IMG/VR virus record: IMGVR_UViG_2663763232_000016 | Source of the DNA: a virus | Taxonomy: Duplodnaviria; Heunggongvirae; Uroviricota; Caudoviricetes | Length of the DNA stretch: 10,031 nt | Direction: 5' to 3' (one strand) | Shown here: in pieces, positions 1 through 10,031 of the stretch | Layout: every line of letters begins with the position of its first letter | Position numbering within the stretch: position 1 is the stretch's first letter | Program-made: the position numbers and the translations under genes | The notes under the pieces: generated by a model | What the model saw: the letters and a program-made list of their open reading frames with translations, nothing else | Databases searched by the model: none | Told to the model about the DNA's origin: nothing

Positions 1-360
1 TACTCTGCCAGCCTGACCAACTTCACTTCGTCAATACGGTTCTCGCTATACGCTTACCGTACAAAAGCACTAGCTCTGGCTGAACTTTATAAAGCTAACG
101 AGGTTGCAGCCGATGACAAAATTGGTGGTCGTAAGGTGGAAGTAACCGGAACTGTACAGGACATAACAAAAAATTTCACGGATGATGTAGTTCTTAAACT
201 TGAAAGCGGTAATCGCTTCATGCCAGTCAGTCTGAGTATGTCTGATTCAGAAAAGGCGAAAGCGTCGAAATTGGAAAAGGGCCAGAAGATCACCGTGACT
301 TGCGAAAAGATGCAGTTTTTCATCGGTGCACCGTCTGGCGGAAACTGCACCTTTAACTAA
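1..360 (+). CDS. C-terminal part of an OB-fold (tRNA_anti-like / BOF-type) protein; gene start lies upstream of the window
   Basis: Frame 1 is open from base 1 to TAA at 358-360 (the ORF track shows only the part from GTG 136). The translation ...ELYKANEVAADDKIGGRKVEVTGTVQDI...KGQKITVTCEK has the spacing typical of small OB-fold proteins. Family call is pattern recognition only. Confidence 0.55.
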   Translation, partial: YSASLTNFTSSIRFSLYAYRTKALALAELYKANEVAADDKIGGRKVEVTGTVQDITKNFTDDVVLKLESGNRFMPVSLSMSDSEKAKASKLEKGQKITVTCEKMQFFIGAPSGGNCTFN

Positions 361-375
361 TCTGTCATACGGTCT

Positions 376-394
376 GCCGGGTAAAATTCCCGGC
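376..394. repeat. Hairpin-forming inverted repeat GCCGGG-TAAAATT-CCCGGC just after the OB-fold gene stop; no adjacent T-tract
   Basis: Perfect 6-bp arms read directly from the sequence, 16 nt downstream of the TAA at 358-360. A terminator role is not supported by a U-run. Confidence 0.3.
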
Positions 395-1653
395 AACTCA
401 TCTACCCCACCTCATGGATGTCCCTGCTATTTGACGATCCAGCTTACATGCTCTTGCTGAAAATATCTTACGGCTCTCTGGGCCAGGTGCCTGACGTGAC
501 AGACGATCCCTCAATAATTTCTTATCTTCTTGCTGAAATATCGCAGAGCCGACAGGCCCAGTAACGTATTTCACCACTTCATCCCGTAGAGCATCACAGC
601 AGGGAAAACTTGCCGCAATAGGGCATTCTACTGTTCGTTTTCTGGTCTATTTAACATAATGGTTCTTATAAGTACTTGACTGGAATGGTCAGGTATTACT
701 TTTCGGAACGTTGACGCGAAGCTGGGTACACAACAGCGATTTCACCAACAGAAGGAAAGCATTCAGGAGGATTCGAGGTGAGTTCTCTTGTTCAAGGATT
801 TTGGATGAGTTTGCCTGGTCACCACACAATTTCAGGTTTCAGACCTTTGAGGCTGCCAGTGTGTCAAACGCCATAAAAGCACTTTTTTCTGTTTACCAGC
901 AGACACAAAGCCACTACACCGACGTTACCACAACGGGCTGAAGGTCTGCCATCACCTGGTGATATTCACGAGCCTGACCGCCACTGTTTCGTACCATTTC
1001 CCAAAACAATGTAAACAGCCAACCCACCAATCCCTTCTACGCTCCACCAGAAGCGCTACAGTGCGTTATCCCCCCAGATGTAAACTGACGTACCGATAAT
1101 CCACGACATCCCACAGCGCGATACAGGAACCACCAGAGGACATCTGTTTTAGTTTTAATGTGTCTTTTTTATTTTTTGTAAAAAGATGGTTCAGAAAGTG
1201 GGTTGTGTTTAGCACCCATTCAATTGGCGGATTCGCCTAGGCCGCGCCATTACTGGCTTCGCTGCATGCACCACACCATAACGCCCATAGGTACAAACTT
1301 GTGATTTGTACGTTTAGTGACCACTTTAGCATGATTAACTACGGATTATAGGCTATTTGAGGTGTATTTAATCTACTTTGTTCGCAGGATAGCCAATGAT
1401 AAAGATCATCCACCAAATTTTCACAGAAAACTAGTATAGGGTTGCCAATCTTCAGCCAGCGCGGAGAATGGTCGGTATTTTCAGATGAAAGCGGGGGAGG
1501 GAGATGATCAATTCTCGGAGCGGATCAGGTGCCTGGACCGCCTCAGGTGTTGCCGTCGATTGTGCCATTGAAGCATGACGCGGACATATCAAACCAGAAG
1601 TTTTCATCGGTGCGTTGGTCGCTTGGATGACTTGGAAAATTCTCACCCGGTGA

Positions 1654-1743
1654 TACCTGCACGATTTTCGTGTACCCACCCCCTCGATTTTCGAGCACCT
1701 ACCTGCACGATTTTCGAGTAGGGGGTAGTCGATTTTCGAGCAC
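1654..1743. repeat. Iteron-like array: four direct repeats of core CGATTTTCG(A/T)G, organised as a tandem ~46-bp duplication, followed by an AT-rich tract
   Basis: Core copies start at 1662, 1685, 1708 and 1730 (spacing 23, 23, 22 bp, about two helical turns). Units 1654-1699 and 1700-1745 are near-identical except the centre (CCCACCCCC versus TAGGGGGTA). AT-rich run AATAATAATAAATAACAAT begins at 1744. Confidence 0.6.
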
Positions 1744-2246
1744 AATAATAATAAATAACAATCTCCATAAAAGAACTGATAAGAAAAGTACCTCCAGGTC
1801 GAGAGCACGGAATGACGGTTGGTCATTCTGTTAGTTTTAATAGTGATGCTTCTGCATCGCTCCGCTCTGCAATGGCTGGTCAGCCACTTCAGATATGTTT
1901 GTGGTAAGAAGCTCACCTTTGCTGACGTGAAACAGCCGCGCCATCTCGTGACCTTCTAACCCTCGTTAACACATCGCTACGCTCTGTGACTCGGGTAACC
2001 CGACAGGCTACGCCAGAGAGCTACGCTCTCACTCTGTGTGGAAGCTGCGAACTTGTTCGCCATATGTGGATCGGAGCACGGCGGAGAGGACTGCTTTGCA
2101 TCTGTCCGGTTCACTCCGGGGCGGCGCGGGTTGTCTAACTGACTTCCTCAGCGCCTCTCTACGGCGTTTAAATGGTGTGGGTAACACGATGGTACTGCTA
2201 TAACGACGAGTCCCCGCAGAACGCGTCACAGAACGATCTAGCACTA

Positions 2247-2275
2247 TTGACAAAGATTTTTTAAACTTGTAATGT
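2247..2275 (+). promoter_or_regulatory. Sigma70-like promoter TTGACA-17-TAATGT
   Basis: -35 TTGACA at 2247-2252, 17-nt spacer, -10 TAATGT at 2270-2275; lies upstream of the cluster beginning at 2492. Confidence 0.45.
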
Positions 2276-2317
2276 TATGGTGATTATTATGCATTATAAA
2301 ATGCTACATGATAATGA

Positions 2318-2346
2318 TTGCTATTTACAAACAAATCTGATACAAT
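2318..2346 (+). promoter_or_regulatory. Sigma70-like promoter TTGCTA-17-TACAAT
   Basis: -35 TTGCTA at 2318-2323, 17-nt spacer, -10 TACAAT at 2341-2346; about 145 nt upstream of the ATG at 2492. Confidence 0.45.
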
Positions 2347-2491
2347 AGATTTTAGTAGGGTAATGATTTACCTACGAATCCTCGAATAATTCTGCCGTCA
2401 TCACGACATTCCTTGTCAACCTCACGGCATTACAAAATGGGTTACAAATAGAACCTCCGCGAATAATTCTTTTAACAGAACGGAGAACCCA

Positions 2492-2938
2492 ATGAATAAA
2501 CCAAAATCCCAACGTCTCGACCTGACCACTATGACAGGCGAGCAGATCGCTGATCTCATCCTGAACGGCAAATACACCAAATCAGCTTTGTGGGCCTTCA
2601 TTAGTAGAAACGGCGGGGCAGACGCTGTACATGCTCGACTTCCTCAGATCGCCGTCTGCCTGCAAATCCTGAAGCAGGCGCGGAAGAAAGCGAAGCAGGC
2701 ACGAGTGGTTAAGACGGTGCTGAAGCCTCTGAGCAATAAATATGCTGAGGGTAATTCCTTAACGCAAATCCTGAATCCTGTGTTACAGGGCTACCGCGAG
2801 CTATATAGAGAAAAACTGAATCTGGACCTGACACCAGAACAGGTGATCTTGCTCTTGATCGCCACTGATGGTGTGGAACGTCTGGAATCCTACGGTTACA
2901 CCTGTGCGGGTGACTTCCCGACCGCAACCGCAGTCTAA
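2492..2938 (+). CDS. Hypothetical protein, 148 aa, first gene of the cluster
   Basis: ATG at 2492 preceded by GGAGA at 2482-2486 (5-nt spacing); TAA at 2936-2938. No family recognised. Confidence 0.8.
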   Translation: MNKPKSQRLDLTTMTGEQIADLILNGKYTKSALWAFISRNGGADAVHARLPQIAVCLQILKQARKKAKQARVVKTVLKPLSNKYAEGNSLTQILNPVLQGYRELYREKLNLDLTPEQVILLLIATDGVERLESYGYTCAGDFPTATAV

Positions 2939-3025
2939 CAACACTGAACAAAACCTGAGCCGGTTCGCCTTTGGGCGACCACTGGCGGGAGGTCTTTTGT
3001 ACCTAAAACGAGGAGGACAACTTGA

Positions 3026-3229
3026 ATGAACATCAAATTTCAACAGCACGTTTATCAGGCTCTACTAGCTGAGGCCAAAAGGCAGGACAAGCCCCTGGCA
3101 CGGCTCTGTAATGAAATCTTGGAGACTGCCGCGAACATTTTCGACAACACACCAGACATCAAACCAGCATTAGCCAGCAAGGCGACACTTTACGGAGAAC
3201 AGAATGAGCAAACAGAACCGGGACAGTAA
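3026..3229 (+). CDS. Small DNA-binding protein, ribbon-helix-helix-like (CopG/Arc/ParG-type fold suspected), 67 aa
   Basis: AGGAGG at 3011-3016, 9 nt before ATG 3026. N-terminal short strand (NIKFQQ) followed by two predicted helices (HVYQALLAEAKRQD / PLARLCNEILETA) matches RHH layout. Not confirmed by search. Confidence 0.7.
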   Translation: MNIKFQQHVYQALLAEAKRQDKPLARLCNEILETAANIFDNTPDIKPALASKATLYGEQNEQTEPGQ

Positions 3230-3950
3230 GGATTTTGTAAAACTTGAATACAGCATTCTCGACCTTACCGAGTACAACGGCCTGACCATTAATGGCAACA
3301 TGAAAATTTTGCTATCTCTGGTTTACAGCTATGACAAAACAGGCAGAACTTATTACGAGTCTGTTGGCATGATTGGTAAACGTTGCGGCTGCAAGCCCGA
3401 AGCCGTTCGTAATTTCAGGAACAAGCTTCGTGAAGCGGGAATGATCACTTTTGAGGAAGAGCAGGGGAGAACACACAAAATTTCTCCGGTCGAACTCGAT
3501 CCATCGTTGATGGTTTTTCTTGACGATCATAATTCCACGCAGGTGAGTAATAGAAAAGTGGAAACCGAGGAGAGCGGTAAGAATGAGCAGAAACGTGATG
3601 TGGAATCTTTCGTGGTGGAACCTGCCGCGCCTGTTGCTGGAAAACCAGACGGCCTACCTGTTGTGGATATTCCTGTCGATGCTGATGTACCTGCCAATGA
3701 TGATGCGGTGAACGCTTCTGATAGGTATACCGATGAACAATTAGGCACCAAGCTGAGGCGATGGCGCAATTGGGGACTGGATGAAGAAGCAAAAGCGTTT
3801 TGTCTCTCTCATGGTATCAGCAGCGATGAGGACAGCATGAATCTGTTTATTCAAAATTATCATGTACCCGCACCGGAGTCAGTAGAACAACAGGTTAACG
3901 CCCCAGCAGATGAGCTGCCGCTTGATTATGATGACTCGATCCCTTTCTGA
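3204..3950 (+). CDS. Protein with N-terminal winged-helix-like DNA-binding domain (resembling replisome-organizer / replication-initiator N-domains) and an acidic, low-complexity C-terminal half, 248 aa
   Basis: GGAGA at 3194-3198, 5 nt before ATG 3204; the start overlaps the 3-prime end of the RHH gene by 26 nt. Segment KILLSLVYSYDKTGRTYYESVGMIGKRCGCKPEAVRNFRNKLREAGMITFEE looks like helix-turn-wing. C-terminal half is rich in D/E/P. Confidence 0.8.
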   Translation: MSKQNRDSKDFVKLEYSILDLTEYNGLTINGNMKILLSLVYSYDKTGRTYYESVGMIGKRCGCKPEAVRNFRNKLREAGMITFEEEQGRTHKISPVELDPSLMVFLDDHNSTQVSNRKVETEESGKNEQKRDVESFVVEPAAPVAGKPDGLPVVDIPVDADVPANDDAVNASDRYTDEQLGTKLRRWRNWGLDEEAKAFCLSHGISSDEDSMNLFIQNYHVPAPESVEQQVNAPADELPLDYDDSIPF

Positions 3951-3964
3951 TACTGGAGGAATAA

Positions 3965-4486
3965 TTGTGTGATGTTGCCAACAGCCTGACGGCTGAAACC
4001 CTTACGGTGCGAAGCACTTTACCAGAGGTAAACAAATCCGGTGCTGACGCCCCTGATTTGTCCCGTTTTTACAAGGCCCGCTCTCGTGATACCTCGTTGA
4101 TCGAGACTGCTAAAAAAATGCTCGTTCACGGTTACACCCCAGGCAAAACGGCGCTGCTCCTACGCTTGCCGTATGACCTGGTAAAAGGCCTTTACGATAA
4201 CTCGTGGAATCCTCGCTGTCGCAAGATAAGTAATACCAGTCAGTACGCTACTAAGCGAATGGCCCGAATGTACTACGAATCCGGCGCAATGCTGGCAAAA
4301 ATCTGTGCTGACCTTCAACTGCCTCTATTCACTGTGGTAACGCTGCTCAAGCGTGAAGGAATCACTGAAAAAGAAATGGCATCTCGAATGCCTGTTAGTG
4401 ATGATCCGTTGTTCATTGAGTACCGGAAGACTATTTCACGCAAGCAGGCAGCGCCCCAACGCCGATCACCACGACTGCATTATTAA
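3965..4486 (+). CDS. Hypothetical protein with two HTH-like segments, 173 aa; start codon uncertain
   Basis: ORF runs from TTG 3965 to TAA 4484-4486; GGAGGA at 3955-3960 sits only 4 nt upstream. HTH-like stretches: SLIETAKKMLVHGYTPGKTALLLRL and GAMLAKICADLQLPLFTVVTLLKREG. GYTPGKT is not a canonical Walker A motif. Confidence 0.65.
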   Translation: MCDVANSLTAETLTVRSTLPEVNKSGADAPDLSRFYKARSRDTSLIETAKKMLVHGYTPGKTALLLRLPYDLVKGLYDNSWNPRCRKISNTSQYATKRMARMYYESGAMLAKICADLQLPLFTVVTLLKREGITEKEMASRMPVSDDPLFIEYRKTISRKQAAPQRRSPRLHY

Positions 4487-4600
4487 TACCCCAGCCGGGG
4501 AAACTTGACCCTATTTGAATATTTATCCTTTCTGCCGTTAGCGGTAGCTGTTCTCCAATGGCTTCGTGACGGCCTGGACCTCTACAGGAAACATAACAAT

Positions 4601-4933
4601 ATGAATAACATTGAAGCAATCCGCGCCAGTATCCGGGAAGCAATGACCGCAGGAACAGACGAACCGGAAGATCTGAACAAATCCGCTGAAGAAGCATTGG
4701 CGGAGGCGGTGCAGAGTTACCTGTCCGCTTCGACTGCAACAGCCAGCGAGCCAGCCCCAAAAAGTGGTAAAACCATCAAGGAAAAAGGGATCGCTCTGTG
4801 CCACCAAGCCCAAGGTTATAGCGCTAATCTGCGTCCGGTAAGTCTCATGATGAAGGCAAGTCTTGATGAGCTAACACCTGAACAACGCGCCGCGCTTGAG
4901 CGTCTGGGTTACGATATCAATCAGGGGGTGTGA
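4601..4933 (+). CDS. Hypothetical protein, about 110 aa from ATG 4601; the in-frame TTG at 4505 would add 32 hydrophobic residues
   Basis: AGGAAA at 4585-4590 lies 10 nt before ATG 4601. The TGA stop at 4931-4933 overlaps the ATG of the next gene (TGATG). Alternative longer ORF from TTG 4505 as given in the ORF track. Confidence 0.6.
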   Translation: MNNIEAIRASIREAMTAGTDEPEDLNKSAEEALAEAVQSYLSASTATASEPAPKSGKTIKEKGIALCHQAQGYSANLRPVSLMMKASLDELTPEQRAALERLGYDINQGV

Positions 4934-7074
4934 TGTCTGGCACAAATAAGATTGTTACCAGCACCGTTAATGAAATCTCGTGGATCACAGACGATGCCTC
5001 ATATCAAAAAGCCAAAAAGAAGATTATCTCGCTTAAGGCTGCTCATGAGAAACCAGCTAAAGCGCTTGAGAAGGCCCAGAAGCGGACCGTCCAGAGTGAA
5101 GGCAAAGCAGCACTAGCCGCAGCGAAAGCCCAGACAGCGAAGCTACGCCAGGCTGAACAATTGTCAAAACAGCAACAGAAACAAGCTCAGATACAAGCCA
5201 AAATGGAACGGGATGCAGTCTCCCACGCTAATAAAATGACCTCATTACAGGCGCGTCAGTTATCCCAGCAGGAACAGGCCGCACGGCAGAATGCCAGACT
5301 AGCAGCGATATCTGACAAGGTGAGACAGGCGAGTCGCTCCCGTGCAATGACCTACAATCCCAACATGCCTGGAGTTCACTCCGATCCATCTCTGGTGGCA
5401 CGTCAAAATGCAGCGATGAACCGTGGTCACGGCGCTGTTGCTGCTGACATCGCAGCCACCAAAAAGGCGATGGCCTTGGAGGAGAAGCGTCAGCGTGAGA
5501 AAGAGGCAGGCCTTAAGCGCGAGGTGACTTATTACAACAGTTTGCGCCGTAGCGCTCTGACTCTGGCAAACGTGAACGGCGCTGACGTTGCAACCCGGTA
5601 CAAAGCCATCAGTGCAGCAAAAGAGGCACTTAAAGCCCAGAAAGAAGAGCGCTATACGGTTGAAGAGACCCGCTTCGAAATGGCTCGTATCACCACCGAA
5701 TTACGCAAGCAGGCTCGTCTGCAACAGCGTATGACCCGTGAGCAGAAAGCCGCAGGTGTTCGTGCTGGTCGTGTACGCACAGAAAGCCGTGGTGGTAGAG
5801 CTGGTCTTGCAGCTGCTGGTGTTATTGGTGGTGCGTCGTTAGTGGGTAGTATGGGCGTTTCTCGTGTCGGTCAGACCCTCCAGGGAAGCCTTGAGCGCTC
5901 TCGCGATGTGAAAAAACTCCAGCAGTACGGGATCAGCAACCTTGAGTTCGCTGCACTTCAGGATCTCTCGATGAGCCGTGTTGGTTACTCACTGAGTGCT
6001 GACAAGCTGGCTGACCTCAACAAGGACACAACCGAAAAGGCCGGGGAATTGTTAAACACCGGCTCTTTCAAACGTAACAAGAAAACTGGACAGGTGAATT
6101 TCAGCGGCGGTGGCGAGTTCGCAGATATCATCAACAATGTGCTGACCTCCACCAACGGTAACCAGAAGGTAGCACAGAAGGTGATCGGAGAACTGCAAAA
6201 GCTGGATTTTCCGACCTTCATCACTTACCTGAAACAGTTGCAGAAAACTTTCAAATGGACGGACAACCAGACCCGGCACCTGGCTGAGGCTGTGAATGAT
6301 GGTTCGGTCTTCCTCGAAGTGTTCAATGATGAGGGGCAGGGACTTATCCAGCGTATGCATCAACTCTCTTCTGAAGGATGGACCCTATCTGATGCGCAGC
6401 AAGCCAACCTCGATAAACTGGCGGCGTTAGGTGCTGAGTACAACCGAGTGCAAACCAGCCTTGCAGATCATTTCTCAGCCTCGTTTGTTGAAGGCCTGGG
6501 GCAGTACGCTGCCAATACTGAAACTCTACGTCAGAAGATGACTGGACTGATCCCAATTTCCGATGCCCTCGGCGTTGCCCTTGGTGAGCTAACCACCAAC
6601 ATTCTCTCCTTCTCTGGTCGAGTCGGTGAAGAACTTAAGAAAGGCGCGACATTGCCGGATGCGGTGTATGCGAGCGTGGTAGATGAATCTGCAAACGGTG
6701 CTGCCGATTGGATTAAGGAAAAGACAGGCTTTGATCCACGTAGCATCGGTCAGACGCTTAAGCAGATTTACCCGTGGCTGGATAGTTCAGCACCGAGCAA
6801 TATTGGCTCAGGCACGGCGTATAACGATCCAGCGCTAGCGTTGAATGTTCCTAGCCTGAACTATCTGACACCCCAGCAACCGACGTTTACGGTTCCGACA
6901 ATTGACAGCATGACGCTGCGACAGCCGATTCCTGTCAGTGTTACCGGGCAAGCGAACATTAATCAGCAGATGGATGTGTTTGTCCATGACGATAAGATCG
7001 CAGGGCTGGTTGATACCAAGATAAGGGAGAACAACCACGCGCAGAATAACCTCATCCTTGGGATTGCAGACTAA
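4933..7074 (+). CDS. Large protein (about 713 aa) with N-terminal A/K/Q-rich coiled-coil region, central glycine-zipper hydrophobic segment and a C-terminal domain of about 400 aa; function unknown (virion structural, scaffold-like or tape-measure-like are possibilities)
   Basis: ATG 4933 coupled to the upstream stop (TGATG) with AGGGGG at 4923-4928; a GTG at 4930 is the ORF-track start. TAA at 7072-7074. Hydrophobic segment GRAGLAAAGVIGGASLVGSMGV. No P-loop or catalytic motif recognised. Confidence 0.9.
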   Translation: MSGTNKIVTSTVNEISWITDDASYQKAKKKIISLKAAHEKPAKALEKAQKRTVQSEGKAALAAAKAQTAKLRQAEQLSKQQQKQAQIQAKMERDAVSHANKMTSLQARQLSQQEQAARQNARLAAISDKVRQASRSRAMTYNPNMPGVHSDPSLVARQNAAMNRGHGAVAADIAATKKAMALEEKRQREKEAGLKREVTYYNSLRRSALTLANVNGADVATRYKAISAAKEALKAQKEERYTVEETRFEMARITTELRKQARLQQRMTREQKAAGVRAGRVRTESRGGRAGLAAAGVIGGASLVGSMGVSRVGQTLQGSLERSRDVKKLQQYGISNLEFAALQDLSMSRVGYSLSADKLADLNKDTTEKAGELLNTGSFKRNKKTGQVNFSGGGEFADIINNVLTSTNGNQKVAQKVIGELQKLDFPTFITYLKQLQKTFKWTDNQTRHLAEAVNDGSVFLEVFNDEGQGLIQRMHQLSSEGWTLSDAQQANLDKLAALGAEYNRVQTSLADHFSASFVEGLGQYAANTETLRQKMTGLIPISDALGVALGELTTNILSFSGRVGEELKKGATLPDAVYASVVDESANGAADWIKEKTGFDPRSIGQTLKQIYPWLDSSAPSNIGSGTAYNDPALALNVPSLNYLTPQQPTFTVPTIDSMTLRQPIPVSVTGQANINQQMDVFVHDDKIAGLVDTKIRENNHAQNNLILGIAD

Positions 7075-7158
7075 AATCATCGTTCCGTCGAAAATGGCGC
7101 AGCAAATTGGCCCACACGAGAGAGGGCCGTTGAATTCGCCATGTTATTGTTTTTGTTG

Positions 7159-7187
7159 TTGCAAATGATAATCATTCGTGTTAAAAT
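7159..7187 (+). promoter_or_regulatory. Strong sigma70-like promoter TTGCAA-17-TAAAAT with extended -10 TG
   Basis: -35 TTGCAA at 7159-7164, 17-nt spacer, TG at 7179-7180, -10 TAAAAT at 7182-7187, set in an AT-rich stretch; predicted start near 7195. Confidence 0.4.
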
Positions 7188-7243
7188 AATATACAAGGTG
7201 AATTACAACAGCCAAATGTTTTCCCTTCTCCTTAGGAATCAAA

Positions 7244-7270
7244 GTGCGCTTTTCCCAGAGCGCCTTTTCT
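7244..7270 (+). terminator. Weak intrinsic-terminator-like hairpin about 50-75 nt downstream of the 7159-7187 promoter
   Basis: GCGCT (7246-7250) pairs with AGCGC (7259-7263) around an 8-nt loop, followed by CTTTTCT (7264-7270). Short stem, so low confidence. Confidence 0.3.
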
Positions 7271-7532
7271 CATACAGCCAATATTCGCACCCTCTCACGG
7301 TAAGGTTAGGCCATTGCCGCTGGCTGTATCAGAAAAGATTTTCTCCGACCTTGGATCGGGGATTTGCCAAAGCCTTTCATCCTCGGAAGGCCGTCTTGCC
7401 AGACGAAAACTGGCATTGAGTGCGGCAGCGAAGATATGAGGTCTCCCGCTGCTGTGCTCCCTCATTCCTGAAGCGTGACCCGCCGATCATGCTTTCCAAA
7501 TCTCTCCATCAGAAAATACCATCGTGAAGCTA

Positions 7533-7552
7533 TTAGCAACGCATGTTGCTAA
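7533..7552. repeat. 20-bp palindrome TTAGCAAC-GCAT-GTTGCTAA (candidate operator or RNA hairpin)
   Basis: Perfect 8-bp inverted arms with a 4-bp spacer, read directly from the sequence; sits between the promoter at 7159 and the terminators at 7595-7678. Confidence 0.5.
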
Positions 7553-7594
7553 CCCGTAAACGGGTGAATTTCATCATCTCCGATGATCTACCAA

Positions 7595-7629
7595 CCGGGG
7601 CAGGCGTTTTCCTGCCTCCGGCTCTTTTT
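7595..7629 (+). terminator. Rho-independent terminator (about 10-bp stem with one bulge, then CTCTTTTT)
   Basis: CCGGGGCAGG (7595-7604) pairs with CCTGCC-T-CCGG (7611-7621) around loop CGTTTT; T-run at 7625-7629. Confidence 0.5.
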
Positions 7630-7654
7630 CTGTTGGGAATACAAATAAAAGAAT

Positions 7655-7678
7655 GCCGTCCGATGGACGGTATTTTTT
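7655..7678 (+). terminator. Rho-independent terminator (GC-rich stem CCGTCC/GGACGG followed by TATTTTTT)
   Basis: Stem 7656-7661 pairs with 7665-7670 around a 3-nt loop; T-run at 7673-7678; 40 nt upstream of the capsid-pair start. Confidence 0.6.
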
Positions 7679-7735
7679 CAACACAACCCGGCATATTCGC
7701 CGGATTATAAAAATTGCATGGAGATACAACAAAAT

Positions 7736-8080
7736 ATGGCATTCGAACATGAAAGCAAAACCCCACAGGATGTATTGGTTTATACCGATAGCCCGATCTT
7801 TCATAAGCGCACCGTGATCTTTGATCTGGCTGCTGATGTGACTTGTGGTGATGTGATTAACCCGACCACTGGCGCGGCATACGTTGCAGCCGATGCTGAT
7901 AACTGTGCTGTAGCTCTGCAAAATCAAATCGCTGGTGATGCCCGTAGCCTGGTCATTTCAGACCGTGGCTGTGTGTTCAATCCATCTGGTCTGGTTGTAG
8001 CGGCTGCTGCAAAAGATGCTGCTTACGCTGCCCTTGTTAAGCAAGGCAACCGCATTGCTGACGCAAACACTGCAATCTAA
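7736..8080 (+). CDS. Putative head decoration protein (lambda gpD-like size and composition), about 114 aa; alternative start ATG 7718
   Basis: ORF from ATG 7718 to TAA 8078-8080; the second ATG at 7736 has GGAGA at 7720-7724 (11-nt spacing) whereas 7718 has no Shine-Dalgarno. Small Ala/Gly-rich protein directly upstream of a capsid-sized gene; segment TTGAAYVAADADNCA resembles lambda D TDGAAVGILAVAADQ. Not confirmed by search. Confidence 0.7.
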   Translation: MAFEHESKTPQDVLVYTDSPIFHKRTVIFDLAADVTCGDVINPTTGAAYVAADADNCAVALQNQIAGDARSLVISDRGCVFNPSGLVVAAAAKDAAYAALVKQGNRIADANTAI

Positions 8081-8098
8081 TCAAGGAGTGATAACAAT

Positions 8099-9115
8099 AT
8101 GAAATTAAGTGATTTTACTAACCTTTCCGGTCAGTTTGTGAAGCCAAGCGGCGAGGGGTTCCTTCTGTCCAGCCTGGGGATCTTTACCAGCCGTCCAAGT
8201 GATACGCAAATCATCGCGCTCGACACACTGGAAGATGTGCAGCGTGAAGTGACCAAATCTGTTGCCCGTTATGGTTCTGAAATGTCCGGTCTAAACTTCC
8301 CTAAAGCGGCTAACGTGACTGTTCAGGCTCCACTGCATGTCTACAGCTCAACCATCACCAGCCAGGATTGGCAGGGGAAACGTCAGCCGGGAACAAATCG
8401 CCAGATGACCGCTGAAGATGTAGTTGCTAATCATACCCTGAAGCACTACCTGCAAACCCGCCGTGATGTTGAATATGCCATGGCGCAGAGCCTGCTTCAC
8501 AATACTGTAGAGGCGACACACCTTCGTGAAGGTCCTGATCTGAACTGGCAAACCTTCTGGGGTATTAACCAGCCGTCTGCTGTGGTGAAAACTGGCATCA
8601 GTGCCAACGTTATTACTGAGATGCAGAACGCTGTCACGCTGCTGAAGAAAAATCTGGGTGGCTGGTCTTCCAGCATCAAGCAGGTTTATCTGCTAGCGAG
8701 TCCGAGTCTTTTCACCGCCATTCAAGGCAACCCAACCGCATATCAGGCGGCTCTGTTTGGTGCTACGTCCCGTGACATCATTTTCCCTGACACTTTGGGC
8801 GCATATGATCGATACAACATCGGGCGCGTAACTGTAGTTCAGGTTGACGATCCGCTATACGGCATTGCAGATGGTGAAGGCTACATGCTGGCGACGTTCT
8901 CCAATGTTGTTGAAGGCGACCTTTCACCTTATATGACTTACCAGACTCCGGCGAGCCGTCATGCTGACGTTGCTAATGGTCCGGTTTATCCGTCTTACCA
9001 TTACGTTCTGCGTGATAAGTTCATGAATTATGAGGTGGTCAGCGAGCTATCACAAATTCAGATCCCAATGCGTCCAGACTTCGTTTTGAAAATTACGATG
9101 GATGACGCGGCGTAA
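8099..9115 (+). CDS. Putative major capsid protein (lambda gpE-like / HK97-fold class suggested by size and synteny), 338 aa
   Basis: AAGGAG at 8083-8088, 10 nt before ATG 8099; TAA at 9113-9115. Length close to lambda gpE (341 aa), directly downstream of the decoration-like gene, about 50 percent GC. Family call is from context and size, not from detectable identity to lambda E. Confidence 0.85.
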   Translation: MKLSDFTNLSGQFVKPSGEGFLLSSLGIFTSRPSDTQIIALDTLEDVQREVTKSVARYGSEMSGLNFPKAANVTVQAPLHVYSSTITSQDWQGKRQPGTNRQMTAEDVVANHTLKHYLQTRRDVEYAMAQSLLHNTVEATHLREGPDLNWQTFWGINQPSAVVKTGISANVITEMQNAVTLLKKNLGGWSSSIKQVYLLASPSLFTAIQGNPTAYQAALFGATSRDIIFPDTLGAYDRYNIGRVTVVQVDDPLYGIADGEGYMLATFSNVVEGDLSPYMTYQTPASRHADVANGPVYPSYHYVLRDKFMNYEVVSELSQIQIPMRPDFVLKITMDDAA

Positions 9116-9177
9116 GACAGCGTATTTTGGGGGCGCATTGCCCCCGCTGCAGGCGAGCCAAAGGAAAGGAGATACAT

Positions 9178-9390
9178 ATGAAATTAGCTTTGATCGGTAC
9201 TGGCAACATGCCGCTGATGCAGTGGATTCTAGATGGCAAGGGCGATGATGCGATTATCAACATGTCAGCGTTAGCACGCAGGCTTGAGTGTAGTCGTTCC
9301 AGCCTACTTGACCGCATCCATACGCATGGATTCGACAGCGCTATTAGGTACTACCTCAACGAACAGCGACAACGAAAACTGAAAACATGA
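9178..9390 (+). CDS. Small protein with HTH-like segment, 70 aa (the ORF track shows a longer version from 9127)
   Basis: AGGAGA at 9167-9172, 5 nt before ATG 9178; TGA at 9388-9390. Segment INMSALARRLECSRSSLLDRIH looks like a helix-turn-helix. Function unknown. Confidence 0.55.
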   Translation: MKLALIGTGNMPLMQWILDGKGDDAIINMSALARRLECSRSSLLDRIHTHGFDSAIRYYLNEQRQRKLKT

Positions 9391-9391
9391 G

Positions 9392-9416
9392 AGCCGGGTT
9401 AATCCCGGCTTTTTTT
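9392..9416. terminator. Bidirectional rho-independent terminator shared by the capsid transcription unit and the convergent minus-strand gene
   Basis: Perfect 7-bp stem AGCCGGG / CCCGGCT around loop TTAAT, flanked by an A-run upstream and TTTTTTT at 9410-9416. The stop codon of the minus-strand gene lies in the loop. Confidence 0.75.
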
Positions 9417-10031
9417 ATGTACTTTGCTGAAGTCAAAAAGATTGTCAAATTTAATGATATCTAATCCAGAGATAGCGTGATTAACATCTTTCATCATTGC
9501 GCCATGTTCATCATAAGCGTTACGTATTGCCATGAATTCTTCTGGTGTTATCTGTGCTTTAAGCAAAGCCTGCATGATGAGAGTCATCAGTTTTGAGATG
9601 GCTATTTGCGTATTACCAGAAGATCGAAGAAGGGCGTTGAATGGCTCCCAGGAAACCTTTTTAATCAGAACATTATAGTGACTTAACTTGATGAAAGAGC
9701 TACCAATGCGAAAGGTATTTTCCGTCATATCTTTCAAGGATTCTTGAATATGATAATAGCTTTCTTCGTCGGCTTTTTGTCCTGATTTCGCCAGTGTGTC
9801 GAGAAAAGTCATAATGCGGTTTAAGTCAAAGCGCATACGATTGTAACGGCTTCTGGTGCTATCAATTTCTTCTTTAAGAGCGATTGCTGAATCAATTGCC
9901 CGCTCCATTTTTCTCGTCTTCACAATCTCCTGAAGTTTAACCCCTCCGAAGATGACGCCGCCAACCACACTCAACGCTGTTACAGCATTCGAAGCGATAG
10001 AGATAATGTTATCCCATGCTTGTAAATCCAT
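9399..10031 (-). CDS. Membrane-anchored protein (N-terminal transmembrane helix plus helical soluble domain), at least 210 aa; possible moron / superinfection-exclusion or abortive-infection candidate; may extend beyond the window
   Basis: ORF ends at TAA (complement of 9399-9401); its ATG is the last three bases of the window, so the true start may lie outside. Hydrophobic segment IISIASNAVTALSVVGGVIFGGV near the N-terminus. Local GC is about 34 percent in a hand-counted 100-nt sample versus about 50 percent in the capsid gene. Confidence 0.8.
   Translation of the reverse strand: MDLQAWDNIISIASNAVTALSVVGGVIFGGVKLQEIVKTRKMERAIDSAIALKEEIDSTRSRYNRMRFDLNRIMTFLDTLAKSGQKADEESYYHIQESLKDMTENTFRIGSSFIKLSHYNVLIKKVSWEPFNALLRSSGNTQIAISKLMTLIMQALLKAQITPEEFMAIRNAYDEHGAMMKDVNHAISGLDIIKFDNLFDFSKVHKKSRD

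Follow-up and report, generated by a model that had tools for sequence, protein, structure and literature searches.

The DNA analyzed here, a stretch of 10,031 nt from IMG/VR record IMGVR_UViG_2663763232_000016 that we call the window, begins inside an open reading frame. This raises the question of whether an intact gene is simply cut by the window edge or whether the frame has another origin. Frame +1 contains no stop between base 1 and the TAA at 358-360 and encodes 119 residues; a run of 119 sense codons is expected by chance with a probability of (61/64)^119, or about 0.003. In a profile search, the product matched Pfam family PF12869 ("tRNA_anti-like," an OB fold) over residues 20 to 107 with an E value of 1.6e-14 and 54.1 bits, compared with a cutoff of 23.5. 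The match confirms the OB-fold product proposed in the initial annotation. A search of NCBIfam profiles found no family for the fragment.

An insertion sequence end at the left edge of the window

The same gene is present in an intact form elsewhere in Escherichia coli. By megablast against complete E. coli genomes, the chromosomes of AREA_C483 and TC24 were 100% identical to the window from 54 to 10031 only, and the matching gene in both is a 753-bp coding sequence annotated as "OB-fold protein" (WP_128361333.1; 250 amino acids). In an alignment with this intact allele, window bases 1 to 53 were unrelated to the upstream part of the gene. When bases 1 to 70 were searched alone against complete E. 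coli genomes, they matched the extreme end of an IS66-family element just past tnpC, with 100% identity over 1-57 or 1-58 in seven genomes. An IS end at least 99% identical to that of the window occurs in only 7 of 5,426 complete E. coli genomes. Bases 54 to 57 (TTAC) are ambiguous and match the IS end and the gene alike; it is because of this coincidence that BLAST identity to the intact allele begins at 54. The features at the left edge are as follows.

1-57, + strand: right end of an IS66-family element, equal to the last 57 nt of a 2,440-bp tnpA-tnpB-tnpC element (100% identity in 7 complete E. coli genomes).
1-16, + strand: last 16 nt of tnpC (...T L P A) in frame +2, with the stop TGA at 14-16; the annotated tnpC ends at position 3516 of loci L003 and L004, which corresponds to window 16.
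36-57, + strand: right terminal inverted repeat of the IS, ACGGTTCTCGCTATACGCTTAC; read as its reverse complement (GTAAGCGTATAGCGAGAACCGT), it agrees with the IS left end (GTAAGCGTACAGCGCGAACCGT) at 20 of 22 positions.
58-65, + strand: right copy of the 8-bp target-site duplication, CGTACAAA; the same 8 bp directly precede the IS left end in LLYM01000007.1 (locus L105, 3712-3719).
58-360, + strand: 3' remnant of the OB-fold gene, codons R151 to N250 of the 250-codon intact allele plus the TAA at 358-360.

We set the ends of the IS by comparing two independent insertions and taking the limits of identity between them: the copy in uidC of strain MS 115-1 (L004) and the copy beside an MBL-fold hydrolase gene of strain 97.3 (L003). 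The reference element is 2,440 bp, with tnpA, tnpB, and tnpC annotated in both of these identical copies. Its left end reads GTAAGCGTACAGCGCGAACCGT..., its right end reads ...ACGGTTCTCGCTATACGCTTAC, and the copies are flanked by 8-bp target duplications, CACCATTC and TTTCTTTT. The assignment to the IS66 family agrees with the features of that family. The terminal repeats begin with GTAAGCG, seen as CGCTTAC (the reverse complement) at window 51-57 and directly at L105 3720-3726. The tnpA-tnpB-tnpC arrangement and the length of 2,440 bp are found in the identical reference copies, of which the window holds only the last 16 nt of tnpC. An 8-bp duplication is present at both reference sites and also here (window 58-65 and L105 3712-3719), assuming that both contigs derive from one insertion event. 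We saw no unusual feature in this element. Its tnpC lies on the + strand, in the same direction as the OB remnant.

Since bases 1 to 57 are identical to the IS right end, the open frame is made up of 19 fortuitous IS codons followed by 100 gene codons. The first 19 codons are thus a chance extension of the frame across the IS end, out of phase with tnpC, and gene-derived sequence begins only at base 58, not at base 1 as the initial annotation had it. The remnant retains conserved cysteine codons at 301-303 and 346-348. Its start codon, ribosome-binding site, signal peptide, and N-terminal domain are all missing, and the window copy is a pseudogene fragment.

The other half of the split gene

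We predicted that the 5' half of the gene joined to the left end of the IS would read ...D-D-A-I-Y-R-T-K, with a stop within the GTAA of the IS. The predicted product was found in the 90%-identity cluster of the full-length protein, as a 165-amino-acid protein (P0289, KUH22422.1). It is encoded on a 3,778-bp contig, LLYM01000007.1 (L105), of E. coli assembly GCA_001484485.1. This contig holds the first 153 codons of the OB gene, and the product ends in ...IYRTK. From rcnR through the integrase gene to OB-gene codon 153, L105 has 0 mismatches with the intact island in 3,719 nt. At its end, CGTACAAA is joined to the first 59 nt of the IS that is also seen in the window; the window, in turn, starts with the last 57 nt of that IS, and CGTACAAA comes next. 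The exact IS/gene junction was not found in species-representative genomes or in JGI metagenomes.

L105 and the window look like the two sides of one insertion, an assignment made by exact fit and not by provenance. That both carry the same 8 bp, CGTACAAA, next to opposite ends of the same IS points to a simple IS66-family transposition, with an 8-bp duplication, into codons 151 to 153. The best explanation of window 1-360 is very probably that it is an IS66 insertion junction at which an OB-fold gene was split and that the copy in the window is a pseudogene fragment. The initial annotation described a gene cut by the window edge. The frame is indeed open from base 1, but the gene itself was interrupted by the IS66-family insertion at codons 151 to 153. 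We conclude that this is an ordinary IS-disrupted accessory gene of a family that is known and annotated, although functionally uncharacterized. In annotation, the stretch is better recorded as an IS66 end plus a pseudogene fragment than as a partial gene.

The window starts 57 nt inside the IS, and L105 stops 59 nt inside the same IS. Short-read assemblies break within repeats. The positions of these breaks suggest that the window start is the end of an assembly contig caused by the IS repeat. At the other edge, window end 10031 falls exactly on the ATG of a minus-strand 210-amino-acid open reading frame (9399-10031).

We weighed this insertion against other origins of the frame. That the gene is intact, with its 5' part merely beyond the window edge, would agree with a frame that is open from base 1 and with a domain match that is real. 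We consider it extremely unlikely, given that bases 1 to 57 are an IS66 end unrelated to the upstream sequence of the gene and that the complementary junction was found on L105. Moreover, in identical copies of the IS, frame +1 meets a stop 18 nt upstream of window base 1, and the sole upstream start in frame, a GTG at -8, has no obvious Shine-Dalgarno sequence before it. The initial annotation had named a stop of this kind, in frame and close to the window edge and without a plausible start, as evidence against its own reading, and for the frame as read, judged in the identical IS copies, this is what we found. A further possibility is that the IS end abuts the 3' half of the gene through an IS-mediated deletion or inversion, or as a solo IS remnant, with L105 coming from a different strain. 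The window by itself shows one junction only, and an IS5 insertion in the same gene (locus L006) does come with a 1.08-kb deletion to its left. Such a rearrangement is nevertheless improbable, because L105 has the exact complementary junction, with the same 8-bp duplication, the same IS, and 0 mismatches in 3,719 nt, and because both contigs break 57 to 59 nt inside the IS, as expected for an assembly break at a repeat.

It could also be asked whether the chimeric frame is expressed, from the GTG at -8 in the IS or from an internal GTG at 136, to give an OB-fold fragment that stays in the cytoplasm and has taken on a new function, for example, nucleic acid binding. On paper there is a chimeric open reading frame of 122 codons, tnpC has the same orientation and its transcription could continue past the IS end, and analogous IS5-OB chimeric open reading frames are called as proteins in many assemblies. 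However, neither GTG is preceded by a Shine-Dalgarno sequence, and the internal 74-amino-acid product is not on record in the protein collection. When the chimeric fragment was used as the query of a homology search, all matches were truncated or partial relatives, and the chimera itself was not among them. A fragment with no signal peptide would also leave the conserved cysteine pair in the reducing cytoplasm, and the IS interrupts the C-terminal domain within its first strand. These observations make expression of the chimera very unlikely, and we retain the reading of a gene split by a simple IS66-family transposition.

The intact protein has two predicted domains and a signal peptide-like N terminus

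The initial annotation had described a small protein; the intact product is 250 amino acids long and has two domains. Its N terminus reads MKKILALPLMFFSFSSFS/EG and starts at a TTG located 5 nt past a GGAGG; the start codon at the same position in most relatives is ATG. Judged by eye from the sequence, this N terminus resembles a Sec signal peptide in its pattern of charged, hydrophobic, and small residues and has no lipobox cysteine. The hydrophobic N terminus typical of PF12869 proteins is, judged in the same way, present in the intact allele and in 24 aligned relatives. The window copy does not have it, the IS having removed everything before codon 151. Full-length relatives (113 at E values up to 1e-3) were found in Enterobacterales only (Enterobacteriaceae, plus Pantoea and Edwardsiella) and have signal peptide-like N termini. 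Four cysteines, one pair per domain, are invariant in the 24 aligned relatives, a pattern that would fit an oxidizing periplasmic location.

AlphaFold predicted an N-terminal helical domain of about 100 residues (roughly 30 to 130), with a pLDDT above 90 for residues 31 to 130 modeled alone. No informative structural relative was found for this domain. The C-terminal domain was predicted as a beta-barrel with a pLDDT of about 75 to 85 and has the five-stranded OB barrel that characterizes PF12869. Because the IS break falls within the first strand of this domain, the window retains nearly the whole barrel but no export signal. A full-length relative (P0001) scored 60.1 bits against PF12869. 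The domain is carried by 2,205 cluster representatives at 50% identity, typically in the order N-terminal membrane helix, linker, and OB domain. The intact gene is thus a member of a large, almost unstudied family of exported OB-fold proteins.

A family profile search of PDB sequences found nothing at E values up to 1. Fold comparison gave 3F1Z as the best structural match, the 154-amino-acid KPN03535 of Klebsiella pneumoniae, a secreted OB-fold putative lipoprotein; the link comes from fold comparison alone, and the KPN03535 gene is itself listed with a PF12869 match. The two proteins differ in several ways. KPN03535 is only 15% identical to the E. coli protein and consists of one domain with a lipobox (LSGC); the N terminus of the E. 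coli protein has no cysteine. The KPN03535 gene adjoins a cpxP-like chromosomal gene and is not island cargo (PMC2954213).

The OB gene is part of a moron-like cassette in an integrase-bearing island

The gene is carried by an island of about 15 kb that has integrated into the thiM TPP riboswitch and is bounded by 71-bp direct repeats. The island has genes for an integrase, a DnaD/HTH_36-like replication protein, a 714-amino-acid protein, and a major capsid protein, and the OB gene lies between the integrase and replication genes. The island spans the window, and its 71-bp repeats, which are 96% identical copies of aptamer sequence, lie outside it (L001, 2803-2873; L005, 17734-17804). A complete riboswitch is rebuilt before thiM; 69 nt separate the other aptamer copy from the island integrase gene downstream of it. 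The 714-amino-acid protein (window 4930-7074) has weak PHROG similarity to tape measure proteins only and no Pfam domain. The major capsid protein (window 8099-9115; 338 amino acids) matches PHROG 29 and, weakly, Phage_cap_E. No portal or terminase gene was evident within the window. The island may be a phage satellite of an unclassified kind.

Every context of the OB gene that we examined is an integrase-bearing island, and the stretch that varies among islands runs from the integrase gene to window position ~645. A gene for a 69-amino-acid secreted protein lies divergent from the OB gene. Sister islands at tRNA-Gly keep the 69-amino-acid gene and have no OB gene, and backbone homology resumes in them at window ~381-400. 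This distribution indicates that the OB gene, together with its own upstream region and the hairpin that follows it, behaves as a cassette of about 0.95 kb that is either present or missing as a unit, like a moron. Morons of lambdoid phages are self-contained promoter-gene-terminator units located between backbone genes. The OB cassette resembles them in its presence or absence between the 69-amino-acid gene and the backbone, in the GGAGG 5 nt before the TTG, and in having a hairpin exactly at the boundary of the insertion or deletion. It differs in that the hairpin has no U-tract of the kind found in typical moron terminators and in that the carrier is a 15-kb island with a capsid gene and not a complete prophage.

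The 69-amino-acid protein (minus strand; L001 5165-5374, L012 7632-7841, and L097 6523-6732) has a signal peptide-like N terminus and two conserved cysteines and belongs to PHROG 4641 (unknown function). Its gene is found together with the OB gene in E. coli, Enterobacter, and Klebsiella, and a 72% identical copy is present in the sister islands with no OB gene. We had considered it as an obligate partner of the OB gene, an idea that is weakened by its retention in those islands. In Enterobacter and Klebsiella, the OB module adjoins a RosmerTA antiphage defense pair (RmrT, 1.4e-57; RmrA, 3.9e-144, HTH_3/Peptidase_M78) within an integrase island. The pair is located at 5728-7508 in L012 and at 4728-6508 in L102 to L104. 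These islands also carry a resolvase gene and either a DUF4145 gene (Enterobacter) or a ParA-like gene (Klebsiella). In L008, other genes occupy the corresponding position of the island, and neither Pfam nor PADLOC profiles matched them.

The OB gene has been inactivated independently at least twice, by IS66 at codons 151 to 153 and by IS5 near codon 124. In the IS5 allele, the insertion is at a CTAG near codon 124 and is accompanied by a 1,079-bp deletion to the left (L006 6294-7489, CP056396.1; also the contig start of L011). This allele is widespread, occurring in CP056396, in KTE108 (WP_016247352.1), and in well over 100 contigs. The resulting IS5-OB chimeric open reading frames (proteins P0279 to P0287) have been called by gene callers and deposited as "OB-fold protein." Frameshifted or otherwise truncated versions of the OB gene also exist. 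In one Enterobacter genome, another IS66-family element (L014 5275-7587) adjoins the 69-amino-acid/OB module, which is undisrupted there.

A conserved hairpin marks the 3' edge of the cassette

The strong hairpin reported after the stop codon is present, 15 to 16 nt past the stop. Two features describe this region.

375-395 (extendable to 371-398), + strand: hairpin TGCCGGG-TAAAATT-CCCGGCA, with a 7-bp G+C-rich stem (375-381/389-395) and a 7-nt loop, at the right edge of the OB cassette.
396-475, + strand: C-rich, G-poor stretch, with 25 C and 12 G in 80 nt; the GC skew for 301-600 is -0.18.

The hairpin core folds at -12.9 kcal/mol, and the 66-nt region has a z score of -2.66 relative to shuffled sequences. 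An intrinsic terminator consists of a G+C-rich stem-loop, which is present here, and a run of T residues after the stem, which is not; the stem is followed by ACTCATCTACCCC. The lack of a T-tract was correctly noted in the initial annotation, and a terminator scan makes no call at this position. The hairpin is therefore not a canonical intrinsic terminator. Distant homologs (Cedecea and Erwinia) have ordinary stem-plus-T-tract terminators instead.

The sequence TCATAC-N-GTYTGCCGGGTAAA(A)TTCCCGGC follows the stop codons of homologs in Phytobacter, Scandinavium, and Enterobacter nearly unchanged. The last codons of these genes vary at synonymous sites, whereas the hairpin is nearly constant. At the DNA level, the E. 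coli and Enterobacter loci are homologous up to window 398-411; homology with the sister islands that have no OB gene resumes at ~381. Since the hairpin is conserved along with the gene and Enterobacter homology stops at 398-411, it is a conserved part of the cassette at its 3' edge. The stem does not vary among the loci that carry it, and no covariation therefore speaks for an RNA role over a DNA role. The hairpin might form the 3' end of a self-contained promoter-gene-hairpin cassette. We lean, tentatively, toward a role of the hairpin in defining or protecting the 3' end of the mRNA, perhaps together with Rho action on the C-rich stretch that follows, and away from a classical intrinsic terminator. 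From base composition we infer that 396-475 resembles a Rho utilization site.

A canonical intrinsic terminator, AGCCGGGTTAATCCCGGCTTTTTTT, is present at window 9392-9417 (hairpin 9392-9410, then TTTTTTT) between the convergent genes 9127-9390 (+) and 9399-10031 (-), and it has the same 6-bp stem sequence as 376-394. We considered the GCCGGG...CCCGGC hairpins at 376-394 and 9393-9409 as a shared protein-binding motif and set this aside, the second being an ordinary terminator with T7.

A possible relationship of the intact protein to Sie2009

What the intact protein does can be approached through its family. The intact allele matched PHROG 8545, "superinfection exclusion Sie-like," at an E value of 4.6e-22 over residues 139 to 250. 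In Lactococcus phage Tuc2009, sie2009 is located between int and cI2009 (PMC7693887). The only gene between int and cI2009 in Tuc2009 is orf2, which matched PHROG 8545 at 7.4e-79 and PF12869 at 4.6e-11. By BLASTP, the E. coli protein and Sie2009 aligned over 42 residues with 38% identity. Sie2009 is reported to block phage DNA injection (PMC7693887, PMC4155818, PMC10883804), and it is the only member of the PF12869 family with a phenotype reported in cells (PMC7693887, PMC10883804). The two proteins share PF12869 and PHROG 8545, a C-terminal OB domain behind a hydrophobic N terminus, and a gene located beside the integrase gene of an integrated mobile element. Sie2009, in contrast, acts in a Gram-positive host and is a 172-amino-acid protein with a membrane-associated hydrophobic N terminus; in the E. 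coli protein, the signal peptide appears to be cleavable, and a helical domain of about 100 residues is added.

Our best guess, a tentative one in which the label comes from shared family membership, is that the intact protein provides Sie-like superinfection exclusion or a block of DNA entry. In the proposed mechanism, the protein would be exported to the periplasm, where its cysteine pairs would form disulfides, and it would act like Sie2009 to block the entry of incoming phage DNA, to the benefit of the carrier island. In the genome from which the window derives, this exclusion function would have been lost. Taken together, export, disulfide formation, and a Sie2009-like block of DNA entry are possible but fall short of probable.

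About equally likely is an unrelated binding role in the periplasm. The intact protein would then not be an exclusion factor at all but a periplasmic ligand- or nucleic acid-binding protein or an envelope stress protein, similar to KPN03535, NlpE, or TcdC, that rides on mobile islands. The best structural match, KPN03535, has been proposed to bind nucleic acid or to act like NlpE or in a Cpx-related role (PMC2954213), and TcdC, which has the same Pfam domain, is reported to bind G-quadruplexes in vitro (PMC3575817). No PADLOC model matched the OB protein or its E. coli neighbors. On the other hand, all contexts that we examined are integrase islands, several of them beside RosmerTA; phage homologs are located in lysogeny modules; and the one in-cell phenotype in the family is that of Sie2009 (PMC7693887, PMC10883804). 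A tblastn search of 50,697 phage records found a single homolog, in the P2-like Burkholderia phage Carl1. Its gene shares a strand with the immunity repressor gene, from which it lies two genes downstream, and an annotated terminator comes after it.

Returning to a Sie2009-like function, a bolder and on balance rather unlikely extension is that, with the intact allele, the lactococcal Sie2009 blockers would have their first periplasmic counterpart from a Gram-negative host, a two-domain secreted protein borne as a moron-like cassette on a capsid-encoding, satellite-like island in the thiM TPP riboswitch. Its repeated knockout by IS elements (IS66 here and IS5 in a widespread lineage) would then reflect either a cost of carriage or a switch in the helper or target phage. 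Should the E. coli protein indeed exclude phages from the periplasm, a mechanism that has so far lacked an explanation in lactococci would become tractable in a Gram-negative model.

A gene-free stretch downstream of the remnant

The approximately 2.1 kb of the window from 361 to 2491 have no annotated coding sequence in any RefSeq copy, and from ~645 onward they are conserved at ~86% in sister islands of many E. coli strains. Only short, unsupported open reading frames are present, the longest at 1452-1916 on the minus strand (154 amino acids). Rfam and tRNA scans of the window found nothing. Within this stretch, at 1654-1743, are four tandem repeats of ~23 bp with the core CGATTTTCG(A/T)G and spacings of 23, 23, and 22. 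These repeats resemble iterons, and the DnaD/HTH_36-like protein encoded at 3204-3950 could use them as an origin or an operator array.

Follow-up and report, generated by a model that had tools for sequence, protein, structure and literature searches.

A non-coding region of an Enterobacteriaceae island with a predicted iteron origin and a structured module related to Vequintavirinae phage leaders

The stretch of viral DNA analysed here (the window; 10,031 nucleotides, Caudoviricetes, IMG/VR record IMGVR_UViG_2663763232_000016) is part of an integrated island of ~13 kb and has a 100% match in two E. coli chromosomes. Its gene-poor gap at positions 361-2491 is probably the non-coding replication-control region of this phage-satellite-like element. 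As judged by comparison with related loci, the gap combines an iteron-type replication origin with a conserved folded module (block B) that appears to derive from an initiator-iteron-promoter-leader unit of Vequintavirinae phages. A gap of ~2 kb lies at the same place in all of the ~50 Enterobacteriaceae relatives, which were collected from E. coli, Citrobacter, Klebsiella, Enterobacter, Kluyvera, Rahnella and metagenomes (individual loci are denoted L002 and so on), and the islands are strongly mosaic in architecture, with sharp breaks in identity. The island is inserted at the thiM TPP riboswitch, and its ends carry duplicated TPP riboswitches; these constitute the attachment site, which an earlier interpretation based on the letters of the window only (the sequence-only reading) had counted among the possible contents of the gap.

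The sequence-only reading had described positions 361-2246 as a block without convincing coding capacity. The scarcity of ORFs was confirmed, but the right border lies ~245 nt further downstream, because no CDS is annotated at 361-2491 in an identical E. coli record. The alignments reveal no codon periodicity: variable columns are distributed over the three codon positions as 21/15/16 (693-880), 42/33/35 (955-1150) and 43/44/41 (2032-2246), in contrast to 53/32/117 in the neighbouring 148-aa gene. Two minus-strand ORFs, which would have made this region ordinary coding sequence had they encoded conserved proteins, are broken in relatives: that at 1452-1916 is open in near-identical copies only, that at 2029-2253 is reduced to 40 codons or fewer in eight of 15 relatives, and neither matches a Pfam or PHROG family. 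The plus-strand ORF 711-941 contains stop codons in four relatives (L002, L006, L008 and L014), the plus-strand ORF 1819-1959 was rejected as a gene in coding tests, and the minus-strand ORF 401-646 is without independent support. A minus-strand frame across 940-1145, which in L002 has the appearance of a small membrane protein, was likewise rejected because the frame varies among islands and “conserved peptides” occur in all three frames. No tRNA or tmRNA gene was found.

The repeats, hairpins and GC-rich motifs listed previously are all present in the sequence; nevertheless, neither the small direct repeat at 453/529 nor the inverted repeat at 1291 belongs to the functional features of the gap. 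The direct repeat CTTGCTGAAAATATC is real, although its first copy begins at 453 rather than 454; TCTTGCTGAAA occurs exactly at 452-462 and 528-538, and an 11-nt direct repeat such as this one (452/528) is at chance level, with 29 comparable repeat families in 2.2 kb. The inverted repeat GTACAAA-N7-TTTGTAC was correctly placed at 1291-1311, but it is perfect in this window alone and is not conserved as a structure: the left arm reads GTACAGA, AGACAGT or AGAAAGT in relatives, and these changes are uncompensated, which indicates that it is not selected as a hairpin. The GC-rich stretch with reiterated motifs proved to be a non-random, conserved region (GC 0.56-0.575 over 1901-2200), in which CTACGCTC occurs exactly at 1977 and 2021; a further exact copy lies at 1037 and one with a single mismatch at 1860, all on the plus strand, and no other exact copy exists in the window. 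Alignment with related elements, which had been proposed as a check, resolved conserved sub-blocks at 649-954, in blocks A, B and C and in the iterons with the AT-rich part of the origin (Table 1). The covariance-model scan (Rfam 15), proposed likewise, gave no match at E ≤ 1 inside 361-2491 and none in the homologous phage leaders.

Table 1. Features of the non-coding gap and of the leader that follows it (positions in the window)
Feature	Position	Strand	Description or basis
Left border segment	361-648		Sequence and alignment; 419-1674 is 92% identical to L009
Hairpin GCCGGG-N7-CCCGGC	375-393		After the OB-fold gene; sequence
Conserved non-coding block	649-954		84-95% identical in otherwise diverged islands
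Block A	955-1150		Non-coding; conserved more widely than any other block of the gap; nhmmer profile
Block C	1195-1450		Conserved, non-coding, in a subset of islands; alignment of relatives
Promoter-like site TTGCCA-N16-GAGAAT	1442-1469	+	Directed towards the iterons; 9/12 matches
Four iterons, core CGATTTTCGWG	1654-1743		22-23 bp; spacing 23/23/22 bp
AT-rich stretch, presumed DNA-unwinding element	1744-1800		19% GC at 1744-1790
Palindrome H0, GGAATGAC-N5-GTCATTC	1807-1831	+	Arms change together in relatives
Block B, structured module of ~380 nt	1842-2217	+	Short hairpins with compensatory changes, invariant motifs between them
Block B, first unit	1842-1965	+	
Block B, 5′ end of core, TCGCTACG	1974-1981	+	
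Block B, core hairpin	1991-2003	+	
P2 stem GAGAGC/GCTCTC	2016-2030	+	
M1 motif ACTCTGTGTGGAAG	2031-2044	+	
H1 stem GCGAA-CUUG-UUCGC	2047-2060	+	
M2 motif ATATGTGGATCGGAG	2062-2076	+	
H3 stems GGAG/CTCC and GGAC/GTCC	2083-2117	+	
G-rich motif GGGGCGGCGCGGG	2118-2130	+	
3′ domain	2126-2217	+	Closed by GCGGG (2126-2130) pairing with CCCGC (2213-2217)
Sigma-70-type promoter, rightward operon	2247-2275	+	TTGACA (2247-2252), 17-nt spacer, TAATGT (2270-2275)
Leader of the 148-aa gene	2276-2491	+	Sequence and alignment
Second promoter-like site, in this leader	2318-2346	+	Promoter scan
Direct repeat TCCKCGAATAATTCT, in this leader	2379-2393 and 2456-2470	+	Repeat search

The suggestion that the gap hosts origins or regulatory elements was largely sound, since both an origin and a structured element emerge from the comparison. 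The iterons together with the 19%-GC stretch are assigned as the putative replication origin of the island because iterons and the initiator N-terminus change strictly in step: among the ~50 loci, eight iteron families are each associated with one initiator N-terminus, one-to-one. The iterons are in helical phase and are found nowhere else in the window; their core occurs four times against 0.43 expected, a count reached in none of 200 shuffles. The array thus shows what is expected of an iteron-type origin, namely three or more tandem repeats of ~17-22 bp (about two helical turns), an adjacent AT-rich unwinding element and a cognate initiator. This initiator (248 aa, encoded at 3204-3950, ~1.5 kb downstream of the origin) matches HTH_36 (E 4.6e-4, too weak for the Pfam cut-off) as well as PHROGs described as DnaD-like, O-like and replication initiation, and the iterons are its predicted binding sites. 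The origin seems to be a swappable module, in which iterons and initiator have been exchanged together between islands, and the AT-rich DNA, palindrome H0 and block B appear to be constant across them. The equivalent AT-rich stretch of relatives and phages contains repeated AAGATC (Dam) sites. The best DnaA-box candidates have only 7/9 matches (TCATCCACC in block C and TGTGGATCG-type motifs in block B), and the TGTGG motifs are only partial matches to a DnaA box, a CRP half-site, a CsrA sponge or an F-type nic site.

The arrangement in the island resembles that of lambda ori, with its O initiator, and of the plasmid origins P1 oriR, F oriS and pSC101, among which lambda ori and P1 oriR have a well-established anatomy. 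The island carries four tandem, in-phase repeats that would bind the initiator, followed by the AT-rich stretch and then by a palindrome; GATC sites in the AT-rich stretch of its relatives recall P1 oriR and oriC, and the initiator is a predicted winged-HTH, O-like protein whose specificity, as in lambda O, appears to co-vary with the repeats. By contrast, the initiator gene of the island follows 1.5 kb downstream of the origin, whereas lambda ori lies inside its initiator gene, and the island differs from iteron origins in having no clear DnaA box and in the ~380-nt conserved structured module that is joined to its unwinding element.

This module, block B, is supported as a conserved folded element by a covariance model (R1). 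In the model-fitted alignment of 19 related sequences, 93.7% of the cells are paired and seven pairs are changed on both sides, which none of 500 shuffles reached, and slid controls gave 36-49% paired; compensatory changes of the kind that mark structured cis-regulatory RNAs are present, but these sequences also served to derive the structure, so that the covariation count leans towards it. The hairpins vary at fixed positions: H1 is occupied by at least 10 different stems and P2 by ~20. They are capped by GNRA and CUUG loops; one-sided changes are G·U on the plus strand, and wobble pairs form on that strand only. The cores of blocks A and B are of unremarkable thermodynamic stability on both strands (z −0.4 to −0.7), and the whole 1800-2250 stretch gives z-scores of −2.7 and −3.0 on the two strands, so that its stability does not pick a strand. 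RNAalifold found no consensus fold in plain MAFFT alignments because the hairpins are out of register.

Megablast of the whole window against phages returned nothing. Block B is homologous to a leader of Vequintavirinae phages (BLAST seed; nhmmer E 2e-6 to 8e-10), and ~63 nt are nearly identical between phage PVP-SE1 and the Citrobacter island L008. The phages BIS47, Mydo, GAP31, 4MG and PVP-SE1 share the order of a small HTH_36 initiator gene, iterons, GATC/AT-rich DNA, a sigma-70 promoter and a structured G-rich leader, and the phage copy of block B is conserved across several Vequintavirinae genera. The phage initiator (92 aa) is homologous to the N-terminal domain of the island initiators. 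In all the phages, the conserved promoter TTGATY-N16-TATAGT precedes the first helix by ~10 nt, and the 3′ end of the element is the RBS/ATG of the next gene, as expected of a transcript that runs from promoter to gene. Comparison of the two arrangements indicates that block B derives from this phage unit, which may itself be the Vequintavirinae origin. In the genome paper of rV5, the origin could not be defined and skew analysis failed (PMC3606486). Literature searches yielded no description of a Vequintavirinae phage origin.

In the islands, the flanks of the module are different. The phage promoter pattern is absent from all of them, no sigma-70 site scores upstream of block B, and no gene start follows it; the promoter of the rightward operon comes after the module, with TTGACAA in all loci and TAAKGT/TAAAGT 17 nt downstream, although the −10 hexamer of the window itself (TAATGT) falls below the threshold of the promoter scan. 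Hairpins are conserved in the leader beyond (2276-2491). Palindrome H0 occupies exactly the position of the phage promoter and appears to have replaced it. Its arms read TTGAAC/GTTCAA or GTGAAC/GTTCAC in relatives, and an operator function is conceivable. The scan for terminators also flagged it, as a plus-strand hairpin of terminator-like type, both in L003 and in the window.

The role that we prefer for block B, at slightly less than even confidence, is that of a cis-acting accessory of the origin. When the initiator opens the AT-rich DNA, the plus strand to the right would be displaced as the lagging-template strand of a rightward fork, and the hairpins with the invariant single-stranded motifs CUCUGUGUGGAAG, AAUGUGGA and GGGGCGGCG may then serve as a site for replisome loading or priming; alternatively, a G-rich transcript of block B might form a priming R-loop. 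The replisome used could be that of a helper phage. An accessory role would explain why block B has stayed welded to the unwinding element despite the loss of the phage promoter and of the downstream phage gene. At 380 nt, block B is long for a priming site.

The phage element, on the other hand, resembles an ordinary transcribed 5′ leader ending at an RBS, which favours a role as RNA over one as DNA. Block B may be a regulatory RNA rather than a DNA-level origin element, which we consider possible but rather unlikely. In the phages, the first early gene would be under the control of a structured leader that acts like a riboswitch or binds a protein; the islands would have kept their copy to sense a factor of the helper phage or the cell, or to act as a decoy for it. 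Transcription of this copy would start at a regulated promoter that H0 overlaps, and the RNA would switch the island on or interfere with the helper. Besides the promoter just upstream of the first helix and the RBS/ATG at the end of the phage element, the GNRA and CUUG loops, the sense-strand G·U pairs and the combination of invariant junctions with variable stems, a pattern typical of riboswitch-like RNAs, are in keeping with this role. In PVP-SE1, the sequence can be read as a CUCCG...CGGAGG pairing that hides the Shine-Dalgarno sequence and for which an upstream CGGAG can compete, and no recognisable repressor is encoded in the islands. However, BIS47, GAP31 and Mydo lack the pairing that would hide the Shine-Dalgarno sequence, and the Rfam scan matched nothing. 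In the islands, moreover, the phage promoter is lost without a sigma-70 substitute upstream, H0 places a plus-strand terminator score directly ahead of block B, and the module lies upstream of the operon promoter, outside its transcript, with no start codon after it. The role of origin accessory is preferred to that of regulatory RNA, each being suggested by sequence comparison.

Block B as an origin accessory would have parallels among the RNA and priming elements that are coupled to known origins, such as ColE1 RNA II with its downstream primosome assembly site, pAMbeta1 ori with ssiA, and T4 oriF and oriG, in which a promoter is combined with an unwinding element. The probable resemblance lies in the phage origin with a built-in promoter that would yield a structured G-rich transcript, in hairpins on the strand that the start of rightward synthesis displaces, and in the geometry, in which a rep gene and Rep sites are followed by AT-rich DNA and, 100-200 nt downstream, by a priming site. 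Sequence similarity to these elements is absent, the islands lack the promoter and, unlike ColE1, the island has an initiator protein. The P4 immunity leader (CI RNA with seqA, seqB and seqC) and the lambda nut sites offer another comparison, as non-coding leaders with repeats that control an early operon through RNA structure. In the island, hairpins with GNRA-like loops follow the repeated CGCTCT, which is similar to boxA (CGCTCTTA), but the boxA match is partial (only CGCTCTG or CGCTCTC is present) and there is no promoter upstream; a lambda nut site (boxA with boxB) was consequently rejected. No protein with an arginine-rich N-terminus, as in an N-like antiterminator, occurs among the ORFs. 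Similarity to P4 is absent, and block B differs in lying upstream of the operon promoter.

The left part of the gap contains elements that appear to belong to the islands themselves. The nhmmer profile of block A matched essentially all islands, where the block keeps one orientation and lies at a distance of 1.1-1.7 kb from the 148-aa gene downstream; phages gave no match, and block A is island-specific. It lacks codon periodicity, its frame is disrupted differently from island to island, and it includes a variable hairpin GCGCTACAGTGC (1053-1064), where some relatives have three tidy hairpins inserted. No support was obtained for the idea that blocks A (minus strand) and B (plus strand) are inverted paralogues: nhmmer gave no minus-strand match at E ≤ 0.01 (scattered matches up to E 50), and R1 gave none. 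Block C contains, in addition to the inverted repeat at 1291-1311, an invariant GATCATCCACCAAATTTT (~1408-1425), and the promoter-like site at 1442-1469, which may act as a promoter, is conserved in the window and in L002, L006, L008, L009, L018 and L020. Blocks A and C are likely to be further conserved cis elements.

A packaging signal had also been envisaged in the gap, and none was identified in 361-2491. It is very improbable that block A, block C or the 3′ part of block B is a pac or cos site for the terminase of a helper, even though a capsid-encoding island with no terminase or portal in the window must carry a packaging site somewhere and its largest non-coding block lies here. GGGGCGGCG looks like the beginning (8 nt) of the lambda cohesive end, and CCGACAGGCTACG at 1999-2011 agrees with the right end of lambda at 12 of 13 nt. 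These strings lie 110 bp from each other, and the complete 12-nt cohesive end is missing, only GGGCGGCG (8/12) being present; a lambda-type cos site, suggested by GGGCGGCG and CCGACAGGCTACG, was rejected, since in the phages the homologue of block B adjoins the initiator gene and iterons, not terminase genes. Furthermore, blocks A and C have no phage match, and compensatory changes in stems are unexpected for a double-stranded terminase site.

The strong mosaicism with its sharp identity breaks also raises the question of whether everything outside the origin is functionless debris, composed of decayed genes and recombination scars from recent exchange. Some relatives have a real 120-aa gene at a place that is empty in the window, and positions 419-477, which in relatives lie directly upstream of a 69-aa minus-strand gene, look like the displaced promoter region of that gene. 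Debris of this kind is quite improbable: blocks A and B are kept in islands whose proteins are only ~31% identical, the stems covary, no block contains a reading frame or protein match, and the phage copy of block B is conserved across genera.

The island shares with the known phage satellites (PICI, cfPICI, P4-like, PLE and PICMI) its size of ~13 kb, site-specific integration with a tyrosine integrase, its own replication initiator and predicted origin, a variable cargo slot with defence-like genes, and capsid-related genes. Its gene set, however, matches none of these families: it encodes a capsid protein and a decoration-like protein, with no terminase or portal seen in the window, lacks alpA and pri-rep, and has a 714-aa protein of unknown family. 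PDB sequence searches with the 148-aa and 714-aa proteins were uninformative, and literature searches returned no description of the island family. Against plasmids, the gap gave a single stray match, in a 16.5-kb record that resembles prophage tail genes fused to chromosomal genes. The island is linked to Vequintavirinae by its capsid protein, at 24% identity, and by the origin module that both possess.

It is tempting to speculate, with more doubt than confidence, that block B, like its phage counterparts, represents an undescribed motif of structured RNA or single-stranded DNA in the origin and early leader of Vequintavirinae (rV5-like) phages, captured by unclassified capsid-encoding islands of Enterobacteriaceae, in which an operator-like palindrome has replaced the constitutive promoter. 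If so, the islands could plug into or sense the replication or early-expression machinery of a helper and would be satellites of large virulent phages, recognisable by a non-coding signature. The shared module would tie an uncharacterised island family to a group of helper phages through non-coding DNA rather than through proteins. For rV5-like phages, the unit of HTH_36 initiator, iterons, GATC/AT-rich DNA, promoter and structured leader provides a concrete candidate origin. In addition, the motif set UGUGUGGAAG, AAUGUGRA and GGGGCGGCG with its covarying hairpins is a candidate new RNA family, which could enter covariance-model libraries and help to find such islands.

The homologue of the 148-aa gene is preceded by an ORF-poor gap of about 2 kb in all of the approximately 50 related loci gathered from E. 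coli genomes, one genome per species (which gave Citrobacter, Pseudocitrobacter, Enterobacter, Klebsiella, Kluyvera, Dryocola, and Rahnella), IMG/VR, and metagenomes. The element that carries this gap is a small integrative island, phage-satellite-like as judged from its anatomy, which falls outside all described satellite families; no description of it was found in literature searches. Window positions 54 to the end match two E. coli chromosomes at 100%, and in strain TC24 the window sits inside an insertion of ~13.3 kb in the rcnR/thiM interval, with an annotated copy of the thiM TPP riboswitch at either end. Positions 1-53, inside the OB-fold gene, have no match in these otherwise identical chromosomes and probably mark a recombination breakpoint. 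Related islands (L002-L005) are inserted at tRNA-Gly or tRNA-Thr. The island begins with a tyrosine integrase (451 aa) and a few small ORFs, followed by the OB-fold protein (250 aa), the gap, genes for proteins of 148, 67, 248, 173, about 110, and 714 aa, a decoration-like protein (weak HDPD match), and, last listed, a major capsid protein (338 aa); no terminase or portal was seen in it. Pfam and PDB sequence searches gave no match to the 714-aa protein, product of the largest gene; its only matches are weak ones to tape-measure PHROGs, and in some genomes it is labelled a "chemotaxis protein." The unannotated spot in NZ_CP011867.1, a 16.5-kb Enterobacter asburiae "plasmid" that matches window 536-665 at 84% identity, belongs to a record that resembles a fusion of prophage tail genes with chromosomal ABC-transporter genes and is probably an assembly artefact.

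The gap is non-coding. Variable alignment columns, counted per codon position, lack third-position bias in three conserved parts of the gap, with the 148-aa gene as control (see the table). The two minus-strand ORFs that could have made the region ordinary coding sequence have no Pfam or PHROG match and are not conserved genes: in 8 of 15 relatives no more than 40 codons of 2029-2253 stay open, and 1452-1916, which overlaps the iterons and has a junk-like composition, is open only in near-identical copies. Two further candidates were rejected, namely a plus frame at 711-941, which contains stop codons in four relatives, and a minus frame across block A, which is disrupted differently from island to island. 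In several relatives a genuine, conserved minus-strand gene for a 120-aa protein (MEFVQGKDSFNEMATG...GWIFGGK) occupies the position of the window's iteron segment; thus, the gap can hold cargo, though not in the window. The features listed by the sequence-only reading are all present (one start was off by one), and its general view of a non-coding block hosting such elements holds. Its 11-nt direct repeat exists but is unremarkable among the 29 comparable families of repeats that 2.2 kb contains, and its 7-bp inverted repeat is perfect only in the window, the left arm being altered without compensation in relatives.

Positions of features of the gap and the island (window coordinates unless a collected locus, L, is named; L001 is the E. 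coli chromosomal locus containing the window, L008 a Citrobacter amalonaticus island, and L078 the phage PVP-SE1 locus)
Feature	Position	Strand	Remark
Island	L001 8894-22165		window = L001 11948-21978
OB-fold gene, end	360
Gap	361-2491		zero annotated CDS
11-nt direct repeat	452, 528
Match to E. asburiae record	536-665		L024 11480-11609
Conserved block	649-954
Part of conserved block	693-880		variable columns 21/15/16
Block A	955-1150		essentially every island, fixed distance and orientation; variable columns 42/33/35
Block C	1195-1450		subset of islands
7-bp inverted repeat	1291-1311
GATCATCCACCAAATTTT	about 1408-1425		in block C
Promoter-like TTGCCA-N16-GAGAAT	1442-1469	+	conserved
Overlapping mini-ORFs	1484-1573, 1504-1578		29 aa, 24 aa
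Iteron segment	1654-1743		swappable between islands
AT-rich stretch	1744-1790		19% GC
Palindrome H0	1807-1831
Block B	1842-2217
Predicted long-range helix	1857-1864 with 2117-2124		UCGCUCCG with CGGGGCGG
Part tested for coding	2032-2246		variable columns 43/44/41
Conserved promoter TTGACA-N17-TAAKGT	2247-2275
148-aa gene leader	2276-2491
Second promoter-like site	2318-2346		TG extension
Leader hairpins	2355-2377, 2392-2429		conserved
Leader direct repeat TCCKCGAATAATTCT	2379, 2456
148-aa gene			control; variable columns 53/32/117
714-aa gene	4930-7074
120-aa gene of relatives	L003 6713-7096; L005 8415-8786; L007 4782-5153; L013 4909-5286; L015 4793-5197	minus
Cargo slot left of gap	L004 3997-7418; L005 5262-7423; L003 4017-4652		varies: ATP-dependent nuclease, ImmA/IrrE peptidase, DUF4145 protein
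Near-identical ~63 nt	L078 about 1080-1150; L008 about 5575-5640		flanks differ

Comparison of the loci reveals the gap to be a mosaic of modules. Block A is non-coding and conserved as widely as block B; it contains a variable hairpin, some islands have an insertion of three hairpins within it, and no phage counterpart of it was found. An inverted paralogy of blocks A and B was tested and not upheld. In block C, GATCATCCACCAAATTTT is invariant in 9 of 9 sequences and includes a 7-of-9 DnaA-box-like TCATCCACC beside a GATC. The TTGACAA promoter is duplicated in short-form islands, and in L004 and L005 the gap is bordered immediately by a minus-strand gene for a 184-aa tyrosine-recombinase-like protein.

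The iterons are clearly non-random: their core CGATTTTCGWG occurs in four copies, spaced 23/23/22 bp, and nowhere else. Across the ~50 loci, each iteron family is paired with one type of initiator N-terminus, for example CGATTTTCGWG with MSKQNRDSKDF..., GTCATCGGTAA with ME(I/N)IMN(K/S)R(A/V)SQNKPELW..., GCAAAGTTTGT with ...KTEKY..KRL.HSTHIVRQDTGEEI, and CCACTGAAGAA with ...KKTDTYDV.YS.IRRITKLRT. The window's initiator (248 aa) matches HTH_36, and its PHROG matches are labelled "DnaD-like helicase loader," "replication initiation O-like," and "replication initiation protein." Co-variation of this one-to-one kind is what initiator-binding sites are expected to show and, together with the adjacent AT-rich stretch, gives good comparative support to 1654-1800 as the island's origin; origins are among the elements that the sequence-only reading named as usual in such blocks. 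The promoter-like site at 1442-1469 is directed into the iterons and could, by analogy with pR, which gives transcriptional activation of ori-lambda, activate this origin. It is followed, within 1442-1578, by a strong Shine-Dalgarno-like run, GGGGGAGGGAG, and the two mini-ORFs lie just upstream of the iterons.

Block B is distinguished by the invariant motifs CUCUGUGUGGAAG, AAUGUGRAUCGAG, GGAG...CUCC, and GGGGCGGCG, between which the hairpins vary in sequence among islands while the pairing is kept. Just 5′ of the first motif there are ~20 distinct stems (e.g., GAGAGC/GCUCUC, GUGAACGG/CCGUUUAC, and GUAGGCAGGC/GCCUGUUUAC), and between two of the motifs ~10 (e.g., GCGAA-CUUG-UUCGC, GCC-GCGA-GGC, GGGC-UACA-GCCC, and GGAAGC-UCC-GCUUCC), many with GNRA or CUUG loops; some islands have entire additional hairpins. 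A covariance model made from 11 short-form sequences and a hand-drawn structure was used to align 19 sequences, in which 93.7% of the cells are paired, compared with 36-49% in a partner-sliding control. Seven pairs have both sides changed (mean 2.7 in shuffles; 0 of 500 reached seven), a count to be read in light of the structure having been drawn from the same sequences. One-sided changes give G.U on the plus strand and would give C.A mismatches on the opposite strand. RNAalifold also predicts the long-range helix, U.G pairs included. The cores do not stand out by thermodynamic z-score, the entire 1800-2250 region forms more stable folds than shuffled sequence on either strand (z -2.7 and -3.0), and Rfam holds no family that matches block B. 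Judged from these alignments, block B is a conserved, strand-specific structured module.

A sensitive BLAST search of phage genomes with block B gave only a short match, 34 nt at 91%, to ~145-kb phages of Klebsiella, Raoultella, and Escherichia. The locus in phage BIS47 has the architecture of the islands: the gene for a 92-aa "replication initiation protein" is accompanied by two copies of TGCAAATTTTGC, by AT-rich DNA in which AAGATC recurs, and then by UGUGUGGAAG, an GCGAACUUGUUCGC hairpin, UAUGUGAUGG, and GGGGGCGGCGCG, up to the start of the next gene. The same arrangement occurs in Mydo, GAP31, 4MG, and PVP-SE1 (Vequintavirinae genera Mydovirus and Seunavirus), and a profile of island block B recovers the phage regions (E 2e-6 to 8e-10). 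The island initiators have an N-terminal domain homologous to the 92-aa protein, whose counterpart in Proteus phage Mydo is annotated PF13730 (HTH_36), the family also matched by the window's initiator. By sequence comparison, block B is thus common to the islands and the origin-proximal leader of Vequintavirinae phages. In addition, over ~63 nt the PVP-SE1 leader (AAUGUGAACGGAGCCGAUUGGCGACAGGGGCAAACUUGUUUACCCGAUCUACUCCGGGGCGGCG) and the core of block B in the C. amalonaticus island are identical but for one base, which suggests recent phage-island exchange. Capsid proteins of 142-150-kb Klebsiella phages (Vequintavirinae) and of Otagovirus-type Pseudomonas phages share 24% identity with that of the island.

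The phages differ from the islands in that all of them have a conserved promoter, TTGATY-N16-TATAGT, ~10 nt upstream of the first helix; a pattern scan found it in none of the islands, where its position is occupied by H0, a palindrome whose arms vary together and whose plus strand scores as a terminator-like hairpin. The phage element resembles a normal 5′ leader, and a CUCCG...CGGAGG pairing in PVP-SE1 could mask the ribosome-binding site. Block B might be a regulatory RNA, which in islands could serve as a sensor or decoy made from a regulated promoter under H0; this main rival is possible but rather unlikely. A role in cis in replication is tentatively favored, at somewhat less than even chance, because the iterons and initiator are swapped freely, yet the AT-rich DNA, H0, and block B stay together, and because islands retain block B upstream of the operon promoter, without the phage promoter and without the downstream gene. 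Functionless mosaic debris and a packaging site both seem improbable.

A feasible model for the role in cis may be that the initiator melts the AT-rich DNA, whereupon the plus strand to its right would become the displaced, lagging-template strand, with hairpins and invariant single-stranded motifs that would form a helicase- or primase-loading site or a priming site. Alternatively, block B may be transcribed, its G-rich RNA providing a priming hybrid. The geometry would be like that of ColE1 and pAMbeta1, in which the priming site lies 100-200 nt downstream of the origin, and of T4 oriF/oriG, in which a promoter is coupled to the unwinding element. The island origin itself is a fresh example of a familiar type. 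The origins of rV5-like phages have so far been undefined (PMC3606486), and it is the structured module, with its link to these origins, that is worth pursuing.

Follow-up and report, generated by a model that had tools for sequence, protein, structure and literature searches.

A phased repeat array that matches the N-terminal domain of a winged-helix protein in type is a candidate iteron origin of a family of Enterobacterales mobile elements

What is the function of a short array of direct repeats that lies in a long stretch without annotated genes, 1.5 kb upstream of the gene for a probable DNA-binding protein? We addressed this question for the 10,031-nucleotide viral sequence of IMG/VR record IMGVR_UViG_2663763232_000016, which is referred to as the window throughout. 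A preliminary description of this DNA had proposed that the repeats and the A+T-rich sequence next to them form a replication origin, with a winged-helix protein encoded at 3204–3950 as the possible partner, or else a centromere-like site or a regulatory site for an RHH protein. The array and its flank comprise the following features, where type A is the repeat type of the window.

1662–1672, + strand: repeat 1, CGATTTTCGTG
1675–1684, no strand assigned: C-rich spacer between repeats 1 and 2, CCCACCCCCT, kept in type-A relatives
1685–1695, + strand: repeat 2, CGATTTTCGAG
1708–1718, + strand: repeat 3, CGATTTTCGAG
1720–1729, no strand assigned: G-rich spacer separating repeat 3 from repeat 4, AGGGGGTAGT, paired with its C-rich counterpart when the single strand is folded
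1730–1740, + strand: repeat 4, CGATTTTCGAG, adjoining the A+T-rich tract
1744–1792, no strand assigned: A+T-rich tract, 75–78% A+T in 40-nt windows, A-rich on the + strand
1796–1807, no strand assigned: AGGTCGAGAGCA, a variant of the AGGTCAARGGCA motif
1807–1831, no strand assigned: palindrome directly past the A+T-rich tract, with a 10-bp stem and a 5-nt loop, ACGGAATGAC ggttg GTCATTCTGT

The sequence CGATTTTCG(A/T)G is present in four exact copies on the + strand, starting at 1662, 1685, 1708 and 1730. The start-to-start spacings of 23, 23 and 22 bp bear out the intervals of 22–23 bp given earlier, and no further copy was found in the 10-kb window at one mismatch. The number of copies expected by chance is 0.43, and four were reached in 0 of 200 dinucleotide-preserving shuffles. 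Tandem Repeats Finder reported a period of 23 with 2.7 copies. All four repeats share a TCGA-N3-TCGA dyad. A generic feature of iteron origins, at least three direct repeats phased with the helix, is present here. The array can be read as two units of 45–46 bp, 1654–1699 and 1700–1744, with unlike central spacers. This agrees with the 46-bp tandem duplication suggested in the preliminary description, except that the swap of a C-run for a G-run is not the only divergence, as the first repeat has T in one unit and A in the other and the units differ in length by one base. The swap itself is real and is more than a swap, since ACCCCCT (1678–1684) is the reverse complement of AGGGGGT (1720–1726). 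The two spacers pair in a single-strand DNA fold with a z score of −2.3, and 2 of 200 shuffles folded equally well.

The tract rich in AAT and AAA that had been noted after the array was found to be real, and it is a candidate DNA-unwinding element. The palindrome beyond it had escaped the earlier reading. Scans for other signals gave little. No DnaA box was found within 400 bp of the array, the nearest match to TTATCCACA at one mismatch or fewer being at 2176, and no IHF consensus was found within a few hundred bp. GATC occurs in the stretch scanned near the array only at 1506 and 1523, about 140–155 bp upstream of repeat 1. There was no GC-skew signal around the array at the scale of the window, and the tRNA and Rfam scans of the window returned no match.

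From base 54 on, the window is 100% identical to the genome of E. coli TC24, where it falls within an element of ~13.4 kb whose integration site is the thiM TPP riboswitch. The riboswitch is duplicated at both ends of the element (L001 16797–16893 and 30166–30262 in TC24). Bases 1–53 match neither TC24 nor AREA_C483, which are otherwise 99.9–100% identical to the window, so that the window derives from a different host or from a variant of the cargo region. The array lies inside a ~2.1-kb stretch without annotated genes (window ~360–2490). The element codes for a tyrosine integrase, a few cargo genes and, downstream of the array, an operon for proteins of 148, 67, 248, 173 and ~110–142 aa (110 aa as annotated in TC24) and a 714-aa tape-measure-like protein. 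Past a gap downstream of the operon are genes for a lambda-D-like decoration protein (7718–8080) and a lambda-E-like major capsid protein (8099–9115). The latter matched Phage_cap_E and PHROG 29 weakly, and a tblastn search with it at E ≤ 1e-5 found no match in 50,697 phage records.

Most proteins of the element have no curated family or named function; they gave only sub-threshold Pfam and weak PHROG matches, and none of the 10 proteins tested matched NCBIfam. In profile searches (Pfam, PHROG, NCBIfam), no open reading frame of the element showed a helicase, helicase loader, primase, terminase, ParA or ParB. Since no portal, protease or terminase is recognizable, the element looks like a satellite with shell proteins of its own. 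The 173-aa neighbor of the 248-aa protein matched no family, nor does its type track the C-terminal type of the latter. A Sie-like or tRNA_anti-like OB-fold cargo protein ends at window position 360. Cargo genes occupy in the window element the place where most relatives have, directly upstream of the gene-free region, a small (183–195 aa) tyrosine recombinase gene on the minus strand (L005 10869–11423, L006 10864–11418, L011 1204–1764, L013 1179–1751, L014 1365–1916 and L018 1777–2364). The leader of the 148-aa gene contains a direct repeat, TCCTCGAATAATTCT (2379–2393) and TCCGCGAATAATTCT (2456–2470), 77 bp apart and downstream of promoter-like sites at 2318–2351; it tracks the window type of the 148-aa gene (also in L002 and L008) and not the type of the array.

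We compared 18 related loci from Escherichia, Klebsiella, Scandinavium, Citrobacter, Pseudocitrobacter, Yersinia, Edwardsiella and metagenomes; relatives were also found in Enterobacter. The elements are highly mosaic. Those of E. coli are integrated at tRNA-Gly, tRNA-Thr or thiM, and the ones at the two tRNA genes use different integrases. A 13,171-bp metagenome contig ends in the att repeat, which is compatible with an integrated or a circular form. Scans with an alignment of the 248-aa family recovered only three loci from the GTDB species genomes and one from IMG/VR. When the 2.1-kb gene-free region was searched by blastn, phages gave no match and plasmids gave a single match, 130 bp long and of no relevance, to an Enterobacter record that is mis-assembled.

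The repeat unit was to be sought in related elements, and this search proved informative. The position of the array is kept in all 18 loci. Every relative has 2–4 direct repeats, spaced by 21–25, 32–35 or 44 bp, then an A+T-rich tract equivalent to 1744–1792, and then a short palindrome. The AGGTCAARGGCA motif is kept between the tract and the palindrome in all element types. The palindrome keeps its position as well, its sequence being swapped for other palindromes (GTGAACtggtGTTCAC, TTGAACatgcGTTCAA, ATAGACatgcGTCTAT). The repeats themselves fall into about 10 unrelated types.

CGATTTTCGAG (type A): the window, L002, L010, L027, L029 and L028, with diverged forms in L017 and L016
TCATCGGTAAYGGTTAC (type B): L003, L005 and L008
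TTTAGCAAAGTTTGTACATG: L006
ACCACTGAAGAAAGGTAAGT (type D): L007
AACCATGYCGGAATTYCAG: L009
CACAGAGAACCCAKGGTRGGGTCT: L011
GTGTCTTCY: L018
GCCATTGGTAAAGAATCTTAAC: L013
GGGTTTACCGGTTATAACAG: L014

Type A extends to distant members. In Yersinia, at 63–66% identity in the N-terminal domain of the 248-aa protein, there are three copies of YSRTTTTCGAG with an A+T tract. A JGI metagenome contig of this type has three direct copies and one inverted copy, and the Scandinavium and Klebsiella members have four perfect copies. These arrays bear on the idea that the repeats arose by local duplication and have no function, or else belong to a structured RNA, as the likeness to a 46-bp tandem duplication and the partly conserved, non-coding 2 kb around it might suggest. 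We regard this as highly improbable. Identical four-copy arrays are found in Escherichia, Klebsiella and Scandinavium elements in spite of diverged flanks, other types hold three or four phased repeats independently, and a permissive Rfam scan of 300–2550 gave no match even at E = 5. Moreover, the repeats are replaced in cassette-like fashion together with a protein domain, which points to DNA–protein recognition.

That domain is the N-terminal part of the 248-aa protein, whose gene divides as follows.

3204–3518, + strand: N-terminal winged-helix domain, approximately residues 1–105, from profiles and a structure model
3519–3950, + strand: linker and C-terminal part, with the disordered linker …TEESGKNEQK…GKPDGLPVVDIPVD, a small helical C-domain and the tail LDYDDSIPF

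The type of the repeat equals the type of this N-terminal domain in 18 of 18 loci, over about 10 types. No other part of the neighborhood is coupled to the repeats in this way. The window, L011 and L013 have C-terminal parts that are 95% identical and three different repeats. The 148-aa proteins of L003, L005, L013 and L014 are 97–99% identical, and that of L011 is 88–91% identical to them, with four repeat types among the five; those of the window, L008 and L009 are 86–91% identical, with three repeat types. L008 has intervening DNA and a 148-aa protein of the window type, but another pair of repeat and N-domain. Because the C-terminal part, the 67-aa and 148-aa proteins and the intervening DNA of L008 are all uncoupled from the repeats, the match between repeat and N-domain is not due to linkage. 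The pattern is that expected of a DNA site and its specific binding domain, which suggests that the winged-helix protein named in the preliminary description is the partner of the array. Since the intervening DNA recombines independently while the pair of repeat and N-domain stays matched, the 1.5 kb between array and gene is no obstacle. A cognate initiator of matching specificity in the same replicon is another generic feature of iteron origins, and the co-variation provides it here.

The same comparison contradicts the earlier suggestion that the array serves the 67-aa RHH-like protein. RHH proteins often bind tandem repeats, and the gene for this one (3026–3229) adjoins and overlaps that for the 248-aa protein. 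However, in four independent pairs of elements (the window and L007, L003 and L009, L006 and L011, L013 and L018) the 67-aa proteins are 86–94% identical and the repeats are unrelated, so that binding of the array by this protein is scarcely credible. We also considered that the repeats might be arm sites of an integrase and rejected this reading. The array lies ~4.7 kb away from att, and the recombinases do not predict its type, as L005 and L006 have the same small recombinase and different repeats.

Several further observations concern the distribution of the repeat types. The genome of Pseudocitrobacter vendiensis contains two elements on two contigs, L007 (type D) and L008 (type B); two specificities in one genome are expected if shared specificity causes incompatibility. 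Lone repeats of a foreign type are found at the upstream edge of three resident arrays, namely CGATTTTCGAG in L006 (12601–12611), AACCATGCCGGAATTTCAG in L007 (~4880–4908) and CTTCTGCCAGAGGGGAGG in L011 (~3095–3115). They look like scars of cassette replacement by recombination. In Yersinia enterocolitica, L017 has an 8-bp tandem array of about eight copies, TGGTGACT (3774–3845), ~110 bp upstream of its diverged type-A repeats. This element is reduced, with the initiator gene and no capsid genes, and adjoins hha/tomB.

We then asked what kind of protein the partner may be. The 248-aa protein is modular: its N-terminal winged helix and its C-terminal part are variable, and the disordered linker between them is conserved. 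Its 108 homologues cluster into at least nine N-terminal types. It matched no Pfam initiator family above threshold (HTH_36 reached 20.4 bits against a cut-off of 25), and the Pfam domains Phage_rep_O and RepA_N were not detected. NCBIfam gave no match, and hhalign against lambda O was insignificant with a probability of 0.3. At the level of the family, 48–56 of 74 members matched PHROG profiles for replication initiation, O-like or DnaD-like proteins, with a best E value of 2.5e-10, and just 1 of 74 matched a generic HTH profile. The structure model has a single winged helix, and a structure search with it returned generic winged helices, the best matches being regulators of the MarR/MgrA type. 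A winged-helix fold alone cannot tell a regulator from an initiator; sequence profiles can.

The C-terminal tail LDYDDSIPF (3921–3947) resembles the C-terminal motif DDDIPF of E. coli SSB, which docks PriA, DnaG, chi and other proteins (PMC5872125). About 40% of the family, or 41 of 108 homologues under a loose pattern, end in tails like D-[FYH]-D-D-x-IPF. Such tails, including PDFDDDEPF, LDFDDTIPF, DEDDPEIPF and NEIPY, close several otherwise unlike types of C-terminal domain. An SSB-like tail fits an initiator that borrows all of its downstream replication functions.

The structural matches bring up the question of whether the repeats are operators and the winged-helix protein is a transcription factor acting at a nearby promoter, either of a leftward gene in the relatives or of a non-coding transcript from the A+T tract. 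Co-variation speaks to the specificity of binding and not to its purpose. A gene of 119–130 aa on the minus strand begins ~70 bp upstream of the repeats in L003, L005, L011, L013 and L018, where the repeats may have a part in promoter control, and many initiators autoregulate through their own iterons. Nevertheless, the window element and its closest relatives lack the minus-strand gene and still have four perfect repeats, and no promoter-like site overlaps 1650–1800. In addition, the sequence-profile matches of the family are nearly all to replication initiators, and a pure regulator would leave the layout of A+T tract and palindrome and the SSB-like tail unexplained. We consider it unlikely, on balance, that the repeats are operators.

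Two other blocks of the gene-free region are conserved. The first, at window ~944–1215, is 72–92% identical across all element types, while the capsid proteins are just 26–32% identical. Frequent indels and mismatches without 3-base or codon periodicity show that it is not coding, and it had no match in Rfam. Two CCCACA(A/C)AATGTAAAC-like motifs lie in it at a distance of ~70 nt, together with a hairpin whose changes are compensatory; on the + strand there is also a terminator-like CCAGAGG…CTGTTTTAGTTTT. The block could be a small RNA of ~200 nt or a protein-binding region.

Between the candidate origin and the promoters of the operon lies the second block (window ~1830–2250), a conserved skeleton in which TGTGTGG, ATGTGRA and GGGGCGGCG (2119–2127) are invariant. 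Its local hairpins change by compensation, with GGCTTCgatGAAGCC replaced by GACTGCgatGCAGTC in relatives. RNAalifold gave a weak consensus for the block downstream of the array, with a covariation term of −1.37, and a reading as non-coding RNA was set aside on this account. GGGGCGGCG and CCGACAGGCTACG (2000–2012) recall lambda cosN and its left flank. A lambda-like cos was rejected, as local alignment to lambda cos was not above shuffles (25 of 200). Exact-pattern scans of IMG/VR hit the same family of elements four times and an unrelated 18-nt sequence once, by chance; no helper phage was among the matches. The block could serve in packaging or in priming, or it could be an RNA.

These blocks raise the possibility that the array is itself a packaging or segregation site, such as pac, a cosB-like terminase-binding array or a centromere. 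The element has capsid genes and must be packaged, and the invariant GGGGCGGCG lies 380 bp downstream of the array among conserved blocks of the gene-free region. Against this, it is the initiator-like N-domain that the repeats vary with, rather than the capsid genes or the conserved block downstream, the likeness to lambda cos did not exceed that of shuffled controls, and the element encodes no homologue of terminase, ParA or ParB. The centromere-like site of the preliminary description likewise found no support, since parS or parC centromeres are recognized by adjoining ParA/ParB or ParM/ParR genes and none is present in the element. We therefore judge a role in packaging or segregation to be very improbable.

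Taken together, the strict co-variation, the initiator profiles and the ori-lambda-like order of repeats, A+T tract and palindrome suggest that the element has a vegetative, lambda-style iteron origin of its own, in which the array is where the initiator binds. We put the probability of this reading at roughly 0.7, judging from sequence comparison. We propose that the N-terminal winged helix of the 248-aa protein binds the four CGATTTTCGAG repeats, each with its TCGA-N3-TCGA dyad, and that the spacing of 22–23 bp would set them on roughly one face of the helix. The resulting nucleoprotein complex may destabilize the adjoining A+T tract (1744–1792, 75–78% A+T). The conserved linker and the C-terminal part with its SSB-like tail (…DYDDSIPF) might then recruit replication proteins of the host or of a helper, the element having no helicase or primase of its own. 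This recruitment step is entirely conjectural because neither helicase, loader nor primase is encoded by the element.

A broader picture can be offered tentatively, and we hold it to be possible rather than probable. The elements may constitute undescribed ~13-kb, capsid-encoding, satellite-like islands of Enterobacterales, whose initiator mimics the SSB tail (…D-Y/F-D-D-x-IPF) to recruit the host replisome and whose cassette of origin and N-domain has been swapped at least about ten times under selection. Mimicry of the SSB tail would explain the absence of helicase, loader and primase genes. Swapping of the cassette would allow an element to avoid incompatibility with a co-resident one, or to escape origin-directed nucleases of a helper phage as in PLE and ICP1.

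The origin architecture itself is ordinary; the element family is uncharacterized. The array and its initiator would give a widespread mobile element with mostly unnamed proteins its first functional anchor. Of added interest are the many swapped specificity cassettes and the SSB-tail-like C-terminus. About 10 orthogonal DNA–protein specificities on a common scaffold would form a natural set for studying how winged-helix initiators read DNA, and the pairs of origin and initiator could be useful for predicting the incompatibility of co-resident elements and as orthogonal replicon parts. Mimicry of the SSB tail, if true, would let a mobile element borrow the host primosome by compact means.

Among known systems, the iteron plasmids pSC101, R6K, RK2, F and P1 resemble the present locus in their phased direct repeats, winged-helix Rep protein and adjoining A+T-rich unwinding element. 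DnaA boxes and IHF sites are usual in the origins of such plasmids, and the Rep proteins each contain two winged-helix domains. Here, in contrast, there is neither a DnaA box (at one mismatch or fewer) nor an IHF consensus within a few hundred bp, and a single winged helix is modelled. DnaA boxes in or near iteron origins are common and not universal. The PICI/SaPI elements are likewise phage-related chromosomal islands with their own initiator and with iterons adjoining an A+T-rich melting region (PMC6092414). In PICI origins, two sets of iterons flank the A+T-rich region immediately 3' of a pri-rep gene of the primase/helicase type (PMC6092414), whereas here a single set lies on one side, upstream of the operon, and neither primase nor helicase is encoded.

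The PLE of Vibrio cholerae is also an integrated element of the satellite type with iterons in a non-coding region (PMC8263062). In its RepA the DNA-binding domain varies together with the ori iterons and the C-terminal domain, conserved across all PLEs, does not, a modularity that has been confirmed experimentally (PMC8263062). The 248-aa family is alike in that its N-terminal DNA-binding domain co-varies with the iterons and its C-terminal part assorts independently through recombination. Unlike PLE, which has a RepA_N domain and three ~30-bp semi-palindromic iterons of two specificity types, the family here has about 10 types and no RepA_N domain detected by Pfam, and neither the host clade nor the remainder of the element is related.

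The layout equals that of ori-lambda (J02459 39034–39190), with four 18-bp iterons spaced by 20, 24 and 23 bp, an A-rich tract of 78% A+T and then a palindrome (PMC7466680). Both loci have four initiator-binding or putative initiator-binding repeats ~20–24 bp apart with internal dyads, followed by an A-rich tract of ~45 bp and a palindrome, in the same order and polarity, and neither has a DnaA box. In lambda O, too, specificity is set by a DNA-binding domain at the N-terminus, and the C-terminal part is separate. The two systems differ in that the lambda origin lies inside gene O, whereas the array (1662–1740) is 1.5 kb upstream of the initiator gene (3204–3950) and separated from it by a conserved non-coding block and two further genes. 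Furthermore, the 248-aa protein is not detectably a member of Phage_rep_O, with only weak PHROG 'O-like' matches, and there is no P-like helicase loader or helicase. By these comparisons the array probably works like an iteron origin of the lambda and PLE kind, and by their defining features it stands outside the lambda O, RepA_N and PICI origin families.

Follow-up and report, generated by a model that had tools for sequence, protein, structure and literature searches.

A run of six plus-strand genes of mostly unrecognizable products, lying upstream of decoration and capsid genes on a viral contig, raises the question of what kind of module it represents. In the 10,031-nucleotide stretch of DNA analyzed here (the window), an initial annotation had proposed that this cluster might be an uncharacterized regulatory, replication or accessory module. 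The six co-directional ORFs are present where it had placed them (Table 1), and two E. coli genomes with 100% identity to window positions 54-10031 carry the same six gene annotations in RefSeq. Both of its coupled junctions also exist, namely the 26-nt ORF2/ORF3 overlap (3204-3229) and the TGATG stop/start overlap of ORF5 and ORF6 (4931-4935), and a Shine-Dalgarno sequence precedes every start, with a strong GGAGG ahead of the TTG start of ORF4. While ORF6 had been opened at GTG 4930 (4930-7074, 714 aa), ATG 4933, which is the PGAP annotation, is the most likely start. The operon genes are real, as their order is kept in more than 25 islands and they are under purifying selection, dN/dS being 0.22-0.60 for ORF1, ORF3, ORF4 and ORF6 against a 65-87%-identical relative.

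Table 1. Features of the window, with coordinates, strand and reading.
Coordinates	Strand	Feature	Details
54..360	+	Sie-like superinfection-exclusion protein, 3' end	OB-fold (tRNA_anti-like); cargo gene
361..2491		Non-coding control region, 2.1 kb	Upstream of operon
958..1290		Most widely conserved non-coding block	blastn and MAFFT, 15 islands
1654..1765		Putative replication origin	Four iterons, then an AT-rich tract
2247..2346	+	Two tandem sigma70-like promoters	TTGACA-17-TAATGT, 2247-2275; TTGCTA-17-TACAAT, 2318-2346
2379..2470		Two 15-bp direct repeats, TCCTCGAATAATTCT and TCCGCGAATAATTCT	Operon leader; repeat family D4
2492..2938	+	ORF1, 148 aa	All-helical orphan
3026..3229	+	ORF2, 67 aa	Possible small RHH-like regulator
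3204..3950	+	ORF3, 248 aa	Predicted winged-helix, iteron-type replication initiator
3965..4486	+	ORF4, 173 aa; TTG start	Tandem (bipartite) HTH DNA-binding protein, conserved C-terminal helix
4505..4933	+	ORF5, 142 aa (TTG 4505) or 110 aa (ATG 4601)	phrog_2970, tblastn
4933..7074	+	ORF6, 713 aa	Tape-measure-protein (TMP) homolog, translationally coupled to ORF5
7075..7717		Capsid-gene leader, non-coding	Promoter-like site 7159-7187; hairpin 7520-7565; terminator-like hairpin 7597-7626
7520..7565	+	Hairpin element	TTAGCAAC-N4-GTTGCTAA, then CCCGT-N3-ACGGG
7736..8080	+	Head decoration protein (Dec, gpD-like), 114 aa	Alternative start 7718, 120 aa
8099..9115	+	Major capsid protein (MCP; lambda gpE type, HK97 fold), 338 aa	Annotated MCP
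9178..9390	+	Small conserved protein, 70 aa (87 aa from TTG 9127)	HTH annotation in some relatives
9389-9413		Bidirectional terminator	3' of the 9178..9390 gene
9399..10031	-	Protein of ~211 aa, variable cargo slot	Extends past window end

The initial annotation overlooked that the entire cluster forms the core of a small, satellite-like integrative element. The window covers most of a 13,369-bp island inserted within the thiM TPP riboswitch of E. coli and delimited by 71-bp direct repeats and a tyrosine integrase. Five bounded islands measure 11.8-13.4 kb, and related islands at tRNA-Gly and tRNA-Thr carry different integrases with the same core. Seventeen further island loci were found in 16 species representatives, and ORF6 homologs more than 92% identical occur in Escherichia, Enterobacter, Klebsiella and Cronobacter. 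The comparative check proposed for the cluster was borne out: more than 25 islands from gut bacteria of the Enterobacterales share the order ORF1-ORF2-ORF3-ORF4-ORF5-(ORF6)-Dec-MCP, ORF6 being absent from about one-third, while the ORF3 (Rep), ORF5, TMP and MCP genes are swapped between islands as modules. Collectively, these data identify the six genes as the core operon, conserved across islands, of a small integrative mobile element. Island contigs of 11.8 and 13.3 kb might be taken for circular forms, but they end at the att repeats and hence represent assembly breaks. Among six IMG/VR matches there was no free element-sized contig, five lying inside 26-65-kb UViGs and the sixth being a 4.7-kb fragment, and megablast of the window matched no phage.

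The flanks of the conserved core carry cargo. The protein encoded at 54..360 matches Pfam tRNA_anti-like (7.4e-16) and phrog_8545 'superinfection exclusion Sie-like' (4.6e-22), and is annotated as an OB-fold protein in identical E. coli genomes; in the source genome of the window, an IS66-family end truncates this gene at 53/54, window positions 1-58 matching IS66 ends on Klebsiella plasmids. In islands L005, L006 and L003, the variable slot at the other end contains DarT and NADAR/DarG, DUF2441 and a GNAT acetyltransferase, respectively, and in L013 and L018 it contains homologs of the window's own protein. By eye, an N-terminal hydrophobic, transmembrane-like segment is apparent in this protein.

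Upstream of the operon, the control region is 84-91% conserved in close relatives, and none of its six reading frames holds a long ORF. Of the 42 E. coli genomes that carry it, the best 14 leave it unannotated, and the next 21 listed show one hypothetical gene under the match. The region has no Rfam match and shows no homology to the cos or pac sites of any phage. Its most widely conserved block (958..1290) is retained even where the island genes are highly divergent; it shows no consensus RNA structure on either strand and no match in phage genomes, and may serve as a site for packaging or for a host factor. Regarding the two sigma70-like promoters to which expression of the cluster had been ascribed, both sequences exist, but they differ in standing. 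The 2318-2346 site, which has an upstream TG, is the only one of the two caught by a consensus scan, and its -35/-10 pair is kept in most of 21 aligned islands from several divergent clades (TTGACA or TTGCTA in 18 of the 21) while the flanking sequence diverges. The 2247 site, read from the sequence, falls under the scan threshold and is kept inside the window's clade; promoter-like sites in the whole window (13, against 10.8 +/- 3.4 expected) are not above chance. The leader repeats, also conserved inside this clade, are candidate operator sites.

ORF3 is built of a winged-helix domain at the N-terminus (HTH_36 / DUF6945 region), followed by an acidic linker and a C-terminal domain that is exchangeable. 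It matches Pfam HTH_36 (4.6e-4) and PHROG replication-initiator families (e.g. phrog_186, 5.6e-6); phrog_8102 is matched by six of nine family members, the best E-value within the family being 3.9e-9 (phrog_270). PF22182 DUF6945 is found at aa 19-98 in its relatives, and the closest PDB entry is 4ro3 (6.5e-14), followed by wHTH regulators. These matches make ORF3 a replication initiator of the winged-helix type. Located ~800 bp upstream, the four iterons share the core CGATTTTCG, extended to CGATTTTCGAG in three of them, with a spacing of 22-23 bp (direct-repeat family D1/D2), and are the predicted binding sites of ORF3. This assignment is supported by covariation across islands: 16 of the 20 other islands examined carry iterons of their own at the equivalent position, and in several independent clades the iteron sequence varies in step with the type of the ORF3 N-terminal domain.

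ORF3 and ORF4 uphold two of the three DNA-binding products initially suggested, and ORF4 may serve as a specificity factor in packaging or late transcription. For the third, ORF2, a profile of eight homologs has as its best, weak match the RHH regulator AvtR (PDB 4hv0, aa 1-42, E 0.006); a weak match to phrog_11622 'transcriptional regulator' likewise hints at an RHH-like protein, which is 100% identical in islands L002 and L030. ORF1, detected in 21 of the 26 islands examined and the first gene of the operon in those 21, remains unassignable as first reported, even with a confident model.

The other product first deemed unassignable, ORF5, can be placed. Its N-terminal half is helical, while its C-terminal cassette is a copy of the rV5-type head scaffold N-terminus, aa 87-137 matching profile positions 15-66 of 354 in phrog_2970 (2.7e-16). 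tblastn retrieved 208 records of rV5-like phages (Vequintavirinae), and in each of 60 records taken at even intervals along the ranking the match lay within aa 86-139 of ORF5. The core (aa 88-127) is 70-76% identical to the phage scaffold N-terminus; in phage JohannBauhin (Bas53), whose gene order is portal-protease-scaffold-Dec-MCP, the match corresponds to residues 7-41 of the protein annotated as head scaffold. A relationship to tail chaperones received less than 1% probability in hhalign, against 95.9% for the scaffold. From these alignments, the C-terminal 40-50 aa of ORF5 are homologous to the rV5-type scaffold N-terminus. A second ORF5 class among the islands bears a different cassette with no phage match.

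ORF6, initially described as a coiled-coil/membrane-segment protein, matches the PHROG TMP families 36805 (8.7e-14), 5255 (1.6e-8) and 21358 (8e-6); aa 308-565 share 31% identity (E 5e-31) with the TMP-position gene of Klebsiella myophages KP13-16 and FBKp34, and aa 5-218 are 28% identical (E 6e-14) to aa 3-234 of the Bas53 TMP. In the sister island L030, the same slot holds a clear TMP allele (phrog_5255, 5.3e-97). ORF6 is therefore, by homology, a tape-measure homolog, with a Gly/Ala-rich hydrophobic segment at aa ~290-312. L013 retains a C-terminal remnant of the gene. As about one-third of islands lack ORF6 and the second ORF5 class has no phage match, neither feature is essential to the family. 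The regulatory or replication module initially envisaged thus holds for the first four genes, while the last two are morphogenesis genes.

The capsid genes downstream point to the same phages. Dec matches Pfam HDPD (6e-4) and phrog_2680 'head decoration' (0.014), and the island Dec profile aligns with rV5/phi92-type Dec proteins (hhalign probability 89%, E 2e-6). The MCP (phrog_29, 2.5e-9; Pfam Phage_cap_E, 0.0028; dN/dS 0.06) is, over its full length, 20-24% identical to the MCPs of Bas53, Klebsiella Stephanstirmvirinae and Pseudomonas phiPsa374-like phages. Dec-MCP order and sizes are those of rV5/phi92-type phages. In the capsid-gene leader, the 7520-7565 hairpin, with no Rfam family match, is shared with Vequintavirinae phages through a 38-bp blastn match (89.5% identity, E 4e-4) to Salmonella Seunavirus phages, in addition to Proteus Mydo (Mydovirus) and Klebsiella NDO71; its loops vary, its stems are kept, with a compensatory change in L017, and the phage copies add an 11-bp closing stem forming a cloverleaf (z = -5). 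The small protein gene following the MCP gene is conserved there in 19 of 26 islands, its product having no match in Pfam and PHROG family searches.

In agreement with the initial finding of no canonical Walker A, nuclease or polymerase motif, Pfam, NCBIfam and PADLOC find no NTPase, nuclease or polymerase domain in the operon, and it is not a terminase-portal-protease-scaffold module. The profile searches that might have assigned its products to ordinary head families returned no portal, protease or terminase match, the exception being the scaffold N-terminus copy of ORF5. Across the 13.4-kb island, Pfam, PHROG and NCBIfam searches found no portal, protease, terminase, tube or sheath gene, the only virion genes being Dec, MCP, TMP and the scaffold fragment; dependence on a helper phage would follow. 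The sizes of 11.8-13.4 kb and the variable defence-gene slot fit a phage satellite, whose helpers are likely rV5-type (Vequintavirinae) and related phi92-type (Stephanstirmvirinae) large virulent myoviruses. Toward rV5-like phages, the 70-76% identity of the ORF5 C-terminus contrasts with only ~20% for the MCP; with TMP identities of 25-31% and MCP identities of 20-24% to known phages, no sequenced phage is a close donor.

No published description of this island family was found in the literature. The island falls outside the definitions of cf-PICI and of P4. Among known satellites, cf-PICIs make their own capsids (10.1101/2022.09.08.507074), EPIP satellites have MCP and TMP on board (PMC12822802), and the Vibrio satellite PLE11 builds chimeric tails by substituting TMP, TAC and BhuB versions of its own, with 20-41% identity to the ICP1 proteins (PMC12987554). 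While TMP substitution has been shown experimentally for PLE11, the ORF6 TMP homolog is known from its sequence.

A plausible sequence of events is as follows. The operon would be driven by the two sigma70-type promoters and regulated by RHH-like ORF2, perhaps also by ORF1, and ORF3 acting on the four iterons would fire the island's own origin. ORF4 may lend DNA-sequence specificity to a later step, either recognition of the island packaging site for the helper terminase or switch-on of the capsid genes. As its C-terminus copies the scaffold N-terminus, ORF5 would plug, as a small scaffold-like adaptor, into the helper part normally binding that segment (portal, XkdF-type protease or coat protein), and might either recruit this part to island MCP/Dec capsids or compete against helper head assembly. 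Finally, ORF6 would replace the helper TMP in otherwise hijacked tails, the helper supplying terminase, portal, protease, the remaining tail and lysis functions. On balance, we lean with moderate confidence toward a new family of satellites of virulent rV5/phi92-like myoviruses, with their own capsid and PLE11-like chimeric tails.

The six open reading frames that precede the capsid genes (ORF1 to ORF6, see table) and the two overlaps between them are present as the initial annotation described them, and a Shine-Dalgarno sequence lies before each of the six starts. ATG 4933 is the most likely start of ORF6, and ORF5 starts at TTG 4505 or ATG 4601. The proposed cluster has been found again in many other genomes. 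The order ORF1-ORF2-ORF3-ORF4-ORF5-(ORF6)-Dec-MCP-small ORF, where Dec and MCP denote the head decoration protein and the major capsid protein, recurs in E. coli islands located at tRNA-Gly and tRNA-Thr with different integrases, in Logan contigs of 11.8 and 13.3 kb which stop at att repeats, in an IMG/VR provirus and in 17 loci from species representatives (Enterobacter, Pseudocitrobacter with two copies, Kluyvera, Silvania, Pantoea, Winslowiella, Citrobacter, Pseudenterobacter, Rahnella, Biostraticola, Buttiauxella and Klebsiella). Compared with one relative, dN/dS is 0.22-0.60 for ORF1, ORF3, ORF4 and ORF6, 0.28 for Dec and 0.06 for MCP, and is thus below 1 in all six genes tested. The recurrent gene order and these ratios therefore establish that the cluster is real and conserved far beyond chance.

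Two sigma70-like promoters had been placed upstream of ORF1. The site at 2318 was recovered by a promoter scan and, when the 290 bp preceding ORF1 in 21 islands were aligned, a -35/-10 pair was seen to be kept at this position across several divergent clades, with TTGACA or TTGCTA in 18 of the 21. The 2247 site was not recovered by the scan, yet its TTGACA is kept within the clade of the window. Across the whole window, the scan gave no enrichment of promoter-like sites. The six genes are probably co-transcribed.

The cluster is part of an integrated island. The chromosomes of E. coli TC24 and AREA_C483 are 100% identical to window positions 54-10031, and 51 of 5,426 complete E. coli genomes contain related sequence, every copy being chromosomal. 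Megablast of the window gave no match among 50,697 phage records, and plasmid matches are confined to window positions 1-58, the end of an IS66-family element known from Klebsiella plasmids. Bases 1-53/58 are non-island sequence and the reference genomes align from base 54 on; the IS element has therefore apparently inserted, in the source genome, in the gene of a Sie-like OB-fold cargo protein (phrog_8545, 4.6e-22). In AREA_C483, the island spans 13,369 bp between 71-bp direct repeats which duplicate part of the thiM TPP riboswitch. These att repeats are 95.8% identical. Integration inside the riboswitch regenerates it, two riboswitch copies being annotated in AREA_C483, and this attachment site is unusual when compared with the tRNA sites of relatives.

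From the integrase end, the island carries a tyrosine integrase, three small genes, the OB-fold protein, 2.1 kb free of genes, the six genes, 0.64 kb of non-coding DNA, a gpD-like Dec, a gpE-like MCP, a small conserved gene and one reverse-strand cargo gene. The five islands that could be bounded measure 11.8-13.4 kb, and near-identical copies are found in several genera. A conserved gene for a protein of 68-69 aa (phrog_4641, function unknown) lies outside the window and is transcribed away from the 2.1-kb non-coding region, at the end opposite to the six-gene operon; it may encode a repressor or an excision factor. The 11.8- and 13.3-kb Logan contigs were considered as an episomal or packaged form of the element. 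Since they finish in tRNA att repeats without terminal overlap, island limits are all that they give. Among IMG/VR matches there is no free contig of the size of the element, five of the six lying inside UViGs of 26-65 kb and the sixth being a 4.7-kb fragment.

Coordinates of the features discussed (L-numbers denote related islands or loci; L031 is the island locus in E. coli AREA_C483)
Feature	Locus	Coordinates	Strand
End of IS66-family element	window	1-58	
Conserved non-coding block	window	958-1290	
Putative origin	window	1654-1765	
Promoter-like sites	window	2247; 2318	
ORF1	window	2492-2938	+
ORF2	window	3026-3229	+
ORF3	window	3204-3950	+
ORF4	window	3965-4486	+
ORF5	window	4505-4933	+
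ORF5, N-terminal 32-36 residues	window	4505-4600	+
ORF6	window	4933-7074	+
Hairpin element upstream of Dec, two or three hairpins	window	7520-7565	
Hairpin element with the terminator-like hairpin after it	window	7520-7626	
Hairpin element	L007	2985-3050	
Hairpin element	L008	2985-3050	
Dec	window	7736-8080	+
MCP	window	8099-9115	+
MCP	L005	7666-8706	
MCP	L003	16421-17455	
MCP	L004	16907-17944	
Cargo slot	window	9399-10031	-
Cargo slot	L005	8998-10351	
Cargo slot	L003	18089-18667	
Cargo slot	L006	11282-11926	
Separate ORF ahead of ORF5	L026	6388-6582	
Separate ORF ahead of ORF5	L027	6528-6704	
Separate ORF ahead of ORF5	L004	15468-15674	
att repeats	L031	139-209; 13508-13578	
phrog_4641 gene	L031	2501-2707	-
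phrog_4641 gene	L002	9523-9732	
phrog_4641 gene	L003	8523-8732	

Part of the operon appears to be devoted to replication. The N-terminal region of ORF3 matches HTH_36 and several PHROG replication-initiator families, the same region in its relatives is Pfam DUF6945, and a profile search returned PDB 4ro3 first, followed by winged-helix regulators; no primase or helicase domain was found in this wHTH/DUF6945-type Rep with Pfam and PHROG. About 800 bp upstream of ORF1, four direct repeats occur at 22-23-bp spacing (core CGATTTTCG, with CGATTTTCGAG in three of the four copies) and are followed by the AT-rich tract AATAATAATAAATAACAA. In 16 of the 20 other islands examined, the same relative place is occupied by an own repeat set of at least three copies with other sequences. 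The iteron sequence co-varies with the N-terminal domain of ORF3, matched groups being the window with L002, L014 with L028, L013 with L021, and the ACTGAA group formed by L015, L018, L019, L022 and L024, and the C-terminal domain of ORF3 is exchanged independently. Because of this co-variation, ORF3 is proposed to be an iteron-binding initiator and the repeat region a putative origin, which is the strongest functional inference of this study.

The sequence features of an iteron-type replicon are thus found, namely at least three direct repeats of about 20 bp at helical-turn spacing beside an AT-rich tract and a winged-helix initiator co-varying with the repeats. As in lambda O/ori and plasmid Rep systems, a winged-helix initiator is associated with three to four repeats about 22 bp apart beside an AT-rich tract, and initiator specificity changes together with the repeats. 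Unlike in these replicons, where the iterons are inside or next to rep, those of the island are located about 1.5 kb upstream with two genes in between, the Rep C-terminal domain has no detectable relative, and there is no helicase or loader gene. Two islands of the family (L014 and L015) reside in a single genome of Pseudocitrobacter vendiensis; their MCPs are 90-91% identical to that of the window, and their Rep/iteron types and ORF6 alleles differ. The presence of two Rep/iteron types in one genome hints at compatibility groups.

ORF2, described initially as ribbon-helix-helix-like, has the RHH regulator AvtR as its best profile match (E 0.006, aa 1-42), which agrees with that description but is weak, and it has no Pfam match. 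ORF1 gave a confident predicted model with six helices (pLDDT 83.9) for which no structural neighbor was found in PDB or BFVD, and an exhaustive HMMER search of 1.84 billion representative proteins returned only 31 relatives; ORF1 is an island-specific orphan, and the families of ORF1 and ORF4 are restricted to these islands. ORF4 was considered as a small terminase; its similarity is of the generic HTH kind only, and this assignment stays a hypothesis. No AlpA family member was found among the small proteins with Pfam and PHROG, and a defense-system assignment of the six genes was dropped after PADLOC returned no meaningful match. ORF1, ORF2 and ORF4 may contribute to regulation or replication. 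The initial annotation had suggested an uncharacterized regulatory, replication or accessory module; the regulatory and replicative half of this proposal holds, and what it missed is the morphogenetic half and the element as a whole.

The 2.1-kb gap contains neither an ORF nor a pseudogene trace in any of the six frames. Within it, a non-coding block (958-1290) is kept even in islands whose genes share as little as 30% identity; searches of this block gave no ORF, no Rfam family, no consensus RNA fold on either strand and no phage match, and it could be a packaging site or a site for a host factor. A large structured RNA was rejected for now, as the gap has no Rfam match at E <= 1 and the conserved block no consensus fold. 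Likewise, blastn of positions 361-2491 against the 50,697 phage records gave nothing meaningful that would indicate cos or pac homology.

Could this be the decayed remnant of a prophage, in which a head/tail fragment of lambda-like or rV5-like origin persists next to an integrase and no longer functions as a unit? Virion genes are only partly represented, 2.1 kb are devoid of genes, and few complete E. coli genomes contain the island. However, the same compact order and size are maintained in many genera, at different att sites and with intact integrases, and the dN/dS ratios point in the same direction. Moreover, the non-coding region is conserved and holds matched iterons, the gap lacks the pseudogene traces of a decaying region, and modules have been exchanged in register. 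Collectively, these data already argue against a prophage remnant, which is regarded as very improbable.

Dec and MCP are remote homologs of proteins from two types of virulent myoviruses, the rV5 type (Vequintavirinae) and the phi92 type (Stephanstirmvirinae), with order and sizes kept. MCP matches phrog_29 (2.5e-9) and Pfam Phage_cap_E and is annotated as such. At least three MCP types exist, with a mutual identity of only 26-33% even where ORF6 is 96% identical (window versus L005), and the capsid module has been exchanged independently of the rest of the island. With Pfam, PHROG and NCBIfam, no island protein matches the portal, protease, terminase, connector, tube, sheath, baseplate, lysis, primase or helicase families. 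It had been argued at the outset that the cluster does not represent the canonical terminase-portal-protease-scaffold module, and the failure of Pfam and PHROG to find portal, protease or terminase families bears this out. In terms of an ordinary rV5- or lambda-type head module, the scaffold is represented by its first ~45 residues within ORF5, and portal and protease are absent.

This scaffold-like segment is a link to known phages. The C-terminal part of ORF5 matches phrog_2970 (2.7e-16, profile positions 15-66 of 354), and a tblastn search with the concatenated small proteins matched 208 phage records. Sixty of these, taken at even intervals along the ranking, were examined, and each matches ORF5 (aa 86-139), with a core at aa 88-127 of 70-76% identity; the matched phages are all of the rV5 type (rV5, FV3, PVP-SE1, GAP31, KpS8, Hena1 and others). 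In Bas53 (phage JohannBauhin), in which genes are ordered TerL-portal-XkdF protease-scaffold-Dec-MCP, the counterpart is residues 7-41 of the head scaffold protein. The alignment covers ~45 residues, TIKEKGIALCHQAQGYSANLRPVSLMMK in ORF5 and TIKEKGIALCHKAQGYSANNRPVSLLMK in the phage. Between the MCPs of the island and Bas53, identity is only about 20%, a contrast which suggests that the ORF5 segment was either acquired recently or held constant by the need to fit a helper-encoded partner. A second class of ORF5 shares the N-terminal half and carries a different cassette.

Several other assignments were examined and discarded. For the second cassette, mimicry of a scaffold from some other phage found no support, as tblastn gave no match in the phage collection; against the tail assembly chaperones (TACs) of Bas53 and FBKp34, ORF5 had an hhalign probability below 1%; and the motif does not belong to the XkdF protease fold, since the protease of Bas53 is a complete domain by itself and the scaffold N-terminus is without a Pfam domain. 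By eye, the N-terminal 32-36 residues of ORF5 resemble a hydrophobic helix of the transmembrane type, and in the window they are in frame with the remainder of the protein. In other islands, the corresponding stretch is a separate ORF of 50-72 aa, in another frame and overlapping the start of ORF5, which could encode a small membrane protein or reflect a frameshift arrangement. Most of the sampled records labeled "Campylobacter phage" (MG065652, MG065654, MG065635, MG065672 and others) carry the rV5-type scaffold N-terminus with 76% identity, a value equal to that of rV5-like phages of E. coli. Of six such records, five are 135-143 kb long and C11 is 59 kb. Their host labels may be wrong.

The ORF5 arrangement is reminiscent of SaPI1 CpmB, a small protein with a helper scaffold end. 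Dearborn et al. (eLife, 2017) reportedly found that a terminal segment of CpmB copies the end of the 80alpha scaffold and thereby competes with it for a binding partner. The end in question is the C-terminal one, which binds coat protein, and CpmB causes the helper coat protein to form small capsids, whereas ORF5 bears the scaffold N-terminus and the island has its own coat protein.

ORF6 is identified as a tape-measure protein (TMP) homolog from several lines of sequence comparison. It matches PHROG TMP families and contains a hydrophobic Gly/Ala-rich segment typical of TMPs. A gene of the Klebsiella myophages KP13-16 and FBKp34 matches residues 308-565 with 31% identity (E 5e-31); it occupies the TMP position, preceded by sheath, tube and two small genes and followed by those of the baseplate. 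Residues 5-218 match the N-terminus of the Bas53 TMP with 28% identity. The allele in the ORF6 slot of L030 matches phrog_5255 (5.3e-97) and residues 191-773 of the Bas53 TMP; in this island, ORF1, ORF2, ORF5, Dec, MCP and the N-terminal ~150 aa of ORF3 are 85-100% identical to those of the window, ORF4 being only 39% identical. ORF6 has no Pfam match, the Bas53 TMP matching TMP_3 at 1.5e-18. Its position is not the one typical of a TMP, which lies between tail chaperone and baseplate/distal-tail genes, its flanks being ORF5, which is scaffold-like and not a TAC, and Dec/MCP, and no tube, sheath or hub gene was found in the island with Pfam and PHROG. About a third of the islands lack ORF6, and L013 keeps a 65-aa C-terminal remnant, which suggests loss by deletion.

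PLE11, a PICI-like element of Vibrio cholerae and satellite of the virulent myovirus ICP1, has its own TMP, chaperone and hub, 20-41% identical to those of ICP1, which lead to chimeric tails; its TMP is ~20% identical to that of the helper, and other tail parts are hijacked (PMC12987554). The island shares with PLE11 a small integrative format, a proposed parasitism of virulent myoviruses and an own TMP, ORF6 being 25-31% identical to the TMPs of the candidate helper families. It differs in host and replication module, and in that PLE11 supplies a tail chaperone and a baseplate hub, of which no homolog was found in the island, and blocks the helper TMP with the 80-aa protein Rta. PLEs also remodel the helper coat protein, whereas the island has its own MCP and Dec. 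MCP and TMP without other tail genes are also described for the EPIPs of Mycolicibacterium, small satellites with MCP, scaffolding protein and TMP (preprint PMC12822802). EPIPs, compared here by description only, differ by TerS, head-tail adaptor/stopper genes, a serine integrase, an actinobacterial host and a temperate siphovirus helper. Putative tmp genes have been reported in some cf-PICIs as well (PMC12987554), so that TMPs in satellites are a theme now emerging and not a peculiarity of this island. The literature search gave no paper connecting Vequintavirinae, Stephanstirmvirinae, or rV5- or phi92-like phages with satellites, nor one that mentions DUF6945.

A further connection with these phages is located in the non-coding DNA. 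When window positions 361-2491 and 7050-7740 were compared by blastn with all phage records, only a few segments of ~30-65 bp matched, among them a Vequintavirinae hairpin motif. The island shares this element upstream of Dec with Seunavirus, Mydovirus and one Klebsiella rV5-like phage (E 4e-4), with conserved stems, variable loops and one compensatory change; in the phage version, an 11-bp closing stem completes a cloverleaf. The phage cloverleaf lies within a conserved intergenic region of ~330 bp flanked by TCGTTCGCGTnATCGTGG repeats. In the window, the element is followed by a terminator-like hairpin directly upstream of the decoration gene. The hairpin region may be a late or antitermination leader under helper control.

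Taken together, these features are better accounted for by a phage satellite than by a prophage remnant, a pure defense island or an autonomous replicon. The island combines an integrase and att repeats with its own origin and initiator, is 11.8-13.4 kb long, occurs in near-identical form in several genera, and carries a partial virion set related to one phage group, a short high-identity scaffold mimic and a defense cargo slot, its cassettes forming a mosaic. It has the generic gene attributes of satellites, being integrative, far smaller than a phage, equipped for its own replication and endowed with a partial virion set related to that of the candidate helpers. The best explanation, which is considered probable, is a new family of satellites of virulent rV5/phi92-like myoviruses. 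Its weak points are that contig ends and IMG/VR matches give no sign of packaging, that blastn gave no cos or pac similarity, that the similarity of TMP and MCP to known phages is distant and that some members of the family dispense with ORF6 or with the rV5-type cassette.

Membership of a known satellite family, as a divergent cf-PICI, classical Gram-negative PICI or P4-like element, has also been weighed. The integrase, Rep-type initiator, MCP and defense cargo slot would be in line with it, as would its size, which is comparable with the 15.4 kb given for a cf-PICI and with the sizes of P4 (about 11.6 kb) and PICIs. P4 is an integrative element with its own replication, a capsid-decorating Psu and hotspots with anti-phage systems; it has neither coat protein nor TMP, employs the external scaffold Sid and the alpha primase-helicase, and relies on temperate P2-like helpers. 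Despite the similar size and variable cargo slot, Sid, Psu, Delta and the alpha primase-helicase were undetected in any island protein (PHROG, Pfam, NCBIfam), nor was PICI pri-rep or Rpp detected. Compared by description only with the int-alpA-rep (pri-rep) core of EcCICFT073-type PICIs, the island has an integrase and a Rep of the wHTH/DUF6945 type, with no AlpA match. Like the cf-PICI EcCIEDL933, the island is found in E. coli, is of similar size, encodes integrase and Rep, and possesses its own HK97-fold capsid protein without remodeling the helper coat. Yet cf-PICIs, some of which have the putative tmp genes already mentioned (PMC12987554, Extended Data Fig. 10), contain a complete head and packaging set and steal only tails, and they are defined by protease, portal, head-tail connectors, HNH, TerS and TerL (10.1101/2022.09.08.507074). 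Apart from its own MCP, none of these is present among the annotated genes of the island or the main ORFs of the window, the island being limited to MCP, Dec, a scaffold-like adaptor and TMP, and the Rep and ORF1/ORF4 families differ. The island fails the cf-PICI definition and the P4 gene set is also absent; assignment to a known family is judged improbable.

Another reading is that of an autonomous integrative plasmid-like replicon, independent of any helper, whose MCP and Dec would form a shell for another purpose such as a nanocompartment or a GTA-like particle. An own iteron origin and Rep, and capsid proteins without packaging genes, are compatible with it. It has very little probability, as the island encodes no terminase or portal and could not load DNA on its own, nothing like compartment cargo and no partition or conjugation genes are seen, and a TMP homolog and a helper-scaffold mimic only make sense beside phage head and tail parts.

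Beyond the capsid genes lies a slot of variable content, bounded by the small post-capsid gene on one side and the integrase or att site on the other, which behaves like a satellite-type defense hotspot. It holds DarT with NADAR/DarG (a toxin-antitoxin defense pair), DUF2441, GNAT or, in the window, a 211-aa protein with a hydrophobic N-terminal segment. This cargo, DarTG and the Sie-like protein, is consistent with a phage-defense island, in which the scaffold mimic and foreign TMP would be decoys or poisons blocking the head and tail assembly of rV5-like phages, with no packaging or transfer by them. The ORF5 mimic could be a competitive inhibitor, interference with tail assembly is a known defense strategy which satellites combine with piracy (PMC11364771; PMC12987554), and neither the contig ends nor the IMG/VR matches give direct evidence of packaging. 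However, a full-length MCP with such a low dN/dS and a decoration protein are hard to explain as poisons; the own Rep/origin, the integrase and the narrow size range of the five bounded islands fit a packaged replicon; and near-identical copies in several genera imply efficient horizontal transfer, yet there are no conjugation genes. A pure defense role is hence viewed as unlikely, if the least so of these alternatives.

If the island is a satellite, as we favor, its own coat and decoration proteins would build a small capsid, as in cf-PICIs, around a helper portal or protease, the presumed partner of the ORF5 cassette, recruited through the scaffold-mimicking adaptor. Chimeric tails would be assembled with the island's own TMP, as in PLE11, and exchangeable Rep/iteron, adaptor, TMP and MCP cassettes would track different helpers. 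It is conceivable, at somewhat less than even chances, that such islands parasitise virulent, therapy-relevant rV5-like and phi92-like myoviruses across Enterobacteriaceae in this way, uniting own small capsids and chimeric tails, two strategies so far seen separately, with exchangeable cassettes following different helpers.

To our knowledge, satellites of virulent phages have been well studied essentially only in Vibrio (PLE with ICP1, PICMIs). If the satellite reading is true, an Enterobacteriaceae counterpart directed at rV5-like/phi92-like phages would provide a tractable E. coli model, since hosts and BASEL-type helper phages are both available. The six gene families, so far "hypothetical", would be given roles in Escherichia, Klebsiella, Enterobacter, Cronobacter, Citrobacter and others, and a cargo slot for defense genes (DarTG, Sie-like protein) is flagged. 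A new route of capsid piracy, based on an own coat protein and a short helper-scaffold mimic, would be added to those known, and the recently shown chimeric-tail strategy would reach beyond Vibrio. Because rV5-like phages are common therapy candidates, the finding would also bear on phage therapy: carrier strains may resist therapy phages or turn infections into island transfer.

Follow-up and report, generated by a model that had tools for sequence, protein, structure and literature searches.

Background

In plasmid pMV158, the small repressor gene copG lies directly upstream of the replication gene repB, and both CopG and ORF56, a protein of pRN1, belong to the ribbon-helix-helix (RHH) proteins. 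Staphylococcal initiators of the RepA_N type, such as RepA of pSK41, reportedly possess a separate C-terminal domain that contacts host replication proteins. In the orf56-orf904 operon of pRN1, a small gene is upstream of a replication gene and is co-transcribed with it (PMC4234260). TrfA of plasmid RK2 is an iteron initiator with a beta-clamp motif that is required for replisome assembly at its origin (PMC4980987). The protein SSB provides a hub of a different type: its 9-residue C-terminal tip alone binds PriA, chi, RecO and PriC, and the acidic tip binds back onto SSB's own DNA-binding domain, in competition with these partners (PMC7145534).

Here we analyze two overlapping genes in a 10,031-nucleotide stretch of the IMG/VR record IMGVR_UViG_2663763232_000016 (hereafter, the window). 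A previous inspection of the DNA (the sequence-only reading) had suggested that the pair might be either a novel regulator-plus-effector or an initiator module. We think it likely that the pair forms the core, regulator plus initiator, of the module by which a ~13.4-kb integrative element replicates. This assignment would give a function to a family whose current annotation is "hypothetical" or "DUF6945/helix-turn-helix domain-containing," and would locate a candidate origin for a family of ~13-kb capsid-encoding islands in Enterobacteriaceae.

Element and gene context

An identical copy is found in Escherichia coli TC24, where it is situated between a duplicated TPP riboswitch. This copy encodes an integrase, a major capsid protein and a decoration-like protein, and it is devoid of replication enzymes. 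The capsid-encoding ~13.4-kb integrative element is probably a phage satellite. Circularity of ~13-kb Logan contigs was considered as a sign of an episome and was set aside, one contig being found to end in a 26-nt att/tRNA repeat. When the window was compared by megablast with collections of phages and plasmids, only a 58-nt IS66 end was returned, in plasmids; Rfam searches at E <= 1 gave chance-level matches only, and PADLOC reported nothing relevant. Literature searches on DUF6945 and on phage satellites with capsid and decoration proteins yielded nothing specific to this island type.

The gene pair belongs to a string of same-strand genes with the following features.

2318 to 2351, + strand: sigma-70-like promoter candidates, TTGCTA-17-TACAAT with TG (a consensus match only)
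2492 to 2938, + strand: orf148, first gene of the string
2939 to 3025, + strand: 87-nt spacer with a stable hairpin (dG -28.2 kcal/mol, z -2.64) and the Shine-Dalgarno sequence of the RHH gene
3026 to 3229, + strand: 67-aa RHH-like gene, ATG start (ORF list and RefSeq annotation of the identical E. coli copy)
3204 to 3950, + strand: 248-aa replication-initiator-like gene (rep), ATG start (ORF list, RefSeq, profiles and fold)
3965 to 4486, + strand: orf173, directly downstream of rep

A conserved TTGACAAAGA motif at 2247 is located upstream of the orf148-RHH-rep string. Relatives carry 142-148-aa versions of orf148, which is kept in every capsid-gene-carrying variant examined; none was called in relatives from Edwardsiella (L011) and Yersinia (L012). 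The 87-nt spacer is ~100% conserved among four loci with diverging flanking genes, and its hairpin may be an attenuator or a processing signal. Two types of orf173 exist, and these track the C-terminal type of the initiator, the two regions being adjacent DNA. Searches of Pfam, PHROG and NCBIfam gave no family match for orf173.

The two genes and their overlap

The positions and lengths of both ORFs had been given exactly in the sequence-only reading, and RefSeq annotates both genes in the identical E. coli copy. Nucleotides 3204-3229 are common to the two ORFs, giving a 26-nt overlap. By direct reading, GAGGAGG at 3010-3016 is the Shine-Dalgarno sequence of the 67-aa gene, 9 nt ahead of its ATG. 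That of rep is GGAG at 3194-3197, 6 nt ahead of the ATG, such that the tail codons of the 67-aa gene hold both the Shine-Dalgarno sequence and the start codon of rep. This overlap had been read as translational coupling. The overlap is real, and the coupling is not supported: rep possesses an accessible Shine-Dalgarno sequence of its own, and shuffled sequence shows more structure than the RNA around the rep start (z +0.98). We therefore dropped structure-based coupling as a candidate mechanism.

Both genes are under purifying selection. In the RHH core, the window and the Edwardsiella relative differ by 20 synonymous and 4 non-synonymous codon changes, while the corresponding counts are 1/21 and 0/21 in the other two frames. 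For the initiator N-domain, comparison of the window with Yersinia gives 30 synonymous and 38 non-synonymous changes, versus 6/62 and 4/63 in the other frames. In all diverged relatives examined except Yersinia L012, the larger gene is preceded by a small ORF that runs 20-35 nt past its start; L012 has the initiator without the RHH gene.

The 248-aa protein resembles replication initiators

The larger gene is predicted to encode four segments.

3249 to 3518, + strand: winged-helix N-domain (residues 16-105), exchangeable, its type matching the iteron type
3522 to 3713, + strand: disordered acidic proline-rich linker (residues 107-170)
3714 to 3857, + strand: small helical C-domain (residues 171-218; AlphaFold)
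3921 to 3947, + strand: tip LDYDDSIPF, similar to MDFDDDIPF, the C-terminal tip of SSB

In the AlphaFold model, residues 16-105 form a winged helix (order H-S-H-H-S-S across residues 31-95), residues 107-170 are disordered, residues 171-218 are helical and the tail is again disordered. Residues 107-248 include 31 D+E versus 12 K+R. The N-terminal winged helix and the long acidic tail that had been perceived in the sequence are thus borne out by the model and the composition. The linker DNA is the best-conserved portion of rep across variants, and the linker is the sole initiator segment common to all of them.

Profile searches link this protein to replication. The protein of the window matches O-like, DnaD-like and "replication initiation protein" families of PHROG (E 5.6e-6), with E 5.6e-6 to 3e-4 for the O-like and DnaD-like ones, and PHROG replication-initiator families are matched by 44-48 of the 66 family members, with a best E of 2.5e-10. 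The best PDB folds for the N-domain are 4pql, 4pt7 and 5kbj, deposited as "initiator" or "Rep-DNA complex" (E 6e-3 to 2e-2, rmsd ~6 Å across ~110 columns), together with the DnaD N-domain. Among 34 BFVD matches with E <= 1e-3, most of the named ones are "Replication initiator protein" or "RepA-like," and the others are generic helix-turn-helix or uncharacterized proteins; a GpO N-terminal domain and a "replisome organizer" are just under this cut-off.

The likeness to known initiators is nevertheless remote. In Pfam, HTH_36 is below threshold and DnaD_N has E 0.17, and there is no match to Phage_rep_O or RepA_N in Pfam, nor any match in NCBIfam. PDB sequence searches with single proteins returned nothing useful, and tblastn with the 248-aa protein against phage and plasmid collections gave no match. 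With no family member on a plasmid or phage genome, autonomous replication has never been observed for the family.

Between the two suggestions made from the sequence, profiles and named folds thus favor an initiator module. A novel regulator-plus-effector fits poorly with the initiator families matched by most members, with named folds that are mostly initiators, and with the co-variation described below. The pair corresponds only in part to a known initiator accompanied by its known RHH co-factor: homology to initiators is present but remote, and the arrangement of the RHH gene and rep is analogous, not homologous, to copG-repB and to orf56-orf904 of pRN1. In agreement with the earlier view of the partner as no recognizable toxin or partition ATPase, our searches of Pfam, NCBIfam and PADLOC revealed nothing of either kind.

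A candidate origin with iterons

Upstream of the gene string, we identified a region with the organization of a replication origin.

1661 to 1743, + strand: iteron array, four direct repeats of CGATTTTCGAG, a candidate target for binding by the 248-aa protein
1744 to 1790, no strand assigned: AT-rich stretch directly after the iterons (~80% A+T across 45 nt), a candidate DNA-unwinding region
1807 to 1831, + strand: right-hand boundary of the origin region, a terminator-like hairpin followed by T-rich DNA

The iteron core is CGATTTTCG(A/T)G, and start-to-start spacings are 23, 23 and 22 bp, or about two helical turns. Three exact copies and one with a single mismatch occur within 79 bp, and elsewhere in the window there is only one match, with two mismatches. 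When the core was scanned across the window, no copy was found inside rep or near the promoter, and self-repression by the initiator at that promoter is therefore unlikely. The candidate origin lies ~1.5 kb upstream of rep, not within the gene. In 11 of 11 loci compared, the 130 nt after the repeat array are 61-71% A+T. A hairpin is present at the position of 1807-1831 in every variant, with compensatory changes in its arms. Two further candidates were rejected: 13-mers of the oriC type are not enriched in the AT-rich stretch (46 found versus 33.9±5.9 expected), and a minus-strand 123-aa gene near the iterons, considered as a specificity factor, shows 98% identity between loci of three iteron types and is absent here.

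N-domain types co-vary with the repeats

Comparison of related loci provides the strongest evidence for our reading of the pair. Six types of N-domain were distinguished, each accompanied by a distinct array of direct repeats in the equivalent upstream region. The iteron core of the window, with 22-24-bp spacing, recurs in four more loci that carry its type A N-domain: the identical E. coli copy (L001), a 90%-identical locus (L002), Edwardsiella L011 and Yersinia L012. The last two are otherwise unrelated to the window, and the iteron copies of L011 are degenerate. Where the N-domain differs, different arrays stand in for this core. Types that recur in independent loci are A (in Yersinia and Edwardsiella), B (L013) and C (L014, which has a serine recombinase in place of the tyrosine integrase). 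At another locus (L007), the origin block and the N-domain have both been replaced, and the intervening 1.36 kb is still 78% identical. A scan of species-representative genomes contributed two loci only.

This co-variation argues that the 248-aa protein is an iteron-binding initiator, whose N-domain would bind the direct repeats of its own origin. The six matched sets of initiator and iterons could serve as a ready specificity series for work on repeat recognition by winged helices.

The 67-aa protein is probably a ribbon-helix-helix protein

The smaller protein has a folded core (residues 1-41) and a disordered tail (residues 42-67). It is probably an RHH protein, as had been suggested, on the basis of several comparisons. 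Alignment of its family to reference RHH proteins by hhalign gave a probability of 91%, E 1e-6 and a score of 31.9, versus 8.1±1.9 (maximum 15.8) for column-shuffled controls, and this alignment is in register across the strand, helix A, loop and helix B. A positional variant in one relative (L004) matches the Pfam NikA-like RHH model with E 9e-4. With Foldseek, 7 of the 8 best matches to the model are RHH proteins, the exception being a weak match to TruB over 20 columns that ties for rank 8; all are at E 2-10. The AlphaFold monomer has helices at residues 3-19 and 24-40, and it has helix, not strand, at the expected position of the RHH strand. The protein of the window itself has no Pfam or NCBIfam match, and a profile search of its family across 1.84 billion proteins recovered only 10 close relatives.

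We looked for an RHH operator through co-variation with the promoter, the spacer hairpin and the iterons, and found none. The RHH type does not co-vary with iterons, initiator N-domain, promoter type or spacer hairpin, and both the hairpin and the iterons were dropped as candidate operators on these grounds. The sequence-only reading had raised the idea that the RHH protein binds the iteron array. This is unlikely, because one RHH type occurs with differing types of iteron and N-domain.

An SSB-like tip on the probable initiator

The last nine codons of rep before the stop encode LDYDDSIPF, in which 6 of 9 residues are identical to MDFDDDIPF of E. coli SSB and the other 3 are conservative replacements. 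When the C-terminal 25-mer was searched against PDB sequences, only two SSBs were returned (E 0.17-0.35), and the alignment joins C-terminus to C-terminus (NAPADELPLDYDDSIPF versus AAPSNEPPMDFDDDIPF). A 15-mer peptide of the tip region is ADELPLDYDDSIPF. Only the last ~17-21 residues of the protein align to SSB, and the tail is predicted by AlphaFold to be disordered, like the SSB linker. Neither an OB fold in the model nor an SSB family match was detected for the 248-aa protein. Capture of an ssb gene fragment is unsupported, because the DNA encoding the tail had no ssb match when it was compared with E. coli genomes by blastn. In the literature searched, we found nothing specific on initiators that mimic the SSB tip.

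Of 101 family clusters, 45 end in an acidic xP[F/Y] tip, which is attached to several C-terminal sequences that are unrelated to one another; roughly half of the family is without it. C-terminal ends across the family include IPF, APF and IPY tips as well as DLLYDL, GGIIV and VALM.

The likeness to the SSB C-terminus suggests that the tip borrows SSB partners such as PriA and χ to build a replisome, and recruitment of such partners is probably its role. A functional copy of the SSB tip would be a new route for a mobile element into the host replication hub and a direct handle on the host factor on which the island relies.

Proposed mechanism

A transcript of the gene string would yield the RHH protein, presumably a DNA-binding dimer, just ahead of the initiator. 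Most likely, the RHH protein would repress its own transcript at an operator and so limit the dosage of initiator, as CopG does for RepB of pMV158. The initiator's winged helix would recognize the four direct repeats at 1661-1743, and the duplex would open in the adjoining AT-rich DNA. As the element has no recognizable helicase, primase or loader, the C-terminal part of the initiator must recruit the host replisome for the origin to fire. We propose that LDYDDSIPF, on its disordered acidic tether, could dock into pockets for the SSB tip on PriA, the Pol III chi subunit and PriC. A bolder extension, which we consider tentative and somewhat improbable, is that an island without helicase, primase or loader starts its own replication through an initiator that impersonates SSB, independently of DnaA. 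In that case, the winged helix would hold a disordered tether with a copy of the SSB tip at the origin and thereby capture the PriA primosome, the Pol III chi subunit and PriC, and each alternative C-terminal end in the family could be an exchangeable plug for its own host or helper partner.

Alternative explanations

The 248-aa protein could instead be a transcription factor, such as an island repressor or late-gene activator, with the repeats as operators and the RHH protein as a co-regulator. MarR-type winged-helix proteins fill much of its fold list, many of the fold and profile matches are regulators of the MarR, ArsR, CodY and Lrp types, the repeats adjoin a terminator-like hairpin and a promoter-like site (1442-1469), and the family is missing from plasmid and phage records. 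Nonetheless, we regard this explanation as unlikely: the profiles matched by most members are those of initiator families, initiators predominate among the top PDB folds and the named BFVD matches, 3-4 same-orientation repeats at ~22-24 bp followed by AT-rich DNA constitute an origin architecture, and the element offers no other candidate for replication. A toxin-antitoxin or defense-type module, with an RHH antitoxin and a novel toxic partner, is very improbable. Phage satellites often carry defense cargo, one relative has DarT/NADAR, and a small RHH gene that precedes and overlaps a larger partner is the order of many type II systems. However, searches of Pfam, NCBIfam and PADLOC revealed no toxin fold or family for the partner; the partner is predicted to be a DNA-binding winged helix with disordered acidic regions, and its N-domain co-varies with a DNA repeat array. 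Moreover, RHH types are exchanged independently of the partner's N-domain, unlike in cognate antitoxin-toxin pairs, and the two genes belong to the conserved core of the element and occupy none of its cargo slots.

Within the reading of the pair as regulator plus initiator, the roles of the 67-aa protein and of the tip each have a competing explanation that we judge to be the less probable one by a good measure, and about equally so. The RHH protein might not be an autorepressor and might act as an accessory to the origin or to partition, as an excision factor, or as a partner of the conserved initiator linker. The failure to find an operator, the independence of RHH type from promoter and spacer types, and the linker's status as the one initiator segment shared by all variants are compatible with such roles. 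Against them, an RHH gene immediately ahead of rep, within the same transcription unit, is the arrangement of known repressor-rep cassettes, the element lacks a partition ATPase and centromere repeats, and the RHH type is independent of the iterons. As for the tip, it might recruit nothing and be either a decoy for SSB-interacting proteins or an autoinhibitory, DNA-mimicking fold-back onto the protein's own winged helix. Satellites commonly interfere with helper phages, and the proteins sequestered by a decoy could be those of the host or of the helper. Fold-back would accord with the strongly acidic composition of residues 107-248 and with the behavior of the acidic tip of SSB itself (PMC7145534). 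Several considerations speak for docking, although none is decisive: a sequence-specific origin-binding protein would serve poorly as a bulk decoy, the tip persists on several C-terminal modules that are unrelated, as expected of a docking peptide, and recruitment through a host hub motif has precedent in TrfA.

Comparison with known systems

A small RHH regulator joined to an iteron initiator is ordinary logic. By analogy, the pair studied here shares with copG-repB of pMV158 and orf56-orf904 of pRN1 a tiny RHH gene just upstream of the initiator gene, a layout kept in all relatives but one, and presumably the control of Rep dosage. The replication proteins differ: RepB is a rolling-circle HUH nuclease and ORF904 a primase-helicase, whereas the 248-aa protein, which has no nuclease family match in Pfam, appears to be a non-enzymatic winged-helix iteron binder. 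Similarity between the 67-aa protein and CopG is at the level of profiles only, and repression is proposed here.

Lambda O and DnaD-like "replisome organizers" (PHROG 391, 678, 345 and 186) are similar to the 248-aa protein in that an N-terminal winged helix reads, or is predicted to read, the origin repeats, a flexible linker follows, and host or loader proteins are, or would be, engaged by an exchangeable C-terminal part, with modules shuffled between relatives. In contrast to the lambda type, whose origin is inside the initiator gene, the candidate origin is distant from rep. The locus also has no recognizable P-like loader gene beside rep, and its initiator lacks a Phage_rep_O match and carries the SSB-like tip. 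The staphylococcal RepA_N-type initiators (4pql, 4pt7 and 5kbj) are the best structural matches to the N-domain and have a DnaD-like, iteron-binding winged helix. They differ in that their hosts are others, their iterons lie inside the rep gene, and their Pfam family, RepA_N, is not matched by the 248-aa protein.

The tips of SSB and of the 248-aa protein have in common the extreme C-terminal position, a disordered tether, an acidic run and a terminal I-P-F. That of SSB is attached to a tetrameric OB fold, whereas that of the initiator is attached to a winged helix predicted to bind double-stranded DNA sequence-specifically. RK2 TrfA, with two winged-helix domains and a family origin different from that of the 248-aa protein, is a precedent for an iteron initiator that carries a short motif for a host "hub." In TrfA, the hub is the beta clamp and the motif is of the QL[S/D]LF type; here, the hub would be the partners of SSB and the motif an acidic IPF.

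Overlapping gene pair of the island

The module is best read as a small ribbon-helix-helix (RHH) regulator together with an iteron-binding initiator, both belonging to an uncharacterised satellite-like island. The features of the pair are as follows.

3026-3229, + strand: small gene, 67 aa
3204-3950, + strand: rep, 248 aa
3010-3016: Shine-Dalgarno sequence of the small gene, GAGGAGG
3194-3197: Shine-Dalgarno sequence of rep, GGAG, within the tail codons of the small gene

Both genes are annotated likewise in the identical copy in E. coli TC24, and codon changes indicate that both are under purifying selection. Between the window and the Edwardsiella homologue, the small-gene core has 20 synonymous and 4 nonsynonymous changes (1/21 and 0/21 in the other two frames). 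For the first 100 codons of rep and its Yersinia homologue, the counts are 30 and 38 (6/62 and 4/63 in the other frames). The 26-nt overlap in the window is matched by overlaps of 20-35 nt at the start of the large ORF in all diverged relatives except one, and the downstream Shine-Dalgarno sequence sits in the overlap in every variant. Because the overlap encodes this sequence, "NGE/NGD" is kept in a small-protein tail that varies elsewhere. The sequence-only reading described the pair as translationally coupled; the overlap is present, and coupling would be a possibility. Around the rep start codon, the RNA tends, if at all, towards less structure than in shuffled controls (z +0.98).

Joint exchange of iterons and N-domains of the probable initiator

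The repeat CGATTTTCG(A/T)G occurs four times in the same orientation at 1661-1743, with 23/23/22 bp spacing, and the array is directly followed by ~45 nt of ~80% A+T. Elsewhere in the window, the motif is absent except for one match with two mismatches. An AT-rich stretch lies 3' of the repeat array in all 11 loci compared. Comparison with relatives identified the origin block and the initiator N-domain as the two replaced parts, which are exchanged jointly.

N-domain types and accompanying repeats (L001, identical copy in TC24; L002, 90%-identical locus; others, related loci)
Type A (MSKQNRDS...): window, L001, L002 (E. coli); YGATTTTCGAG-type repeats, 3-4 copies, 22-24 bp
Type A: L011 (Edwardsiella), L012 (Yersinia); type A core and spacing, L011 copies degenerate
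Type B (DUF6945): L003, L013; TCATCGGTAAYG
Type C: L004, L014; two 32-34-nt CACAGWGAACCCAG.GTGGGGTCT repeats, 44 bp apart
Type D: L006; four CCATTGGTAAAGA repeats, 23-24 bp
Type E: L007; three CCACTGWAGAAAGGTAAGT repeats
Type F: L010; two AACCATGYCGGAATTYCAG repeats

Apart from the type A parts, the DNA of L011 and L012 is unrelated to the window. In L007, origin and N-domain are both replaced, but the intervening 1.36 kb (promoter region, orf148, spacer and small gene) is kept at 78% identity. An initiator and its iterons would be expected to behave in this way, and this co-variation is the principal ground on which we assign the 248-aa protein as a putative initiator. A minus-strand neighbor gene of 123 aa, present in some variants, was rejected as the specificity factor because it is near-identical (98%) across three iteron types and absent from the window.

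The Yersinia locus (L012; 4274-4345, 4452-4508), in which the initiator and the three iterons are of type A, has neither an intact RHH ORF nor capsid genes, and carries eight tandem copies of TGGTGACT ~110 nt left of the iterons.

Structure and relatives of the 248-aa protein

An AlphaFold2 model built from a 66-sequence alignment agrees with the earlier guess of a winged-helix N-domain and an acidic tail. The winged helix (H31-45, S50-52, H54-61, H65-77, S81-86, S90-95) is followed by disordered residues 107-170, three to four short helices within 171-218 and a disordered tail (224-248); residues 107-248 contain 31 D+E versus 12 K+R. The sole Pfam match is sub-threshold (HTH_36), and relatives match DUF6945 or HTH_36 at the equivalent place. 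Among PHROG families, the window protein matches a DnaD-like loader, an O-like initiator and a "replication initiation protein" (E 5.6e-6 to 6e-4), and these families also match 44-48 of the 66 family members (best E 2.5e-10).

The top-ranked Foldseek matches in the PDB are 4pql, 4pt7 and 5kbj, deposited as initiator N-domain and Rep-DNA complex; we take 4pql and 4pt7 to be staphylococcal plasmid RepA proteins. Amid many MarR-type winged helices, the list also includes a DnaD N-domain and 4ro3, the latter also found with the family profile (E 4e-5). Among predicted viral structures (BFVD), 34 models matched with E<=1e-3. Names that turn up repeatedly are "RepA-like replication initiator" and "Replication initiator protein", with "GpO N-terminal" and "Replisome organizer" just under the cut-off; the remainder are generic "Helix-turn-helix domain" or uncharacterised proteins.

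In the family, swappable N-domains are combined, mosaic-like, through a shared linker with C-termini of at least six kinds. Linker DNA (3555-3704) is the best-conserved stretch of rep across variants (89-96% identity), and its few changes are mostly nonsynonymous (7 versus 1 synonymous). Such a pattern would fit a constraint acting on the DNA itself, or a recombination anchor between the N-terminal and the C-terminal modules.

SSB-like C-terminal tip

The 248-aa protein ends in ...NAPADELPLDYDDSIPF. When its last 25 residues were compared with all PDB chain sequences, only two entries matched, both SSB, with C-terminus aligned on C-terminus (...AAPSNEPPMDFDDDIPF). E. coli SSB finishes in the nine residues MDFDDDIPF, its "acidic tip", which alone binds PriA, the Pol III chi subunit, RecO and PriC; the terminal Pro-Phe enters a hydrophobic pocket of RecO, as for ExoI, and partners' tip-binding sites are generally positively charged (PMC7145534). 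Six of nine positions are identical between the two tips and the other three conservative, and each tip stands at the extreme C-terminus, in the 248-aa protein after a predicted disordered tether. Of 101 clusters of full-length family members, 45 close with an acidic xP[F/Y] tip, and the C-terminal sequences that carry it are of several kinds that otherwise differ. A blastn search of E. coli genomes revealed no ssb nucleotide similarity in the tail-coding DNA.

Family searches detected no helicase, primase, polymerase or loader in the island. Because it thus has no replication enzymes of its own, we infer that the island may use the SSB-like tip for recruitment, by which partner proteins of SSB would be drawn to the island's origin once it has opened. 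Alternatively, the tip may act in autoinhibition or as a decoy.

The product of orf173 (3965-4486, directly downstream of rep; 173 aa, homologues in L002-L014) occurs as two types, one with all seven IPF-ending initiators and the other with both non-IPF initiators. This association could reflect functional pairing or mere linkage of adjacent DNA.

The island and its gene-poor region

The island measures 13.4 kb, and the window represents its core. The TC24 copy (L001 11797-25262) lies between duplicates of a TPP riboswitch (thiM leader) and has a tyrosine integrase at its start. Relatives are inserted at tRNA-Gly, tRNA-Thr or elsewhere, with different integrases or serine recombinases; in L014, of type C, a serine recombinase replaces the tyrosine integrase. 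The conserved core comprises, in order, an ORF-poor ~2 kb, orf148 (2492-2938), the small gene, rep, orf173, a ~110-140-aa gene, a ~715-aa tape-measure-like protein, a lambda-D-like decoration protein, a lambda-E-like major capsid protein and a ~70-aa gene; in the window, where the tape-measure-like protein has 714 aa, its gene and those for decoration and capsid proteins lie within 4930-9115. No portal, protease or terminase was recognisable in the island. Some version occurs in ~51 of 5,426 complete E. coli genomes, and several Logan contigs with relatives measure ~13.0-13.8 kb, one terminating in a 26-nt tRNA-derived repeat. In phage and plasmid collections, neither the 248-aa protein nor the window DNA (a 58-nt IS66 end apart) found an island match. 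The island looks like a capsid-encoding phage satellite.

Cargo at the variable ends differs among copies (DarT and NADAR, DUF4145, GNAT acetyltransferase, Dam and HNH; L016 10983-12324, L003 6020-6655 and 17089-17667, L007 1061-3304); the window's own variable end holds a 210-aa ORF (9399-10031, minus strand) without clear family. Positions 1-58 are 100% identical to an IS66-family element end on Klebsiella plasmids, and identical E. coli copies align only from position 54, which suggests that in the window's source an IS66 element has inserted into the "OB-fold protein" gene upstream.

Positions 360-2490 (~2.1 kb) hold no annotated or convincing gene and no Rfam match, and blocks 649-1282 and 1830-1901 are conserved throughout the island variants irrespective of initiator or iteron type. 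A packaging site, a noncoding RNA and a helper-response element are possibilities. On the + strand, a short hairpin (1807-1831) lies directly 3' of the AT-rich stretch and is followed by a T-rich tail. Equivalents in L003, L004, L006, L007, L010, L013 and L014 have compensatory arm changes (GAATGAC/GTCATTC, GTGAAC/GTTCAC, TTGAAC/GTTCAA, ATAGAC/GTCTAT). The hairpin is terminator-like, which suggests a transcript through the origin.

The 67-aa protein is probably an RHH protein

The 67-aa family is very small, with 12 clusters when grouped at 90% identity and 10 matches when its profile was run against 1.84 billion representatives; named members are all from Enterobacteriaceae and related genera (Edwardsiella). 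Residues 1-41 are near-invariant and the tail is variable. As the sequence-only reading had supposed, the protein is RHH-like: hhalign aligned the family profile with eight reference RHH proteins (CopG, Arc, Mnt, omega, ParG, NikR, RelB and ParD; manually entered sequences) at 91% probability and a score of 31.9, in register through strand, helix A, loop and helix B, versus 8.1±1.9 (maximum 15.8) for 100 column-shuffled templates and 9.5 for a reversed one. Positional equivalents in other variants resemble textbook RHH proteins (MINLRFTPELFTIIRANAAAEGIGVG..., ...EAKRRGTTVPNLAREVLE...), and one matches the NikA-like RHH Pfam model (E 9e-4). The AlphaFold monomer has helices 3-19 and 24-40, a disordered tail and no strand; its best Foldseek matches are the RHH proteins CdbA, MatP, MazE-mt9 and PutA, but at E 2-10.

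Possible role of the RHH protein and comparison with known systems

RHH type swaps independently of the iterons and of the type of initiator N-domain: in L007, the window's RHH accompanies a different N-domain and origin, and in L010, the window's promoter, orf148 and spacer accompany a different RHH. Because of this independent exchange, the RHH protein is unlikely to bind the iterons or to pair with a particular N-domain. A motif search of the window found no iteron copies near the promoter region; therefore, another factor must control rep expression.

An RHH operator was searched for and not found, and two spacer types accompany one RHH type. The 87-nt spacer before the small gene (2939-3025) is ~100% identical in four loci, whereas the flanking coding DNA is merely ~78-90% identical, and it folds into a stable hairpin (6 bp, bulge, 5 bp; dG -28.2, z -2.64). 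In the other spacer type, the hairpin is of like shape and its sequence different, with a compensatory change.

The RHH gene immediately precedes rep within one gene string, a position like that in repressor-rep cassettes such as copG-repB of pMV158. The orf56/orf904 pair of pRN1 is another such cassette (PMC4234260). That the RHH protein would be a regulator of this type is the weakest step of our interpretation. For the tip, RK2 TrfA offers a precedent of an initiator bearing a host hub motif, as assembly of the replisome at oriV depends on TrfA's beta-clamp motif (PMC4980987). Worth pursuing are the SSB-tip copy on the initiator and the clean six-way series of initiator/iteron specificities. 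Of the "novel regulator-plus-effector or initiator module" proposed from sequence, the initiator is supported by the array/N-domain co-variation, but the novelty is not: pairing an RHH protein with an iteron initiator is a well-known design, and the module is best seen as a new variation on it, not as a system of a new kind.

Follow-up and report, generated by a model that had tools for sequence, protein, structure and literature searches.

The window analysed here, a stretch of 10,031 nucleotides from a Caudoviricetes record (IMGVR_UViG_2663763232_000016), lies within an integrated element of ~13.4 kb that is bounded by a 71-bp att repeat and carries an integrase, a putative iteron origin and a DUF6945 replication-like gene. 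It includes a gene for a homolog of phage tape-measure proteins (TMPs), and the window has the following features.

1661..1743, no strand: four iterons (TCGATTTTCGAGCAC) spaced by 22-23 bp within a gene-free stretch of ~2.1 kb, a probable replication origin
3204..3950, plus strand: replication-initiator-like protein (HTH_36; DUF6945 in relatives)
4601..4933, plus strand: 110-aa gene coupled to the TMP gene (phrog_2970, E=2.7e-16)
4933..7074, plus strand: TMP gene, 713 aa, of the phi92 gp134 / FBKp34 gp168 family
7156..7229, no strand: conserved core of the 0.64-kb gap separating TMP from capsid genes, with a promoter-like site at 7159-7187
7718..8080, plus strand: decoration/cement-like protein (RefSeq start 7736; Pfam HDPD at E=6e-4, below the family cut-off)
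8099..9115, plus strand: major capsid protein, lambda gpE-like with an HK97 fold (phrog_29, E=2.5e-9; Pfam Phage_cap_E, E=0.0028)

Besides the integrase, the TMP and the capsid protein, the only product of the element longer than 250 aa is an OB-fold protein, and scans of all its genes against Pfam, PHROGs and NCBIfam detected no portal, terminase, tube, sheath, chaperone or baseplate gene; nor does any gene of the element bear a tail-chaperone or hub signature. Judged by this gene content, the element appears satellite-like, keeping among virion genes only those for capsid, decoration and tape measure. The capsid protein aligns over 97% of its length with those of 94-140 kb myophages, at 24% identity, and the decoration protein matches its counterparts in FBKp34 and rV5-like phages in profile-profile comparison (probability 84%, E=7.7e-6, 97 columns). 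By tblastn, the decoration-like protein and two further products of 173 and 148 aa found no match in phage genomes. The gap core upstream of the capsid operon is 93% identical in one relative (L005) whose flanking TMP and capsid protein are 62% and 32% identical, respectively, and it is a probable regulatory element of that operon. PADLOC assigned the accessory genes of the window to no defence family, Rfam recognized no RNA family in the gene-free stretches, and a tRNA search returned none.

The 110-aa gene immediately upstream of the TMP gene, which shows no tail-chaperone signature, contains a short segment shared with phages. Positions 4769-4855 encode this segment (KTIKEKGIALCHQAQGYSANLRPVSLMMK), which reproduces the N-terminal sequence of the protein in the scaffold slot of rV5-like myophages. 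It matches 321 phage records at 57-76% identity by tblastn and aligns with residues 7-41 of nomine_4, whose gene is flanked by the portal/XkdF-like genes on one side and by those for decoration and capsid on the other. The alternative protein that occupies the upstream position in some relatives (the L004/L011 type) has no phage match.

The TMP gene itself is an uninterrupted open reading frame from the ATG at 4933 to the stop codon at 7072-7074, as seen in the ORF list and translation, and the RefSeq annotation gives the same 713-aa protein. The first-pass annotation had called this frame correctly, albeit at 714 aa, a figure that counts either the stop codon or an in-frame GTG at 4930. The ATG overlaps the stop codon of the upstream gene (GTGTGATG) and lies 4 nt downstream of a GGGGG Shine-Dalgarno-like run, an arrangement that suggests translational coupling of the two genes. 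Since dN/dS is 0.09-0.26 in every region when compared with seven diverged copies, and near-identical proteins of the 713-aa type occur on hundreds of contigs (a single protein variant on 664), the reading frame is real and conserved, far beyond a chance ORF. It is intact in all loci, and its product measures 709-725 aa among close relatives.

Along the protein, composition, AlphaFold models, periodicity tests and family alignments delineate six segments, all on the plus strand.

4945..5034, residues 5-34: conserved N-terminal TMP motif, NKIVTSTVNEISWITDDASYQKAKKKIISL, common to phi92-like and rV5-like TMPs
4993..5751, residues 21-273: Ala/Lys/Gln/Arg-rich long-helix region with a weak heptad signal
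5788..5868, residues 286-312: Gly-rich hydrophobic segment
5995..6306, residues ~355-458: central block (SADKLADLNKD..KKTG..SGGGEF..AEAVNDGS), the most conserved part
6634..6762, residues 568-610: mosaic module, ~60% identical to a TMP segment of temperate Klebsiella and Salmonella phages (Mulock, SEN34 and others)
7006..7068, residues 692-712: C-terminal helix, predicted by AlphaFold and aligned by profile to the gp134 C-terminus

The N-terminal third had been described at first pass as rich in A, K, Q and R over roughly 280 residues with heptad-like periodicity. The composition holds (residues 1-280 contain 18.6% A, 10.4% K, 9.3% Q and 9.3% R), and AlphaFold places very long helices at residues 21-136, 153-212, 219-238 and 243-273. 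The periodicity fares less well: a Fourier test yields z<=2 throughout, and a heptad-register test gives z=0.6 over the longest predicted helix (residues 20-136), 2.2 over residues 153-273 and 3.5 over residues 1-285 as a whole. The region is thus rightly called long and helical, and a coiled coil is weakly supported for the monomer sequence. Both AlphaFold models are of low confidence overall (pLDDT 45.9 and 45.6), and a Foldseek search of PDB and BFVD with the second of them, a low-confidence query, returned nothing at E<=0.001.

The glycine-zipper-like hydrophobic stretch noted earlier was recovered at residues 288-309 (GRAGLAAAGVIGGASLVGSMGV), with three small-xxx-small-xxx-small patterns inside it. 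Hydropathy across the protein peaks at residues 291-309, where the 19-residue mean Kyte-Doolittle value reaches 1.57, just below the usual membrane-span cut-off of 1.6 and therefore borderline. The segment is predicted to be disordered in the monomer (pLDDT 23-27), and family alignments place a Gly-rich hydrophobic segment at the same position in all members without conserving its sequence. What follows was originally taken for a large C-terminal domain of about 400 residues. In the models it is instead an extended helical body, not a globular one, comprising, at low confidence, ~17 helices over residues 312-612, then disorder (613-691) and finally the terminal helix (692-712). The only confidently modelled compact unit is about 100 residues long (~357-457, pLDDT 67-86) and coincides with the central block, whose invariant or near-invariant columns are D361, K364, D365, G371, G394, E452 and D456, and which is 97-98% identical between satellites with diverged termini. 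The mosaic module matches by BLAST at 63% identity over 43 aa (E=1.7e-12), is also found by tblastn, and is missing from some satellite copies.

What, then, is this protein? Four PHROG tape-measure families match it (PHROGs 2854, 16051, 5255 and 36805). A profile of the full family matches phi92 gp134 in the PDB (21vq_V) at E=1.7e-85, and one restricted to satellite-type sequences still does so over residues 8-51 and 182-693 (E=1e-14). The family profile also matches another TMP of solved structure, 9cuy_W, at 2.3e-10. BLAST and tblastn align the protein with gp168 of Klebsiella phage FBKp34 (31% over ~260 aa, E=4e-37), which occupies the TMP slot of that phage, after sheath, tube and a Phage_TAC_15 chaperone and before a Dit-like gene. 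The N-terminal motif aligns with phi92 gp134 residues 7-50, 9cuy_W residues 4-144 and the rV5-like nomine_16. At the other end, the C-terminal columns of the full-family profile align with gp134 residues 589-656, and the satellite-only profile extends to gp134 residue 640. Phi92 gp134 forms a trimeric TMP whose C-terminus lies in the baseplate, where the trimer of residues 631-656 was resolved in the interior (PMC13450770), and we infer that helix 692-712 is the equivalent of this C-terminus inside the baseplate hub. The comparisons show that the 713-aa protein is, by sequence, homologous over most of its length to the TMP of phi92-like contractile-tailed myophages, a protein with an experimentally established tail location. 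Its character agrees with such an assignment, being extended, mainly alpha-helical and several hundred residues long with a Gly-rich hydrophobic segment.

The genomic context is another matter. The gene lies outside any tail module, and neither the element nor its close relatives contain a sheath, tube, Phage_TAC_15 or Dit-like gene. Its surroundings depart from the phage arrangement, which does not speak against the homology. The first reading had found the site beside the capsid pair abnormal for a tape-measure, ejection, internal virion or scaffold protein. That remark is correct for phages, and the site finds its reason, which had been missed, in the satellite-like integrative element to which the window belongs. 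Among the options then proposed, the tape measure is borne out (PHROG, BLAST, gp134 profile). A match to a portal, prohead protease or scaffold family, offered as a refutation, did not turn up in Pfam, PHROGs, NCBIfam or the PDB search.

Pfam and NCBIfam scans of the protein matched no family, the best hit of a single-sequence PDB search was non-significant (8kea_P, E=0.63), and scans of viral contigs with three distant members (P0126, P0125 and P0129) gave no match. A repeat homolog search with the family alignment recovered the same close cluster and added little. Most database copies are labelled "chemotaxis protein" (methyl-accepting, in NCBI and UniRef), and this label is the ground for reading the protein as a chemoreceptor. 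Neither MCPsignal nor HAMP nor any other chemoreceptor signalling domain was matched in Pfam or NCBIfam, all significant matches are phage TMPs, and we give the chemoreceptor reading practically no credence. The label probably stems from low-complexity helical similarity.

The gene does not travel alone. TMP, decoration and capsid genes occur together in every relative examined, in Escherichia, Enterobacter, Klebsiella, Cronobacter, Kosakonia and Sodalis (loci L004-L013, L016 and L017), down to 23-30% identity, and homologs of the FBKp34 sheath, tube and chaperone were found in none of these loci. A precomputed Phage_cap_E hit is on record for the capsid homologs of L011, L012, L016 and L017. 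At least six genera share this compact gene set, and matches were seen in 51 of 5,426 complete E. coli genomes. The position of the TMP gene relative to the capsid genes varies, being downstream in Sodalis and L017 and on the opposite strand in Kosakonia. Some distant relatives have more: an extra Dit-like tube initiator follows the TMP in the Sodalis relative and only there among relatives, and L017 encodes an additional homolog of FBKp34 gp176 (Pfam Phage_Adaptor_PhiTE on record). The relatives differ in integrase and att site and carry varying anti-phage cargo (DarTG, AbiTii or Sie-like), and their modules reassort between copies, as is typical of an active mobile element. We also considered whether Logan contigs of 11.8-13.9 kb might represent free circular copies. 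L011 has no terminal overlap and stops within the 3′ end of a tRNA, which marks its break as an artefact of assembly at the att repeat.

Taken together, these comparisons make it probable that the 713-aa protein is a functional tail TMP encoded by a phage satellite, which would build chimeric tails with parts of its helper. N-terminal, central and C-terminal motifs are all kept in common with phage TMPs in the alignments. Three links point to the helper: the copied scaffold motif is up to 76% identical to that of rV5-like phages, the N-terminal third of the TMP is closer to rV5-like than to phi92-like TMPs, and the decoration protein has its matches in FBKp34 and rV5-like phages. Since identity to any known phage TMP is ~28-31%, the fit with a specific helper baseplate is unproven; likewise, the last 60 residues have no significant pairwise similarity to the TMP C-termini of phi92, FBKp34, rV5-like phages or Mulock, and the C-terminus thus cannot identify the helper.

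The proposed cycle would begin with infection by the helper, most likely one of the large lytic myophages of the rV5-like or phi92-like kind, upon which the satellite replicates and expresses two units, one comprising the 110-aa and TMP genes and the other the decoration and capsid genes. The satellite capsid protein would form a shell sized for ~13 kb around the portal and packaging proteins of the helper, possibly aided by the 110-aa protein, given its copy of the N-terminal motif of the helper scaffold. A trimer of the satellite TMP would take the place of the helper TMP in tail assembly, its C-terminus docking in the helper's baseplate hub and tube-initiator complex; as no satellite chaperone was detected in the element, the helper's chaperone would have to handle it. 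Helper tube and sheath would subsequently polymerize along the satellite TMP, whose length would set that of the tail. At 1.6 Å per residue, the expected tail length is ~114 nm for 713 aa, as compared to ~124 nm for a 778-aa rV5-like TMP and ~105 nm for phi92-like TMPs of 647-659 aa. On infection of the next cell, the TMP would be ejected first, with the Gly-rich segment helping to form an inner-membrane channel for the satellite DNA.

A broader proposition, to which we would assign slightly less than an even chance, is that the window represents a satellite family of Enterobacterales that parasitizes large virulent rV5-like and phi92-like myophages. Its chimeric virions would combine their own shell (capsid and decoration) and tape measure with the portal, motor, tube, sheath and baseplate of the helper, helper parts being recruited through short copied motifs, of which the scaffold N-terminus carried by the 110-aa protein would be one. 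The TMP may then be a core hijacking gene, exchanged between satellites to match helpers or hosts. A literature search found no description of this family.

Could the protein serve the satellite in some other way? Interference with the assembly of helper particles is common among satellites, and one of its known targets is tail assembly (the Tai systems, PMC11364771; Rta of PLE11). A TMP homolog might accordingly act as a decoy that competes for the helper's chaperone, hub or tube and poisons its tails, defending the host population while going unused in satellite particles; other defence cargo in the element family and the lack of an accompanying satellite chaperone or hub would suit such a role. 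For interference, however, an interacting end would suffice, yet all regions, both termini and the central block included, are under purifying selection at a length of 709-725 aa. Moreover, the satellite makes its own capsid, so tails are needed for spread, and what relatives add, namely a Dit-like tube initiator and an adaptor-slot protein, are building parts rather than inhibitors. A dedicated decoy therefore strikes us as unlikely, bearing in mind that one protein could both interfere with the helper and serve in the tails of the satellite.

Proximity to the capsid genes raises the further idea that the protein has been recruited to the satellite capsid as a scaffold, internal head or ejection protein, for its gene lies directly 5′ of the decoration and capsid genes and is coupled to the gene with the scaffold motif, the element has no recognizable scaffold or protease, and the long helical N-terminal part is scaffold-like in composition. 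This idea is quite improbable in view of TMP homology that spans the length and includes the C-terminal part seated in the phi92 baseplate, of scaffold, portal and protease families that are all unmatched, and of a gene order relative to the capsid genes that is not conserved (Sodalis, L017 and Kosakonia). Most remote among these uses and non-uses is a functionless leftover of a decayed prophage. The tail genes usual around a TMP are indeed absent and NCBI annotates the product merely as "hypothetical" or "chemotaxis protein", but the intact frames and dN/dS values described above, the recurrence of the same gene set in six or more genera alongside differing integrases and att sites, the variant present on 664 contigs, and module reassortment as in active mobile elements leave a relic scarcely credible.

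The first experimental demonstration of satellite-encoded TMPs came from the Vibrio PLE-ICP1 system, published in 2026 with the suggestion that the trait may be broader (PMC12987554). The present analysis places a conserved TMP in a compact, widespread satellite-like element of Escherichia coli, Klebsiella, Enterobacter and Cronobacter, pairs it with the element's own capsid and decoration genes in the absence of the PLE's chaperone and hub, and corrects the widespread misannotation as a chemotaxis protein. If the preferred reading is true, the element would offer a genetically tractable E. coli system in which to ask why a satellite would replace the tape measure, what lets a helper baseplate accept a foreign TMP, and how a capsid protein nucleates without its own portal. 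The likely helpers, lytic phages of the rV5-like and phi92-like kinds, are studied as candidates for therapy and biocontrol, and satellites with DarTG, AbiTii or Sie-like cargo that exploit or block such phages would bear on the outcome of phage therapy.

Among known systems, the closest proteins are the TMPs phi92 gp134 (PDB 21vq chain V) and FBKp34 gp168 of the Stephanstirmvirinae, which share the N-terminal motif, the Gly-rich segment at ~270-310, the central block and the C-terminal region, as well as a similar size (647-659 versus 713 aa) and extended helical character. They differ by an identity of just ~28-31% and by gene location, the phage genes lying between tail chaperones and a Dit-like tube initiator in a full tail module, whereas the satellite gene, in a 13.4-kb element with no other tail gene, adjoins capsid genes. 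The satellite protein further differs in its N-terminal third, nearer to rV5-like TMPs, and in the 43-residue module in common with temperate-phage TMPs.

The PLE satellites of Vibrio cholerae place their own TMP in chimeric tails with phage ICP1, which are shortened as predicted at 1.6 Å per residue (PMC12987554), and this TMP is required for efficient transduction (Nature 2026, PMC12987554; bioRxiv 10.1101/2025.01.29.635557). In both systems an integrative satellite devoid of tube, sheath and most baseplate genes carries a TMP gene whose product is a distant relative of the helper-type TMP, and the PLE case is the model followed here. PLE additionally encodes a tail chaperone and baseplate hub and uses the helper capsid protein with a PLE scaffold, whereas in the present element neither chaperone nor hub was detected and capsid and decoration are its own. 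The hosts here are Enterobacterales and the probable helper lineage is different; a tblastn search of 50,697 phage records with the 713-aa protein gave no Vibrio match.

The capsid-forming PICIs (cf-PICIs) resemble the element in being integrative satellites of Enterobacteriaceae with their own capsid, helper tails, cross-genus spread and defence cargo, and putative tmp genes have been noted in some of them (PMC12987554 Extended Data Fig. 10). By definition they hold at least 9 of up to 11 core genes, including terS, terL, HNH, portal, protease, head-tail adaptor and connector, with tail genes forbidden, and they also possess an AlpA-type regulator and a primase-replicase (PMC10085698). The present element has its own capsid, as these do, but no packaging or connector gene was detected in it (Pfam, PHROGs, NCBIfam), a tail gene, the TMP, is present, and replication would proceed via a DUF6945/HTH_36 protein and iterons. 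Finally, the EPIP satellites of Mycolicibacterium, compared here by description, belong to a siphophage system of actinobacteria and have a serine integrase, terS and head-tail connectors, unlike the element described here; they are nevertheless, like it, small satellites, reported to encode a major capsid protein and a TMP, and EPIP particles have altered tail lengths (bioRxiv 10.64898/2025.12.02.691453).

The gene at window 4933-7074 on the forward strand is an unbroken open reading frame of 713 codons plus a stop, and the RefSeq annotation of E. coli TC24 gives an identical 713-aa protein. The first-pass annotation gave a length, 714 residues, that is one too many, having counted either the stop codon or an in-frame GTG at 4930. 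A GGGGG run lies upstream of the ATG, which overlaps the stop of the preceding 110-aa gene (GTGTGATG), suggesting that the two genes are translationally coupled.

Pfam and NCBIfam scans of the protein returned no match. Four PHROGs families of the type "tail length tape measure protein" do match it, jointly spanning its N-terminus, centre and C-terminal part, and it is called the tape-measure protein (TMP) below. In a tblastn search of 50,697 phage records, residues 307-564 aligned at 31% identity with a protein of 647 aa that is encoded by the Klebsiella phages KP13-16 and vB_KpM_FBKp34 (hereafter FBKp34). The FBKp34 protein, gp168, occupies the canonical tape-measure slot, with sheath, tube, Phage_TAC_15 chaperone and a small open reading frame before it and Dit-like and baseplate genes after it. 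A profile of 26 TMP members matches the full length of Phi92_gp134 of Escherichia phage phi92 (PDB 21vq chain V, E=1.7e-85) as well as the N-terminus of another solved TMP, 9cuy_W; a profile built from satellite copies only recovers the same two proteins at E=1e-14 and 2.3e-10, respectively. The phi92 gp134 is an experimentally modelled trimeric TMP, residues 631-656 of which lie inside the baseplate (PMC13450770). When 1.84 billion representative proteins were searched exhaustively, only 59 related clusters emerged; their full-length members are 578-732 aa long and mostly ~24-33% identical, with two clusters nearer at 65-69%.

The N-terminal 217 residues of the protein resemble the TMP of rV5-like phages, which are large lytic Vequintavirus myophages (28% identity, E=7e-15, with a near-identical NPNM..AAMNR patch), and its centre and C-terminal part are phi92/FBKp34-like. 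A mosaic module of 43 residues (568-610, window 6634-6762) is ~60% identical to a TMP segment of temperate Klebsiella/Salmonella phages such as Mulock, ST405-OXA48phi1.2 and SEN34 and is absent from some satellite copies (P0122 and that of the divergent satellite L012), which suggests that satellites and unrelated phages have recently exchanged this sub-module. Copies with diverged termini, for example those at loci L006 and L007, still share a central block that is 97-98% conserved.

Two AlphaFold2 models of the TMP, both of low confidence (pLDDT 45.9 and 45.6), agree in their secondary structure.

Predicted architecture of the TMP (residues; AlphaFold2)
21 to 273: very long helices
274-311: disordered Gly-rich linker
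312 to 612: ~17 shorter helices
613 to 691: disordered stretch
692-712: terminal helix

Since the sole compact unit predicted confidently is limited to residues ~357-457, the protein is modelled as extended and helical, and the large C-terminal domain proposed from the sequence by eye is replaced, at this low confidence, by helices and disorder with no large globular fold. Fold searches with the model gave no useful match. The compositional description made earlier holds up: residues 1-280, read as A/K/Q/R-rich, contain 18.6% Ala, 10.4% Lys, 9.3% Gln and 9.3% Arg, and residues 281-320, where the Gly-rich hydrophobic stretch reported to follow lies, are 25% Gly. Residues 288-309 form the most hydrophobic 19-residue window, with a Kyte-Doolittle value of 1.57 that is borderline for a membrane span. 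The heptad-like periodicity described for the N-terminal region is weak (Fourier test, z<=2 across the N-terminal third), and when the heptad register was tested, z reached 0.6 at residues 20-136, 2.2 at 153-273 and 4.4 at 313-612.

The window is identical to part of the E. coli TC24 chromosome (locus L001), where it belongs to an inserted ~13.4-kb element that is flanked on either side by an annotated copy of the thiM TPP riboswitch and delimited by a 71-bp att repeat of 96% identity (L001 11802-11872 and 25171-25241).

Features of the integrated element (window coordinates unless L001 is named)
Tyrosine integrase
A few small genes
L001 14501-15307, 3' end at window 1-360: OB-fold, Sie-like (superinfection-exclusion-like) protein
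~361-2491: stretch of ~2.1 kb without genes, four iterons inside
DUF6945/HTH_36 replication-initiator-like gene
173-aa gene
4601-4933, forward: 110-aa gene, before the TMP gene
4933-7074, forward: TMP gene
7075-7717: 0.64-kb gap between the TMP and decoration-like genes
Decoration-like gene, then gpE-like capsid gene, after the gap
9127-9390 (RefSeq start 9178), forward: ~70-aa gene directly after the capsid gene
9399-10031, reverse: accessory gene, 210-aa product, right end of the element

A scan of every element gene found no portal, terminase, protease, connector, tube, sheath, chaperone or baseplate gene, and the unassigned products are all too small for a portal or large terminase. Profile-profile comparison links the product of the small gene ahead of the capsid gene to FBKp34 and rV5-like decoration proteins (probability 84%, E=7.7e-6). 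A compact element without other tail genes explains why the TMP gene sits beside capsid genes, a position that the first-pass annotation had rightly found odd. In tblastn searches with window proteins and FBKp34 structural proteins, TMP, decoration and capsid genes occur together in every fetched locus, and sheath, tube and chaperone homologs in none of them. The linkage extends to distant relatives. In Kosakonia arachidis, whose capsid pair lies on the opposite strand, identity is 29% for the TMP and 23% for the capsid protein; in Sodalis sp. RH20, a gene that is decoration-like by its position is followed by capsid, 59-aa, TMP and Dit-like genes in that order. Modules reassort between element copies: the TMP and capsid protein are 96% and 26% identical to those of the window in L011, and 70% and 99% identical in L004.

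Relatives also carry different integrases and use att sites other than the thiM riboswitch (tRNA-Gly in L004, tRNA-Thr in L005), and anti-phage cargo at their ends varies among DarT/NADAR (DarTG-like), AbiTii, DUF4145 and GNAT (L011 8998-10351; L012 9287-10186; L005 6020-6655 and 17089-17667), an organisation typical of phage satellites. The variable cargo at element ends, some of it anti-phage, also includes the OB-fold superinfection-exclusion-like protein. In Kosakonia arachidis, two adjacent HNH_3 endonuclease open reading frames lie just 3' of the TMP gene (L013 12404-13241). A Logan contig was considered as a free circular copy of the element and rejected, as L011 lacks a terminal overlap and the contig breaks at the att repeat; several scans of viral contigs for further loci yielded nothing useful.

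Outside the structural genes, the stretch at window ~361-2491 holds no credible or annotated gene and has no Rfam match, and satellite copies share it in mosaic blocks of 70-92% identity. Its four iterons (TCGATTTTCGAGCAC), spaced 22-23 bp apart at 1661-1743, are probably the replication origin, and the other ~2 kb may hold a packaging site or a non-coding RNA. The gap at 7075-7717 probably has two roles, in regulating the capsid operon and as a recombination joint between modules. Its 75-nt core (7156-7229), which includes a promoter-like site, retains 93% identity in L005, against only 62% and 32% for the genes on either side. The gap further contains a terminator-like hairpin (7597-7618) and an inverted repeat of 17 nt (7264-7280 / 7321-7337). 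The ~70-aa gene after the capsid gene, kept in nearly all satellite copies at 37-80% identity, has no family match; its product may bind DNA or act as a packaging-specificity factor. The 210-aa accessory protein matches no Pfam, PHROG or PADLOC family and has a 35%-identical homolog near the distant Kosakonia copy (L013 14388-14990). Rfam and PADLOC scans gave nothing informative on the element.

Clues to the helper phage come from the capsid side as well as from the TMP similarities described above. Among phages, the element capsid protein is related only to its counterparts in 94-140 kb myophages, FBKp34-like ones among them. A motif of ~30-40 residues in the 110-aa gene (KTIKEKGIALCHQAQGYSANLRPVSLMMK, window 4769-4855) shows 76% identity to the N-terminus of an rV5-like Vequintavirus 326-aa protein, which is in the scaffold slot, its gene lying between portal/XkdF-like and decoration/capsid genes. 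The motif occurs in 321 large-myophage records, and the variant in L012 also matches the N-terminus of an FBKp34 "possible scaffold". The motif appears to be a molecular mimic of a helper protein that acts in capsid assembly. Which hijacking parts are carried differs among family members: Sodalis has a Dit-like protein directly after the TMP (L016 11961-12584, 31% identical to FBKp34 gp167), and the metagenome contig L017 encodes, along with its TMP-capsid pair, a protein that shares 51% identity with FBKp34 gp176 (3856-4329; a Phage_Adaptor_PhiTE hit is recorded for it). The Dit-like and gp176-like genes are extra helper-interface parts of these distant relatives.

Tape-measure homology, selection on the gene, element context and capsid linkage are established, and we infer that the 713-aa protein would serve the satellite as a tape measure of its own, in tails whose remaining parts come from the helper. 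At 1.6 A per residue, 713 residues would give a tail of ~114 nm; a 778-aa rV5-like TMP would give ~124 nm, some 10 nm more, and a phi92-like TMP of 647-659 aa ~105 nm, some 9 nm less. Other roles are less well supported. Most public copies bear the name "chemotaxis protein", a misannotation given that no chemoreceptor domain is present, and a function as chemoreceptor ranks accordingly low. A relic is also the poorer account of a gene whose dN/dS is 0.09-0.26 across its length. A role inside the capsid, or as a decoy that interferes with the helper, is likewise less well supported than that of a tape measure.

Satellite TMPs are a recent finding, reported for the Vibrio cholerae satellites PLE (Nature, 2026) and for EPIPs, mycobacterial satellites carrying a TMP (bioRxiv 10.64898/2025.12.02.691453), with putative tmp genes noted in some capsid-forming PICIs (cf-PICIs; PMC12987554 Extended Data Fig. 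10). No description of the enterobacterial family was found in the literature searched, the coverage of which was incomplete, so an earlier description is possible. The PLE TMP takes the place of that of the helper phage ICP1; tails become shorter by the amount that 1.6 A per residue predicts, and PLE transduction is efficient only with this TMP (PMC12987554). Unlike PLE, the present element has no detectable chaperone or hub but encodes its own capsid shell, and it falls outside the definition of cf-PICIs (PMC10085698). The 713-aa protein can be summed up as a TMP of the phi92 family, carried by a minimal satellite alongside the satellite's own capsid genes.

Follow-up and report, generated by a model that had tools for sequence, protein, structure and literature searches.

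In bacteriophage lambda, the pR′-qut-6S RNA-tR′ region has a strong promoter whose transcript is short and terminated, and terminators lie ahead of the late (lysis and structural) genes, whose expression depends on read-through with the Q protein. In the satellite P4, transcripts from a constitutive promoter end early within a structured leader (PLE leader/CI RNA; C4 in Rfam, RF01695), and this leader itself yields a stable regulatory RNA. The put RNA of HK022, a mobile element, makes RNA polymerase terminator resistant and contains a minor-groove triplex (PMC9378689), and conAn of Gram-positive conjugative plasmids is a bipartite antitermination system made of a large RNA, conAn2, and a protein, ConAn1 (PMC8191782). 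We analyzed a leader that can be set beside each of these systems. Like the lambda region, it pairs a strong promoter with a predicted short, terminated transcript, and its terminators stand ahead of structural genes, the expression of which is proposed to depend on read-through. Unlike the lambda region, it harbors three terminators, 540 nt of RNA and a conserved pseudoknotted core; a need for such a core is not known for the lambda 6S RNA.

The leader belongs to an integrase-bearing island of about 13 kb that sits at the E. coli thiM TPP riboswitch; the window, that is, the whole stretch of 10,031 nucleotides analyzed here, represents most of it. The island is a small, integrated element resembling a phage satellite, and E. 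coli TC24 and AREA_C483 carry it with 100% identity. Members of the family are carried by E. coli, Klebsiella, Enterobacter, Pantoea and related genera, and our literature searches returned no description of the island family or of the leader RNA. The leader occupies the 640 bases directly 5′ of the capsid genes, between these and the early operon of the island, and this position, already pointed out in the sequence-only reading, is conserved. The operon that it would control (7736 to 9390, plus strand) starts with a gene for a lambda gpD-like decoration protein (7736 to 8080; Pfam HDPD, E = 5e-4, which is below the curated cutoff; start codon as in RefSeq), followed by a gene for a gpE-like major capsid protein (8099 to 9115; PHROG 29, E = 2.5e-9; named "major capsid protein" in RefSeq) and, third, by one for a 70-aa HTH-like protein (9178 to 9390). 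A bidirectional terminator at 9389 to 9413 closes the operon. The ATG of the gpD-like gene at 7736 is preceded by a Shine-Dalgarno (SD) sequence, GGAGA (7720 to 7724; whole element 7720 to 7738, plus strand), which is invariant in the homologues.

The leader starts with a predicted sigma-70 promoter on the plus strand (7159 to 7187), described in the sequence-only reading as a near-consensus extended -10 promoter, TTGCAA-17-TGnTAAAAT. It consists of the -35 hexamer TTGCAA (7159 to 7164), a 17-bp spacer, TG (7179 to 7180) and the -10 hexamer TAAAAT (7182 to 7187), and thus has all the sequence features of its class, namely, a -35-like hexamer, a spacer of 16 to 18 bp, TGn and a -10 hexamer whose second and sixth positions are A and T. 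Transcription would start near 7194. The promoter matches the consensus at 9 of 12 positions, which alone is not above chance, and a scan of the window found 13 promoter-like sites against 10.8 ± 3.4 in shuffled sequences. We consider the promoter to be real because its motif is conserved rather than because of its score: of 25 distinct homologous promoters with differing surroundings, about 24 have retained TTGnnA-N17-TGnTAAAAT, including those of relatives whose capsid proteins are just 24 to 33% identical. The whole promoter-proximal block from -40 to +35 is 91 to 93% identical among otherwise very divergent islands. The spacers of the homologues sort into discrete types. In the window, the spacer contains a perfect palindrome, AATGATAATCATT (7164 to 7176), identical to the 13 bp at the center of the Fur-box consensus, GATAATGATAATCATTATC (14 of 19 positions overall, 13 of 13 in the core; one match to the core in the scan, with 0.01 expected). 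This palindrome, a possible operator, is present in about one-third of the promoter variants and absent from about two-thirds of them. Downstream, the 5′ segment of the RNA (7195 to 7245, plus strand) carries an SD-like AAGGUGAAU at its 5′ end, the conserved box UACAACAGCCAAAUGU and the C/U-rich CCCUUCUCCUU. The boxes GGTGAWT and TACWACWGCC are conserved in this segment among the homologues, the first, at about +4 to +10, appearing as GATTAT, GATGAT or GATATT in several of them and as GAATTA in the window.

Three terminator-like hairpins follow on the plus strand. The first, t1 (7246 to 7273), begins 59 nt past the -10 hexamer and is formed by GCGCUUU-UCCC-AGAGCGC (7246 to 7252 pairing with 7257 to 7263) followed by CUUUUCUCAU. 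With a ΔG of -8.8 kcal/mol and the U-tract CUUUUCUC, it is marginal as an intrinsic terminator and may be a weak terminator or a pause site, in line with the short hairpin and T-tract noted earlier. A hairpin with a U-tract is found at this place, with differing stem sequences, in about 20 of 33 leaders. The other two are the stronger intrinsic terminators of the sequence-only reading. In t2 (7595 to 7632; ΔG, -17.8 kcal/mol), a G+C-rich hairpin, CCGGGGCAGG-CGUUUU-CCUGCCUCCGG (7595 to 7621; 7595 to 7604 pairing with 7611 to 7621), directly precedes CUCUUUUUCUG (7622 to 7632) with the U-tract CUCUUUUUCU, and several stem variants exist among the homologues. In t3 (7653 to 7678; ΔG, -12.3 kcal/mol), AUGCCGUCC-GAU-GGACGGUAU (7653 to 7673; 7653 to 7661 pairing with 7665 to 7673) is followed by UUUUUU (7673 to 7678). 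By sequence, both t2 and t3 qualify as intrinsic terminators. Terminator-like sites are not enriched as a class in the window (13 versus 10.4 ± 3.7), and we credit these ones because of their conservation in related elements: t2 and t3 are found in nearly all of the 33 leaders, about 60 to 140 nt before the gpD-like start codon. Moreover, t3 is exchanged for at least four unrelated terminators in homologues, which indicates that selection acts on termination itself.

Between t3 and the ribosome-binding site lies a small hairpin, CCGGC-AUAUUC-GCCGG (7688 to 7703, plus strand). It shows covariation, with G·U pairs in two homologues (L011 and L143), which indicates that it is transcribed and that the capsid mRNA starts upstream of it. 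No conserved promoter was found between t3 and the gpD-like ATG, which makes read-through of the terminators the likely route of capsid transcription. The leader is also devoid of conserved ORFs, in keeping with the earlier statement that no credible ORF lies between these elements; leader ORFs differ in place, frame and peptide among the homologues. The ORF of the window at 7216 to 7419 was rejected on this ground.

The main feature of the leader, which the sequence-only reading had not noticed, is a structured RNA core between t1 and t2. About 30 distinct homologous leaders, some of them next to capsid genes whose products are just 26 to 32% identical, were recovered from Enterobacteriaceae genomes and metagenomes and share one plan. 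The promoter is followed by the core, which consists of the hairpins Pa, Pc and Pd and, between the last two, an H-type pseudoknot, and then by a tail rich in C and U; tandem terminators come next, and a small hairpin precedes the ribosome-binding site. All core elements are on the plus strand. Pa (7342 to 7362) pairs UCUCCGA (7342 to 7348) with UCGGGGA (7356 to 7362) around the loop CCUUGGA, and different stems occupy its place in the homologues. Pc (7372 to 7391) pairs GCCUUUC (7372 to 7378) with GGAAGGC (7385 to 7391); it occurs with 11 distinct stems, every one fully paired, and its conserved loop, AUCCUC in the window and YUCCUY in the consensus, is anti-SD-like. In the pseudoknot (7392 to 7415), the loop of hairpin S1 (CGUC, 7392 to 7395, with GACG, 7402 to 7405) pairs with a downstream strand to form S2 (UGCCA, 7397 to 7401, with UGGCA, 7411 to 7415), leaving an A-rich loop 3 (AAAAC, 7406 to 7410). 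Both stems covary, as expected for an H-type pseudoknot, with 3 variants of S1 (CGUC/GACG, CAUC/GAUG and UGUC/GACA) and 13 of S2, among them GCUGG/CCAGC and UUGUCA/UGACAA, and three homologues (L004, L005 and L010) favor the pseudoknot over a nested alternative. Pd (7418 to 7459) is a long hairpin of 13 bp, GAGUGCGGCAGCG (7418 to 7430) with CGCUGCUGUGCUC (7447 to 7459), whose apical loop bears GAGGUCUCC; it exists as 17 distinct strand pairs, and all 10 basal pairs have changed on both sides among the homologues.

Further elements lie downstream of Pd, also on the plus strand. A subset of the homologues has hairpin Pe (7470 to 7495), GAAGCGUGA (7470 to 7478) with UCAUGCUUU (7487 to 7495). It is followed by the most conserved block of the leader, the single-stranded tail CCAAAUCUCUCCAUCAGAAAA (7496 to 7516), and by a two-hairpin module, UUAGCAAC-GCAU-GUUGCUAA and then CCCG-UAAA-CGGG (7533 to 7564), which is mobile: depending on the homologue, it occupies one of three places, and it shows compensatory changes. 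Hairpin Pf (7573 to 7587), AUCAUC-UCC-GAUGAU, presents another UCUCC-type loop. Two long-range helices, between the t1 U-tract and 7321 to 7337 and between the tail (7506 to 7516) and the t2 U-tract (7626 to 7636), are possible: both are in the minimum free energy structure and are clear in some homologues, and a crude automated test of them was just marginal.

Folding and covariance analysis across homologues, which had been suggested as a check, strongly supports this structure. The leader folds with -180.4 kcal/mol (z = -7.3), and none of 100 shuffled sequences did as well. Because MAFFT sets the Pc stems of the homologues in different registers, we used mini-constructs and RNAalifold instead of a seed alignment. 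In these ungapped mini-constructs, excised using per-sequence folding, a procedure that inflates the percentage paired, 92.6% of the cells in the core helices pair, compared to 29 to 41% with slid partners and with 0 of 500 shuffles reaching this value. Changes on both sides were seen in 21 of 23 pairs of the core helices, including all 4 counted pairs of Pc. When partners were swapped between homologues, pairing dropped from 1.00 to 0.39 for Pc and from 0.86 to 0.61 for Pd. RNAalifold on the unfitted MAFFT alignment also recovered S1 and Pd, with 6 compensated pairs. The core helices contain G·U pairs both in the window, where Pd has three, and in homologues, and the plus strand is therefore the RNA strand. 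One relative (L014) has kept the promoter and the terminators around a different leader without the core, showing that the core is not indispensable for the leader plan. In a distant capsid relative (L137, 29% identity), no such leader accompanies the head module, which is of the ordinary phage type.

Database searches did not connect the leader to a known family. The whole window gave no match to Rfam 15 at the gathering threshold and nothing for riboswitches, C4/CI, RyhB or 6S; the best subthreshold match over 7075 to 7740 was a eukaryotic microRNA family (E = 0.057). A tRNA/tmRNA scan found nothing, comparison of the leader, the promoter and the stretch from 1750 to 2480 with 50,697 phage records by blastn gave nothing beyond chance, and the core had no match in 72,556 plasmids. 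An exact-pattern scan of viral contigs with TCTCTCCNTCAGAAA returned chance matches alone among the matches listed.

The explanation that we favor, with about even confidence, is that the region is a cis-acting termination/antitermination leader of the capsid operon, about 540 nt long and untranslated, which most likely blocks capsid gene expression until polymerase is let through. The strong promoter would start transcription near 7194, and the nascent RNA would fold into a 5′ stem, t1 with its U-tract, Pa, Pc, the pseudoknot, Pd and C/U-rich single strands before polymerase reaches the tandem terminators t2 and t3. By default, most transcripts would stop at t1, t2 or t3, giving RNAs of about 75, 435 and 485 nt and leaving the capsid genes silent, so that capsid expression would need terminator read-through. 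Since two or three serial terminators have to be passed, processive antitermination is the most likely mode, and the presence of a covarying pseudoknotted core points to an RNA-based rather than a DNA- or Q-based mechanism. The core would be the cis element, either modifying RNA polymerase itself or recruiting a protein of the helper phage or the island. Because t1 is upstream of the core, the core cannot act on t1. We infer that termination is efficient and that read-through is regulated, with the core as mediator and a trigger factor setting it off.

The HK022 put RNAs, from a mobile element of E. coli, are among the closest known parallels. Like putL and putR, the core is a structured RNA encoded shortly after a promoter and before terminators; it lies about 150 to 265 nt from the inferred start site, and putR lies about 270 nt from its own. 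In addition, the A-rich loop 3 of the pseudoknot is of the kind that often forms minor-groove triplexes. The put RNAs act in cis on RNA polymerase (β′ zinc-binding domain) with no help from proteins. However, put is about 70 nt long with two stem-loops, whereas the core is about 120 to 150 nt with three hairpins and a pseudoknot, and no similarity to putL or putR was visible when the sequences were compared by reading. Neither the sequence nor the shape of the core is like that of put or nut, and a lambda N/nut boxA (CGCUCUUA-like, at most one mismatch) had no match inside 7194 to 7735. The small hairpins of the leader have 4-nt loops (UAAA/UGAA), and we know of no N protein for hairpins of this type. 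Like the leader, conAn opens a mobile-element operon with a large RNA of low conservation; in conAn, this RNA permits read-through of terminators that limit spurious expression, a function that is putative for the leader. The conAn system differs in phylum, element type and sequence, and no ConAn1-like gene adjoins the leader RNA.

We tentatively propose, as a possible rather than a probable extension, that the core and the C/U-rich tail represent a new class of cis antiterminator RNA of enterobacterial capsid-encoding satellites. This RNA would by itself make E. coli RNA polymerase terminator resistant once correctly folded, or would do so after binding a helper-phage product. If so, the satellite would couple its own capsid production to helper infection through an RNA sensor instead of a protein activator. 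To our knowledge, the timing of satellite structural genes to the helper cycle is understood in few systems (P4 Delta/Ogr and the LtrC/RinA type of SaPIs), and the list of RNA-based processive antiterminators known to us is very short (put, EAR and conAn2). An antiterminating leader would add to this list and provide a compact, portable terminator-bypass module, while an RNA acting in trans would be a new large structured noncoding RNA of mobile elements. An uncharacterized island family keeps its own lambda-like capsid and decoration genes behind a conserved RNA device absent from Rfam. In either case, the natural covariation directly supplies compensatory mutants for S1, S2 and Pd.

A trans-acting RNA, already offered as an alternative in the sequence-only reading, gains from the finding of a conserved, structured and covarying RNA between the terminators, and we regard it as a serious rival, if a less likely one. 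The region would then hold a stand-alone noncoding RNA gene or two nested ones, with an RNA of about 75 nt ending at t1 and one of about 435 to 485 nt ending at t2 or t3. On this reading, the lysogen would produce the RNA either constitutively or with Fur as regulator. Its many CUCC/UCUCC loops, which are anti-SD-like, would pair with ribosome-binding sites of helper-phage or island mRNAs, or bind a protein, resulting in immunity or helper interference like that by P4 CI RNA, and the terminators would just end the RNA gene and shield the capsid operon. Such a gene would equally be expected to yield a stable and abundant structured RNA with its end at t2 or t3, and the strong promoter, the tandem terminators and the very stable conserved fold agree with it. 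In outline, the short form resembles an Hfq-type small RNA (a C/U-rich stretch, an A/U-rich linker and then a U-tailed terminator hairpin), the leader contains TCTCC at about 8-fold enrichment and lacks GGAG, and one-third of the promoters have a Fur-box-like operator. However, with no conserved capsid promoter 3′ of t3, the leader RNA and the capsid mRNA share their start, and the leader is always found in one position, directly 5′ of the gpD/gpE-like genes. Pairing of the 5′ segment with the gpD translation start region was rejected as a candidate interaction: the pattern GCCA...UCUCC versus GGAGA...UGGC is recurrent, but the duplex energies are not better than those of shuffles (z, -2 to +0.7). 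Neither C4/CI nor RyhB nor any other Rfam family matched. The likeness to P4 concerns a satellite with early-ending transcripts in a structured leader; the C4/CI model gave no match even at E ≤ 10, the P4 leader controls replication genes and not capsid genes, and of P4 seqA/B/C-type repeats the leader has just weak AUCAGAAAA and UUUUCU complementarities.

The sequence-only reading had likened the arrangement to lambda pR′/tR′, with a terminated transcript being extended into late genes. Read-through is likely, as said above, but nothing specific to pR′ or Q was found, and the analogy holds as logic only. A true DNA-level switch of this type is unlikely in our view. It would require that a helper Q-like protein bind in or near the promoter spacer and engage polymerase at a sigma-dependent promoter-proximal pause, making it resist t1 to t3, with RNA structure being secondary (stability, protection from Rho). 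The strong promoter, a t1 soon after it (about +55 to +80) and further terminators before the late genes are what such a switch would show. The near identity of the -40 to +35 block would fit as well, as would the discrete spacer types, expected for different Q specificities, and the GGTGAWT box, which takes the -10-like form GATNAT in several homologues. In the window, however, this candidate pause element is ambiguous, being GAATTA without the critical final T, and no recognizable Q-binding element accompanies it. The promoter is unlike any of the 50,697 phage records and has no sequence similarity to phage late promoters. Pfam, PHROGs and NCBIfam revealed neither a Q homologue nor any other antiterminator among the island proteins, the small ones being all uninformative; a Q protein could instead come from the helper. 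A conserved 173-aa island protein was modelled (pLDDT, 65); it has no significant match to any solved structure, and its nonsignificant matches are mostly to helix-turn-helix-type folds (best E, 0.19), none of them Q-like. A Q-type switch also leaves the covarying pseudoknot and hairpins of some 30 leaders unexplained.

That the leader is a passive insulator and stabilizer is improbable. In this case, the terminators would block transcription from the early operon and from the housekeeping-type promoter, capsid expression would come from a low but steady leakage, and the structure would merely shield a long untranslated RNA from Rho and RNases. The unpaired nucleotides are indeed C-rich and G-poor (32% versus 9.7%), with two stretches of C over G at 7220 to 7299 and 7460 to 7539, a rut-like composition, and heavy structure would restrict Rho loading. 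Nevertheless, the sequence-specific conservation of loop and tail (YUCCUY and AAUCUCUCCAUCAGAAAA) and the pseudoknot exceed what stabilization needs, and the purpose of a promoter existing just to be terminated is not obvious.

Readings as a minus-strand RNA or a DNA site were rejected on the G·U pairs of the plus strand. A DNA-level site (a cos/pac packaging site, as satellites need, a replication origin or operators), in which the many inverted repeats, including the perfect palindromes AATGATAATCATT and TTAGCAAC-N4-GTTGCTAA, would be bound by proteins, is very improbable: the G·U pairs that are kept correspond to A·C mismatches on the other strand, meaningless for duplex DNA, the stems vary freely in sequence yet remain complementary, there is no similarity to phage DNA, and the iterons typical of a replication origin are found elsewhere, at 1655 to 1745, outside the leader.

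E. coli TC24 and AREA_C483 carry the window in their chromosomes at 100% identity. The window makes up the larger share of an island of ~13 kb that carries a tyrosine integrase and has a copy of the thiM TPP riboswitch on each side. The riboswitch at both flanks indicates that the island integrates in the thiM leader, carrying or regenerating one riboswitch copy. In TC24 (locus L001), the two annotated riboswitches lie at 1776-1872 and 15145-15241; strain H8 has a related island at the same thiM site, and other related islands adjoin ygeQ or yagU. RefSeq annotates no feature at 7075-7735. Upstream lies an operon encoding a replication-initiator-like HTH protein and a 713-aa coiled-coil protein, and downstream an operon with genes for a lambda gpD-like protein (7736-8080), a gpE-like major capsid protein (8099-9115) and, third, a 70-aa protein, closed by a bidirectional terminator (9389-9413). 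The island resembles a phage satellite that builds its own capsid shell; no description of it was found in the literature searched, and this satellite-like element is apparently undescribed so far.

The sequence-only reading had placed a promoter, three terminator-like hairpins and no credible ORF directly upstream of the capsid genes. The promoter is a near-consensus sigma-70 promoter with an extended -10 element (7159-7187; TTGCAA, 17 bp, TGtTAAAAT). The first hairpin, t1 (7246-7263), has 7 bp and is followed by CUUUUCUCAU (-8.8 kcal/mol); t2 (7595-7621) is G+C rich, has 10-11 bp and precedes CUCUUUUUCUG (-17.8 kcal/mol); and t3 (7653-7673) has 9 bp followed by UUUUUU (-12.3 kcal/mol). Promoter-like sites of comparable quality number 13 in the window versus 10.8 in shuffled sequence, and terminator-like sites 13 versus 10.4. 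Since such matches are no rarer in the window than in shuffles, its sequence alone proves nothing, and the case was therefore built on relatives.

Homologous loci were taken from E. coli genomes, from GTDB with one genome per species (Enterobacter, Dryocola, Pseudocitrobacter, Kluyvera, Silvania and Pantoea), and from viral and metagenome contigs, giving about 30 distinct leaders; the capsid proteins of some leader-bearing islands are only 24-33% identical to those of the window. All leaders collected share one plan with one element order: a promoter TTGnnA-N17-TGnTAAAAT; a Shine-Dalgarno (SD)-like GGUGAU motif at the RNA 5' end with a conserved box (UACUACUGCCAUUGU); a hairpin and U-tract where t1 lies (about 20 of 33 leaders); a structured core; an almost invariant single strand, AAUCUCUCCAUCAGAAAA; t2 and then a second terminator; and a small hairpin (window 7688-7703) followed by the Shine-Dalgarno sequence GGAGA. 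The promoter and the hairpins behind it are thus real and conserved among relatives, and the region is non-coding, with no ORF conserved among the homologous leaders.

The leaders are mosaics in which relatives swap whole modules; locus L142, for instance, joins the 5' half of the type seen in locus L010 to a 3' half of the window type. One two-hairpin module (window 7533-7564; UUAGCAAC-N4-GUUGCUAA, then CCCG-N4-CGGG) is found at three leader positions among relatives, before the core, after the tail or between both terminators, and behaves like a portable RNA module. It also occurs at about 8298-8331 in locus L002 and about 9381-9414 in locus L005, and twice in some relatives. In E. coli SCU-316 (L014, 4001-4886), the promoter block is 92% identical to that of the window and is followed by a different leader of ~800 nt, which keeps two terminators and has no pseudoknot core; the early operon is inverted there. 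In a human gut metagenome contig (L149), coding-like sequence that looks like an insertion-sequence transposase lies directly upstream of an N-terminally cut gpD-like match, and the leader seems to have been displaced in this copy. The RNA 5' end of the window (7195-7203) is the SD-like AAGGUGAU, and no start codon is suitably spaced from it; in loci L005 and L006 a 3-codon mini-ORF, AUG UGC AAA UAG/UAA, comes after the SD-like 5' end, and in locus L011 AUG CCA UAA does.

The promoter spacer of the window (7164-7176), like that of about one relative in three, holds a perfect palindrome, AATGATAATCATT. It is identical to the 13 bp at the centre of the Fur-box consensus (14/19 overall; chance expectation 0.01). 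In one relative the palindrome is symmetrically changed, to AATGGTTACCATT, and the spacers of most others are unrelated. In the palindrome-bearing subset it is a possible operator for Fur or another dimeric repressor; it stands outside the universal leader plan.

Several different versions of the t2 stem exist among relatives, and at least five unrelated hairpin/U-tract terminators occupy the t3 position. Replacement by non-homologous terminators at one fixed place would be difficult to account for otherwise; termination itself is therefore indicated as the selected function, and comparison of the leaders thus argues that the terminators are under selection. No conserved promoter was found from t3 to the start codon. 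In relatives, compensatory and G·U changes preserve the pairing of the hairpin at 7688-7703, which therefore belongs to a transcript begun upstream. Taken together, these two observations indicate that the capsid genes appear to be reached only by read-through of the terminators.

Folding and covariance analysis of homologous regions, proposed earlier as a check, bore out a structured RNA. The segment 7194-7682 folds at -180.4 kcal/mol versus -133.5 +/- 6.4 for dinucleotide shuffles (z = -7.3), and per-sequence folding of 27 distinct cores recovered the same elements every time. These are Pa (7342-7348 with 7356-7362); Pc (7372-7378 with 7385-7391), whose loop YUCCUY is conserved; an H-type pseudoknot formed by S1 (7392-7395 with 7402-7405) and S2, in which the S1 loop UGCCA (7397-7401) pairs with UGGCA (7411-7415), with an A-rich third loop NAAAC; and the long hairpin Pd (7418-7430 with 7447-7459). 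A further hairpin, Pe (7470-7478 with 7487-7495), is present in a subset of cores only.

The core helices covary across relatives. All 11 distinct Pc stems are fully complementary, and swapping partners between sequences gives a pairing of 0.39. S1 has three variants (CGUC/GACG, CAUC/GAUG and UGUC/GACA), S2 has 13 (among them GCUGG/CCAGC, UUGUCA/UGACAA and AGCCA/UGGCU) and Pd has 17 distinct strand pairs. In 59-nt ungapped mini-constructs from 23 distinct sequences, whose excision with the aid of per-sequence folding biases them toward pairing, standard pairs fill 92.6% of cells versus 29-41% with partners slid by 1-3 columns, and 21 of 23 pairs are changed on both sides; none of 500 shuffles reached the observed values. 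A control free of such fitting, in which RNAalifold was run on a plain MAFFT alignment of 11 cores, recovered S1 and Pd with six compensated pairs. In the window, UUGCC (7364-7368) offers a nested alternative to S2 that is chosen in the MFE structure. In loci L004, L005 and L010, the loop strand and the 3' strand of S2 have changed together with the upstream UGCC unchanged, and the pseudoknot is therefore favoured. G·U pairs, three of them in Pd of the window, settle the transcribed strand as +.

An Rfam search of the leader gave no family match, even at E<=10, and the region holds an RNA family absent from Rfam. A tRNA/tmRNA scan found none; nucleotide comparison of the leader and promoter with a phage collection, and of the core with a plasmid collection, gave no match. 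Of the unpaired positions in the leader, 32% are C and 9.7% are G; TCTCC is present 10.2 times per kb in the leader versus 1.2 in the window, and the composition count found no GGAG in the leader. CUCC-type, anti-Shine-Dalgarno-like sequences are displayed by the loops of Pc, Pd and Pf (7573-7587) and by the tail, and YC-rich, rut-like segments lie at 7220-7299 and 7460-7539. Candidate partners of these loops and the tail are ribosome-binding sites, Rho (at the rut-like segments) or a protein.

The reading with the best support, to which we give about even credence, is that the region is a cis-acting leader of the capsid operon; an antitermination-leader function is plausible. The leader would halt transcription of the operon at the tandem terminators, and under some condition polymerase would pass them into the capsid genes. 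The obvious candidate element is the core, which might modify polymerase or recruit a factor; it is from the conservation of the terminators that we infer regulation of read-through by the core. With two or three serial terminators in the way, processive antitermination is a likelier mechanism than a single decision of the riboswitch type. RNA-based terminator bypass has precedents in HK022 put (PMC9378689) and in conAn2 of Gram-positive plasmids (PMC8191782). HK022 putL and putR, taken from the phage genome with put features from PMC9378689, have neither sequence nor architecture in common with the core.

The main rival, which we consider rather unlikely, is that the unit from the promoter to t2/t3 is above all the gene of a stable RNA acting in trans; it may include a short form of ~75 nt, ending at t1 and shaped like an Hfq-type sRNA. 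This and the cis-acting leader are not exclusive, because the P4 leader is both a cis-acting leader and the source of a trans-acting RNA. Distinctly less probable is a lambda pR'/Q-type late switch, the likeness drawn by the sequence-only reading: the layout fits, the promoter-proximal 75 bp are strikingly conserved among relatives and the promoter spacers fall into discrete types, but any specific Q feature is missing and the RNA covariation is left unexplained. No boxA was found in the leader, and searches of Pfam, PHROGs and NCBIfam turned up no island protein similar to Q, N or another antiterminator. A purely DNA-level explanation of the inverted repeats is excluded by the G·U pairs.

Elsewhere on the island, a conserved protein of 156-173 aa (window 3965-4486; 42 homologues) is confined to these islands; the annotated TTG start of the 173-aa form is probably ~20 codons too early, and its model (pLDDT 65) had no significant match among solved structures (best E 0.19, mostly helix-turn-helix-type folds). 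The 713-aa protein (4933-7074) has weak PHROG 'tape measure' matches and is named 'chemotaxis protein' or 'tape measure protein' elsewhere; a tape measure would be odd on an island otherwise devoid of tail genes, and it could be a scaffold or size-determining protein. RefSeq annotates no gene over 2.1 kb at 360-2492, a gap that one relative shares. Within it, 23-nt direct repeats, ACCTGCACGATTTTCGTGTACCC, at 1655-1745 (3-5 copies) look like replication-origin iterons, and an extended -10 promoter-like site lies at 2318-2346, upstream of the early operon. A blastn search of 1750-2480 against the phage collection gave no match; a possible packaging site is the string CCGGGGCGGCGCGGGTTGTC at 2116-2135, similar to the cosN region of lambda (GGGCGGCGACCTCGCGGGTT).

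Follow-up and report, generated by a model that had tools for sequence, protein, structure and literature searches.

The window, by which we mean the whole stretch of virus-classified DNA that we analyzed (10,031 nucleotides), contains two closely spaced genes: a 114-aa ORF at 7736..8080 (+), and a 338-aa ORF at 8099..9115 (+) that starts 18 nt past the first and has AAGGAG upstream. An earlier note, made from the sequence alone, had placed the pair at 7736-9115 with tight spacing, and had read it as a decoration protein followed by a major capsid protein (MCP). The coordinates and spacing are correct, and homology and fold comparisons support that reading of both genes.

The 338-aa protein is predicted to be an MCP with an HK97 fold of the Phage_cap_E type. 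The profile of its family, compared to protein sequences from the PDB, matched phi92 gp124 (E = 2.7e-20, residues 4-333) and the phiTE MCP (E = 1.2e-13), and the protein matches PHROG 29 (E = 2.5e-9). As a single sequence, it scores 17.2 bits against Pfam's Phage_cap_E (PF03864), short of the gathering score of 22.9. The AlphaFold2 model is of moderate confidence (pLDDT 59, pTM 0.65). When it was compared to known structures with Foldseek, which is how the earlier note had proposed to check for a capsid fold, such a fold was found: the model matches the phiTE capsid (E = 6.6e-15, TM 0.61), and the capsid chains of phiTE, Bas63, ICP1, and Sf14 are matched at E from 7e-15 to 1e-10 with TM of about 0.6. 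Among the distant fold matches is 7rwz, the structure of Ccm from SaPIbov5. Over its full length, the window's MCP is 21% identical to the MCP of an rV5-like phage. Related MCPs from genomic islands (see below), from the Enterobacterales to Aeromonas, group together and apart from the phage MCPs that we tested (21-24% identity), and no phage MCP in our collection is more than 24% identical to the window's MCP. The gene is under purifying selection (dN/dS of 0.05-0.10). An encapsulin or a gene transfer agent (GTA) seems unlikely: the capsids nearest to this MCP come from tailed phages and have a gpD-type partner, and the locus has neither a cargo gene for an encapsulin nor a GTA-like cluster.

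The 114-aa protein appears to be a homolog of known decoration proteins, with a beta-tulip (gpD-type) fold predicted by homology. Its gene begins with the ATG at 7736, which is preceded by GGAG at a distance of 10 nt, and the homologs all begin with MAFE. (A longer reading of 120 aa, from 7718, lacks a Shine-Dalgarno sequence.) In the comparison to gpD-like decoration proteins that the earlier note had called for, a diverse alignment of the family (A3) matched an rV5-like decoration protein with 95% probability (hhalign; E = 3.5e-8 across 91 columns). The match to the decoration protein of PhAER-3 was weak (hhalign), the sole match of the family's profile in the PDB was the phiTE decoration protein (E = 0.017), and 17 of the 21 family members match Pfam's HDPD, every one of them below the gathering score. 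A profile search of 1.84 billion proteins gave no bridge to lambda gpD, as the nine distant homologs it yielded do not match HDPD. The AlphaFold2 model was too poor for a fold search (pLDDT 42), so the identification rests on profile similarity and position. This gene is under purifying selection as well (dN/dS of 0.08-0.17), and the decoration proteins and MCPs co-diverge across islands. The two proteins belong to a lineage specific to the islands, with no deposited phage detectably close.

The control region of the capsid operon lies at 7159..7628 (+; promoter and terminator scans). A sigma70-like promoter at 7159-7187 is followed by a leader of about 430 nt with a conserved hairpin/pseudoknot module at 7373-7415. 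Sequence blocks in the leader are kept across island variants, and when 11 variants were aligned with the register set by hand, the pairs were canonical in 61/61 cases for P1, 43/43 for P2, and 50/55 for the pseudoknot, with compensatory changes. The leader has no match in Rfam, and a scan of the whole window against Rfam, both gene-free regions included, gave no credible hit. The earlier note had placed terminators on both sides of the pair, and this holds on the upstream side, where an intrinsic terminator-like hairpin (7597-7628) lies 108 nt before the decoration gene. On the downstream side, the bidirectional intrinsic-terminator-like hairpin that closes the operon (9389..9413; terminator scan) does not follow the MCP gene but a 70-aa ORF, p70 (9178..9390, +). 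This gene is found after the MCP gene in every enterobacterial locus and is conserved (dN/dS of 0.10-0.18). The p70 protein looks HTH-like by eye and has no family or phage match; our guess is that it acts in packaging specificity or as a regulator.

In E. coli, the capsid pair sits in an island of about 13.4 kb that is inserted at the thiM TPP riboswitch, is bounded by 71-bp direct (att) repeats within the riboswitch, and contains a tyrosine integrase (PF00589). Its occurrence is rare and patchy: some part of the island is present in 51 of 5,426 E. coli genomes, and the window's capsid pair is present in 12. Strains TC24, AREA_C483, TW10690, and LWY24 are among the carriers of the island. The same island core is also found at tRNA-Gly and at tRNA-Thr in related loci, each time with another integrase. 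Given the integrase, the att sites, and the insertion polymorphism, the island is a mobile element. The related loci that we fetched, 20 or more, come from enterobacteria and from Aeromonas. The islands share a compact gene order from Enterobacteriaceae to Aeromonas, and the decoration-MCP-p70 block is the best-conserved part of the family (synteny table). Occurrence in many genera and at several att sites with swapped integrases implies frequent horizontal transfer. The origin, the replication gene, and the integrase are intact, and the annotation of the island shows no pseudogenes. Related loci are listed in IMG/VR as viral contigs. We considered whether island-sized contigs (13-14 kb) are excised or packaged circles and rejected this: the ends overlap in just one of them (by 29 nt), and contigs of this size are expected in any case, since assemblies from short reads would break at the 71-bp att repeat on either side of the island.

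The island appears to have its own replicon, which we infer from an array of iterons with an AT-rich stretch (1654..1790; repeat search and reading of the sequence) and a Rep-like gene. The candidate origin has four repeats of about 23 bp at 1654-1743, which fall into the repeat families D1 and D2 at a spacing of 22-23 bp; DnaA boxes are not enriched. The Rep-like gene (3204..3950, +) encodes a 248-aa HTH protein that resembles replication initiators (Pfam HTH_36; PHROG DnaD-like/replication initiation O-like), and its counterpart in another island (L009) matches DUF6945 (E = 4e-15). It is overlapped by about 25 nt by the gene for a conserved 67-aa protein (3026..3229, +). This arrangement is kept in all of the islands, and the 67-aa protein has a weak match to a PHROG regulator (E = 0.047), so it is possibly a regulator. 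The rightward operon begins with the gene for a 148-aa protein (2492..2938, +) that is conserved in the family by synteny and has no family match. Another conserved protein, p173 (173 aa; 3965..4486, +; synteny), has no credible family match. Cargo varies between loci and includes a Sie-like protein and an R-M system. In the window, the 3' part of a cargo gene at 1..360 (+) encodes a putative superinfection-exclusion (Sie-like) protein with an OB fold (tRNA_anti-like), which is 250 aa in locus L001 (PF12869, E = 7e-16; PHROG 8545, Sie-like, E = 4.6e-22). At the right end, a cargo gene of about 211 aa (9399..10031, -) runs past the end of the window and has sub-threshold matches only. PF26210 (phiTE_211) and PF26075 (Adaptor_PhiTE) are known here from precomputed labels only, as a scan of the same proteins against a local copy of Pfam did not bring them up, and no core protein of the island has a match in NCBIfam or PADLOC.

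The earlier note had seen nothing like a terminase, portal, or ClpP/S49-type protease in the 5 kb before the pair. Comparisons to Pfam, PHROGs, and NCBIfam bear this out and extend it beyond the window, as none of these proteins has a match in the whole 13.4-kb island. These databases also gave no terminase-like match that could be a small terminase, and no pac or cos site was identified. When we used the terminase large subunit and portal of an rV5-like phage and the portal of PhAER-3 as queries (tblastn), no related locus had a match. The architecture without terminase or portal is kept from Enterobacteriaceae to Aeromonas. The tail and lysis genes of an autonomous virion are missing as well, and the only tail-type gene is one for a tape-measure-like protein. 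With a putative replicon and no genes for an autonomous virion, the island appears to fit the general gene content of phage satellites. The note had offered a rearranged head module, highly divergent morphogenesis genes, or a satellite-like or otherwise atypical particle-forming system; the last of these is supported, as the pair lies in a compact integrative island that lacks a terminase, a portal, and a tail module.

Two genes upstream of the capsid operon point to a helper. The first (4505..4933, +) encodes a candidate "mini-scaffold" of 142 aa from TTG 4505, or 110 aa from ATG 4601. Residues 90-127 of the 142-aa form (nt 4772-4885) match a motif (KGIALCHQAQGYSANLRPVSLMMK) from the N-terminus of internal scaffolds of the rV5/ICP1 type, and over these 38 aa the protein is 76% identical to the N-terminus of the protein at the scaffold position of an rV5-like phage. 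The same motif is present in ICP1 gp124, whose role as a scaffold has experimental support (PMC10945586). The N-terminal helix of the 142-aa protein weakly resembles the C-termini of scaffolds (hhalign E = 0.0044; 0 of 200 column shuffles reached this score). A second type of short protein, in L009 and L015, has no phage match. The 142-aa gene does contain a piece of a morphogenesis protein, but not in the form of a standard head module. The second gene (4930..7074, +) encodes a 714-aa protein, which would have counted against the earlier note if it and its neighbors had been recognizable portal, protease, or scaffold homologs in standard order. Instead it is a tape-measure homolog, as it matches tape-measure families in PHROGs, and it is chimeric: residues 5-218 are similar to the tape measure of an rV5-like phage (E = 7e-15; 28% identity over about 220 aa), and residues 308-569, a phi92-like middle, are similar to the tape measure of FBKp34 (E = 1e-37). 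This gene is missing from L013, L015, L016, and Pantoea island 1.

The islands of Aeromonas follow the same pattern with other phages. These variants carry a protease, and one of them an adaptor as well; the protease is 87% identical to that of the Aeromonas phage PhAER-3, and the counterpart of the mini-scaffold is 77% identical to the N-terminus of that phage's scaffold, whereas the MCPs are only 23% identical. The N-terminus of the tape-measure-like protein matches Aeromonas phages only. Together, protease, mini-scaffold, decoration protein, and MCP amount to a nearly complete procapsid module, and all of the helper-type phages that we fetched have the order portal, S78 protease, scaffold, decoration protein, MCP. 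The phage-like pieces are host-matched: those in the E. coli island match an rV5-like phage and those in the Aeromonas island match an Aeromonas phage. The genes next to the capsid pair contain short, host-matched copies from the apparent helpers, namely a scaffold motif, the N-terminus of a tape measure, and, in Aeromonas, a prohead protease domain.

We propose, with a probability of roughly 0.55, that the capsid pair is the shell module of an integrative, self-replicating, PICI-like satellite, apparently of large myophages of the rV5/phiTE/ICP1 type; the assignment of the helper is based on motifs that are short (38-65 aa) and on the tape-measure N-terminus. The satellite probably makes its own shell and borrows the rest from its helper. 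Upon infection by the helper, the island would excise and replicate, and the terminator-gated capsid operon would be read through. The island's MCP would build a shell sized to the genome of about 13 kb, which the decoration protein would stabilize later. The mini-scaffold would guide assembly, and its helper-like motif would draw the portal and/or protease of the helper into the procapsid of the satellite. (P4 and SaPIbov1 reportedly depend on the internal scaffolds of their helpers, probably so that the portal is incorporated; PMC10945586.) The helper's terminase, neck, and tail would complete the particle; packaging by the helper is assumed because no small terminase or pac/cos site was identified. 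The tape-measure-like protein might give satellite-specific tails or might interfere with the helper's tails.

Of the known satellites, EcCICFT073, the prototype of the classical proteobacterial PICIs, is similar to this island in many ways (PMC6092414; L038). It is integrative, about 11-13 kb, and transcribed rightward; it has its own replicon; and it has a Phage_cap_E-type capsid gene (c1499) beside a gpD-type decoration gene (c1500), with no genes for portal, large terminase, or tail. However, the EcCICFT073 genes are of the lambda type, with 45% and 43% identity to a lambdoid MCP and gpD, and come in the order MCP then decoration protein. The helpers of EcCICFT073 are lambdoid siphophages, and those of our island appear to be rV5-type myophages. 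Neither protein of the window's pair has similarity to the EcCICFT073 pair that is detectable by BLASTP, even though c1499 and the window's MCP belong to the same broad Pfam family, and no other protein of our island matches EcCICFT073. The SatelliteFinder model of a classical PICI includes an integrase, an alpA/merR/stl regulator, a primase-replicase, a capsid morphogenesis gene (of the PF03864 type in published PICIs, with 356 such proteins), and terS. Our island has the integrase (PF00589). Unlike EcCICFT073, it has no alpA, no primase-replicase, and no detected terS; its replicon is of the iteron/Rep type, and it encodes a protein with a scaffold motif and one that is tape-measure-like. 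None of the island's proteins matches an alpA/merR/stl-type regulator family, no small terminase or Rpp was detected, and the island contains no primase: the primase region of EcCICFT073 is unmatched, and for replication the island has a small initiator (HTH/DnaD-like/DUF6945). In EcCICFT073, the only analog that has been tested, deleting the capsid or the decoration gene did not change transfer or interference with lambda, and no small capsids formed (PMC6092414). A satellite's capsid pair therefore need not build a shell, which counts against our proposal.

The cf-PICIs, such as EcCIEDL933, have the same logic that we propose here, with a capsid from their own MCP and other parts from a helper (PMC10085698; bioRxiv 10.1101/2022.09.08.507074). 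But they encode a full set of head and packaging proteins (portal, protease, head-tail adaptor, connector, TerS, TerL, and HNH) and steal only tails. The window's island has none of these proteins and contains a tail-type gene, which the cf-PICI model bars. It is not P4-like either, as no island protein matches the psu-delta-sid operon or the alpha primase family. The PLE of Vibrio cholerae is a satellite of a virulent myophage, ICP1, that has the same type of head module (scaffold gp124, decoration gp123, and coat gp122), and it depends on its helper's portal and packaging motor. However, PLE has no MCP or decoration gene; its external scaffold, TcaP, remodels the coat of ICP1 (PMC10945586), and we saw no homology between genes of PLE and of the island. 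A satellite-plasmid of Vibrio crassostreae, PISP (TG93), which we compared by its description, has parA/repA, a small terminase, and a MerR regulator but no integrase; SatelliteFinder does not call it (PMC13230959).

In the Gram-positive satellites, Ccm of SaPIbov5 is, like the island's MCP, a satellite-encoded MCP homolog with an HK97 fold, and CpmB of SaPI1, an alternative internal scaffold, would parallel the mini-scaffold. CpmB shares the coat-binding end of the helper's scaffold. These satellites have siphophage helpers and no decoration protein, and they have no sequence relationship to the island.

Ccm suggests another explanation, which we consider doubtful: the island's MCP and decoration protein might not build a whole shell, but might instead co-assemble with, or poison, the helper's MCP, while the mini-scaffold competes with the helper's scaffold, so that small or defective capsids favor the island or block the phage. 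Satellite MCP homologs that remodel helper capsids are known (besides Ccm, whose structure is among our fold matches, PMC6092414 discusses PmCI172), and proteobacterial PICIs are defined by a "capsid morphogenesis" gene that is thought to modify hijacked capsids (PMC10085698). Also, the short protein bears only the ends of a scaffold, as would suit a competitor. On the other hand, a protein that co-assembles with the helper's MCP would be expected to track it, and the island MCPs are just 21-24% identical to helper-type MCPs while the interface pieces are 76-87% identical, which counts against this explanation. So do the retention of a co-diverging decoration protein and the nearly complete procapsid module in Aeromonas.

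It seems quite unlikely that the island is mainly a defense island, whose capsid, scaffold, and tape-measure decoys abort the assembly of infecting phages of the rV5 type, much as Tai or PLE protect their hosts, and which is not efficiently transferred in particles. PICIs and other satellites do often carry or act as anti-phage systems, tail-assembly inhibitors included (PMC11364771); the family's cargo includes the Sie-like protein and the R-M system; and the chimeric tape measure and truncated scaffold resemble dominant-negative designs. But the spread of the family across genera and att sites points to transfer, an origin with a Rep protein is typical of elements that amplify for packaging, and there was no match in PADLOC. 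Also, the strong purifying selection on a full-length MCP and decoration protein over a large divergence seems more than a decoy should require. Finally, lone structural genes beside an integrase are common in cryptic prophages, and listing as viral contigs might fit one, but it is highly improbable that these are functionless head genes left over from a defective rV5-like or other prophage, given that phages of the rV5/phiTE/ICP1 type have a size of 115-150 kb and are represented among our records by isolates of lytic phages, that no phage in our collection has a closely related MCP, that the compact gene order is kept across bacterial orders with dN/dS of 0.05-0.17, and that the island has no annotated pseudogenes and an intact origin, Rep, and integrase.

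Returning to the satellite with its own shell, we tentatively suggest, with less conviction than for the window's island, that these islands are an undescribed and ancient family of "shell-only" capsid-forming satellites, from the Enterobacterales to Aeromonas, that live on large, mostly virulent myophages of the rV5/phiTE/ICP1 type. They would encode a shell of MCP and decoration protein, along with swappable, host-matched adaptors (the mini-scaffold, the protease, and the N-terminus of the tape measure) to the helper's portal, protease, terminase, and tail. A terminator and a novel, structured leader RNA would gate the capsid operon. We found no earlier report, in the searchable literature, of a satellite of Vequintavirinae or of other rV5-like coliphages.

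If this is true, then the family would fall between the satellites that remodel capsids (P4, SaPIs, and PLE) and the cf-PICIs with their whole heads, by combining only a shell with short adaptors that resemble the termini of the helper's proteins. It would be intermediate between PICIs and cf-PICIs, and among enterobacteria it would be the counterpart of PLE. This bears on the role of the capsid and decoration homologs in proteobacterial PICIs, as the pair in EcCICFT073 has no phenotype with lambdoid helpers. The host-matched mosaic also predicts which protein ends mediate the scaffold-portal/protease and tape-measure contacts in rV5-type phages. The rV5-like phages are widely used as candidates for therapy and biocontrol, and an element in the bacterial chromosome that could hijack or block them would have consequences for host range, resistance, and gene transfer.

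We infer that the capsid gene pair in the window belongs to a satellite of rV5/ICP1-type myophages. Our analysis shows a mobile, self-replicating island that maintains a shell module, lacks packaging and portal genes, and carries host-matched segments of helper interface proteins, so the satellite-like reading offered in the earlier note is well supported. We put the probability that the element is of phage-satellite type and tied to rV5/ICP1-type phages at roughly 0.75-0.8.

Both open reading frames lie where they were first placed, and the earlier observation is confirmed. The decoration protein (DEC, 114 aa) starts at the ATG at 7736 and has a GGAG 10 nt before it; we prefer this start to a 120-aa reading from 7718 because every homologue begins MAFE. 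The major capsid protein (MCP, 8099-9115, 338 aa) follows 18 nt after DEC and has AAGGAG upstream. Single-sequence Pfam matches were below threshold (E = 5e-4 to HDPD for DEC and 2.8e-3 to Phage_cap_E for MCP), and no MCP more than 24% identical was found among deposited phages. A profile of the MCP family (alignment A1, 20 sequences) matched solved capsid proteins end-to-end (E = 2.7e-20 for phi92 gp124 and 1.2e-13 for the phiTE MCP). The AF2 model of MCP, which is of moderate confidence (pLDDT 59, pTM 0.65), matched the capsids of phiTE, Bas63, ICP1, and Sf14 (E = 7e-15 to 1e-10, TM ~0.6). The capsid-like protein is thus an HK97-fold MCP of the phiTE/rV5/phi92/ICP1 type.

For DEC, 17 of 21 family members matched the lambda gpD family, always below threshold, and the AF2 model is poor (pLDDT 42). 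A more diverse DEC alignment (A3) matched the decoration protein of rV5-like phages at 95% probability (E = 3.5e-8, 91 columns), and the only profile match in the PDB was the phiTE decoration protein (E = 0.017). DEC is also directly upstream of MCP, as in every phage of the phiTE/rV5/phi92/ICP1 group. Profile similarity and position together support the decoration-like assignment. Strong purifying selection acts on both genes (dN/dS of 0.05-0.10 for MCP and 0.08-0.17 for DEC, at dS up to ~1.9).

The claim that the pair is bracketed by terminators is only partly right. There is a hairpin at 7597-7628, 108 nt upstream of DEC, but the downstream hairpin (9389-9413) comes after a conserved 70-aa ORF (p70) rather than after the MCP gene. 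In the 660-bp gap before DEC the order of elements is conserved: a sigma70-like promoter (7159-7187), a leader of ~430 nt, the intrinsic terminator at 7597-7628, and then the DEC ribosome-binding site. The leader contains a hairpin with an anti-SD-like CUCCUC loop (P1, 7373-7378/7385-7390) and a second hairpin (P2, 7392-7395/7402-7405) whose loop (7397-7401) pairs with 7411-7415, suggesting a pseudoknot. Across 11 island variants in a hand-registered alignment, 61/61 pairs in P1, 43/43 in P2, and 50/55 in the P2-loop pairing were canonical, with compensatory changes. This leader module has no match in Rfam. A similar CATC-TCTCC-GATG hairpin and the intrinsic terminator come after the module (7373-7415). 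By analogy with lambda pR'/tR', this layout suggests that DEC-MCP may be a terminator-gated late operon.

The window matches the chromosome of E. coli TC24 at 100% identity, and there the whole island is ~13.4 kb, has a tyrosine integrase at its left end, and is flanked by a 71-bp direct repeat (68/71 identical) within the thiM TPP riboswitch. These 71 bp were duplicated by integration (16803-16873 and 30172-30242 of the TC24 locus L001, outside the window), which is why a copy of the riboswitch is annotated at each end of the island. A riboswitch att site is unusual compared to the tRNA sites of sister islands. The island has small cargo genes, including one for a Sie-like OB-fold protein, and a 2.1-kb gene-free region (361-2491) that holds iterons. 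The four (C/T)CGATTTTCG(A/T)G cores, at 22-23 bp spacing, and the AT-rich stretch that trails them (1654-1790) are, judging by sequence, likely to be the origin of replication. Also in this region, 1203-1650 is 93% identical to the sister locus L009, which exceeds the conservation of the flanking genes. A rightward operon encodes p148, p67 (island proteins are named by length), an HTH/DnaD-like initiator (DUF6945 in relatives), p173, a 110/142-aa protein, and a 714-aa protein; after the gap come DEC, MCP, and p70, and then a leftward cargo gene. The earlier note saw no terminase, portal, or ClpP/S49-type protease among the upstream genes, and this holds for the whole island: no island protein matched these families in Pfam, PHROGs, or NCBIfam.

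The same compact architecture is present in Klebsiella, Enterobacter, Citrobacter, Pantoea, Raoultella, Kluyvera, Pseudocitrobacter, Silvania, and Dryocola, and islands from Aeromonas are a deep branch of the family. DEC-MCP-p70 are never separated and form the best-conserved block (77-96% identity among enterobacteria); for the replication and middle genes, identity ranges from 25% to 100% across related islands. Integration modules are swapped between islands. E. coli alone has thiM riboswitch, tRNA-Gly, and tRNA-Thr sites, with different integrases on either side. Cargo varies as well (Sie-like protein, methylase with NmeDI-type endonuclease, Rap1a, resolvase). The right-end cargo of one sister island (L014 9675-11826), a DNA methylase and an NmeDI-type endonuclease, is likely an R-M system, which is consistent with satellites carrying defence genes. 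Some genomes contain two or three copies of the island, and tblastn found no rV5-like TerL or portal and no PhAER-3 portal within 10 kb of any copy.

Few E. coli strains carry the family: of 5,426 complete genomes, 51 have at least part of the island and 12 have the window's capsid type. About 39 E. coli genomes have the left and middle part without the window's capsid pair. In the one of these that we examined, LWY24 (L037 14062-15456), the architecture is the same but DEC and MCP share only 31-32% identity with their counterparts in the window, so capsid types move as exchangeable cassettes. In Pantoea cypripedii (L002 13077-14793), a lone inverted p63-MCP-DEC trio lies between two complete islands. 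It is a third, very divergent type (MCP 24% identical to the window's) and suggests tandem arrays and recombination between satellites. The MCPs of E. coli (two types), Pantoea (a further type), and Aeromonas islands form one cluster, apart from the MCPs of rV5-like phages, ICP1, PhAER-3, and lambdoid phages.

The most informative result is the links to phages: MCP and DEC stand very far from all the phages tested, and the neighbouring genes carry short stretches closely matching phages of the same host. In the short protein (4505-4933), residues 90-127 of the 142-aa reading share 76% identity with the N-terminus of an rV5-like coliphage protein of 326 aa, whose gene lies between the S78 prohead protease and decoration genes. 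The order portal, protease, scaffold-position protein, DEC, MCP recurs in ICP1, an Aeromonas phage, and Erwinia, Klebsiella, and Vibrio phages, and two of these records label the protein as scaffold. The equivalent in ICP1, gp124, has experimental support as an internal scaffold (PMC10945586). At the N-terminus, the shared motif reads KGIALCHxxQGYSANxRPxSLLMKS. The N-terminal helix of the short protein (DLNKSAEEALAEAVQSYL) is similar to the far C-terminal end of phage scaffolds, which in an Erwinia phage reads DLNKSANDILQANVQKAL (hhalign E = 0.0044, a score reached by 0 of 200 column shuffles), so, tentatively, the short protein may be both ends of a helper scaffold without the long middle. 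With its TTG start, the 142-aa reading gains a hydrophobic segment at the N-terminus (4505-4600). The protein sequence of this segment is conserved in L018 and L025, where it begins with ATG, so the 110-aa RefSeq start may be too short.

The short protein is the fastest-evolving (dN/dS 0.24-0.31). A second type without the QGYSAN motif occupies its position in L009 (6842-7219) and L015 (8601-8942), even though the capsid genes of L009 are 96% identical to the window's. Two types beside near-identical capsid genes suggest a module for specificity that can be swapped. Nothing among deposited phages matches the second type, so it may point to an unsampled helper.

We used the Aeromonas islands as a test of the host-matched pieces. 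Over its first 65 residues, their short protein shares 77% identity with the scaffold of Aeromonas phage PhAER-3, and the adjoining 152-aa S78 protease is 87% identical to the PhAER-3 protease domain. In contrast, their MCP is only 23% identical to that of PhAER-3 and their DEC has no detectable similarity to its DEC. Some Aeromonas-type islands also encode a 146-aa protein (L003 6590-7030, L027 4315-4761) with a precomputed Pfam label of Phage_Adaptor_PhiTE, a head-to-tail adaptor (PHROG 2663, E = 5e-27); these variants would hold one further helper-interface part.

In the tape-measure-like protein (4930-7074, 714 aa), the first ~220 residues align with the tape measure of rV5-like phages (E = 7e-15), strongly in local blocks, and the middle with that of a phi92-like Klebsiella phage (E = 1e-37). 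The C-terminal segment (534-691) is like siphophage tape measures, making the protein a three-part chimera. The N-terminus of the Aeromonas version matches only Aeromonas phage tape measures, including those of phiA009 and phiA019, which are also among the phages that match the scaffold motif. The gene is missing from several islands and is therefore accessory.

We propose that the island's MCP would form a shell sized for ~13 kb, which DEC would stabilise once expanded. The short protein would act as a mini-scaffold, using its helper-like motif to draw the portal and/or protease of the helper into the satellite procapsid, and the helper would supply terminase, neck, and tail. Such recruitment fits the published view of P4 and SaPIbov1 as satellites that continue to depend on the internal scaffold of their helper, probably for incorporating the portal (PMC10945586). 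We consider this mechanism plausible, at slightly better than even odds.

A capsid and decoration pair without terminase or portal has precedent. EcCICFT073, the prototype PICI of E. coli, carries the genes c1499 (capsid protein) and c1500 (head decoration protein); transfer and lambda interference were unchanged when either was deleted, and the DNA packaged with lambda as helper is phage-sized (PMC6092414). Given this precedent, satellite capsid pairs may do something other than build a shell. When we compared the two islands directly by BLASTP, the EcCICFT073 pair was of lambda type (45% and 43% identical to lambdoid prophage MCP and gpD), its order is MCP then DEC instead of DEC then MCP, and neither the pair nor the other island proteins had a detectable match between the islands.

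Other precedents are the "capsid morphogenesis" gene that is part of the definition of proteobacterial PICIs (PMC10085698), the PF03864-type capsid proteins of 356 published PICIs, and PISP, a Vibrio satellite-plasmid with capsid E and a protease (PMC13230959). We found no literature that links satellites to Vequintavirinae or rV5-like phages. The window's island lacks alpA and a primase-replicase, and terS was not detected, so it falls short of the PICI model in three of the five core components. The cf-PICI model does not fit at all, as the island has no terL, portal, or connectors and carries a tail-type gene. The island would work like a PICI or cf-PICI, yet it lies outside both families as they are now defined.

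What the first reader, a model, noticed from the sequence alone, without database searches (positions are those of the whole stretch)
9399..10031. AT-rich, convergently oriented gene for a single-pass membrane protein abutting the capsid genes
The gene's composition differs sharply from the rest of the window (about 34 percent GC in a hand-counted 100-nt sample versus about 50 percent in the capsid gene). It is on the opposite strand and separated from the capsid unit only by a shared bidirectional terminator. That architecture is typical of morons and defence or superinfection-exclusion cargo inserted between structural modules. The product has one N-terminal transmembrane helix and a helical domain of about 175 aa in which I recognise no family. 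Its start coincides with the window edge, so it may be the last gene of a larger unit continuing beyond 10031.
Basis: partly seen in the sequence, partly recalled or inferred. Interest (0 to 1): 0.65.

Follow-up and report, generated by a model that had tools for sequence, protein, structure and literature searches.

The report
Membrane protein in satellite defence slot
The AT-rich gene is real and encodes an uncharacterised inner-membrane protein; it is the last gene of a small capsid-carrying mobile island, in a variable slot that holds the Kiwa anti-phage system in sister islands, so it is a good but untested candidate for a new phage-exclusion gene.

Summary
Window 9399-10031 (-) is an intact 210-aa ORF. 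Its GC is 39.8%, against 47-52% for the other genes. It converges on the capsid operon at a strong hairpin terminator. The product has one N-terminal transmembrane helix and a confidently modelled four-helix bundle.

The window is part of a 13.4-kb integrated island in E. coli, flanked by 71-bp repeats in the thiM TPP riboswitch. The gene is the island's terminal gene, 194 nt from attR, so no larger unit continues past 10031.

Homologues form a tiny family (77 clusters, all Enterobacterales, all "hypothetical"). They have no Pfam, NCBIfam, PHROG, PADLOC or PDB match. Every homologue context examined, and no phage or plasmid record, places them in one slot of related islands: between the integrase/att module and the end of the late (capsid) operon.

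Among related islands the slot is empty, holds other small genes, or holds KwaA-KwaB (Kiwa). Ten of 12 E. coli islands with near-identical capsid genes lack the gene, so it is exchangeable cargo and not a core gene.

One face of the TM helix is nearly invariant, while the bundle diverges to about 22% identity.

The best reading is a lysogeny-expressed, membrane-anchored anti-phage protein. This is inferred and untested.

The parts
9399..10031 (-). CDS of the 210-aa membrane protein (MDLQAWDN...KKSRD). RefSeq annotates it one ATG longer, as WP_236917608.1.
   Evidence: The family alignment favours the MDLQ start, and the AGAGG Shine-Dalgarno lies 5 nt upstream of that ATG.
9942..10007 (-). Codons 9-30: the single transmembrane helix, with an invariant polar/small face (N8, S11, N15, T18, V22, G25, G29, K32).
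   Evidence: Hydropathy maximum 1.93 at residues 9-27. Conservation moment peaks at 100-103 degrees; 0 of 20,000 permutations reach it. Entropy table.
9459..9914 (-). Codons 40-191: up-down four-helix bundle, predicted cytoplasmic and fast-diverging.
9429..9452 (-). Codons 194-201: conserved C-terminal motif (I)KFDDxFxF, with F195 and F201 invariant.
   Evidence: The model shows a small beta bridge between 121-123 and 199-200.
9392..9416 (.). Hairpin terminator shared by the convergent capsid operon and the membrane-protein gene. It marks the exact boundary between conserved backbone and variable cargo.
   Evidence: Homology to the 10 other E. coli islands stops at window 9416. The same hairpin in L002 is followed by a different convergent gene.
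9178..9390 (+). 70-aa ORF with a weak HTH-like signal. It is the last gene of the late/capsid operon and the real neighbour of the finding.
   Evidence: It is 99% identical in islands that lack the membrane-protein gene.
7718..9115 (+). Head-decoration-like gene (7718-8080) and lambda gpE-like major capsid gene (8099-9115). Context only.
   Evidence: Weak sub-threshold matches. Pfam Phage_cap_E E 0.0028 and HDPD E 6e-4, both below gathering score. PHROG 29 major head protein 2.5e-9. RefSeq annotates 'major capsid protein'.

Best explanation
The gene is accessory cargo in the variable slot of a small integrated, capsid-gene-carrying, satellite-like island. That slot lies between the recombination module (integrase/att) and the terminator of the late operon.

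The gene is probably transcribed in the integrated state. In this island the promoter would be its own, in the 194 nt before attR. In most sister islands it would be transcribed as the gene following the integrase.

The product inserts into the inner membrane with about 8 residues outside and the 175-residue four-helix bundle in the cytoplasm.

Proposed mechanism (inferred). The protein acts against incoming phages. The nearly invariant polar/small face of the TM helix is the working end. It either self-associates into an ion-leaking oligomer or clamps a conserved membrane component used for phage DNA entry. The fast-diverging cytoplasmic bundle sets specificity or gates the TM helix after binding a phage product. 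The outcome is exclusion or abortive infection of competitor phages, which protects the host and the island.

What is shown: the gene, its fold, its position, the cargo nature of the slot, and the pattern of constraint. What is inferred: topology, timing of expression, oligomerisation, and any anti-phage activity.
For: 1. Position. The island is bounded by 71-bp, 96%-identical repeats in the thiM TPP riboswitch (L001 3857-3927 and 17226-17296). The gene's ATG is 194 nt from attR.

2. Variable slot. Ten of 12 E. coli islands share the capsid region at about 95-96% nucleotide identity, but homology stops at window 9416, the end of the terminator T-run. Two unrelated small genes plus an integrase follow there. 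Only 2 of 5426 complete E. coli genomes carry the gene.

3. Defence in the same slot. L026/L027 have int (DUF6538 + Phage_integrase) then KwaA then KwaB, converging on the 67-aa gene and the capsid gene. PADLOC gives KwaA 2.7e-79 and KwaB 9.8e-115. That integrase is 74% identical to the L022 integrase, which sits directly upstream of family member P0083. Its capsid protein is 56% identical to that of L008, which carries a close homologue. Other islands have a DUF4062 protein (L025) or nothing (L028) in the slot.

4. Decoupled history. The protein is 71% identical between E. coli and K. aerogenes islands whose capsid proteins are undetectable by tblastn. An island with a 99% identical capsid protein lacks it.

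5. Functional gene. dN/dS is 0.13-0.16 among close relatives. The model is confident.

6. Architecture. Every family representative has 0 K/R before the TM helix and 4-6 K/R in the 15 residues after the hydrophobic core. One helix face is invariant. The N-terminal 31 residues are 62% identical among representatives, against 22% for the bundle.

7. Regulatory signals. A sigma-70-like site TTGAGT-18-TAGAAT lies on the gene's strand about 40 nt upstream of the start, followed by an AGAGG Shine-Dalgarno. In sister islands the gene starts 12-102 nt after the integrase stop on the same strand.

8. Retention. A 4.5-kb remnant island in Buttiauxella keeps the integrase, the 70-aa gene and an intact copy of this gene.

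9. Precedent. P4-like satellites have a defence hotspot between psu and int (PMC9122126). PICIs carry immune systems at their 5' or 3' ends (PMC11364771).
Against: There is no sequence or fold link to any known defence, exclusion or abortive-infection protein. PADLOC, Pfam, NCBIfam and PHROGs are all negative. The PDB profile search gives nothing better than E 0.3. Fold searches return only generic helical bundles.

The family was found nowhere except this one slot of this one island superfamily. No phage, plasmid or IMG/VR match exists. Promiscuous defence genes usually also turn up in other hotspots. Deep, position-fixed association down to 24-37% identity fits an island-specific function equally well.

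The slot also carries genes with no defence signature, so position alone is not proof.

Pairwise dN/dS shows ordinary purifying selection and no detectable arms race. The fast divergence of the bundle may simply reflect the low constraint typical of helical bundles.

The promoter call is a consensus match no commoner than in shuffled sequence: 4 sites found against 2.6 +/- 1.7 expected. Topology rests on the positive-inside rule only.
Confidence: 0.45

Rival explanations
1. The protein is a life-cycle factor of the island rather than host defence. It would be membrane-anchored and manipulate the helper phage or the infected cell for the island's benefit. Examples are changing lysis timing, or biasing DNA entry or ejection towards particles that carry the island's own tape-measure-like protein.
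For: The family is exclusive to this island superfamily and keeps the same position next to the recombination module down to 24-37% identity. It is absent from phages, plasmids and IMG/VR. The islands encode tape-measure-like and Dit-like proteins: phrog_36805 at 8.7e-14 for the 714-aa protein, and TMP_3 and Dit_like in L015 and L018. This suggests tail or ejection remodelling, in which an inner-membrane partner would make sense.
Against: Ten of 12 E. coli islands with near-identical capsid and late genes do without it. L028 has an empty slot and L026 has Kiwa instead, so it is dispensable for the island's cycle. It is transcribed convergently to the late operon, with or next to the integrase, which is not the pattern of a late morphogenetic or lysis gene. 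No lysis genes lie in the island. Its phylogeny does not track the tape-measure-like protein.
Confidence: 0.25
2. The gene is cargo with another benefit or a selfish role unrelated to phages. Possibilities are a membrane stress or physiology modifier, or an addiction-type toxic membrane peptide kept silent (for example by H-NS) because it is AT-rich.
For: The family is persistently AT-rich (0.32-0.41 GC) whatever the island's GC. The slot of the 90-1-type E. coli islands (L002) holds an 82-aa protein of low-complexity repeats and a 92-aa protein, neither with any defence match. No partner gene is present.
Against: No antitoxin-like partner or antisense feature was seen. Rfam finds nothing in the window. 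The large, well-folded 175-residue domain under purifying selection is unlike small type I toxins. The shared slot with Kiwa, and RM systems elsewhere in sister islands, point to phage conflict as the theme of the cargo.
Confidence: 0.15
3. The ORF is a spurious or decaying reading frame in AT-rich DNA at the edge of the island.
For: One homologue (Enterobacter sp. RIT637, L012) is split by a frameshift into 140-aa and 62-aa pieces. The last five codons are just the terminator read in frame.
Against: 77 homologous clusters have conserved length. dN/dS is 0.13-0.16. Synonymous changes occur within invariant residues. The model has pLDDT above 90 over 160 residues.
Confidence: 0.02

Closest known systems
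Defence hotspot of P4-like satellites between psu and int (Rousset et al. 2022, PMC9122126), and immune cargo at the 5'/3' ends of PICIs (He et al. 2024, PMC11364771)
   Same: A variable slot lies between a capsid-related late gene and the integrase/att of a small integrated phage-dependent element. Its content differs between otherwise near-identical elements, and known defence systems (here Kiwa) occupy it in relatives.
   Different: The element is neither P4-like nor a described PICI or cf-PICI. It has no psu, sid, alpA or primase, and no portal, protease or terminase was recognised. It carries lambda gpE-like capsid and gpD-like decoration genes. The cargo protein matches none of the systems catalogued from those hotspots (PADLOC negative).
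Kiwa (KwaA membrane protein + KwaB)
   Same: It occupies the same slot, in the same orientation downstream of a homologous integrase. It also includes a membrane-embedded component.
   Different: Kiwa is a two-gene system. No sequence similarity to either protein was detected, and the protein here stands alone with a single TM helix.
Prophage-encoded inner-membrane exclusion or abortive-infection proteins (from my own knowledge: lambda/P22 SieB, HK97 gp15, T4 Imm, lambda RexB)
   Same: These are small membrane proteins expressed from the integrated element, often AT-rich, with their own promoter and terminator, and positioned beside the immunity or integration region.
   Different: There is no Pfam or PHROG match to any of them. 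The architecture is different: one TM helix plus a 175-residue cytoplasmic four-helix bundle.
Four-helix-bundle ligand-binding domains of chemoreceptors and sensor kinases (Tar/Tsr, 4HB_MCP)
LidI of the Vibrio PLE satellite (a satellite membrane protein that alters helper lysis timing; from my own knowledge)
   Same: It is a satellite-encoded membrane protein that acts on the infected cell's envelope.
   Different: No sequence relation was tested or expected. LidI is expressed during infection within the PLE programme, whereas this gene sits by the integrase and converges on the late operon.

Membership tests
Mobile-element defence-hotspot cargo (P4 psu-int type) | Lies between conserved flanking landmarks of the element (end of the late/capsid module and int/att). 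| tested here: met
Mobile-element defence-hotspot cargo (P4 psu-int type) | Slot content differs among closely related elements. | tested here: met
   10 of 12 E. coli islands carry other genes after the same terminator. The slot is empty in L028 and holds a DUF4062 protein in L025.
Mobile-element defence-hotspot cargo (P4 psu-int type) | Recognised defence systems occupy the same slot in relatives. | tested here: met
   KwaA/KwaB in L026 and L027. The island is related through its integrase and capsid protein. This rests on one system in two loci; no census was done.
Mobile-element defence-hotspot cargo (P4 psu-int type) | Confers phage resistance when expressed. | not testable with these tools
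   Needs plaque assays.
Any catalogued anti-phage system (PADLOC-DB v2) | Significant HMM match to a system component. | tested here: not met
   The only hit is a spurious MTase_II match at E 0.0045.
Lambda-type moron | Autonomous transcription unit (own promoter and terminator) with deviant base composition, inserted beside late genes. | tested here: inconclusive
   Terminator and GC deviation are met. The promoter is only a consensus match. In sister islands the gene follows int without an obvious separate unit, and in AT-rich islands there is no GC contrast.
Superinfection-exclusion families SieB / Imm / gp15-like | Sequence membership (Pfam or PHROG models). | tested here: not met
Holin / pinholin | Small membrane protein encoded in a lysis cassette with an endolysin and spanin. 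| tested here: not met
   No lysis genes are present in the island or sister islands. The protein has a 175-residue soluble domain.
4HB_MCP / TarH sensor domain | Pfam match; periplasmic bundle between two TM helices; downstream signalling domains. | tested here: not met
   No Pfam hit. Single TM helix. Structural matches are non-significant.

The most novel reading that the evidence does not exclude
The protein founds a new single-gene, membrane-embedded anti-phage family. A nearly invariant polar-faced TM helix would be the oligomerising effector, and a hypervariable cytoplasmic four-helix bundle would be the phage sensor. The family would be carried exclusively by a so far undescribed superfamily of Enterobacterales satellites that bring their own lambda-like capsid and tape-measure-like genes.
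Probability: 0.25. Interest if true: 0.6.

Novelty: new member of a known kind. Interest (0 to 1): 0.4.

Why it matters
If the protein does exclude phages, it would add a compact one-gene membrane system to the defence catalogue. It would have a clean separation of a conserved effector (the TM face) and a variable sensor (the bundle), which is easy to dissect by domain swaps.

It would also show that a further, undescribed class of capsid-encoding satellite-like islands has a defence hotspot in the position equivalent to P4's psu-int slot. That would extend the rule that satellites trade immunity for carriage.

If it instead serves the island's own cycle, it would be a handle on how these islands exploit their helper.

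Either way the present evidence is positional and structural only. Many such candidates exist, so the finding is of moderate interest.

Tried and rejected
- Family libraries. Pfam, NCBIfam, PHROGs and PADLOC gave nothing significant for the protein. The ATG17_like, Gp22, TAFH and MTase_II hits lie far below threshold and were rejected.
- PDB profile search. The best match was FliS at E 0.32, rejected.
- Exhaustive profile search of 1.84 billion representatives gave only 16 hits, with no remote family link.
- tblastn against phage and plasmid collections, and a pattern scan of IMG/VR, found no homologue.
- The genome-contig scan found only 4 loci.
- The search for related loci with the capsid alignment failed because the alignment is too divergent. 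I therefore could not do a proper census of slot contents. I sampled three capsid homologues instead.
- Rfam found nothing in the window.
- I considered that the N-terminal conservation might reflect a DNA-level element such as att or a regulatory RNA. This is rejected as the main cause. Conservation starts exactly at the ATG, upstream DNA is unrelated between species, and synonymous changes occur. However, synonymous divergence is somewhat lower in the first 31 codons than in the rest (pS 0.34-0.52 against 0.59-0.83), so recombination at this conserved 5' end may contribute.
- I looked for positive selection. Pairwise dN/dS is 0.13-0.16 in the bundle among close relatives, so none was detectable. 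Distant pairs are saturated.
- Literature searches for a description of this island type found none.

Full report
**1. The observation**

Window 9399-10031 (minus strand) is an intact ORF of 210 codons beginning with ATG at the last base of the window. Its GC content is 0.398 (GC3 0.408). The nine other genes of the window lie at 0.466-0.520. No other 633-nt window falls below 0.43 (profile).

The gene converges on the + strand late operon at a hairpin, AGCCGGG-TTAAT-CCCGGCT followed by T7, at 9392-9416.
- As + strand RNA the hairpin folds at -16.9 kcal/mol (z -5.3).
- As - strand RNA it folds at -13.4 kcal/mol (z -3.5), but with a weak U tract.
- The ORF's stop codon lies in the hairpin loop. 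Its last five residues (KKSRD) are simply the T-run and stem read in frame. Shorter family members end before this tail.

The immediate neighbour is not the capsid gene, which ends at 9115. It is a 70-aa ORF (9178-9390) that closes the capsid operon.

**2. Where the window comes from**

The window is 100% identical to the chromosomes of E. coli TC24 and AREA_C483. In TC24 (locus L001; locus coordinate = window + 7001) it belongs to a 13.4-kb insertion between rcnR and thiM.

The insertion is flanked by 71-bp direct repeats, 96% identical, at L001 3857-3927 and 17226-17296. Both repeats fall inside sequence that RefSeq annotates as a TPP riboswitch.

A tyrosine integrase sits at the left end. 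The finding is the last gene at the right end, and its ATG is 194 nt from attR. Nothing continues beyond the window edge except a short promoter region, attR and thiMD.

RefSeq starts the CDS one ATG earlier (MMDLQ). The family alignment and the spacing of the AGAGG Shine-Dalgarno favour MDLQ.

A sigma-70-like site (TTGAGT-18-TAGAAT) lies on the gene's strand about 40 nt upstream of the start. It is only a consensus match: 4 sites were found in the region against 2.6 +/- 1.7 in shuffles.

The island encodes these recognisable products:
- a DnaD/O-like replication initiator (window 3204-3950);
- a 714-aa protein with PHROG matches to tape-measure families, at its N terminus and again at residues 534-629;
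- a gpD-like decoration protein;
- a gpE-like major capsid protein.

No portal, protease, terminase or lysis gene was recognised. It looks like a phage satellite of a type I could not find described. It is rare, present in 12 of 5426 complete E. coli genomes.

**3. The protein**

Topology.
- The only strongly hydrophobic stretch is residues 9-30.
- In the window protein and in ten divergent relatives, the short N-terminal flank has no K/R and one or two acidic residues.
- The 15 residues after the hydrophobic core have 4-6 K/R.
- By the positive-inside rule (established knowledge) this predicts N-out/C-in, which puts the large domain in the cytoplasm. This is a prediction, not a measurement.

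Structure. AlphaFold2 with a 29-sequence alignment gives pLDDT 81.7 and pTM 0.73. Residues 40-200 score above 90. They form an up-down four-helix bundle (helices 40-83, 89-118, 125-156, 163-191), and the C-terminal tail docks back on the 121-123 loop.

Fold searches return only generic bundles.
- Foldseek-PDB puts Tar/Tsr ligand-binding domains first, at non-significant E-values of 0.037 or worse.
- BFVD gives one marginal, poorly superposed hit.

Sequence libraries are all negative. This covers Pfam, NCBIfam, PHROGs, PADLOC and a PDB profile search.

**4. The family**

Two searches of 5.8 billion proteins give 65 and then 77 clusters at 90% identity. All come from Enterobacterales: Enterobacter, Serratia, Klebsiella, Citrobacter, Kosakonia, Pectobacterium, Pantoea, Cedecea, Cronobacter and E. 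coli. Every source name given is "hypothetical" or "uncharacterised", and none carries a Pfam domain.

An exhaustive profile search of 1.84 billion representatives finds only 16 proteins, about nine of them full length. No homologue occurs in the phage or plasmid collections or in IMG/VR.

The pattern of constraint is striking. Among ten representatives below 60% identity:

| Region | Mean pairwise identity |
|---|---|
| First 31 residues | 62% |
| Bundle (32-193) | 22% |
| C-terminal motif (I)KFDDxFxF | 43% |

Invariant residues are D7, N8, S11, S14, T18, G25, G29, K32, A49, F195 and F201.

Within the TM helix the conserved positions 8-11-15-18-22-25-29-32 follow a 3-4 spacing. The conservation moment peaks at 100-103 degrees per residue, and none of 20,000 permutations reaches it. 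One polar/small face (Asn, Ser, Asn, Thr, Gly, Gly) is therefore fixed, while the opposite face carries interchangeable hydrophobic residues. This is the signature of a tight helix-helix interface, either self-association or a conserved membrane partner.

The N-terminal conservation is mainly at protein level.
- It begins exactly at the ATG.
- Upstream DNA is unrelated between species.
- Synonymous differences occur within invariant residues.
- Synonymous divergence is nevertheless somewhat lower in the first 31 codons (pS 0.34-0.52) than in the rest (0.59-0.83).
- Against K. pneumoniae islands, only the first 98 nt of the gene and the terminator region remain alignable at DNA level.

The conserved ends may therefore also serve as recombination arms for exchanging the middle of the gene.

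Close relatives show dN/dS of 0.13-0.16 in the bundle. That is ordinary purifying selection, with no detectable positive selection.

**5. Genomic position across the family**

Every homologue whose context I read sits in one place, between the recombination module and the end of a convergent late operon.
- In Kosakonia, K. pneumoniae, E. coli (P0083), a metagenomic lineage (P0069) and P0070, the order is integrase, then the gene 12-102 nt later on the same strand, then the late operon converging on it. The late operon runs decoration, capsid, a 65-76-aa protein and a protein of about 600 aa. This holds at 33-41% identity over the aligned part.
- In K. aerogenes and in the window, the gene is the terminal gene next to the host flank. 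In the excised circle this is the same neighbourhood.
- The most distant branch (P0077, 178 aa, on more than 130 E. coli contigs) sits at the end of a different island that carries resolvase, TMP_3 and Dit_like genes.

**6. Core gene or cargo**

The gene is cargo.
- Ten E. coli islands share the capsid region with the window at about 95-96% nucleotide identity, and the capsid protein is 99% identical. Homology ends at window 9416, the last T of the terminator. A different convergent 82-aa gene, a 92-aa gene and an integrase follow.
- Conversely, the protein is 71% identical between the E. coli and K. aerogenes islands, whose capsid proteins are no longer detectable by tblastn.
- Sampling islands through capsid homologues gave three further slot states. 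L028 has an empty slot. L025 (Serratia) has a DUF4062 protein. L026 and L027 have a complete Kiwa system directly downstream of the integrase and convergent with the capsid operon.
- PADLOC confirms Kiwa: KwaA 2.7e-79 and KwaB 9.8e-115.
- The L026 integrase is 74% identical to the L022 integrase, which precedes family member P0083. The L026 capsid protein is 56% identical to that of L008, which carries a close homologue. The slots are therefore equivalent.
- L026 and L027 also carry a methylase plus Eco29kI restriction system elsewhere in the locus, upstream of the island's early genes.

The family is AT-rich everywhere (0.32-0.41 GC), whether the island is at 0.38 or 0.54. The contrast seen in the window is thus a property of the family placed in a GC-richer backbone. 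It is not a sign of recent foreign origin.

A 4.5-kb remnant island at the same thiM site in Buttiauxella keeps only the integrase, the 70-aa gene, an intact copy of this gene and little else. An Enterobacter copy is frameshifted.

**7. Interpretation**

Shown:
- a real, selected gene for a bitopic membrane protein with a four-helix bundle;
- terminal position in a satellite-like island;
- a slot that varies between close relatives and holds a bona fide defence system in a sister island;
- a fixed TM face and a fast-diverging bundle.

Inferred: expression in the integrated state, cytoplasmic location of the bundle, oligomerisation or partner binding through the TM face, and anti-phage function.

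I commit to the defence/exclusion reading at about 0.45. Within it, I slightly prefer a sensor-effector model, with the variable cytoplasmic bundle sensing a phage product and the conserved TM helix assembling into a leak. The alternative is an entry-block model, with the conserved TM and periplasmic tip binding a conserved host entry component.

The arrangement parallels the psu-int hotspot of P4-like satellites (PMC9122126) and the terminal immune regions of PICIs (PMC11364771).

The main rival, at about 0.25, is an island-specific role in exploiting the helper. The family's exclusive and ancient association with these islands supports this. The gene's dispensability in most close relatives, and its orientation away from the late operon, count against it.

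**8. Novelty and score**

The protein family is undescribed. The kind of thing, accessory and probably protective cargo in a satellite hotspot, is well known, so I rate it a new member of a known kind.

Interest is moderate (0.4). It is a well-supported candidate with a tidy architecture, but there is no functional evidence and many comparable candidates exist. The island type itself may be the more unusual object (see the items noticed in passing).

Noticed in passing
whole window; L001 3857-17296: The window is part of a 13.4-kb integrated island. It carries gpE-like capsid and gpD-like decoration genes, a 714-aa protein with a tape-measure-like N terminus, and a DnaD/O-like initiator. No portal, protease, terminase or lysis genes were recognised. 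Sister islands in Klebsiella, Kosakonia, Serratia and E. coli share the plan, some with Dit_like or TMP_3 genes. It fits none of the described satellite families (P4-like, PICI, cf-PICI, PLE), and I found no paper describing it.
   Followed up: partly
L001 3851-3947 and 17220-17316 (outside the window, right of 10031): The island is inserted in the thiM TPP riboswitch, which it duplicates as a 71-bp repeat. The left copy now precedes the integrase gene. The right copy precedes thiMD and is fed by island DNA that contains a + strand promoter-like site (L001 17141-17169). This suggests the island supplies a replacement promoter for thiMD, and that the integrase may have come under thiamine-riboswitch control.
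   Followed up: partly
window 361-2491: About 2.1 kb has no convincing ORF and no RefSeq annotation, yet most of it (from window 649 on) is 90% identical to the 90-1-type E. coli islands. It contains four 15-nt iteron-like direct repeats spaced 22-23 nt apart at 1661-1743 (TCGATTTTCGAGCAC), possibly the origin. There is no Rfam match.
   Followed up: partly
L001 17075-17110 (window-equivalent 10074-10109, outside the window) and L001 3990-4003: TGTCAC-containing repeats (cattgTGTCACtcaaccTGTCACacat) overlap the predicted -35 of the membrane-protein gene. A related copy lies just upstream of the integrase start at the other end. These may be integrase arm sites or an operator.
   Followed up: no
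window 7075-7717: About 640 nt between the 714-aa gene and the decoration gene is unannotated. It holds only a low-complexity 92-aa ORF (7141-7419), and homology to sister E. coli islands is patchy there (74-89%).
   Followed up: no
L026 1574-3432 and 11413-12956; L027: A sister island carries two defence systems. Kiwa sits in the int-proximal slot. A DNA methylase plus Eco29kI-like restriction enzyme lies upstream of the early genes.
   Followed up: partly
L018-L021 9169-10537: The most distant family branch (P0077, 178 aa) is the commonest one in E. coli, on more than 130 contigs. A 283-aa protein with no Pfam match precedes it and overlaps its start by 20 nt. It lies in an island near cmoA/cmoB that has resolvase, TMP_3, Dit_like and a large serine recombinase. 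This may be a two-gene version of the system.
   Followed up: no
L001 6609-7361 (ends at window 360): A 250-aa island protein has a strong tRNA_anti-like OB-fold match (Pfam 7.4e-16), with no obvious role.
   Followed up: no
L011 1-4700: In Buttiauxella, a roughly 4.5-kb remnant or mini-island sits at the same thiM riboswitch site. It retains the integrase (91% identical), the 70-aa gene and an intact copy of the membrane-protein gene, but has no capsid module.
   Followed up: partly
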